From Podarcis bocagei (lineage: Eukaryota), in assembly GCA_964188305.1 (NCBI GenBank), contig OZ076885.1: 64,000 nucleotides of DNA; one strand, given 5' to 3'. The notes beneath the pieces are model-generated. The model saw only the letters and a list, made by a program, of their open reading frames with translations. It did no database searches and had not been told where the DNA came from. Positions 1-64,000 of this stretch are shown here, piece after piece. The position numbers and the translations under genes are program-made. The number at the start of each line of letters is the position of its first letter. The stretch's first letter is position 1.

Positions 1-24200: not shown

Positions 24201-24836
24201 ATGCCTGTTCAGCAACAGCAAGGCCATAAGAATTACCCCTGTGAAAGGCTGCATGGAGCCAATTGGGAAGCCTGGTCAAAACGCATGTATTACTGGCTGG
24301 CAGAAAAGCAACTATGGGAAAGTACACAGGCTGAAACAGGCTTTGCCCAGCCCATTAAGAAGTTTACAGGCGCAGTGGAGGCTTGTGAAGGAGACGTGGC
24401 TGATGCTCTAGAGAAGCCCTGGGTAGCGTGGCAGCCACTGAAGACAGCATGTCAGGCCACAGTGGCAGCCAGACCAGAGGGGGCTGGAAGCCCAGAAGGG
24501 GCTGTGGGACGCCCAGAAAGCCCAGAGGGGGCTAGAGGATGCCCAGAAAAAGTACCAAGCCCAGAGGGGGCTGAGGCTGTTTTGGGAAGCTGTTTCTACG
24601 CTTCAATAAATCTGTGTGATGGACTGTGGGCTGGAGAGAGGCTGAGAGCTGGGAAGAGGAAGGCAGTTACAAGTTGTTCCTCAGGCAGCAGAGCACCCAG
24701 AAGTGGGGGTGCAAGCCAGGCAAGCCGTTCCAAGAGCTCTAAGAAAGCCAAAGTCTCCAAGAGTTGTTTGTGTTCTGAGGCGAAGTCCAACCGCAAAAGG
24801 CATTGCCCTGCAATTGGCAGCTGGATGCAAGGCTAA
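24201..24836 (+). CDS. 211-aa ORF resembling a Ty1/Copia gag N-terminus, with PEGA repeats, captured inside the ERV
   Basis: ERLHGANWEAWSKRMYYWLAEKQLWE resembles the Copia gag N-terminal (DUF4219-like) motif; degenerate knuckle CLCSEAKSNRKRHCP. Confidence 0.5.
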   Translation: MPVQQQQGHKNYPCERLHGANWEAWSKRMYYWLAEKQLWESTQAETGFAQPIKKFTGAVEACEGDVADALEKPWVAWQPLKTACQATVAARPEGAGSPEGAVGRPESPEGARGCPEKVPSPEGAEAVLGSCFYASINLCDGLWAGERLRAGKRKAVTSCSSGSRAPRSGGASQASRSKSSKKAKVSKSCLCSEAKSNRKRHCPAIGSWMQG

Positions 24837-24842
24837 TGTCCA

Positions 24843-26101
24843 GAAGTTGAGACATTACTGGAAGCAGTATGGGGTCCCGAAGAGATTGCCGTGATGCACT
24901 GCAAAGGCCATGGGAGAGGCCGGGACATGGTCACTAGGGGCAACCGGAAGGCAGACAACGCGGCCCGTGAAGCAGCTTTGAAACCTCCACCAGCACTCAA
25001 CGCAGCCCTCATCCCACAACTCACTCCAGACGATGTGGAACCACGCTACACACCGGAGGAGCAACAGTGGGCACGCCAGGAAGGAGTAACACTCCAGGAG
25101 GGATGGTTCCGTCTACCAGAAAACCATGTGTTTCTGCCCCAACATCTGGCTAGCGTGATTGTGAAGAATTACCACAAGTCCACTCATCTAGGGGGTCCAG
25201 CTGCCAGAGCACACCTTGGGAGACTTTTCTATATCACTAACCTTTCTCAACTAGTTGCTGCTATATCCCAGAGGTGTGTCCTGTGCGCCAAGAACACCCC
25301 CAGACAAGGCCACCTCCCTCCGCTGGGTGTACAACACGTGGGCTTCACCCCTATGGAGAGCCTGATTGTGGACTTCACTGAATTGCCTCCAGTTAGGGGT
25401 ATCAAATACCTGCTTGTGTTTGTCTTCACGCTGACGGGCTGGACAGAGGCATACCCCATTAGAACAGAGATACCTCGTGAAGTGTCCAAGAAACTGTTAC
25501 ATGAACTCATACCCCGATTTGGCCTCCCCAGAAGTATTGGCAGTGACAATGGCCCTGCCTTCATTGATAAAGTTGTACAAGAAGTGTGCAAGGCGCTGCA
25601 GATAAACTGAAGGTTACACGCAGCCTACAGACCCCAGAGTTTGGAAAAACCTGAGCGTATGAATCGCACCTTGAAGGCCCACTTGGCCAAGTTGACCCAG
25701 GAGCCGGGACTACACTGGATAGATGTCCTACCCATTGCCTTGTTTCGAATTTGGAGTGCTCCAACCAAGAAACTGATACTATCACCCTTTGCACTTTTCT
25801 ATGGCAGACCAACCCCTTTCGTCCGAGACATCCCCGCCAGTTTGGGGCGGGTGGGAGATCACATCACTCAGGAACAAGTGCAATTCCTGTCCCCGTGTGT
25901 GTTTGCTTCCCTTTCCAGGTACTACCTCGAGCCTACACCGTGCAGTCTCGCTGAGCCGGTCCACCAGTTCCAGCCGGGTGACAGCGTGGAAGCGCAACCC
26001 CCCTCATCCCTAAGTGGCGAGGCCCGTATACCGTCCTCCTCTCCATCCCAACTGCGGTGAGAGTAGCCGACGTGATTCCCTGGGTGCATCACACGCGTCT
26101 G
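24843..26101 (+). pseudogene. pol: ERV pol fragment: RNase H C-terminus and integrase (in-frame stop at 25608-25610, frameshift near 26000)
   Basis: LLEAVWGPEEIAVMHCKGH...GNRKADNAAREAA; HHCC (YHKSTHLG/CVLC); DDE (IVDFTELP, SDNGPAF, ERMNRTLK); GPY/WVHH C-terminus. Confidence 0.92.
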
Positions 26102-26233
26102 ATCATCACCTTGTGTCTGACGCTACCGGAAACGCGTTGGGCCACGGGCAACGTGATCCTGCGACTGATCATCACAAGGACTTTCACAAGGACTTTCCCC
26201 TTTTCTCTATAATGTTCTGTATTGATTTGCTCT

Positions 26234-26536
26234 ATGTCCTATTGCCCTGACCCCACCGAGCCATACCGACCCTATTGGCCTGCGGACCTCTGCTACGACT
26301 GGTTCGTCTTGCCAGTGGTAAGAAACGGCGTGCTCATTGGCTATTGGGAACAGGGCTTTGATGAGGTTGCCGTATTGAAACATCCCACTACCCCACTGTG
26401 GCTTCTCTTCCACACCACTGTCCAGCGCACATGGGTACTGCTCCTACGGGAAGTTGCAGAGACGGTCGAAATCTATCGAGTTCTGGACCGCTCTTGCTGT
26501 TGTGGGGGGGGGAACCAACTGTCACTCAGGGGGTAG
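26234..26536 (+). CDS. orphan 100-aa ORF between integrase and env (candidate retroviral accessory gene)
   Basis: ATG at 26234, uninterrupted, complex aromatic-rich sequence MSYCPDPTEPYRPYWPADLCYDWF...EIYRVLDRSCCCGGG. Confidence 0.45.
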   Translation: MSYCPDPTEPYRPYWPADLCYDWFVLPVVRNGVLIGYWEQGFDEVAVLKHPTTPLWLLFHTTVQRTWVLLLREVAETVEIYRVLDRSCCCGGGNQLSLRG

Positions 26537-27138
26537 AGCACTGTACCAACCCCATCTGGTAGACCAGGTCCTAATCTTAATCCAGGTGTTGCATGGGACG
26601 GAGCCTATCTTAATGCAAATATTGCAGGGGAGGGAGCCTGAACCAGGTGCACATTGACAAGTGCCAGTAAATCCTGCAGCCCCACCTGTGGTTGTCGTGG
26701 TGGCTCGAGCCTCCCAAAAATCCCAGAATACTGCCTGAACTACTGGGCCTGGTAACTCCACATCTAATACCCTTGAATGTGGTAGGGTATTCTTGTGGCT
26801 GCATAAGGGTTGCCACCCCAGGCTTCAGCCTCCATAGGCCCTGGTCAGAGACCACGTAGGTGACCTCCACCTAGTAGGACCAGCCTTTGAACTTTACAGA
26901 GTCTATTGCCATCCCTATAGCTCCTGAGGCCTAACAGTGTATCAGTGCCAGGCGGCCACTTTTCCCTGTGTAGAGTGGGAACGCTATGTGTGTAGACGCT
27001 GTTCACGCCTCAGTAGGGCCAGGAGTTAGAGGCCCACATGACCTGGCCTTCGTGGGCCCCCATCCCTTTGGCTTGTGGTATTTCTGTGTTGGTGGTACAG
27101 TTCTTTGTTCTGGGGCACCGAACATCCCTCGCATCAGG

Positions 27139-27545
27139 ATGTGGATCATACCCTGCCTCCTGATGGTTCTCACCTCTCAAATGGCCACAGGGTGGAAGGA
27201 AAACACCTTCCTGAATATGACAACAGCTGTAGCTAAGAGCCTGAACAGGTCTGAGTGTTACAGGCTGATTTGTACCACAAAATTAGTCTAGATGGTGCAG
27301 GTCTCCCCAGTGTATGTAGTTGAATTAGTTCTTAACTCCCAGGTTGGTCATGGTTAAAAGAGATTTTGCTTGTGATTTTACTTCTCTTCGTTATCGTATT
27401 ACTCTTATCATGCTTTTTGCCTTGCCTTATTCAGATTGTACGCCAAATGGTAAGCCGCTCAGTTAATGCAGCAACACGTACCTATATCCTGGCTCTCTAT
27501 GATATTGTACCTATAGGTCCATCAAGCGAAAATGGAGAACCGTGA
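27139..27545 (+). pseudogene. env: ERV env with a large internal deletion (signal peptide/SU start plus TM anchor and tail)
   Basis: MWIIPCLLMVLTSQMATG-WKENTFLNMTTAVAKSLNRSEC, then from 27336 LPGWSWLKEILLVILLLFVIVLLLSCFLPCLIQ...GEP*. Confidence 0.85.
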
Positions 27546-27565
27546 CCGGTCAGCATTTTCGTGAT

Positions 27566-27578
27566 GGAAAGGGGGGAA
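27566..27578 (+). promoter_or_regulatory. polypurine tract
   Basis: GGAAAGGGGGGAA immediately before the 3' LTR. Confidence 0.9.
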
Positions 27579-28312
27579 TGGAGGGGTGAAGGTCAGGATG
27601 ACCAATGGAGAGCCAGGCTAAGAATCTCTGAAGCCATATTATAGAGCCATCTAAAAGCTAAAAGCACAAAGCCATTTTAGAAAGCAAAAGACTATTTCTC
27701 TTTCTCATGTTTGTCACTTTGCCACCTTTTGCAGAGGCAGCAAGCATGCAAGCTTGTGGGTGCAGCTAGCTTGCCCCTGCAGGAAGTTTGCCAGTTGAGG
27801 TTAAGCCATTTCTGAGAAACGACCCCTGACAAAGGCAAGTAGCAGGATGTTTGCTGACCGCCAGGCTCCAGATATAACGCTTAGGTGTGAAGTTGCTAAA
27901 CCACAAGGACATTTCTTGGAAGCGGGGGGTTCAGGGGCACTTCCTGGAACTAGTAAAGAGGTTAAGTAGATTATAAGCCAGTAGCGCCACCTAGTGGAAT
28001 AGGCAACTTGGAACCGAAAGGCCACCACCAAATTTATTCATTGGTTGAGCTTTAATGAATATGTATCAATGACCATAGGAAATTGTCAATCATTGGCTAA
28101 AGGGATGCCAAGGGGCTGAACTATGCTTTGCAGAAAGGTATATAAGTTAACTGCCCCTAAGGAGGGGTGGGCATTTTCTCTCATTTTGGCAGCTGAATGC
28201 ACCCCTTTGCTTTGCTTGTCTGACAAATAAACCAAAGTCAATAAAACTTTTGTAATTAAAATATTGCTGCCTGGATTTTTCCATTCTGGTCTGTATTCTG
28301 AAGTCTCTAACA
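27579..28312 (+). repeat. ERV 3' LTR
   Basis: Direct repeat of 21303-22036, no difference seen by eye; preceded by the PPT. Confidence 0.95.
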
Positions 28313-28316
28313 ATAT

Positions 28317-29870
28317 GGCACAAGAGATCTCCAGTCTTCCTTCTGACTCCTCCCAGTCTGCTCAAGGGAATTTTGATTCACTGGAGTTCTGTTACAAAAG
28401 TCCATTTTACATGGCCAGGGCTCTTCTTGTGGGGTGCTCTATCTCGTGGGCAGCATTGGAGCCTTTTGGCTCTTTGGCGGAGTGGACTTTGAGGAGCCAG
28501 ACTGGTTGGACAGAGAGTTCATTGCCTGCATGTTGTTTTTTTAGTGGGACAACAGGGGTTGGTGCAGCCATGCAAGGATTTAACAGGCAAGCTTCAGGTC
28601 TCGTTGGGTAGAGAGAATTGAATTAGATGCAGCAGCTCAGTTTTCTCGCCTTCCTTGAGAAAAACTGACTGTACTGCAGCAGAAGGGAGAGGAGGTGTTA
28701 GCATTAAAGAAAGTAACACTGAAGAAATTACAGGAACTCTCTGGTCACCTCAGTTTTGCATACCATGTGCTCACTCCTGGCAGAGCATTCATGAGATGGC
28801 TGTGTGATGCCACAAAAGCTATGAGAGCTGCATATCACAGGGTTAGGGTTATGTCAGAAATGAGGAAGGATCTTAGGCTAAGGATGGAATTTTTGAAACC
28901 ATTTAATGGTTTAAAGCTGACCTGCTTTTAGACGCAGCATAGGAAAAGGTCCATGAGAGCAGTATGGCAACATCATATGAGAAAATATGCCCCAGTTGGA
29001 GCCTTAAGGGACTACCTAGACATTAGAGGTCAGTCACTAGGACATCTGTTTTGTCCTGCCAACAGAGGCCCATTGATGAAGTTCCTATTTTGGACCATAA
29101 CCAAGAGGCCTTTGGAATGAATGGGTGCCTGTTTCCAGGACTTCAGAACGCATTCATTTAGAATTGGGGCAGCACAAGAGGGAATTCATAGTATAGGCAG
29201 ATAGCAGTTTTCTGTCTATAAGTCATATGCATGGTTTCTGAAGGGGCAACGGAAAGACAGTTAATGTTTGTTTATTGTTCATTGTTGTTCTCTTGACAAG
29301 TGGCTGGGATGGAGGAGAATACCAAGTCAGAGTCTTCATTACAGCCACAGCATAGTTTTTGGGGCCAGCCATAGGACAACAGGCCCAAATGGAGCTTAGC
29401 CAGATGCAGGCAGTTCAATGGTTGGGTAAGCGGGCACTTGCTCAGGAAAGGGTGTTGCCCGCTATCTTCCAGAAGGGTGTGGTCAAGCAGCCACCTCACT
29501 TGCTGGTTCTGCATATGAGTGGCAATGACCTCAGGCTGGTGAAATGCAAAGTTTTTATTTTACAAGCTTGTTTTGATTTTGATGCTATTAGATGAAGGTG
29601 GCCCAGGGTGTTGATTCTTTAATCAAATATCTTACCTGGGAAAGTGTGGCAAGGGCATTCAATAGACTAGAAAGGAAAGTGAACAGGGTATTGAGGAAAG
29701 CTTTGCAGCAGATGGTGGCAAAGTGATAAGACACCCTGAGATAAAGTATAACAGGACTGGACTTTCTAGATAAGGTAGAATATATTTATCAGATATGGGA
29801 AATTAAACTTCCCTGGTGGATCTGCATAGGGATGTGAAGTTAGCGATACTGGAGAGGTCGGAGAAGAAAT
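28317..29870 (+). mobile_element. Ngaro/DIRS-group retrotransposon, right part: RT, tyrosine recombinase and SGNH-hydrolase-like remnants
   Basis: FYMARALLVGCSISWAALE (RT); KKVTLKKLQELSGHLSF...PGRAFMR..; CPVGALRDYL...RTHSFRIGAA (YR); HSIVF...LLVLHMSGNDL...IRHPEI (SGNH-like). Confidence 0.75.
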
Positions 29871-29896
29871 GCTAAGTTGTGACTTGTCCTCCTGCA

Positions 29897-30279
29897 TGTT
29901 AGGATATTTCCGTTCCACCTTAAAAGGGAGCAGGATGTTTGTGTCACAGCCTGCGTATTTCCTGTTTTCACAGGATGTTTCTGTTGTGTCTTTGCTTTTG
30001 TTTCACTCTCTCTGTGTCGGAGACACTGACGCAGGCAGTCATGTCTTTCTTTGTTCTGATCAATGCTGAATAAACTTGTAAATAATGCTCTCCTGAGTGC
30101 GACTTTTGCTGTGCATTATCTGCTGACAGAGTGTGCATGAGCTCTGGAATGTGGCAAGATATTTTCTAGAAACTCATGTCACTAATTGCTGATACTGCGT
30201 GCCTACGGGAGATCGATGGATCGTCCGGCAGACGGCTTGGGGCCATGATGGACTTTGTCTCCCTGGCAGTATCCCAACA
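29897..30279 (+). mobile_element. solo LTR (383 bp, Copia-like termini)
   Basis: TGTTAGGAT...ATCCCAACA, 5-bp TSD CTGCA, internal AATAAA near 30069. Confidence 0.8.
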
Positions 30280-33200
30280 CTGCAATGGCAAAATTGTGCA
30301 GGGAAACGGAAGAGGTTGGAAGAAACTGAGTACCCTGTTCAGGTGAATAGCAATTCCTAAGACTTTCATGTAGGCACTTGTGAGGCAAGGAATGGGTTAC
30401 TTTTGAAGCTATCCTGTGTCACTAACTATGGGGCTACAGTGGGACGAGAATGAGGAAGGCCTGCCTCCTCACTTGAAGAGGTGTGGCATGGGAAAGGGGT
30501 GGAATTAATGCTCCCTTTCCTCTTTGCAGGGTAGGCTTGCCCAACAATGACAGGCGTAGGAGCCTGGTAGTTTATATTTCCTGCACATCCTCTTTCCCCT
30601 CTGCAGATCGCAAGATCAACTGTAATTTTAAAAGGGATCCTTGTGCCTTGTTTATTTGTGATGTCCCCACACAGTGCTTTCATCTGTCACCTTCTCTGGG
30701 TCTTAATTTCTGGCAATTCCTCCCATAAAAGCCCCTTGTCATTGCTCTCTGTTTCCCATTGAAGTGATGTGCCCATGGCATAACCATTGAAAACATCAGC
30801 AAATGAGAGTAGGCTATCATGCAGGCCTCAAATACCGCAGAATCTGGGGTCAAGGTTGGCCCGAGTTACTAGTTTACTGAGAAACCATCAAAAGTTACAA
30901 TTATCTTCAATTCTGATCCCTTTAAAATGGGAACAATAACAACCCTACCATTTTGTTGGGAGGCCAAATAGGAGTTGTGGTACAAGTGGATTTCATCAGT
31001 CTGTGTATTTGTTTATTAACAAACTTTGTATGCCGCCTCATAACATAAAGCTTTCTAGGCTGCTTACATATTTCCAAACATAGGAGCCAGCTACCAGGAG
31101 CCGTGGGGGCTTTGGCCCCCACAATAAAAAATTTGAGGGTGCTGCCCCCCCCAGCTGATGGGCATTCCCATTCAAATGGTTTGTGTGCATTGCATCATGT
31201 GATTGGTTTTGTGGGACAGGGCTTACCTAGGCCCCCACAATAGTTTATTCAAGTTGGCACCTCTGTTTCCAGATGTTGTTCACTTTGGCCAGTCAAAAGC
31301 AGGAAATGCTGCTGCAGCAGCTGTGGAGGTTACAAACATATATTTCTAAACTTCAGGTCCAACCCGAACGAGAACAAGGACGTCTTTTGTAGCACTTTTA
31401 TGCTTTGGTCATTTTCCATCAAGAAAATGGAACTTTCAAGCTGCTCCTGCCACACAAAGTACTGAATGTCCTCTGCTTTTTAGCAGGTTTCCTATGAGCT
31501 GACATGAAAGCACTAACCATCTAGTTCTCCAGTGCCCTTATTATCTGCACTCTTCCCAGCTCCCATTTCGCACTGTCACTGTAACCTTAGAAAATATAGA
31601 AGCCACAGGAGGAAATAGATCTGGAGTTGCTGAATGTTGAGAGGAAAGGCACTGATGCTTGACGCACTCGATATTTTTGATGCTCTTTCTGCTTTCTGCC
31701 TCCCTCCCTTTCATGGCTAACTTTGTACTTTCCATTCACATGTTCATGTTTGGGAGAGCTTGTTTAGGCAGCTGGCAGGGCCCCCAAGCCCCAACAGGGC
31801 CCACTAGCGCTGGCTTCCAAGCCTTGGGCTTACCTGGTGGCAGCAGTGGCAGGCAGCTATTTTAATTTCCCAGAATGACCCTGATGTCACATTGCTCTAG
31901 GGCACTGTGGGGAAATAAACTTGCCACCTGCAATCAGATCACATAACTAAATTGGCCTGTGTTTGATGCAGCACCTTATTATTCCTCTCTAGTCCTATAT
32001 GAAATGCCGCTTTGTTTTATCATTTCAGATGTCCCAGAAATGGACCAACTGAGCTGTTTTTATTGTTGAAAGTATTTTCTGGCTGACAATGGGTTCACAA
32101 AAGTGTTTTAATGTGTGGTTCTCAACACTAAAATGCTTTCACAAAGCTGTCTAGCACATCCCAGTCTGTTCTGCAACCATCTTGATGTGAAAATTACTTT
32201 TCTAGCCTGTTCCATTTTGTTCTGCCTTTTACATTTACTGTCAAATTGAATAACGATCAAAGACTTACTGTTCTTTATACACATATTTAAAGCACTTAAG
32301 AAATGTTCTGTTTCCAGTCTAGAGTATGTTGGTGGAGTAACTTATTGTTAGGACAACCAATTTGGCTTGAACCTAGTTTCCCAGTTGGAGGCACAGCCTT
32401 AACTTAAAGAAAATTCGGCCTTCACTGCTACCCTCACTAATAACCAAAGGACTACATACTGTTGCACACCACCCCAATATCCAAGCAGTGCAAGGTTCAG
32501 AGGTTCCAGGCACTTACCCTGGGTTTGGTTTCCTCGGAATAAGAGACAGCAGAGACTGTGGTGTCTTTATGATATATGGTTTATTTACACATATATACAA
32601 CCTGTTGGGGGTGGGGGTGGGGGCTCACAGCATTAACACCTCAATAAGTTATTGCTTCTTCCATAGCCAGTGTCTTGGATTCAAGCAGAAATCAAGCATG
32701 GTTCTCCCTTACAGGCTTCTGCTTGCAACCTGCTTGTAACTTCTAACTCTCACCTTTGTCTTTTGTCAAAAACTTTTGCAAGGAATATAGAAATATATAA
32801 GCAGCAGTATGAAATTGGAGAAACGCAATAGGAAAAAATAAGAGGCTTGTTTTTGTTATGTGGACGCATAATTCCATCTGCTTGTAATCCTGTTAAGCAA
32901 ATTGATGTGCTCCAAGCAGCTCAGCGCGTAAAGCATGTAAGAGCCTGCAGAGTTAAGAGCGCGGATTGAACAATGCCCCTAAGGACCACCTTAAAAGGCA
33001 CAAAATCCCCTCCAATGTGATTCTGCGTTGGTTCAAACAATAAGCTGCCTATTACTATGAGTGACTTGTGAGACACTGAAATAGGAAATTATGACCATTA
33101 TAAAACCAGTCCGTTGTGATTTATGCTGATGCTGAATTGATAGGTGCCGCGGTAAAAGAGCAAAACAAAACAACTGAACCAGAAATTGCTCTGGCTACAA

Positions 33201-33634
33201 AGAGGAAGTAAGTGTGCAAAGAACTGCCCGCAGGGACCAGGAAATAACTAACTAAAGGGCCAGTATAGAAGTGCTCTGAGCTAAATTAACAGGAAACACA
33301 ATTTGAAGAGCCGGAATCCACAAAAAGCCCCCTTGGTAACAGCCTTTACTAGACAGTCAGTTGCTATAATTGCATTGAAAGCCTGAAAAATCGAAACAAA
33401 CCAAGTTGCTTAAAATACAGAAGAATACACAAAAAACAACAACACTAGAATTGGTTACAATGTTCTCTGTAATAACAACTGAGTGAGAAAATGATATTAA
33501 TTCCAGAGAAACAGTGTGAGGAAACAATTAAAAAAAACCACCTGTCTCCCTTAAAGCACATCAAGCGAGTCATGATCCTATGGGGACACCTAGTGAACAT
33601 CCTCATAGGCAAAGAAATATTACATTATAATATA

Positions 33635-33893
33635 CCGTATTTTTCGCTCTATAAGACGAACCAGACCACAAGATGCACCTAGTTTTTGGAGGAGGAAGAC
33701 AAGAAAAATAATATTCTGAATCTCAGAAGCCAGAACAGCAAGAGGAATCGCTGTGCAGTGAAAGCAGCAATCCCTCTTGCTGTTCTGGCTTCTGTGATAG
33801 CTGCGCAGCCTGCATTCACTCCATAAGACGCACACACATTTCCCCTTACTTTTTAAGAGGGAAAAAGTGAGCCTTACAGAGCAAAAAATACGG
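33635..33893 (+). mobile_element. Tc1/mariner/pogo-type MITE (CCGTA TIR)
   Basis: Near-identical to 18735-18994; TA TSD. Confidence 0.9.
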
Positions 33894-34379
33894 TAGATCT
33901 TTTAGAGTACATTAATAGAACAAGCACAGGTACACACACCCTGAATATGCTCCCTAAGAGTAGCATAAGAAGCTATTCTGCTTCTGCATGAGCACTAGGA
34001 TTCTCAGGCATAATCTTCTGAGTTTTAAGATTGAGGGCTAAGGGTATTTGGGGCATAATGCTAGAGAAGTATGTAGCGGCTGTTCAGATCGTTGGAAAAG
34101 CTTGGGGGGGGGTTGGCCCAGGAAAGGGCATTCTCTGTGGGTGTCCGTAAGTTGTGGAAGTGTCATCCCACAGAGGCTTGCCTGGCACCTGTGTTATACT
34201 GATATCACTGACTGCTGAAGACACACCTCTTTGCCTTGACTTCTGATACCTGATACAGGTTTTTTAGAACCCACCTTGTTCTGTAATTTTCAGTTGTTTT
34301 AAACTGCTTTTAATATTGTGTTTTAATTGTTGTAACCCACCCTGAGACCTTGAGGTGAAGGGAAGACTGTAAACTGTTT

Positions 34380-34380
<1 letters not shown>

Positions 34381-34412
<32 letters not shown>

Positions 34413-34413
34413 A
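34381..34413. repeat. (TTG)n microsatellite
   Basis: Seen directly. Confidence 0.9.
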
Positions 34414-36519
34414 TTGGTTTCTATTGATTTATTAGTTTCTTTGTTGCCTGTATAGGATATTGTTTTTTAATGTTTGATGTTTTGTTGTGTTTTTATATAT
34501 GTTGTAAGCTGCTCAGAGAGGCTGGGGAAACCCAGCAAGATGGGTGGGATATTAAAAAATAATAATTAAAAAAGGTATTATTATTATTATTATTAAGAAT
34601 TGAAATGCCACTGCAGAAAATCTCCTGTTTCTGGTATTCACAAAATAAGTCTGATTTAAAGGGAGGACAGAGCCTAAGACAATAATATTAAACAACTAGT
34701 ACACTGTACCTTTCAGAGCACCCTTCTCCTCACTTTGCTGGTATGTCCAAAGAAGGCACAGGGATAAAATATTTCCAATCCAAGTAATGATATCAGTTCT
34801 ATGCATGGTGTCATGGAAATGCAGTTTGTCCTAGGTAGGATTTTAGTTATCTTAAATAAATAGGCAAGGCCACAGATAACCAGCAAGACATCCAGTAGGT
34901 ACGCCTTTATTTATTTAATTCTACTGGAGTAGGTCTGGACCTCAAGGTCAAAAGCCAAAAGTGCTGCCTTTCAACAACCTAAATTTGAATGTTTCATAAT
35001 AATCCGTTCATAATATTTCTGAAATGTGACTGGTAATTTCTCCTGTTGTTCATGTTTTACATAAAGAAGAAACACTTTTAGAGCAGTATTCAAAGTATGC
35101 CAGAATAAATTATAATTAATCCAAGTAATGATATCAGTTCTATGCATGATATTTGCTATTTGTGTTATACATAAACAGAAGGGTTGCATCCAGTCGTGCC
35201 TTTCAGCAAACAGGAGAGTCCTTTCATTCATGAAAGAGTATTTTGCCTAATGAAAGCTTTCACTAGTGGAAGAAAGGAGGCAATTTGTCCTTCCCAACTG
35301 TTCTAGAAGGTCCTCCAACCCTTCAGAACAGATTTCTCGGCAGCTATGGGGGGAAATCAGCGAAGATCAGCCCCACTTCCATTAGCAGAGGTGTCAGCTG
35401 GATGTAAAGCCCTTCCGCCTGTGGAACAGAAGAATTAGATTCCACCCAATGATCTCATTGTTGCAGTTCTGCATAATTTTTCATTGCATGGCTCTTAAGT
35501 CCTTAAAAGTTTATTCAGCTCCATACTACTAAGCAGTAACTGCATAATTGAATGTGCCTCCGAGACAGCGTTTGAGACTTCCCTGAATTAGTAATGCCCA
35601 AAGGACTATTTATGGTGGTTTGTAATTAAGAGACTGGGGGCCTTATTTCTTTCTAATTAGAGCTTGCCTCCAAATTGTCATTCATACTGAGAAAGTTATC
35701 CCATAATGCCACAAGCTTAATGAAAAGAATTTGTCTTTGAACACAAACACCTTATTCCTCTGGTACCTGGAAACCCTATGGGACAGGGACATAAAAGAAT
35801 GAGCAGAAGAAATGTAATCATTCTTTGGGTTCATTAGTCACACAATTTGCATCTAAAGGTGAAACTGGATTCTGACCGTGCTAATATGTAAAAACTGCAG
35901 GTTGTATTCAACTAAGGCATTGCCTAAGAGGAACAACCTCTGATAATGGAACAGAAATACCACTCGCTCTTCTCCGCACCCCATCCCATGCACCCCTCAA
36001 ATCTATTTTGGGAGTCCCCCAACTCTCTGGATGATGTGGATGTGTTTGTAGAGGTGCACAAGGGCAGGAGAGGAAATTCTGTTGTGCAAGTTGTTCTGCT
36101 TGTGCAATGACTTAATTGAATTCAACCCAGGATGTTAGAATACCAACTTCCAATTGCTTCCCTCCAAATCCTCTTTTTGAAGCATACTCCAAAGATGTAG
36201 CTATGTTCATCAGTGCCCATCAGGCAGGGCACTTGACCTTCCCCCTTCCAGAATCCTAGATGTATTTTAATGTACACAGCCACATGAACTTCCAGCTAAC
36301 AAGAAGTGTAGAGCGATTTCTGAGAGATTTAGAGTGATCCCATTGAGAGTGGCTGCCCAACTAAGAATCTCTGCCCATTGCTGGAGAACGTTCCTGCTCC
36401 AGGAGACAGCTTAGATGAATGCTGCTTGTTCTGATCTAATGACCCAATGACCTAATGATCCTGCTTCTGCAAATGTTATCCAATTTTGAAACCCTAGAAA
36501 TACAATAATATAAACCAAT

Positions 36520-36886
36520 GCACACCCTGCAACTGTCCTGGAAAAAACGGGACATCCCGTTTCCCCCCACAACAGCTTGGTGGCCGTTTTGGGTGCTATG
36601 CTCTCACGAGATACTAGGATGTGATCTCACCCCGAAAAAAGCACTTTTTCAGGACTGTGATCTTGAGCAGTGCCCCAAAACATATATTTTGAGGGTGCTG
36701 TCCCCCCAAAGTGTTTTTTTGAAGCAGTGATCTTACTTGGTGCCCCCAAATGTGCTTTTTGGAGCACCAAGCCTGAAAAAGCACTTTTGAGGAGCCACAA
36801 TCTCACGCAGGTCACGTGACTTGTGCAGGAGTGTGGCCCCAGAAGATGGTGTTCCAGTTTTCCCACACACCATGTTGGAGGGTATA
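36520..36886. mobile_element. probable old MITE with internal degenerate repeats
   Basis: Imperfect terminal inverted match CACCCTGCAAC / GTTGGAGGGTA; repeated AAAAAGCACTTTT and CCCCAAA motifs. Confidence 0.4.
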
Positions 36887-38221
36887 CAAATGAGTTGTGG
36901 TGCCTTTTTGTGTTCAGGTGAGGAGCTTGCGGGTACTTCTAGACCCTGCCCTTCTTTTTGAGGAGTATGTGGGGGCAGTAGTCAAAGGTAACCCAGCAGA
37001 ATAGAAACCAACAATGCTGACATGGTTCTCAAGAAATGGACAGTGAAAAGCCTTTTCTTTGGGAACTGTGTACTGATCATTAGGAACAAAAGTGACGTGA
37101 GAGAACAGAAGAGTACAAGCATTTTGTTTTCTCATCAATATATATGCAGTCACATTTATTTCAGCACTCATTTTAGAAAGACCTAAAACCCACATAATAC
37201 CACTCTGTACCCCTTGAGAATTTCTTATGTTTTTCAGCCCCCAAGATAACCTTTTTTCCTAATTGATATGCTAATCACATTAATGTTTGAGCTTTCCAAA
37301 ATTCTAATTAACAGCTTGCTTTGTCTCCAGCTAATTCACTAAATACTTGTTTCTTAACAAGATTACAGGAGGCGGTGGATTTCCATTTTAGAACAAAACT
37401 GCTATCCTATATAAATCTAACCAAGTTTAACTGTTTTACACTGAAGTTCTATGCACACTTATCTAGAAGTTCCATTGCACCCAATGGGCCTTATGTAGGA
37501 GCAGACAGGTATAGGATTGCACTGCCAACTTCTCCTGAACAAACTATTGTTTTGTTTTTCATTCCTTTATTTAATTCATTTTATATGAAGAACTCAAGTA
37601 TTACTGCAGCTTCCTGGGTGTTCTGAGAGCTCCAAGTCCCCTCATGAAACTAAATTCTTAGGATCTATGGAGGGGTGAAGAAGCAATCCATGAGTTACGT
37701 AGACACTCTAACTTCTGAAGGCAGGAGTGGGGAGAGATGTCAGTGTATAAACAGGTTCCATATGAAAAATTCACAAATCAATTACCTAAGTGTATTTAGA
37801 TTGCTTTAATAAGAGGACCTGCAACACAATGTTGCAGTGGAGCAGCCCACTCTGTTCCAGTCAGCCATGCCCTCCCTCACAATGCTCCATTGCATTCTTT
37901 CTCCCTCCCATCCACTCCTGTTGAGGAGCCAAAAGTTAGCAAGTGAGGACAAACACACACACACCCCACAAAAGCCCCCATGGGCTGTTTGAGAGGTTTC
38001 TTCACCCTTTTAGGCTTTTCTCTTGCCAGATTTTTTGTACTTCTGCAAAAATTTGTGGTTCTCCTGAGCTAGCTGATACCACCATCCTGTGTATAGGTGC
38101 CGCTTTGACTTTATAAGCAGTGGCATTCATGTGTGGGCATCAGATTTAGAAGTATTTCTGCCTGGCATTCTTATTCAAGTGTTGATGCTTTGATATACCC
38201 TGTATCTCTTCAGTACATAAG

Positions 38222-38284
38222 GTTGTTGTTGTTTAGTCGTTTAGTCGTGTCCGACTCTTCGTGACCCCATGGACCAGAGCACGC
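38222..38284 (-). mobile_element. Bov-B LINE 3' tail (heavily truncated)
   Basis: (CAA)n tail, GAGTCGGACACGACT motif, TSD CAGTACATA. Confidence 0.8.
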
Positions 38285-39837
38285 CAGTACATATGGTAGT
38301 ATTCAACAAAATAATTGTGCTAGCAATTAGTGCTACTAAAATAGGATTTCCCCTACCTCTGTGCATGCCACATTCGGTCCCACAATCTGCTCTGGTGGTT
38401 GGGGGAACCCTTAGAACAGATTTAGAAGGTGTATGGGGGAGGAAGAATGTTCCACTGAGAAAAGAATATCCCTTGTGCTGAGAGAGCTGATGACTTTGTG
38501 CTACATTGAATACAACCCATAACCTCCAAAATTGATTTTCCATGACACCCCAAACCCATCAGTTTAGATTGGTTTTATGAGAATATTGTGCAAGAAACAA
38601 AAGAAAGGAATGGAAATAAAGTTCATACAGAATGTGGCACAAACATGACAAGGGAAGGCCAACAGCCAGAAAGAAAATGGAAGAAAGATAAGTAAATGAC
38701 CCTGAGAGAAACCGAGGTGGGAGATGGTTTGCGTGTTATGAAAGCAAATTATCTTCTTGACATACAGTTCTACATTTCCTACAAAGATTAGATAACTATA
38801 GACATGAACTAATGTTCTGTTATCAGCTTCACATGACAGATTTTTATACCTTATATATGAAAGTCAGATATGGCTAACTATTGGGGTTAAAACTATTATC
38901 TGACCCTGTTCTTTGTAATAGACAGTGGAGGAGGCTGGCAAAAAGGAAGTTTCTTGGTGGTTGTTTTTCTTGCACAGCTTTTAAAAACAAAGTTTGGAGA
39001 TTCCTTTGGCAATGTGAAGTGGTATAGAAATGATTTAAAGAAACAATTGAACAAATAAATAATACAGTTCGAAGAGGATCAGATGCAGTGTTAACTCTCC
39101 TTCCATATCCACCCAGTTGCCCTATCCTATCATAGACTGGTTGAGCACATGGGACTTTGGGGATAGATGTGTCTGCTTTTGCAATGTCCTTGAAGAGTCA
39201 GGAGCCCAGGGACCATACTTGTACACTGTGGGATGCAACACACCAATACATCACCCTATATGCTGACACAACTGCTCTGAAGAATGGGCTTTCTCAGCCT
39301 TTAAACTCCTCTAATGGCTCTTAGTGGATTGTTCTGTGCACTGCGCTCTGTTTTTCCCCCTTCTGAAAGGACATTAAGGGTAGTCAGTATCTGCTGTATT
39401 AGAATACATGAGGATAACTTAACAAACCACCATTTTATTATAGCTGTTTATTTGTATTCAGCTTTATCCATATTATACATTAAGTATTCACATATTGATT
39501 AAATGAGAGGAAAAATCAGCTAAAGAAGTTTCAGCGAATCTAGTCCTTAAAAATGGAGAAACAAAGATGTTATAATTTACATTTCTCTAATAAGTCAACT
39601 GCTTTTTTCTTTACTATAGTCAAGTGATTGTTTTCATTGTTCTTTTCATTTAATCTTTCCTATTCAGTTATGTAAATAAAATATGTACAGACATTCACAG
39701 TTAAAATTTAAGATAATTTGCAACCAATACATTAGTATAAACAGTATATACAGTAACAAAAGATAAATGGTATTCAACATAAACTGGAAAAGCAACTAAC
39801 ACAGGCAATCATGTTACTCTACACCAAAAATATATTT

Positions 39838-39971
39838 TCACCCACTGATAAGTTCCTGGATACTGATAGCTTTCTTGTAATCAGCAATAGCTTCTTTCAT
39901 TAAACCCATCTTGCCACGAATATCAGCTCTGAGTTTAAACATCAGGGAATCATACGGCTGAATTGACAGTG
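39838..39971 (-). CDS. TTC6: TTC6 terminal coding exon (ALSIQPYDSLMFKLRADIRGKMGLMKEAIADYKKAISIQELISG*)
   Basis: ttacag acceptor, 134 nt ending in TGA; AT-rich 3' UTR with AATAAA/ATTAAA on the minus strand near 39430-39655. Confidence 0.88.
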
Positions 39972-40544
39972 CTGTAAGAAGTTAGCATGGTTATTAGTGA
40001 TTTCTCAGAGTAAATAAGAATGATATGCTAATATTCATCTGAAAGTGCTTGCATAATTTGGATATAGTTTATTGTGCAATCATCTTCATATCTACTCAGA
40101 AACATGTCCAGACAAGATAGTCTAAATATTAATTTATTCTATTTTGATATTCAGTCTGTCTCATAGGTTCAAAATGCAGAGAATTTCTTTTGCTGCCGCC
40201 TCAATCGAAAGGCAGGAATGTACCTTGGGGTCCCTTCCAGGATCAGAGCTGGAAAAAAGCACTAGGGGGAGCTAAACCTACCTGGGTTCAGTGTGACATC
40301 ACAAGAGGAAGGAGGAGATGCTAAAAAGCAGTTTGCCCACCTCCAAACACAATTCAAGCCTCATACTGTTGACCAACTATGCAATCCAGACACATCTAGA
40401 TTGAAAGTTTACACTCCCTACTTCATGCAGCATTTTTAGGGCTGCATAGTTCTGACCATTGGGATCAGAGAGATCATTTAACAGACCATTTTGAAGTTTT
40501 GCAATGCCTTTTTAAAAGAAGAGGAAGGTACATAAACTACAGTG

Positions 40545-40605
<61 letters not shown>

Positions 40606-43600
40606 ATTTTTACCTTTTGAAATGGCTTCCTCAGCTTGCTCATATTCCTGCAATGTACTGTAGAGATTTGCCTTGTTAAAATATATTGCTGCCGAGAAAG
40701 GAGAGAGGCAAATTGCCTGCTCAAAATCTGCTTTTGCTTCTTCAAATTTCTTTAACAGTGTATTTGTAATAGCTCGATTTAGGAATGCAGATTCATTTGT
40801 TGGATCAAGCATCAGTGCCTTGGAATAATAGTTATTTGCCTGAAAAAATAAATAAAATGTATATGCATTTTGAAATTGCTTATTACTTTTGTTTTATAAA
40901 ATCACTAACAACAACATGAGAAATGAATGAAGAATTTTGTTTTAGGGAAGCCTGGTTGTATTCCAGTCTAGATGTTTTCTCCTGTAATTGCCCAATTTGC
41001 TCATTCATTCAGACAAACATTATTCCAAACAATTGTATTTTGTTGTTTTCTCCCCCATCCCATTTTTTTCAGTTGTTGATTTACTGCAAAACTTTATTGT
41101 TGTTGTTTATTAAATTTCTATACTGCCCTTCAGCCAAAGATCACAGGTCGGTTTACAATATAAAACACAAAAATGTGTAACATACTAACAAACAGAAACC
41201 ATGCCCCAGAAACCATACCCCCTACACTTCAAACTTCCACTACAGCTGCAGAATAGTAGTATCAGGTGTGAACTGACTGCAGTACTATTGCTTCACCTGG
41301 GGCAAAGGAATAGTCTGTTTGATCCGAGCCAGGACTACTGCCAATAACAGAACTGTATTTTATACAGCGGTACCTCGGGTTACATACGCTTCAGGTTACA
41401 GACTGCTTACCCAGAAATATTACCTCGGGTTAAGAACTTTGCTTCATGATGAGAACAGAAATTGTGCAGTGGCGGCAGAAGGCCTCATTAGCTAAAGTGG
41501 TGCTTCAGGTTAAGAACAGTTTTAGGTTAAGAACAGACCTCCAGAACGAATTAAGTTCTTAACCCAAGGTACCACTGTATTGCTTTTGATATGTTCTTAA
41601 AATTATTTCACATGTGGTCATTTTGTAAAAGGTTTTTGCAGTATATCACTTCAAAACTGCTTAAATGTGAAGCAATTAATAAATTCAAAAAGCAAACAAA
41701 TAATCCATTGGCAGTACTTTTGATGACAAAAAATAATTATTATTCCTTTTCAGCAGTGAACTTTTCTGGACTTCCAGAAAAACACATAAAGGACTATCAG
41801 TTTCACCTGCTGCATCTATATCAATGCTGACGTGCACAAATTGCCTTTTTGGAGAAGGAAAGTCAACAGTAACAAGGGTGGTAAGCAGTAGACCGTATGA
41901 ATGCTGGAAAGGGCTGCCTTTCCTTCTAAAGACTGCCTTCCCCTTTGCATGGGGATTATATAATACATAAACATTACTGAACAAGGTTGGTCCTACAATA
42001 ATGCTTGCAAAAATGCATTGCTATCTACAATGCATTCTGATATATTTGGTTATTAAGTTATTCAGTGGATCAAAAATTTGCTCAAATTCTCATGATTTTT
42101 CGGAAATTTAAAATGCAGAACAGTAAAGAACATTTCATAAGACTTTCTGATAACTAGCATTCTATTTGTCCCACGCTTTATTACAAAGTTATACATTAGA
42201 GTACCATTATCAGATGTCATTTCTAACTTGAAAGACGCTAATTATAGCTACAGAAGTAGAGTATATTAATTTAATATCTGGGAATGGCCTTTTTTGTCAC
42301 AAAAACAGCTAGTTCGGGAATGCAAAATTTTAAGTACTGTGTAATAAAAAGGTAAAGGTACTCCTGACTGTAAGGTCCAGTCGCAAACGACTCTGGAGTT
42401 GCAGCGCTCATCTCGCTTTATTGGCCGAGGGAGCCGGCATACAGCTTCCGGGTCATGTGGCCAGCATGACAAAGCCGCTTCTGGCAAACCAGAGCATCGC
42501 ACAGAAACGCCATTTACCTTCCCGCCGCAGCGGTACCTATTTATCTACTTGCACTTTGACGTGCTTTCGAACTGCTAGGTGTGCAGGAGCTGGGACCGAA
42601 CAACGGGAGCTCACCCTGTCGCAGGGATTTGAACTGCCGACCTTCCGATCAGCAAGCCCTAGGCTCTGTGGTTTAGACCACAGGGCCACCTGCATCCCTA
42701 AGTACTGTGTACATAAATCCCAGTGCGTGGTATGAACACATCCAAGCAGATACACGATCCTGCAGCCTTGCATTTGCTAGTTCCTCCTACGCTTGCTGTT
42801 GCTATTGGTGTTGTTGACAGATCAGTAGACAGAGCACTGCTGTAGGGCAAGCAACTGCCCAGTACCCCACAGTACTGCAATATGGGGGAAGTGCATTAGA
42901 GTCTAGCAAAGTTCTCCCTTCTGCCTCCACCCCAAAACTTGTACAGAGTGACCTTTCCAGTCAGCCTGGAAAATCAGGATGTGAGTCACCCGCCCTTGAG
43001 CTTTAAGACAAAAATGCTTTTTAAGGATTGTGCTAAAAAATCATCTACTAACTGAAATCATGCAAGCAAACTATTCCAAAGAAAAGAGTTCAGGAAAATT
43101 AGCGTGCACAGAATCAAATACAGACCTGTGAAAACTGCCTGTTGTTAAAGTAGATATTTGCTGCATTGAAATATGCCAAAGCATAGCTGGGGTCAATGGA
43201 GATAGCTTGCTGATAATCTTTCATGGCACAGTTTAAATATCCCATAAACTGGTTAATGACACCTCGATTAGTAAGCAGCTCTGCACTTGTAGTTACCTGA
43301 AATATAGTCAACATAAATAAAATTGTAGGAATAGAACTCATAAAGGACATGGTTGTTAGAAATAGACAGTAATATCTTGATCTTGACAGTTACCTTCAAA
43401 TTATGATATAAAAGCGGAGATGTTAATATACAGCAGCAGAGCAGATATATTGTCAGGGAAGATAAAAAAATTCCTTCCAGTAGCACCTTAAAGACCAACT
43501 AAGTTAGTTCTTGGTATGAGCTTTCGTGTTGGTCTTTAAGGTGCTACTGGAAGGAATTTTTTTATTTTGACTATGGCAGACCAACACAGCTACCTATCTA

Positions 43601-46600
43601 CTGTCAGGGAAGAGTTAGAGTTAGAAGATTCCAGTTTCCCAGAGGGAGAAAGCATTCCCCAAGGGGGGGAGGAGAGCAGTGAATTGAAGAGAAGAGAGCA
43701 ACAGGGAGGGACCGGCTGTTCCCAGGAAAGGCAAGGGTTAAGTTCTAGCTCAGATTCGGAGGAGGGGAGATACAAGCCAGCTCTAGCCAGGAGGTTAGAA
43801 AAAAGAGCAGGAAAGCGAAGGGAAGGGCGCCTTCGCCATTTTGAGAGTGGCTGGTCATGGAGAAGCAGAGCTCAGAAGGTATCTGAAAAATGTTTAGGGG
43901 TACTCTCATTTTCCTACTCATATTGAAATACTGCCCCTCAATGAGGCCAAACCTAGATTCACAAAATGTTTAGGGGTATGCATACCCCTGCGTCCCCCCA
44001 GAAAAAAGCACTGTCCACAATTATCTATATTCTTAATAATCATATATCACCCACAGCCGTGATCCGTCCATCCACCTGAGAAGTATCTTAGGCACAAGAT
44101 AGATGTTTCTCCCCCAAGGAATGGATCCCTTCTAAGGGAATGTTTCCCTCTTCCTAAAGGTGGACACTCTCCTTCACCAAGACCCTCGATCTCCCTGGCA
44201 ACTATGATATCTCTGAAGCCCTCCTCCTCCACTCTCTCTGCCCCTCTTGCCTTTTACAGCATGAAATGGAAATGGGCACTATGAAATGCTGTGGCAGCTG
44301 CAGTTAAGAAAGCTAACTTAAGAGAGAGAAGTCAACTCTCTCTCACATGAGCAGTAAAAAGAATGTTGCAGAATTGCCCTGAGAACCTGGGGAAATCGGG
44401 ACACGCAATCCATCACATACATGTCTTGTATGCCAGCCTGTGAAAGGCTGAGTGCATATGAGCAACTGTCAAAGATGAGCAAATTATAAGCAAATTGGAG
44501 ATACTGTGGAAAGACAGAGTTTACATGAAGGGTATAAATTACAAGCAAGGAAGGACACTGCAAATGATCAGTAAAAGATCAAATATTTACCTTGAGTGCA
44601 GCATTTGTATCTTGAAAGGCAGCAAAGGTATCGCCCATCTGAAGAGAGACTACAGCTCGCCCATCATAAGCAATGTGACACTTGGGATCAATATAAAGAA
44701 CTGCTGAAAACTGGGCCCAAGCTTTCTGAAACTTTCCAAGAGCCTACAATAATTTAACATAACCAGTAACAAAATCAGACACAGTAAAAAAAACCTCTCA
44801 CCTCTTTAAAAATGTGTCTACGTCAAACTGGTCCCCTCAAGATATTTTGGACTACATCTTCCATCATCCTGAACCAGTAGATAATCAGTTACAGATGGGT
44901 AGCCGTGTTGGTCTGCCATAGTCAAAATAAAAAAATTCCTTCCTGTAGCACCTTAAAGACCAACTAAGTTAGTTCTTGGTATAAGCTTTCGTGTGCATGC
45001 ACACTTCTTCAGATACACAGTGTATCTGAAGAAGTGTGCATGCACACGAAAGCTTATACCAAGAACTAACTTAGTTGGTCTTTAAGGTGCTACAGGAAGG
45101 AATTTTTTTATTTTGACAGTAGATAATCAGTAAAAGAAGTCCAGAAAATGAACCTTGAATTGTCGTCTTATAATCAGATTTTAATGAAGTAAAATACATG
45201 TTACAATTCTAAATAGTTTGATTTTATCCAGTAAAACCAAACCTGTCTTCTCAGGCTCATTATCCATTATATATTGTAGAAAGTGAAAACCTGCAAATGT
45301 CATGGGCACAGAAATCCAAATGTCTCAGCACCAGTCTGGAGCTCTGTCAGCCTTTGCTGGCCATCACCTGCAGTGTGATGTAAACATCACCTGCTGAGTG
45401 ATGCCAACCGGCATCACTCTGTTGGTGCCAACTTCCTTCTGGATAGCGTACTCCAATCTCCCTTTGTGTTGGTCTTGCAACAACCATGTGGGCAAATTCA
45501 CTCCTGGCAAGATTTCTTCTGCTAGCAGCCAGTGTGGAGCACTGAAAAAAGATGTCCCAACAGAGGAGCTGAGCTACCTTGGTACCCGTTGGATCCCAAA
45601 CCAGCCCCACATTACGCTGATGCACAAAAAACCCACTGCTCTGTATTCCCCTACCTACTGGTTGGGGGCCAGTTTTAGAACTGTTCACCAACTGTGCAAT
45701 CCTTTGCATGTTACAAGAAAGCATGTGAAGCTGTTTACAGAAGCTTGTGAAGACTGAAAACACTACTTGCCACGTAGGTATTTGTTGGAGGTATATCGAC
45801 AAAACTGCCCAAAGGCTGTAAAGCTAGTTCCTAATTTAAATGAGTATTATTTCAAAACAATGTGTAAAGAGCTGCTTTATGACAAACCACAATAGCAATA
45901 CAGTGAGCTATATGAAATGCAAAGAAAGGGTAATTTGTAATTTCCTTTTTCATATCTCAGTTAATGCAGAACTATTCCAATCCGTTGACTGCTGTGTTGT
46001 GCAAGAGTTTCCCAGCAAAGTTTCATTTTAGGACTAACATGTCAACATTTCCACTAGCTTGTATCCATAATTGTTCTTCCATTTGTGGAAAGGTTTCTTC
46101 CATTCACAGGAGGATCTTTGATCCAGCAGAGACCCCAACTGGTGGAAAGCGGGGATGGAGGTATTTTCTCCAATCCTGCCTTCCCACTGCAGCACCCACT
46201 TACACCTTTCTGGAGGGCTATGTAGCTCAGAGCATATTTCCAAGGAGCATAGGGGGTGGCAGGAAGAATTAGTGAAAACTGCTCCCCCCCGCCTTCTGTC
46301 AGCAGGAGTACCCCATGAGCCAAGTGCTATGCACAGAATCTCTAGATCCAAGGCTATATGTAGAAGCTCCTCCTCACTTACTGAAATAGTCATGTTTTAA
46401 TTGCAGTGCCGCTATCTCAGTAGGACCGATCTTCTATAGTAATGTCTCATACCTCTATGACTCTGCCAGTCTCTTTCTCCTTAACCACTTTGCCAGTGCT
46501 GTGACAAAGGGTTCTAGTCTGGACTTTAACATGATTTATTACTAGGGATCATAGTTGTAAATTTCCTGCCTAAAGCCCATATAATCTCTGTCTCTCATTT

Positions 46601-49600
46601 CCGTGTAAGAAACCAATTTTTCTACTTCCTGATATGACAGGTTATTTATTAGGCAAAAGGGTTTAAGGCATACACACATTTTAAATGGACACATGTCCTG
46701 ACCTCACACAAAAGGCGACCCATATACAGGGTGGTACACCTCGTGACATTGCCAGCAGGATAAAGCTGAGAAGTATGGGAAGTAACAGGTTGCACTATGG
46801 GAACTATGGAAAACAGCTCCTACTCTGCTTCTTTTCCCTATGAATTTCATAGGAAAATAGTACTGCTTTCTAGTATTGATCTCCAACAGTTAAGAGTGCT
46901 GTGTACGATAGGCACAGGTCTTACATAAATCAGAGGGCATCAATTCTTCTTACTGGTTAAAAATAGATTTAATCTAGGTAAGAGAAATGGAAATAACTGA
47001 CCTACAACCATACTTATATGTGCTGGTTATTTTATCCTTAAGAAAAGTGTTTAAATCTTTAATGTTCATTATGTATTTTAAGTGAACGCTCTAAATTGTC
47101 AGAGGAAGTTTAAGATTGCTGAGTGTAGTCGAATATTATAAAGACACAGTTACCAATACATTACCTGCAAACTATATCCTGCACAAAGTCTGGCCTTTAT
47201 GCACAAGGGATTCAGATGTATTGCTCTTGCGAAATCTTTCTGGGCTTGTCTGGTACCTTTCTCATGACCATATTCCAGATATGCATTTCCTCGTCCAATA
47301 TAGCCATCCAGAGAAAAGGGATCTAATTTAATAACCTTTGAAAATGACTGCACAGCTTCTTCGTATTTCTGAAGTCTGAAAATCAATACACATTTGAAAT
47401 TAAGTGTTTTATTAGCAACATTTGATATTATATACTTTACAATGGACCATAAAGAAGGCTGATCGCCGAAGAATTGATGCTTTTGAATTATGGAGGAGAC
47501 TCTTGAGAGTCCCATGGACTGCAAGAAGATCAAACCTCTCCATTCTTAAGGAAATCAGCCCTGAGTGCTCACTGGAAGGACAGATCGTGAAACTGAGGCT
47601 CCAATACTTTGGCCACCTTATGAGAAGAGAAGACTCCCTGGAAAAGACCCTGATGTTGGGAAAGATGGAGGGCACAAGGAGAAGGGGACAACAGATGATG
47701 AGATAGTTGGATAGTGTCTTTGAAGCTACCAGCATGAATTTGACCAAACTGCGGGAGGCAGTGGAGGACAGGGGTGCCTGGCGTGCTCTGGTCCATGGGG
47801 TCACAAAGAGTCGGACACGACTAAATGACTAAACAACAACAACTTTACAATGAGTGAACAAGCAATGGTGCAGAAACCAGGACCATAAATATAATTTGTA
47901 GCCAAAACATCCCTCTCATTTTTGTATAATGCATTCTCACGTGGCTTATTTTGGCATGGTTTATAGTATTTATTTCACCATCTATATTCCTTTTTCAAGC
48001 ATGAGTCACATATTGTGCTGATCATGTGAACTTGTTCAGAAACAGACCAAAGCAGCATTTTTCTTATTGTAAATATCCTGTTCTGGATACAGGGGCAGAT
48101 TAGAACTTTGCCTTTAAAATCTGATCTATGTGCTGTTCAGGCTGTTACCGCCCACCACCATCTGACTGATCTCCTTCGTCTTCTATGGGAAGCTTCTCTG
48201 AGACTTGGTGGGGGAAGCTGAGCATGAAGAACTAAGTTTCCTTATATACTATACAGTCCAACCTGAAATGGAAGGTGCTCCCTGATTGCTGTTCCTTTTA
48301 ATTAACTAAACTTTCTGTAGAGGTGGGGAGCCCTCTGAGGAAACAAGCTCCAAATCACTGTCTCCCATTTGCAGCCTATCCAGAGTGGAAGAGGGGTTGA
48401 AGAATAGCTGCTCTTTTCACACGCTTTCTGTGCCCTTCCTGAACTGCAGAGCAGACTACAGCATCCCCACTCTGGTTGGACCAGCCCTGGAGAAAAGGCA
48501 ATGGTGGGAGAACAGCCTCCAGGAATTTTTGCACTGCTGCCACTGCCCAGCTAGCATGCTAAAAGGATTCCACACTGATCTGGCCCTAGGTGAAAAGCTT
48601 ATGGGAAAGAGCAGAGCCTACAGGGCCTAAGAACTAAAAGCACACAAGAAATCCATTCAACCTCTTGCTTGGGAAACCACCCATTGCAACTGAAATGTTC
48701 CTCAACTTCTGCTTTGCCAACTCTATTGTAAACCATGACTTCAAAACATTTATTCTAAATCCCTACTGTTCAGTATTATTACCTATGACAGCAGTGTCCA
48801 ATATTTTGAAATAGTTTACCGTCTTTTGGCTTACTCAGTGCTACTTCTGCAAAGTCCTAAAAACAGAGAAAGAAAATATGTGTGATGCACCCAGCACTGA
48901 CATCACAGGCATCATCCATTAAGTGCCTATAATGCTAGCACATTGCTCATATCCACAGCTGTGAGTGGAAACCAGCACTTTCTGAGAAAAAAGGAAGTTT
49001 TTAATTTTTATTTTAAGTATGTATATCCCATCATTAATCCAGAGATCTCAGTGCAGGGAACAGTAAGTCTGCAATAAATAACAATCAACAGCAATTAAAA
49101 CATGGCACATGGACCAGATATAAAGCAACTAACTCAGCATAGAATCAGTCACAGTCCCCAAACATCTTTGTAAATAGCCAGGTTTCAGACTGTTATTAGA
49201 ATAACATCAGTCCAGACATGCATTCCCATCAAGAACAAGTCATCCACCCAGTCCCCTGATATTGGAAACATCTAACCAGAGCATTTTCAGTCCAGATTCA
49301 TTTCCCAGTTACTAGACCTCATCTAGCCAACCACAGCAGCCAGACACCAGATGTACAAGAGAGCCAGTGTGGTGTAGTGGTTAAGAGCAGTAGTCACGTA
49401 ATCTGGGGAACCGGGTTCGCGTCTCCGCTCCTCCACATGCAGCTGCTGGGTGACCTTGGGCCAGTCACACTTCTTTGAAGTCTCTCAGCCCCACTCACCT
49501 CACAGAGTGTTTGTTGTGGGGGAGGAAGGGAAAGGAGATTGTTAGCTGCTTTGAGACTCCTGAAGGGGAGTGAAAGGCGGGATATCAAATCCAAACTCTT

Positions 49601-52600
49601 CTTCATCCAAATCCAAACTGCACGTCTTCAGCTAACTCAGATAACATGAAGAAACACAGCTGGGTGTCATCTGCATATTGATAGCATCCAAATCACCTCA
49701 GCCAGCAGCTCCATATAGATGTAGCATTGGGGACAAAATAGAATCCTATGCGACCCCTCAAACCAATTTACATGGGGCTGAGTAGAAGCCACACACTTCC
49801 CACCCTCTGGAATCGGCCCTTTGGTTAGGACTGGAACCATCACACCACGGTGCCTAATACCCTCAGTACATAAAGTCATTCCAATAAAATGCAGATCTAG
49901 GAGAATCAACAGAGCTGCACTCTCTCACTACAGAAAGAAGTCGTCCGTCAGGGAGACCAAAGCCAAACTGGGGCCTAAAGACAGAATGAAGTGAATCTAG
50001 ATAAACAGCCGTCACCAAGAATATCTGAAGCTGACTGGTCACCACCCTCTTGAGTGCCTAAGCAACTAGGCTATATTCAGAATAGACCTACTGAAAGTAA
50101 CAGGACATGACTAAGTTAGGTCTGTACCTCTAGTGCATTAGCATGTTGGTTCAAATCTACATAGAGTAAGGCACGGTTGATCAACACTTTCAGAACAATG
50201 TCCTTGCTGGGCTCAAGAAGAAGAACAATCCCATAATCTTTCAAAGCCTGTAAAAATACACACAGTAACTGGTAAATAGTGCAAAATATGGAATCTCATT
50301 ATCCTGTATAAAAACATTCTAATCTTCCCATCTGATTAATTACCTGTTTGCTTTTCAAAGAAATAAAGCAGGGTGGAGAAGCCTGTGGCCCTTCAGATGG
50401 TACAGAGTGAGCTGCAACTCCAACCCACCCTGACTATTAGCCATGCGGACTGTGGCTGATGGGAGCCAACAAATTCTGAAGGGTCAGAGGTTCCCCATTC
50501 CTGGAATAAAGGCTTGAGAAATGTGGCTTATATTATATAACTTTACTAGGGTGTCTAACAAAGAATTAAATGTACAATTTTCCAAGTTTCAGCAAAGTTC
50601 AGAGAAAATAATTAATTTTCAGTATTTTGTTTTATCCTTAGTTTCATGAACTATAGTGACTATAAAGTTTGCTGTTATGAAATACAAGGGAGAAATAGAT
50701 TAAGAATAAATTTGGCATAGCTAAAAGCAATTCATTCTTCCCAACCTGACGATTTGGGGAAAGAAAAGGACCTTAACCATGGCACTGTAGCTGACAGGAG
50801 TGCCTTGAGCGACCCTTGGAAGTCAGTTTATCATCAAAACTACAAGATGATATCATGGACCTTGGAATTTCCCAATTGCACCATCTGCTTAATCACAAGA
50901 CTATTGATTTTGTACTACCTCTGGTCATCTTAGTAAATCTGTCTTTAACTGCAGTAGTTACATGTGTCTGATTAAGTTTTATTGGTTAAGTAATTTTTAT
51001 TGGTTTTCACAGAATGTCTGATAAAGTTAAGAAAAAATACAGCAAATTAAGAAAAATATAGCATTTAAGTAAGTTTTTTAAAATGCAGGTTTTTTTCTTT
51101 CACTGAATTTGCACATTCAGCAAATCTTTTATGAACCAACCATCAAAGTATTCCTCATATGGGGTACAAAGGTAGGGAAACAGTTAAGACCAGTGGGTTT
51201 TGTGGGGGGAATTGCCTATGCAAATTAGCGTATTTAGCGTAATTTGTGCATAGGAAATTTTTCAGTGTGCATATTTAGGAAACAAGGCCAAAAATTTTGA
51301 AACCTCTAAGCTTGCCTAATATTGTATTTGCAACTGGCATCCATTCATTTAACTAATAAACTTATGAAACAGAAAGGTTTCCATGGAAAAGCAAAACATT
51401 GGAAAATTTACATTTTGGAAAAATTTACATCCGACATCACTGGCTAGAATATTCATACACTAATAGGCTTGGGATGTAAATACTGAAAATGCAAGTAAAA
51501 GCAACTGGCACTTTTTGCTGTCAAATATTGGCATCATGACAACAACAAAGCTAAAATGAACACAGAAAGGCAGAACAACCACTTGTCATTTGCCATATTA
51601 AATGTGCTTTTGCAATCATCTATTCGCATCACTGTGGGTTTTTAAGGTGTGCAAGGGTCTGTCAATGTGATGATAAATTCATAAAATCATAGAATAGCCT
51701 TCCCCCAACTTGGTGCCCTTCATCTATTAAGTAACTCCCATAATCTCTGAGCGTTGACCATGCTATCTGAGGCTGATGCCATGTTAGGGAAAGCTACCAC
51801 AAGGATCCAAATGCAGAGGCCGTTACCAACAAAGTAACACAGTGTGAAGCTCCCCTTCACACTGTGAAGAGCTCAATGCAAATGCTACAATGTACACAGA
51901 ACTCTAGACTGATGTTAGTAAACACAGTAAGTGAACAAATGTCATAAACTGGGAAAAGGCATGATAATTAAAAATAAAAGCAGGACATTCAGATTCAGAA
52001 ATAGAGGTAAAGCAATTGAAAAGTATTATGTGACTGCCCTTTAAAAAAGAAACATACATTTTTGCTGTCCTTCAAGCAGTGGTAAGAAAGTGCTCTATTG
52101 TAATATGCCAAAATGCAACCATTGTCTAGGTCTATAGCTTTACTTAAATCTTCAACGGCATGTTTGTAAGTCTGTAGGAAAAAAATGACATGGCATTAGT
52201 CATATTACCTAAACTCATCAAATAATCTGTATAAATGAATATCGCTACACATTCCTCTATATGTAATCCTGTGTTGGCAGGTTTTCTATTGATATCTGTT
52301 GAAGTTTATAAAATTATGAAGGTGAAAACAGCGGAGAGAATTTTTCTCTTTCATAATACAAGTGGTCATTCAGTGAAGTTACCTGGCAGGAGATTAAGGA
52401 CAACATTTCTTCACACAAGGTATAATTAATTTATGGACTTCACCACCATAAGACATAGTGATGGCCAGCAGGTTATAGGGCTTTAAGAATAGTTAGATAG
52501 AAAAATAGATATAGGAGGCAGAACAGATCTAACCAAGCCTATTAATCAAGCTTGATATTCAAAGGCAGAATACATATATGTTACCTGATGCTGGAAACAG

Positions 52601-55600
52601 AGAATGACCATCACCTATTGCCTGCTTGTAGTGGCATGTGTCTCAAAAAAATCAAAGCAGATTTTTGTCTGATCCAGCAATGCAATTCTTTTGGGAAAAG
52701 CACCCTGAGATTTTCAGGGATTGGACAGATGAAAGGAGCAGAAGTTTATAAGCTTCACAGGGCTCTTTTCTTTTAAAGTATTACCTCACCTATATTAGCT
52801 CATACTGTCTCCCTAAAACAGTTACCAATGTAACTGTTATAGTTATAGTTATAGTTATTTTTAAAACAAACAAACCAACAAACACTTATGTCCACTTTCA
52901 TGACACGAAAGTGTGCTATTTCTTACAAGTGGCAATTATTATTAAACTATGGGAGGAATTCAACATTGTACTCATGTGATTGTTATGTCAGAGCAAGCAT
53001 TTTGGCTTGGCAAAGGAACAATCCCCCTCTCCTCCTGCCCCCCGTGCACTGTTTTGGGGATTCCACCCCCCAAAAAATGAACCAATTTCAGGGGAACAAG
53101 CAGCAGGGGTGGGGACTTGTTGTGCAAGGGGAAACTGGGCTTCTATTGACATTGAATCCCACCCTATATTTCAAGAATATGTTCATTTAAGGCTGATTAC
53201 TACATTGGTGTGTTAATCATAAGTTTTCGATTCTTCTTTAAAATGAGCAGCAGTGTACTCAAAACATCTGTCTTTACCTGCAAAAGGCAGCATACTTCAT
53301 CACAAAAAACATAAGGCAACATTTTTACCCTGTTATAAAACTTCAGTGCTCCTCTAGAAAGATAGGCTCTCACGCTAGTAGGCTGAATTCTGAGGGCTTC
53401 ATTGCAATTCATTATTCCCTTGGAGAATCTTCCTTTGCATCCATAGTAAGCAGCACGGCTTAAATATGCCTTTACAAAAGCATTACAGGGGGAAAAACAA
53501 ATACATTTTAGAAGGAAACAAACACCAACAGGCCCAGTACCAGACATTATGCTGCCTGAGATGGCTAGTAATTCTGCTGCTGCTCAGTCTTCTTTATGGT
53601 GCTAGTAAAGCAAACATCCTCCTCTTTCACCCTGCCATCTCCTCATTCCTGCTCCTCCTGTTACCTCACTTTATTTGTTTCTTTGTTTTCTTTTCCTAGA
53701 AGTTTTTCCACTCACCTAGCTCTGAGAAAGACCCAAGGGGGGATCTTCAGAGTGAAGTCCTCTGGGTGAGGTGGCCTGGGTTACAAATAACTTTTAAGAT
53801 TTCTAAATTTAAAACAGCATTTCGGGTTCCAGTGACAAACTACAGCAGCAGTTTAGGCAACCTTCTGGTTACCTTGTCCAGAAGGCCTCACTCTGCAGAA
53901 GGACCCCCTTTTGCATGAGTACCTGGCAAGAGATGTTAAACAGGAATGTAACAGAGGCCTCTAGAAAACTCCTTGCATGCTAATGAATGCTTCTTACTAT
54001 ATAGACACAGAATGCCTACACAGAGGTGTATGTGTTTGGATAGGCAGTGGCGTAGCGTGGGTTGTCAGCACCCGGGGCAAGGCAAGTAATTTGCGCCCCC
54101 TAACCCGTGGATTTGCGCCCCCTAACCTGTGGATTTGCGCCCCCTAACCCTAACCCCCAGATGTTGCGCCCGGTGTGGCCGGCCCCCCCTGCACCCCCAC
54201 ACTATGCCACTGTGGATAGGTAGGGGTGTGGCTAAATGAGCAGGCCTGAAAATTCAGCCCACACCATTGGCCCTGGTATACCACGAAGTAAATTTAATGA
54301 AGACGAACTAGAATCAACTTTTCCAGGGATTTGCAATCTACTATTTTTATTGCTCAGGGACGCGGGTGGCGCTGTGGGTTAAACCACAGAGCCTAGGACT
54401 TGCCGATCAGAAGGTCGGCGGTTCAAATCCCCATGACGGGGTGAGCTCCCGTTGCTCAGTCCCTGCTCCTGCCAACCTAGCAGTTCAAAAGCACGTCAAA
54501 GTGCAAGTAGATAAATAGGTACCGCTCCGGAGGGAAGGTAAACGGTGTTTCCGTGCGCTGCTCTGGTTCGCCAGAAGCGGCTTAGTCATGCTGGCCACAT
54601 GACCCAGAAACTGTACGCCAGCTCCCTTGGCCAATAAAGCGAGATGAGCGCCGCAATCCCACAGTTGGCCACGACTGGACCTAATGGTCAGGGGTCCCTT
54701 TACCTTATTTTTATTGCTAAATGTAGAACATTGAGATAAGATAAGCTCTATTTCAGTATCTCCAAAAATCAAATTTTCAGCATTACCTGAAAATGGTCTG
54801 GTTGAACAGCAAGTGTTTTGTTAAAATCTAATATGCACTTAGGTTGATGGAGCTGCATTCTGCAAAGCCCTCGCTGATAGTATGCATCTGCATAACGTGG
54901 ATATAGCTTGACAGCAGAAGTAAAAGCGTCACAGGCCTAAAAATACAATAAAGTTAGTATTACTAAATACTGCCCTTTGTCTAGACTATATTGTCAAGAA
55001 TATAAAACGTTTACCGCTTTAGGACTTTGTACTGCATGAAATTAGGCAAATGATACCAGTTATGGAGGGATAAATTCCAATGTTTAAATAGGCCTCACAT
55101 TCTGAAAATAGGTTTTAACACTCTTCAAGAGGCCCAGACAGTATCTGTTGTTATATGAGGTAGTAAATAGGACCATTTTTTAGATATTACCAAATTGGCC
55201 ACATATTAACAAAACAGAAGTTTAATGTCTTATTAAGACTTCTAATTGTTATTATCTATCCCAGACAAGACCATTTACTGCCTAATTTTTTCATATTGAC
55301 CCAGTTTGACTATGCTGTAACTGTGATGCTTAGATTAGTTTTTAGTTGCTGGTTTGCTAATGGTGCTATACATATTGTTATTGTTTTACTGATGATTTGT
55401 TAATTTATATAATATGACTTATGTCATACCTGGGATGTATTATTATGTTATTGTTATTTATTGTCTTTGAGCCTCTTTCAGATACGTTTTAATGGAAAGA
55501 GGAATAGAAAATCTAATTAATCAAATCTATCCAATTTGGCCATTTTGTTTACTGCACTTAAATGAACAAGAATATTATCAGCTGTTTGGACATATAATTT

Positions 55601-58600
55601 TAATTCCAATTTAAGGAAATCACTCAACAAACCTTCTTGTTATGGTATGAGGTGAGTGGCCACAAAGAGGGTGGGCGGCTTACTCTTGACAAGCCCTCTT
55701 GATCAAAATATATGCTCTATATTTTTTAGAGAAGTTAGTTACATTGATCAAAGTGAACCATGTCCTGCTGTACCCAGCGCAGGTTTTCACAAGGAGCATA
55801 GTAGAAGTGATCAGTATTTTGTTTTGAACTCTCTTATTCATATAAAACATTTAAAGTTAATTTTCTATAGTATATCAAGGGGGCAGGGGGACATAACATA
55901 TTGAGGAAACACAGACACTTAACTAAATTCTTCAGCACTCATCCCAACAATTTTGCTATGAAAATGCAATGCCAATGAAAAAGAAGGAGGTGATGGTTCA
56001 AATACCAGAATTTACTCTCATAGAGACAGTAAGGTTTTGCCCTCCCATTCTGGCTCCTGTTCAGCCACTGCCACCTTCAGCTCAGACATCTCCTGTGGGT
56101 TGTTAATGCCCTCTTCAGTCCCCAATAAGGCTCTCTGCTCTGCAGGATGGATAGGAAATGGGAGAACCTCCATCCCCAGTTCCTATTATTCACACACCCC
56201 TTCTGCTTCTGCCTCGTCCTCATCAGTCTGAACTTGCCAATCCATGTCTGATCCCAATGGAACCATGGGGTTCAAGACAGAAAATCACTGCAGGGTATTA
56301 TTAATCATGGCAAGTCACAGAGGGGAATTAATTAAAATAATCAATTATGACAATCACAAAGGGGAATGAATCGTAGACAATTATTGAAGGAATTTGAAGG
56401 AATTTAAGAACCAACTGAACGCAGAATCAATTAATATCAATCACACAAACTAGCAAAAGGAATAAAAAAATGTAGACAACCACAGAATTAATTAAGCTTG
56501 TGACACTGGAACAGCCAAGGGAAGATTCCACTTGCCACAAAGATTAGACACACAAAACTAGCTACAGAGACAGAAAAATACAGAGAAATAATTGAGAGAA
56601 TGAATAAAAGGATCCTGAGCACACAGAGCAGAAAACAGAGAAAAGTACAAACCTGAACAACAAAGAAATGCAGAAAGAATTGCTAAGCTATTGCCAGAAA
56701 CAAAAGACAGGAACTTCACTGGGGTTTCTTCTGGGAACAGGCTGCTTAGAAGTTCCTGAGACACAACTGCATTCTTGTCTTCAAGCATTAGAAGTTCAAG
56801 AGTGCCAGCATGGGAGAAGAACAGTGGCAAATTGATAATCCTGTAATCCTAAACATTTGTTGCTTTACCAGATGATGTACTATTGTTATTAATTTATTTA
56901 TTATAAAAATGAATCCCCTACCTATACATATACTAAGCTGATAATAGCTAAAAACATTATTGCAATAGAAGTATAATTGCAACCCATCAATAGCTTGGCT
57001 GGTTGATTAAATATATTCCAGGAATTCAACATGGCGCTAAGGAAAATTATCTTCCCTCTCCTACCCTCACACATTGTTCTGGGAGATCGGCTGACCCTCC
57101 AAAACAGATCTGAGGGAGGTGCACAGGGGAGAGGAGAGGAAGGAAAGCCCTGTTGTGCCAAAGGGAGTCCTTGCATTGGCTTCTCCTCACAGAACGGGGT
57201 AGCTAAATCTTGCCCTTAGTCTCTGTGCCTAGGGTGACACTATCCTAAGAGGTGTGACTGAAGTGCTACTGCCCAATTGGAATAGCCCTGAGGTACCAGC
57301 AGGAGTCTGACCAAACTGCGGGAGGCGGTGAAAGACAGGAGTGCCTGGCGTGCTCTGGTCCATGGAGTCACAAAGCATCGGACACGACTAAACAACTAAA
57401 CAACAACAATCCCCTTCCCTTCAAATTACTTTGTCTGACATGCCTAAGCAAAATTTAACACAGTTTTGGACTTTCAACAAACCACTGAAGAGTATCCCAA
57501 CGCTCAAGTCTTTAACTCATTTCAACTCCACAATCAAAACTTTTGTGTACAATGTTTAAAACCAAAATGCCATAACACTTAAGAAATATGTACCTCTAAT
57601 AAGGAGACTTGCTCCATATAGCACTGGCCCATAAAAAAATATATTTCTGCAGCTTCAAATGTACTAGGTGTAGATCTTGTAGCGGCAGTATCCATCAGCC
57701 GCTTCAATGCTTGTTTAAAACTGGCTACAGCATCCTGTAATAAAAAGTAAGTGTAAAATATAGTTAACTGATGTTTGCAATCCCAGTCCTGAGAGTGATC
57801 GTGCTGCTCAGTTTGCTCAATGGTGAATCAGTCACCCTTTTGAATAACAAAGTGGCCTCCATCTTTTTTTCACCGCAGATATATTTACTTTGTTTTTTTA
57901 AAAAAACAAAGTAAATACCCAACCCTATAGATTCTACACATATGTTTACAATTCTATGCACACTTACTTGGGAGTAAGTTCTATTGAAATCATTAGTTAC
58001 TTCTGAGTAGACATGCATAGGTTTGCTACATTCTTACATATTGTACGTACTGCGGCAAAGAAGACCATGTAATACAGCTCTTTTTTTGGCACCAGGGAAA
58101 GAGGATCTAAGGTTATCCCAGTAATGAAAGCTGGACAGAAATACAAACTTAATGAGTTGAATACATAGCCAGAAAGACTGATTTAGTTGCAGCCAATTGA
58201 CATGTGTCATGGACTAGGCTGTCCAGTTAAAAGAAACAATCCATTTTTACTTCTGCACAGCAAGTAATGATCTAAAACTTGGCCTGCTTTCATCTGGCAC
58301 CTTGAATCCAAAGAGTAATTGCCATTATTTTTCCACATATTTATCAAGTAGGCCCTGGTAAATGTAATCTTCCCAAGTACTGGTGACACCTGAAGTAGCA
58401 CATGGGAAGATTCCATTTTTGAGGGTTTACTTTGGCTTCACAGAACACCAGATATCAGAGAAGCATGGCTTGCTGCCATGGCCAGAGTTAGAGAGGCATC
58501 ATTAACCTCCAAATAGGGTGGAAGGGACGCAGGTGGTGCTGTGGGTTAAACCACAGAGCCTAGGGCTTGCCGATCAGAAGGTCAGCGGTTCGAATCCCCA

Positions 58601-61600
58601 TGATGGAGTGAGCTCCCATTCCTTGGTCCCTGCTCCTGCCAACCTAGCAGTTCGAAAGCACATCAAAGTGCAAGTAGATAAATAGGTACTGCTCCGGTGG
58701 GAAGGTAAACAGCGTTTCCGTGCGCTGCTCTGGTTTGCCAGAAGCGGCTTAGTCATGCTGGCCACATGACCCGGAAGCTGTCTGCGGACAAACACTGGCT
58801 CCCTCGGCCAGTAAAGCGAGATGAGCGCCGCAATCCCAGAGTCATCCGTGACTGGACCTAGCGGTCAGGGGTCCCTTTACCTTTAGGGTGGAAGAGGGTA
58901 TGGGGAAGGCTAGGGGAGATGAGGATAAAAAGGAGAAATTTTCTCTAGTTCAGATTAAAGTCCAAGACAGATAAAAATATAGGGATCATACACAGAGGCC
59001 AGTGAGATTAAATGAGCTCTTGACAAATTAACTATTGAGTGGCAAAGACAGCAGGAAAGAATGGACAACCAGCAGGATGCTGTGTCCCAGCAGAAAATAG
59101 CAAGGAGGAATAGAGATTTAATAAGAAATGAAATAGTCACCAGAACCCATGCAGAATTCTATCAGCCTCACATATTTTCCCTATAGCTTTCAAAAATAGT
59201 TCCCTTCAAAACCGCAGAAATACAAGAGCATATCTTTAACCTTATATTTTTTGGCTTTCATTTGGATTTTTCCAAGTAGAACAAACATGGCACAATCAGG
59301 TTGGTTTTCGGAGGCTGCAAGTGCACACACAATGGCCTTGTTGTGATTCTGACAAAATGACTGAACAAGTGCTTCTTGAACAAGCGAACATTCAAGGGGT
59401 CCTGTAAAATATTGAAGGACAACTTCATTCTGGGCCAACCTATTTATTATTGTGCATTTCAATGTATAAATACAGATATCATAAGAGACAGGCAAGCTTC
59501 ATAGCCAATGTTAATATAAATGTTCAGAATGCCAAAGACTCGTATTAAACTTCTGTTAAAGCACTCGGCATTCAGAGAATACCAGAGTGATGTACAGAAA
59601 CCAAATATAAAGCATAATACAGCAGTGGTTCCCAATTAGCTTATTACTAGTTCTGCATGCTCAACGAGACTTTGAGCTTATATTTCTTAGACAGCCATCA
59701 TACCATTTTATGCCAACAGGGCTTTGCAGCTACTTAATTTTCAATTTTTATTTAGCTAGCCACCTTAACAATTATCTGTATTTTTGTCGTTTTAATGGTG
59801 CATTCATTGTGTTTTAACATTGTGCACCGTCCTGATATTTTGTGATATGGTGGTATAAAACTACTTTTATTTTTAAAAATGTCAGACCATTTTGAACTTG
59901 AGGGGACTCCCCCCCCCCCAACCAAAAAAACACAACTGTGATAGGGTATGAGGGTTTGCTGTTCAAGAAAAGTTCCAGGTGCCCCTGGGCATGCTTCAAG
60001 TAATCCTTTGGACCTGGGCCATAGCTTCACAGTGCACAGAAAGGTAAAACATAGACAGACAGTACCTTGACCCATTTCTGCAACTTGGTGTATGCAGAAA
60101 CTTGCAAGATCATAATTCTGCATCTCTAGTAGATACTGTCCTCTGTAAATGAAGTATTTTAACATACATTAATTGCTTGGAATTTCTATGGAACTATTTA
60201 TTTGTTTTCAAATAGCAACAGAATAACAACAAAGATTTAAATATTTGAGTAAATAAAATTACAGAATATTATCAACTCTTCATTGGCTATACATTCAGCA
60301 ACCTTTTTTAAAAAAAATATTTATACTTTTCAGATATATACAGTTCATTTCGACATTTTAAAACTTGACTTCCTTCCCCCTTTTTGTGCGGTTCCTTAAA
60401 TTTATTTTTACTATCTTCTGCATATGCAAATTAACTTAACGTGCTCATTTATTTATCTTCTTTACATATATATTCTTATATAGCTTCAGGTTATTACAAT
60501 AATCCTGCCAGTGTTTTTATCTGTTTACAATTTACATGTAAATATTCAATAAACCATTTCCATTCTTTTATAAAAAGTTTTATATATTGAGTTCTTATTC
60601 TTCCAATAAGTTTTGCCATTTCTGCATATTCCATAAGTTTTTGTATCCATTCTTCCTTTGCTGGGACTTCTTTTTCCCATTTTTGGGCAAGTAACATTCT
60701 TGCCACTGTAGTCGCGTACAAAAATAAATTTCTATACAATTTAGGTAGTTCTATCCCTATGAATCCCAGAAGAAAGGCTTCTGGGTTTTTCCACAAACAT
60801 TATTTTAAACATCCTTTTCATTTCATTATATATCATTTCCCAGTAAGCCTTAACCTTACTACAAGACCACCACATATTAAAAAAGAACACCATTCAGCAA
60901 CCTTTGCATCATCCCTAATAAAATACCTAAAATATATCTACTAGGAATAAAATGTGCTAATTCACAATATTTATACCCACTCTCTATCTTTATTGACCCT
61001 CAGGGCAAGTTACATAAATAAAATAAATATTAAAATATCCAAAAGAAGCAAATAAAGGACAAATCAATGGACCAAATATATGTAACATAACAGCCTGGAA
61101 AAATAGCTCTTGAGCTGATACTAGAAGTAAAATATTCCATCAGATTCTGACAATCCCACTAATTTGTTTTTAATTTAGGCAAATTTCATTTAGTCAAATA
61201 ACGCCCTAAGAAATTCTATTTATTTATTTATTCAGTTATGCACTGAAGAATCTCAACTATTAAGCCCACTTTAATTAGAGTAGCATTCTTGATGAAAGAA
61301 TAATATTCATCCAGCACTAAAAGACCTAAAAACTAAATTTAAAAGGATACAAACTACTTTGGTAGACCACACATCTGAAATCATAGTGAGGACCTATGAA
61401 GCAGCTGAGTTGTATGCTGCCTTCAAATATGAGTCAATGAAGCCTGAACTTCAGGGCTAATGGAGGGAAGTTGAGTTCAGTCCTCCATCTCCTTCAGAGC
61501 TGAAGCCATTGCAGAAGGTTCTCTTGGGCTGACAGAATGGAATGCAGTGCTCCAGCTTCCATGATGACTTCACAGTCAAAGCAAGGAATTTACAAGGACC

Positions 61601-63365
61601 AAGTCCTAGCCCAAGGATAGCCAATGTGGTGTCCTCAAAATGTTGCAGGCCTACAACTCCATGCTGGCTAGGGTTCATAGGGGTTGGGCTCCAACAGCAT
61701 CTGGAGGGCAACACAGTGGCTACCAGGCCAGTTAAGGGTTAGCACCTGCACTCTGCTACCAATGTTATTTCTTAGCAACATGAAGGCAGCACAGTATATA
61801 TGTGCAACCCTCAACCCACATCAGTGTAATTTATGTGATTCTTCAACAAAGGTTGATATTCACCTAGTATACCAAGCCACCACTAGTAACCTTTAGTGTC
61901 CCTAAACAGACACCAAGAGTCAAACTAGACATGGCATTAATGTATAAATGCATTTATACATGTATGAATACACATTTATTCATTCATTCATTCATTTATA
62001 CATACATACATACATACATACATACATGGTATCCCAACCACAGTCCTGGTAATGACCCAAACTAGTTCACTCAAGGAAGGAAACAGCAAGTTTGGGAGGT
62101 AATTCTTCCCAGAGTGTGTTGTTGGGGGAAATGATTAAGAATACTCCCTCAAAACTGTTTTTTTAAGTTTAAAAAAGAAACATTAAATGTACTAGCATAT
62201 TTAACATCACGTCAAAGGCTTACATGATACATACAGTGATAATACAGGTGGACAATAAAAGTAGGAAAGAAAGAAACAAAATGAGAAAAGGAGCTGATAA
62301 CAATCTTACCTTGTTAAGCATAAGTGGGGTGAGTTGGGCTGGAGATGAATGGCTCTGTTTATATCTTTAATTGCACTCTTTAGATCATGAACCTGTTATT
62401 TTAAAACAGACAAACATCCATTATTCTTTGTCTCAGGATACCACCATCTCATTCAATGTGTTCTCCTATACAAGGACCACCTCCTCCTTTTTAAAACATT
62501 TTTAATCCATATCTTTTAACAGTAAATAAACTTCAATTGATTGTTAAGAAACTTCCACAGCTTTCATTTCTGCCTTGACCAGAAGGAAGGGCCATAATCC
62601 ATCATACCGTCCCTGCTAGCCGAAGGAAATCCTTTTATGTAAATAATAGGGCATGTCCAGATTTCCAAATCCAAATTTCTCCAGTTTTTTAGTACCTTGG
62701 TAAAACTGGCCAACATTTACTAACATACAGAATTCATTCAGAAATTATGGACCTATACATTAATTTGGGATCATCTGAAGAGGACAGTTATATTTTTTAA
62801 AAAAGCTTCTCCTGTGATACTAGGAGTTAGACTCCAAACTTTTTGTCCAGAGGAGAAGGGGTTCTCCCCTTTGTGTCCCCCCCAATATATGTATATATAT
62901 ATATGGGGATTTTTTAAAAAAAAATTAAGTGGGAAGTTTTAACTAGCGCATGTATCAAGGGAAAAACAAAGCCAGAATGTTCAACACTGTATACGCTAAA
63001 TACTCTTCATTAGTTTTTAGAACTAAATTAAGCCTTCAGAGAGATGGTTCTGACTAAGAAAACACCAGGACCTCTGTTGTTTGCACTGAGAAAGTCTTTG
63101 CATTTCTTGCACATTGTCCCAGCATTGTTTTATATGCAAGCCTTAAAGCAGCTAGTTACCTATTGAGCACCTATCACACAAATTCTACAGCATAGGTAAA
63201 GAATAGATAGATACCCTTTGATGTGCCTGGGCTCTGCACATGTATGGTCTAATATCTAATGGATCCAGCTGAATGGCTTGAGTGAACTGTCGAATAGATT
63301 CAAAATAACGGTCCATATATAACATCAAAATCAGTCCAATATTTATGTAAGCTACGGAAAGGCTC
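39838..63365 (-). CDS. TTC6: TTC6 (tetratricopeptide repeat protein 6), 3' part: 15 coding exons, about 700 aa; gene continues beyond the right end of the window
   Basis: 15 exons with GT-AG boundaries and compatible phases (total 2107 nt = 1 nt + 702 codons including stop) give a continuous TPR-repeat protein; the C-terminus ALSIQPYDSLMFKLRADIRGKMGLMKEAIADYKKAISIQE resembles the TTC6 C-terminus as I recall it. Confidence 0.88.
40548..40605. repeat. compound (CT)n(GT)n microsatellite just past a TTC6 splice donor
   Basis: Seen directly. Confidence 0.95.
40614..40839 (-). CDS. TTC6: TTC6 penultimate exon (ANNYYSKALMLDPTNESAFLNRAITN...EEAISK)
   Basis: tttttcag acceptor, gtaaa donor, 226 nt. 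Confidence 0.88.
41365..41577 (+). mobile_element. Tc1/mariner-type MITE (CAGTGGTACCTC family)
   Basis: TIRs and TA TSD. Confidence 0.9.
42344..42698 (-). mobile_element. Sauria SINE
   Basis: TSD TAAGTACTGTGTA. Confidence 0.9.
43126..43296 (-). CDS. TTC6: TTC6 exon (VTTSAELLTNRGVINQFMG...AYFNAANIYFNNRQFSQ)
   Basis: tttcag acceptor, GT donor, 171 nt; lies inside ORF 43114..43350. Confidence 0.88.
43463..43601 (-). mobile_element. Penelope-like element terminal fragment with an inverted arm
   Basis: Same family as 44890-45116; 12-bp TSD TGTCAGGGAAGA (43451-43462 and 43602-43613). Confidence 0.75.
43602..43870 (+). mobile_element. purine-rich LTR-like fragment starting TGTCA, open acidic-then-basic frame
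   Basis: TGTCA start; composition and translation style like the 8680 LTR; no right end found. Confidence 0.4.
44591..44743 (-). CDS. TTC6: TTC6 exon (ALGKFQKAWAQFSAVLYIDPKCHIAYDGRAVVSLQMGDTFAAFQDTNAALK)
   Basis: tag acceptor, gtaaa donor, 153 nt. Confidence 0.87.
44890..45116. mobile_element. Penelope-like element pseudo-LTR as a perfect palindrome
   Basis: 98-bp perfect inverted arms (44921-45018 and 45020-45117), 15-bp TSD CAGTAGATAATCAGT, hammerhead core. Confidence 0.8.
45022..45059 (+). ncRNA. minimal type I hammerhead ribozyme (mirror copy on the minus strand at 44979-45016)
   Basis: GTAT-CTGAAGA-A-GTGTG(CATG)CACAC-GAAA-GC-TT-ATAC: stem I GTAT/ATAC, CUGANGA and GAAA cores, stem II hairpin, palindromic AGCT in place of stem III. 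Confidence 0.7.
47165..47375 (-). CDS. TTC6: TTC6 exon (LQKYEEAVQSFSKVIKLDPFSLDGYIGRGNAYLEYG...YSLQ)
   Basis: ttttcag acceptor, gtaat donor, 211 nt; lies inside ORF 47150..47533. Confidence 0.88.
47445..47841 (+). mobile_element. Bov-B (RTE) LINE 3' fragment
   Basis: WTIKKADRRRIDAFELWRRLLRVPWTARRSN...LQYFGHLMRR; (CAA)n tail; TSD ACTTTACAATG. Confidence 0.92.
48783..48856 (-). CDS. TTC6: TTC6 exon (DFAEVALSKPKDGKLFQNIGHCCHR)
   Basis: ttttag acceptor, gtaat donor, 74 nt; supplies the phase the next exon needs. Confidence 0.8.
49359..49605 (+). mobile_element. tRNA-derived SINE (Squam3/L2-tailed type)
   Basis: A box TGGTGTAGTGG, B-box-like GGTTCGCGTCT, L2-like 3' end. Confidence 0.75.
49620..50060 (-). 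mobile_element. degenerate L2 RT fragment
   Basis: ILLDL..., IYMELLAEVI and YADDTQL-like stretches on the minus strand. Confidence 0.55.
50128..50247 (-). CDS. TTC6: TTC6 exon (ALKDYGIVLLLEPSKDIVLKVLINRALLYVDLNQHANALE)
   Basis: ttttacag acceptor, GT donor, 120 nt. Confidence 0.87.
52058..52171 (-). CDS. TTC6: TTC6 exon (TYKHAVEDLSKAIDLDNGCILAYYNRALSYHCLKDSKN)
   Basis: cctacag acceptor, gtatg donor, 114 nt, TPR motif. Confidence 0.87.
53329..53469 (-). CDS. TTC6: TTC6 exon (AYLSRAAYYGCKGRFSKGIMNCNEALRIQPTSVRAYLSRGALKFYNR)
   Basis: AG/GT boundaries, 141 nt; lies inside ORF 53200..53547. Confidence 0.87.
54045..54212. mobile_element. hAT-type MITE with internal CCCTAA-containing tandem repeats
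   Basis: TIR CAGTGGCGTAG / CTATGCCACTG; 8-bp TSD TGGATAGG. Confidence 0.85.
54357..54705 (+). mobile_element. Sauria SINE
   Basis: TSD TATTTTTATTGCT. Confidence 0.9.
54787..54936 (-). CDS. TTC6: TTC6 exon (ACDAFTSAVKLYPRYADAYYQRGLCRMQL...DHFQ)
   Basis: AG/GT boundaries, 150 nt, canonical TPR motif. Confidence 0.87.
57293..57409 (+). mobile_element. Bov-B LINE 3' tail
   Basis: Matches 47725-47841; (CAA)n tail. Confidence 0.8.
57594..57734 (-). CDS. TTC6: TTC6 exon (DAVASFKQALKRL...AAEIYFFMGQCYMEQVSLLE)
   Basis: AG/GT boundaries, 141 nt, phase 0-0. Confidence 0.85.
58524..58883 (+). mobile_element. Sauria SINE
   Basis: TSD TAGGGTGGAA. Confidence 0.9.
59241..59401 (-). CDS. TTC6: TTC6 exon (GPLECSLVQEALVQSFCQNHNKAI...GKIQMKAKKYK)
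   Basis: ttttacag acceptor, GT donor, 161 nt; lies inside ORF 59190..59495. Confidence 0.85.
60066..60142 (-). CDS. TTC6: TTC6 exon (GQYLLEMQNYDLASFCIHQVAEMGQ)
   Basis: tttacag acceptor, GT donor, 77 nt; lies inside ORF 59752..60165. Confidence 0.85.
60307..60890 (-). mobile_element. L1/Tx1-clade LINE 3' fragment
   Basis: ORF 60494..60796 PEAFLLG...ARMLLAQKWE...EWIQKLMEYAEMAKL...FIKEWKWFIEY; 15-bp TSD CATTCAGCAACCTTT. Confidence 0.8.
62310..62392 (-). CDS. TTC6: TTC6 exon (VHDLKSAIKDINRAIHLQPNSPHLCLTR)
   Basis: AG acceptor, gtaag donor, 83 nt, phase fits both neighbours. Confidence 0.85.
63215..63365 (-). CDS. TTC6: TTC6 exon (SLSVAYINIGLILMLYMDRYFESIRQFTQAIQLDPLDIRPYMCRAQAHQR)
   Basis: ttttcag acceptor, gtatct donor, 151 nt, TPR-like translation. 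Confidence 0.85.
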
Positions 63366-64000
63366 CTGAAAATAGAGGCAGAATGCTATGAGCGTTACGT
63401 TTTTCAACATGTTTGTACATTATGCTACATTGAATTTCATATTATTTGTTGAATTAAAGCCAGTCTGCTTTCCAGTAAGAAAAACATGTTTCCATCCTAG
63501 ACCTGTAGACGCTACATATCAAAAGCAAGAGTAATGTTTTGAGTTCCCTCCTGCTATCTCCATGCTGCTTCTTATAGTGAGGGCAGAAGCACAGCAGAGT
63601 GTCAAGGAGAGGAATACACATTTCTTTTCCACAGCATGGCATGGCATCACACAACCTGCTTTGTAGGCAACCTGGGCACTATGAGCATAATTTACCTCAG
63701 CACAACAGAACTTCTGCTTTCTGGCCGTCCACAAAGTGGGATTTATCAGTGACCTACACTGACGTGTTAGCTAAACAATTAATTAAACAATTAATGACAA
63801 TAATGTGCCATTCTGATACAGATGCCACATTAGCATCAGAATCTATATTAGATTCATTCCCAAGCTCTCCTAGTTATGTTTCCTTGGGGAAGGTGGGGAG
63901 CAAGGAATACAAGATATCAGCAGTGTAGCTTCTTGGGTAATACAGCCAAGCAACAGAAGTCTACCTGGTCTGAGTTCGGTAGTTTGATGGTTAATACCTT

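Follow-up and report, generated by a model that had tools for sequence, protein, structure and literature searches.

Our analysis indicates that a gammaretrovirus-like ERV lineage of Podarcis bocagei carries the start of a Ty1/Copia gag gene in place of its own NC, protease and RT sequences, and that the chimera has been amplified as a non-autonomous element. The Copia piece was probably acquired by template switching onto a co-packaged Copia RNA, and it looks like a neutral passenger, not a working gene. The copy described here lies in a window of 64,000 nucleotides (G000:C1:33914001-33978000, in a genome of 1.6 Gb), the window being the whole stretch of DNA that was analysed. It is a provirus spanning positions 21303-28312 (Table 1), flanked by a 4-bp TSD, and since its two LTRs are identical, its insertion is very young. 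These LTRs are nearest to those of family B, described below (92-94% for most of them).

Table 1. Features of the chimeric provirus (positions in the window)
Feature	Position	Strand	Remarks
Left TSD	21299..21302		4 bp (ATAT)
5' LTR	21303..22036	+	734 bp, TG...CA, identical to 3' LTR
Putative primer-binding-site region, after the LTR	22037..22060	+	Proposed from position and resemblance to parent ERV
Splice donor of ERV leader	22279..22285	+	Family RNA reads end here; two are joined to 25942
ERV gag start (matrix remnant)	22621..22802	+	75% to parent ERV gag
Second foreign insert	22803..23834	+	Typical of family A
ERV capsid C-terminal remnant and linker before NC knuckle	23860..24200	+	Gag_p30 E 9.5e-11; 83-85% to parent
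5' junction	24190..24201	+	12-nt word GGGGGAGGAAGA common to parent ERV gag and Copia start region
Copia gag fragment (ORF codons 1-201)	24201..24804	+	Sense, out of frame with ERV gag
Crossover from family A to family B sequence	24406..24422	+	Beside the ~70-nt deletion of family A; from informative sites
PEGA repeats	24473..24575	+	Short internal expansion of donor gag sequence, differing between copies
Degenerate knuckle	24763..24809	+	Aligned to CCHC knuckle of related Copia gags; decay already in donor lineage
3' junction and out-of-frame ERV RNase H	24805..24836	+	Last ten ORF codons and stop; 97% to parent over 32 nt
ERV RNase H-integrase remnant	24838..26102	+	After ~105-nt deletion; stop 25608-25610; 88% to parent; Pfam rve, zf-H2C2
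ERV pol-env region and deleted env remnants	26095..27259	+	77-78% to parent
3' LTR	27579..28312	+	
Right TSD	28313..28316		4 bp (ATAT)

Elsewhere, the window contains GC-rich tandem repeat arrays (3158-3782; periods of 102, 165 and 56 nt) and, at 8001-10000, a plus-strand skew in G and A (+0.17 and +0.15) that resembles a proviral interior.

A preliminary description of the window, made from the sequence alone, had pointed to a 211-aa ORF of Copia gag origin. This ORF (24201-24836, plus strand) sits inside the provirus, between the ERV capsid remnant and the RNase H-integrase frame, and the reported N-terminal motif, PEGA repeats, CLCSEAKSNRKRHCP stretch and degenerate knuckle are all present; a tandem repeat with a period of 30 (24488-24549) lies within the PEGA stretch. 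The segment 24201-24804 is confirmed as the start of a Ty1/Copia gag, since its DNA matches gag in a complete Copia element of the same genome (L080; blastn, 74.6% over 670 columns, gaps counted). This alignment spans the whole segment (69 differences over 176 aligned codons, ~87%), BLASTP with the ORF gives an E value of 2e-83, and a chance resemblance of motifs is ruled out by the DNA-level match. The profile support that had been expected did not materialize: in Pfam, DUF4219 is sub-threshold in the ORF (E 0.13; 12.5 bits for a cut-off of 27) and Retrotran_gag_2 is not matched, and the donor-lineage gags also have no match above cut-off to either profile. Hence, a profile search alone is insufficient to settle the origin of the ORF, whereas the DNA match did so. 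The first 131 nt, used as a query, retrieved 34 proviral copies at 98-100% followed by six loci at 86% (best 40 of 149 candidates). Some of these matches are paired 6 kb apart, but the pairs are tandem proviruses, so the idea that the 131 nt are the LTR of another element was rejected. A protein search with the ORF gave one match, a frameshifted A-type product.

L080 is a whole Copia element with frameshifts, two LTRs (4288-4667 and 8968-9337) and the Copia-type order LTR-gag-PR-IN-RT-RNase H-LTR. Among 20 Copia elements drawn from the RVT_2 and DUF4219 match lists, six match the segment at 72-74%, gaps included, and encode uninterrupted polyproteins of 1438-1548 aa; in two of them (L183 and L188; segment match of 72-73%), rve precedes RVT_2 (E ~1e-72). 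Copia elements are abundant in this genome (3287 RVT_2 candidates) and their LTR pairs are frequently 99-100% identical. The donor family is identified, L080 being ~13% diverged from the captured piece. The exact donor was found neither with L080 as a query, which gave near-identical copies on C19 (best 40 of 236 candidates), nor by a sequence-pattern search, which gave one family B copy alone. L080, which among the Copia copies found is nearest to the donor, is flanked by telomere-like repeat tracts, and this unit occurs at no fewer than 40 near-identical C19 sites (L080, L142-L171).

The ORF descends directly from the N-terminus of a Ty1/Copia gag (Pfam DUF4219, Retrotran_gag_2, zf-CCHC); it has 18 of 35 N-terminal residues in common with L184, a Copia element whose gag retains Retrotran_gag_2 (E 7.8e-34) and the CCHC knuckle. 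Pfam detects neither of them in L080, L183 and L188. In contrast to typical Copia gags, ~45 capsid-region residues are gone and the knuckle is degenerate in the donor lineage, as indicated by alignment with L184 and L186; the donor gag was therefore defective before capture, and 24 further residues are absent from the window copy. By the same alignment and Pfam, the complete capsid region and CCHC knuckle of a functional Copia Gag are lacking in the ORF. Six young Copia elements with an open pol have a gag deprived of part of the capsid region and of the CCHC knuckle (L175, L180, L181, L183, L185 and L188), and three more lack part of the capsid region (L178, L182 and L186). These gag-defective young lineages may depend on relatives with an intact gag, for example L184.

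The parent ERV family was recognized from three of 20 sampled Gag_p30 loci, which match the capsid end of the window provirus at 83-85%. It has a gag of up to 615 aa, an in-frame stop, a pol of 1206 aa and an env, with the domains Gag_MA, Gag_p30, zf-CCHC, RVP, RVT_1, RNase_H, rve and MLVIN_C; the env match is weak (TLV_coat, E 0.022). From these domains and the gag-stop-pol layout, it is assigned to the gammaretrovirus-like (class I) ERVs. Compared with the parent element L212, the window provirus lacks positions 3706-6038, i.e. 2.3 kb including the NC knuckle, the protease, the RT and the start of the RNase H, and the Copia piece occupies this gap in sense orientation. The proposed replacement of NC-protease-RT thus holds, as does recombination between two LTR superfamilies, which is demonstrated by the donor match, the parent match and the junctions. 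Two details of the preliminary description had to be revised. The ERV RNase H does not restart at about 24843 but at 24805, inside the ORF. Furthermore, the statement that the ORF is open while the ERV genes are broken was overstated, since a 257-aa RNase H-integrase frame is unbroken downstream and the ORF itself is cut short in most ATG-bearing copies.

The junctions are common to the sister proviruses examined. At the 5' junction, GGGGGAGGAAGA is present in both the parent ERV and L080, its last letter being the A of the Copia ATG. It is one of five exact words of at least 12 nt shared by the 9.2-kb parent and the 5-kb Copia, and an overlap of at least 12 nt was obtained in none of 1,000,000 random breakpoint pairs. 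The 3' join (24804/24805) shows an overlap of five exact nt within an 8-nt patch, which is weak since 0.55% of random pairs reach five. Internal replacement with shared words at both joins (12 nt and 5 nt) matches the pattern of capture by template switching. The reading frame of the Copia ATG differs from that of ERV gag, which rules out an in-frame ERV-Copia Gag fusion. All 82 chimeric sequences compared, a sample in which some overlap the same locus, carry only the part of Copia corresponding to L080 4848-5500, with no Copia LTR, leader or pol. The search for an LTR or TSD proper to the segment, as expected for a later nested insertion, found none; an intact nested Copia is rejected because the segment has no LTRs of its own, 2.3 kb of ERV are missing and the host element is discontinuous.

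The chimeras fall into two families. Family A, defined by the 5' junction and the ATG, comprises 34 loci (35 of 35 candidates were scored, the 35th being non-proviral), and family B at least 38 loci (best 40 of 267 candidates), its marker insert being found at ~77 non-host loci by hand count. In family B, the Copia piece begins near codon 41, directly after parent RT sequence (5515-5674) in colinear order, and retains ~70 nt that are deleted in family A. Both families share the 3' junction and form one clade relative to Copia (support 100/98; tree of 24 rows, including 10 B rows and 7 Copia rows, with a midpoint root for drawing only). One capture is therefore the simplest account. Moreover, dS between A and B is ~0.15 in their common piece, so the capture is far older than the current burst. 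The window provirus follows A up to 24406 and B from 24422; judged by these informative sites, it is a recent A/B recombinant. Three loci (L076, L077 and L078) are tandem chimeric proviruses ~6 kb apart that share the middle LTR.

LTR pairs are 99.1-100% identical at 15 of 18 chimeric loci (the others being one false pair and two loci without a pair). TSDs of 4 bp were called at 12 of these 18 loci and of 5 bp at none, six having no call, whereas 20 Copia loci gave TSDs of 5 bp in ten cases and of 4 bp in none, with no call for the other ten. Chimeras were therefore mobilized by an ERV integrase, and mobilization by a Copia integrase is ruled out by TSD length. Lacking RT and protease, but dispersed with young LTR pairs and ERV-type TSDs, the chimeras are non-autonomous ERVs mobilized in trans, and deletions are common in both families.

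Other foreign sequences are carried by the same lineage. For instance, family B harbors a ~0.95-kb insert of the host gene GOLGB1 (giantin) that replaces capsid-to-RT sequence (L062:3243-4169, L064:3121-4156; host source G000:C1:59929807-59931565). At all 14 loci read, the exon ending at C1:59929909 is joined to the next exon at 59930639, the ~730-nt intron being absent; in L073, the join lies exactly at the splice site. The GOLGB1 reading frame is broken in the copies read. Hence, this lineage captures RNA, which within this genome gives template-switch capture its strongest backing; intron loss is a mark of RNA capture for the GOLGB1 piece, the Copia piece containing no intron. In family A, the middle of the second insert (23007-23463) matches one non-proviral locus at 82% (L219; G000:C13:50188255-50188727), a degenerate and internally repetitive tandem stretch without long ORF. 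In addition, this family carries RNase H-integrase linker pieces from a second ERV family (L079:5970-6250 compared with L215 and L195, 85-91%).

These data are best read as template switching onto a co-packaged Copia RNA, the route that the preliminary description had proposed and the best supported one, although it is inferred and has a rival in nested insertion followed by deletions. A gamma-like ERV would have packaged a Copia transcript. During minus-strand synthesis, the RT would have quit the ERV RNA in the RNase H, copied ~600 nt of Copia gag and re-entered ERV gag at the common 12-nt word, a jump that would have dropped the 2.3 kb comprising the NC knuckle, the protease, the RT and the start of the RNase H. 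Since LTRs, leader and integrase ends would have been kept, related open-frame ERVs could have copied the chimera in trans as presumed helpers. The chimera would then have diverged into A and B, both gaining further foreign RNA and recombining together, and the open frame of the window copy would be a by-product of the A/B crossover.

The rival, which we consider rather unlikely but the most serious of the alternatives, is the insertion of a whole Copia element, oriented alike, into the pol of a provirus. A deletion would have joined its gag to the ERV RNase H, removing the Copia pol and 3' LTR, and two left-side deletions would have produced the joins to ERV gag in A and to ERV RT in B. Such a history dispenses with co-packaging of two separate RNAs and agrees with the abundance and youth of Copia in this genome and with the frequent deletions in the chimeric families. 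It also explains in fewer steps the RT-to-Copia join of B, and the 5' junctions (parent 3706 and 5674) both lie upstream of the common 3' junction (6038) in colinear order. The shared words at the joins do not discriminate between capture and nested insertion, as microhomology also steers deletions. However, three precise deletions would be needed, each erasing every LTR trace, and Copia LTR, leader and pol are absent from all 82 chimeric sequences compared. Furthermore, the same lineage captured a spliced GOLGB1 mRNA, which is incapable of self-insertion, and the RT piece of B can derive from a later switch to helper RNA, A likewise holding pieces of a second ERV.

A retained function of the Copia piece appears improbable, well behind nested insertion. 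Under this view, a retrovirus lineage would have acquired 600 nt from the start of a Copia gag by way of a co-packaged RNA, and part of them would still serve it: the first 85-95 codons might encode a truncated Gag that disturbs Copia particles, or the RNA might act as a module for packaging or dimerization. If so, a working module would have been transferred between two LTR superfamilies within the vertebrate germ line. In its favor, 28 of 30 A-type copies have an open frame over the first ~85 codons from the ATG, but these copies are young and were chosen by likeness to this very region, so that an intact frame is what one would expect. The common 3' part is retained in both families; however, B is devoid of the ATG and of the first 40 codons, and yet has more copies. 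Every scorable copy of B stops 39 codons into the piece. Among the 30 copies having the ATG position, window copy included, three reach the stop of the window copy, 14 end at 95 aa (one 95-aa copy being without ATG), 12 at 139 aa and one at 31 aa. The importance that the preliminary description implied for the open ORF is not supported: 27 of the 30 copies with the ATG have it cut short.

Comparisons between A and B gave dN/dS of 0.68-1.02 (11 non-independent comparisons) with intervals that all include 1, in a test of low power (intervals of ~0.3-1.9). As controls, Copia RT gave 0.09-0.19, and ERV integrase and capsid gave 0.13-0.15, whereas constraint on the donor gag is itself loose (0.35-0.73). 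Codons 1-45 compared with L080 give a dN/dS of 0.10, which favors function but includes pre-capture Copia evolution, inseparable from what followed the capture. Hence, with three of 30 frames open and intervals spanning 1, the ORF shows neither mark of a captured gene under selection at the power of this test: it is under no detectable selection. Family RNA is in sense direction and at low depth, two RNA runs giving 77 and 111 reads that map to the internal region, almost all in one direction. Depth over the Copia piece is ~0.4-3, these reads being not assignable to the window copy. The leader splice donor at 22279 is used in RNA reads, and no splice joint into the Copia ATG is listed in these two runs of low depth. 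Moreover, 30 ATGs precede the ORF in the transcript and its frame differs from that of ERV gag, so that the ORF is presumably not translated; the ERV-type TSDs also argue against a function of the Copia piece. No new gene or function is indicated by the chimera.

Least probable of all is a patch made at the DNA level in a provirus already present (double-strand break repair with Copia cDNA or ectopic DNA), followed by amplification: replacement with microhomology is generally known to mark such repair too, but several independent foreign pieces, all internal, in one small lineage fit repeated reverse transcription better than rare repair at a single locus.

The mechanism is known but the donor is unusual: examples of capture by LTR elements and ERVs have been published, some of them from reptiles. 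A study of LTR-mediated retroposition (PMC5131818, Genome Res 2016) describes partial foreign RNAs that replace internal ORFs, with microsimilarity at the joins (median of 6 bp), several donors per element and secondary amplification as non-autonomous elements, all of which recall our chimera. However, host mRNAs are captured in the cases considered there, whereas our chimera took its piece from another LTR superfamily and occurs at more than 70 loci in two families. Crocodilian ERVs (PMC4299795) carry KIT ligand (CrocERV29) and nectin3 (CrocERV31), and are likewise reptile lineages with a captured foreign ORF, capture usually costing a retroviral domain. Nevertheless, these are host genes under purifying selection, in contrast to the transposon fragment without detectable constraint found here. 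Retroviruses also take retroelement RNAs into their particles and incorporate host sequence at sites of fortuitous microhomology, an example being MLV with VL30 (PMC4997597). VL30 is, however, retrovirus-like, whereas Copia belongs to a remote superfamily that differs in gene order and has TSDs of 5 bp. In the accessible literature, which leaves most subscription journals, Repbase and Dfam outside its scope, we found no report of a Copia sequence captured by a retrovirus.

This is a well-resolved natural transfer of sequence from Copia to a retrovirus, for which a single genome provides the donor family, the parent family, both junctions and the descendants. The transfer implies that RNAs of both elements were present together in germ-line cells and, if our preferred interpretation holds, inside one particle, a step presumed in accounts of module swapping between retroelements. 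With spliced GOLGB1 and the other inserts, the lineage constitutes a countable record of ERV captures. In practice, repeat libraries will split such elements or mislabel them as Copia. Contigs under two other organism labels also span the 5' junction (X17 record 5 and X20 record 12), and another contig from this set spans the 3' junction (X17 record 6).

Follow-up and report, generated by a model that had tools for sequence, protein, structure and literature searches.

Our analysis of sequence indicates that the 100-codon, ATG-started open reading frame (ORF) at 26234-26536 of the window (the whole 64,000-nucleotide stretch of Podarcis bocagei DNA that was analysed) is a 3'-damaged allele of a retroviral gene, which we call A, rather than an intact gene. 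In full-length relatives A lies between pol and env, either alone (family 2) or at the head of a tandem array of four ORFs, named A to D (family 3). By their sequence, both families are gamma-like class I endogenous retroviruses. The gene order, the open frames in young copies, the selection on A, B and C, the paralogy of A and C, the depletion of ATG across the cassette and the exchange of A between families are the parts of this account in which our confidence is high. We also have considerable confidence in the overall reading, in which the window ORF is a damaged A from the head of a four-gene pol-env set, with leaky scanning and host antagonism as the likely mode of expression and role; the individual steps are graded below.

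Gamma-like retroviruses are the textbook "simple" retroviruses, and accessory genes between pol and env mark the lentiviruses. If true, four ORFs of this kind in a young gamma-like lineage would mean that this genome plan arose twice. The cassette contributes at least two protein families (A/C and B) for which the libraries searched gave no match. Host restriction factors are usually found by way of accessory proteins, and A/C and B would point towards reptile antiviral defences, of which little is known. The ATG-depleted cassette would also allow five-cistron leaky scanning to be tested directly in an animal virus.

The window provirus and its relatives

The ORF sits in a 7.0-kb provirus (21303-28312, plus strand, as are all its parts) flanked on both sides by an ATAT target duplication (21299-21302 and 28313-28316). 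The 734-bp 5' LTR at 21303-22036, whose last 4 bases were placed from the sequence beyond the LTR comparison, and the 3' LTR at 27579-28312 are identical at all 730 bases compared, so the insertion is very young. After the 5' LTR comes a primer-binding-site-like stretch (22041-22061) that we take to be of tRNA-His type, the same motif following the LTR in family-3 copies, and then a leader splice donor at 22277-22283 (exon end 22277, GT at 22278) that is shared with an element we call L113. Remnants of gag occupy 22653-24201, with the start of MA at 22653-22802 and p30 at 23863-24201; they are 84% and 81% identical to family-3 Gag by tblastn, with a match to Pfam Gag_p30. The A-rich insert of about 1 kb that separates them (22803-23862) is unrelated to either full-length family; it is common to L113-type elements at 93% and is covered by sense-strand RNA reads. 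An ORF at 24201-24836 begins with a stretch (24201-24420) that gives a weak Pfam match to DUF4219 (E 0.13) and looks like the beginning of a Gag protein of Copia type; it may be a fragment of a foreign retroelement within the deleted pol region. What is left of pol is broken and comprises the end of RNase H and integrase (24840-26101; 85-89% identical by tblastn to residues 756-1179 of family-3 Pol, with a match to Pfam rve), protease and reverse transcriptase being absent. Elsewhere in the window, the repeats at 5096-6839, 9993-10292, 13621-14152, 41361-42662 and 54353-58891 look to us like squamate SINEs.

The gap of about 1 kb between pol and env, to which the first-pass annotation drew attention, is genuine: homology to integrase extends no further than 26101, and that to env sets in at 27133-27139. 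That annotation saw one intact ORF in the gap and took it for a relic accessory gene. An ATG-started ORF of 100 codons is indeed present and its first 90 or so codons are conserved, but "intact" was wrong, since the frame of longer forms is left at a run of G at 26504-26512. The 3' part of those longer forms lies in another frame at 26505-26660 (tblastn places A residues 91-119 at 26505-26591, the remainder following from translation). Nor is A alone, as the remaining gap holds the debris of three further genes: the 5' part of a broken B (26670-26860; 82% by tblastn at 26716-26829 and 85% to family 3 as DNA), the 3' part of a broken C, which contains a stop and has been brought up against B by a deletion (26856-27030; 77% to residues 80-122 of a database protein, P0006), and a broken D that overlaps the start of env (27038-27245; 62% by tblastn at 27072-27245). 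The env remnant itself (27139-27542) fuses the signal peptide and the start of SU to the end of TM, with tblastn matches to residues 1-43 and 374-467 of family-3 Env, and is followed by the polypurine tract (27566-27578).

Judged from these parts, the window element is a non-autonomous, deleted and recombinant derivative of family 3. Identity to family 3 in DNA is 81-93% across integrase, B, C, D and env, whereas its A is 88-89% identical to family 2 and only 74-75% to family 3, which argues that A came from elsewhere by recombination. Having neither reverse transcriptase nor most of env, and with the tail of A out of frame, this copy is probably a passenger. Moreover, a 12-codon ORF in another frame (26212-26250), absent from full-length family 3, overlaps the start of A, and since its ATG has an A at -3 while the A start is weak, the window copy probably makes little A protein.

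How well is A preserved in the genome at large? A protein search of the window's genome gave 233 candidates, of which the 150 best-scoring, a sample hence biased towards intact copies, were scored; 68 were 96-100% and 82 were 77-81% identical to the window's A. A stop within the 90-codon core was found in just three of these 150 best-scoring matches. The core is open in all 30 loci near-identical to the window, with ORFs of 87-141 aa (140 or 141 aa in 14 of the 30), the variation at the 3' end arising at the G-run; in the 77-81% group, 17 of 20 loci carry an ATG-started ORF of 135 aa. The description of the ORF as a relic fails for the family, in which young copies with identical LTRs keep A open. 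Relatives were also found in other public assemblies (A 59-79%, C 53-70% identity).

Several observations on these copies stand apart. L113 is a mosaic non-autonomous element with a 5' part like that of the window subfamily, its own 120-aa A, a piece of B and family-2-like pieces, and several parasitic non-autonomous families of its kind retain A while losing pol and env. One locus of subfamily 1 (L081, oriented 3370-3867) differs from the window copy in a region with a 166-codon open frame of coiled-coil-like composition. Some loci lie in pairs about 6 kb apart (L012/L013, L130 and others, for example G000:C12:57491487 with 57497048); these tandem proviral copies possibly share an LTR or are assembly duplications.

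The cassette in full-length families

Family 2, in which gag and pol are followed by A (135 aa) and then by env, was seen in 8 of 40 fetched loci. Family 3 came to light when 1.84 billion proteins were searched with a profile, which gave four matches, all A- or C-like. The weakest of them, P0006 (E 1.9e-10), has a C-terminal part that matches the window at 26874-27002 (77%), and a search of the window's genome with P0006 gave eight loci with a full 130-aa C frame. In these loci, A, B, C and D, of 126, 138, 130 and 73 aa respectively, follow one another head to tail from pol to env, B beginning directly at the stop of A and D overlapping the start of env. D is full in all eight loci, B in seven and A in five (it is frameshifted in two and cut in one); gag and pol matches lie upstream of the cassette in seven. 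Where both LTRs are in view, in five loci, their overlaps are 99.5-100% identical. In the full-length families pol has its own stop 140-180 nt upstream of the A ATG (about 140 nt in family 2). Between families 2 and 3, identity is 61% for Pol, 42% for Gag, 31% for Env and 52% for A. The primer-binding sites after the 5' LTR differ between the two full-length families (L067 and L128), and are by our reading Gly-like and His-like, respectively, yet gene A is common to both.

Sequence comparison indicates that A, B and C are under purifying selection between families and gives no such sign for D. We compared the observed substitutions with the same substitutions placed at random same-base sites, a null that ignores CpG context. 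Over the first 88 codons of A, amino-acid changes were fewer than random in five of seven pairs (P <= 0.005; the other two, at P 0.13 and 0.33, were not significant), and they were more conservative than random in six (P <= 0.0003; 0.014 in the seventh), these seven pairs sharing lineages. B gave P < 0.001 in three of four comparisons and 0.018 in the fourth; C gave 0.003 and 0.013 in the two full-length comparisons, and 0.086 when only the 51 codons present in the window were compared. D gave no signal (P 0.24-0.76), so that its status as a gene depends on its intact frame, its start and its hydrophobic helix. Other tests were less decisive. Nei-Gojobori ratios were 0.23-0.62 in nine pairs, with similar values from some stop-filled alternative frames; a codon-model comparison in IQ-TREE of 26 copies from subfamilies 1 and 2 did not reach significance (lnL -1379.0 vs -1380.7) and is not counted as support; and selection within the window subfamily did not reach significance (20 synonymous and 23 non-synonymous changes and 1 stop, P 0.06). 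Taken between families, conservation and selection uphold the accessory-gene interpretation of the ORF, A being a conserved and separate gene between pol and env.

By its sequence, C is a paralogue of A. The two are 36% identical over 89 aa, the HMM match stands at E 1.9e-10 among the 1.84 billion proteins, and 13 columns are invariant in an alignment of 18 A and C sequences. The first-pass annotation recognised no homologue of the ORF, and beyond this pair our Pfam, PDB and profile searches gave no known homologue of A either. None of A, B, C and D had a significant match in Pfam, PHROGs or PDB sequences; at E <= 1 Pfam gave no family for any of the four, and at E <= 10 the members of the A alignment gave one unrelated family. 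The ESM Atlas gave no usable match for the window ORF or the 135-aa form, a blank that shows neither novelty nor absence, and of 33 pattern matches in an IMG/VR scan none was confirmed. AlphaFold models were poor (pLDDT 50 for A from 12 sequences and 52 for C from 18), though they suggest a beta-meander core with C-terminal helices in both, and fold searches with these low-confidence models by Foldseek and VIA gave nothing above background (best Z 2.8 and 4.2). A likeness of the W-rich strand motif of A to TCL1/MTCP1 gained no support in the searches and was dropped.

Hydropathy indicates that A, B and C are soluble, while D of family 3 has one strong hydrophobic segment, a single transmembrane helix. 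A has a Cys cluster followed by a helix of the form L-x3-A/V-x3-hydrophobic, the helix being out of frame in the window copy; to us these recall, weakly, the zinc site and BC-box of Vif. In C, residues C, H and C-x2-C are conserved, and the forms from family 3 and P0006 end in a stretch rich in Arg and Ser. The env frame of family 2 (L067, oriented 7081-7300) opens with a Trp-rich hydrophobic segment about 35 aa before the signal peptide. Its first hydrophobic segment shares 6 of 22 residues with D (E 0.008 in a single comparison), which is suggestive only: the leader is possibly a D-like protein fused to Env, or else a long functional leader.

Expression and function

How might four small genes be expressed upstream of env? 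In family 3, the 1780 nt from the integrase acceptor to the env start contain 5 ATGs where 19.3 are expected, a depletion reached in none of 1000 shuffles; four other loci that were tested are depleted as well (0-2 of 1000 shuffles), and gag, pol, env and the antisense strand show no ATG depletion. Four of the five ATGs open the frames A to D and each has T or C at -3, whereas the env start has A at -3. The same six ATG positions recur in six of the seven readable family-3 loci, one locus differing in one position (the survey of ATGs and acceptors covers family-3 loci other than L165, L168 and L169). ATG depletion together with weak starts for A to D is what leaky scanning predicts, and HIV-1 vpu and env are translated in this way, according to PMC2657110.

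The RNA evidence comes from four raw-read runs that were matched by species label, so the organism may not be the window's species. Sense-strand reads were found across the window-type family. Two reads in each of runs X18 and X19 (four in total) join 22279 to 25942 across 31 intervening letters. These 31 letters are the start of the second exon in L113-type copies, which identifies the joint as GT-AG splicing between the leader donor and an acceptor in integrase at 25897-25919 (intron end 25918), homologous to that of L113. After this splice the ATG of A comes first in sister and L113-type copies. Three bulk runs cover the A region of L113 1.6- to 10-fold on the sense strand; among joints with at least three reads aligned to L113, this splice did not appear. 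A leader-to-integrase splice that makes A the first ORF is therefore weakly shown. Spliced leader transcripts had been proposed to enter at about 26.2 kb; the reads, though few, place the acceptor instead at 25918|25919. A pyrimidine tract does exist at about 26191-26211, as had been noted, within an AG-free stretch that extends to 26233, but it cannot serve A as a splice acceptor, since no AG lies between it and the ATG (the nearest are at 26177 and 26189, and the next only at 26259). In several full-length copies an acceptor-like CAG does follow the tract, at +11 inside A.

We propose that one spliced env-type RNA, running from the leader donor to the integrase acceptor, would carry A, B, C, D and env, and that scanning ribosomes would arrive at the strong start of env after passing over the weak ones of A to D, reinitiating where the stop of A meets the start of B. 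Leaky scanning with A/B reinitiation up to env is, we believe, somewhat better than an even bet. The strongest competitor retains the same genes and supposes HIV-style alternative splicing, in which the leader donor joins several acceptors and leaky scanning serves only D and env. Acceptor-like sites do precede each family-3 ORF, at about -459, +11, +614 and +1100 from the A ATG, and all four are found in five of seven readable loci (L128 has three and in another they are shifted by a few bases). Their number is what chance provides, with 3.7 expected and four reached in 248 of 500 shuffles, and their placement, one per interval, has P 0.07. Nor does alternative splicing need the 5' half of B and the 5' two thirds of C to be free of ATG, yet both are, and the reads on the window element and L113 show none of the joints it calls for. 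We would give such splicing somewhat less than a one-in-three chance.

For function, we propose that A and its paralogue C may be small adaptors that disable antiviral factors of the host, much as Vif and Vpr do. This role is tentative, suggested as it is by position, size, fast evolution, duplication and swapping, of which the last, the movement of A between viruses with unrelated LTRs, fits a host target. The alternative that A and C are viral regulators (a Tat- or Rev/Rem-like transactivator or RNA-export factor) draws on the conserved C, H and C-x2-C residues and the Arg/Ser-rich end of C, and an RNA with many ORFs would presumably gain from export control. The basic tail, however, is absent from P0016 and from all A proteins, and for a gene that has moved between viruses whose LTRs are unrelated and whose primer sites differ, a host target is more plausible than a cognate viral cis element; we consider a regulatory role unlikely, somewhat more so than antagonism of the host. 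We are more doubtful that the virus took up A from a host or foreign gene and kept it, even though the window element holds other foreign-looking inserts and gene capture between pol and env, of KIT ligand in CrocERV29, is documented in crocodilian viruses (PMC4299795). The four proteins returned from 1.84 billion representatives are all A/C-like, in a library that may lack lizard proteomes, and the loci fetched from the window's genome, among the best 150 of 233 candidates that were scored, are all proviral or partly so.

Finally, the ORF could be a non-coding spacer, or an extension of the integrase C-terminus, that stays open only through the youth of its copies. An ATG-started ORF of at least 100 aa arose in 121 of 1000 dinucleotide shuffles of 26101-27138 (12%), so the window ORF by itself is not beyond chance, and in 16 of 20 subfamily-1 loci, 8 of them picked for long open frames, the A frame is continuous with upstream sequence, often an integrase remnant; but this run-on stems from deletions in a subfamily that is defective and does not occur in the full-length families, where pol stops before A, for which reason the extension was rejected, and a spacer would not be expected to show selection, paralogy and ATG depletion, which makes this the least credible reading by far.

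Returning to the scanning and host-antagonist account, and taking all its elements together, we arrive at a recently active lizard gamma-like lineage that, independently of lentiviruses, would have acquired a new and duplicated family A/C, an unrelated B and a Vpu-like D, a five-cistron env RNA and an anti-restriction gene A that is portable between distant viruses. As a complete scheme this is a possibility, though less likely than not, and of those elements a Vpu-like membrane role for D is also among the uncertain ones, with the odds rather against it.

Comparison with known systems

The polymerase of these viruses comes closest to that of murine leukaemia virus (MLV). RT-RNase H scores 784 bits to MLV/XMRV-type structures against 162 for foamy virus and 81 for the next retroviral polymerase, in a structure list that held no epsilonretrovirus chain for comparison. 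As in MLV, gag and pol of families 2 and 3 share one frame with a single TAG between them, Gag has p15 and p30 with a single CCHC zinc knuckle, integrase ends in an MLV-type C-terminus (MLVIN_C), env matches Pfam TLV_coat (E 2.6e-10 and 1.9e-20), the target duplication of the window provirus is 4 bp (ATAT) and the acceptor lies within integrase. The env motifs that we read by eye, CXXC, an immunosuppressive domain and CX6CC, are those of what we take to be a gamma-type Env. Unlike a simple gammaretrovirus, which has gag, pol and env only, the last two abutting or overlapping, family 3 has four further ORFs in 1.5 kb and family 2 has one. Gamma-related class I elements of anamniotes have the typical gammaretrovirus structure, as described in bioRxiv 10.1101/2021.11.23.469661, and the accessible texts of PMC12690878, PMC9723728, PMC8922424 and PMC5388530 describe no such cassette. 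More generally, the literature searched, which lay outside subscription journals, repeat databases and supplements, describes none in a gamma-like virus, though such elements could appear uncommented in the table of some survey.

Two other groups of endogenous retroviruses carry extra sequence at this position. In the reptile element CrocERV29 a KIT-ligand ORF lies between pol and env and the viral genes are kept (PMC4299795); it differs in that a single host mRNA was captured, whereas here there are four ORFs for which no host homologue was found. The teleost foamy-like elements DrFV-2, PpERV-1 and AcERV have orphan ORFs between pol and env that are under purifying selection and match no domain (PMC5210030), a likeness to the present cassette that we draw from their description only. 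According to the same text they differ in being spuma-like and of class III, in having ORFs of 1.3 kb (DrFV-2 and PpERV-1) and more ORFs after env, and in that no transmembrane accessory protein was found in them, unlike D here.

The likeness to lentiviruses lies in the small ORFs between pol and env, and the first-pass annotation was right to place the ORF where vif and vpr lie; kinship with them is another matter, as the virus is gamma-like and homology was not detected. D in particular resembles the HIV-1 vpu/env arrangement: it is short, encodes a membrane protein with a single helix, starts weakly and overlaps env. In lentiviruses vpr and vpx form a duplicated pair, with which A and C may be compared. 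Unlike lentiviruses, the polymerase is of class I rather than class II, A, B, C and D have no Pfam or PDB sequence match to lentiviral accessory proteins, and, in contrast to the lentiviral central region, the ORFs run head to tail without overlapping and the whole cassette is depleted of ATG. For translation, the closest parallel is perhaps the leaky scanning of badnaviruses and rice tungro bacilliform virus, in which tandem small ORFs with weak starts precede a major ORF and no other AUG comes before it. These are plant pararetroviruses that translate an unspliced pregenomic RNA into unrelated proteins, whereas the cassette described here would be read from a spliced env-type RNA of an animal virus.
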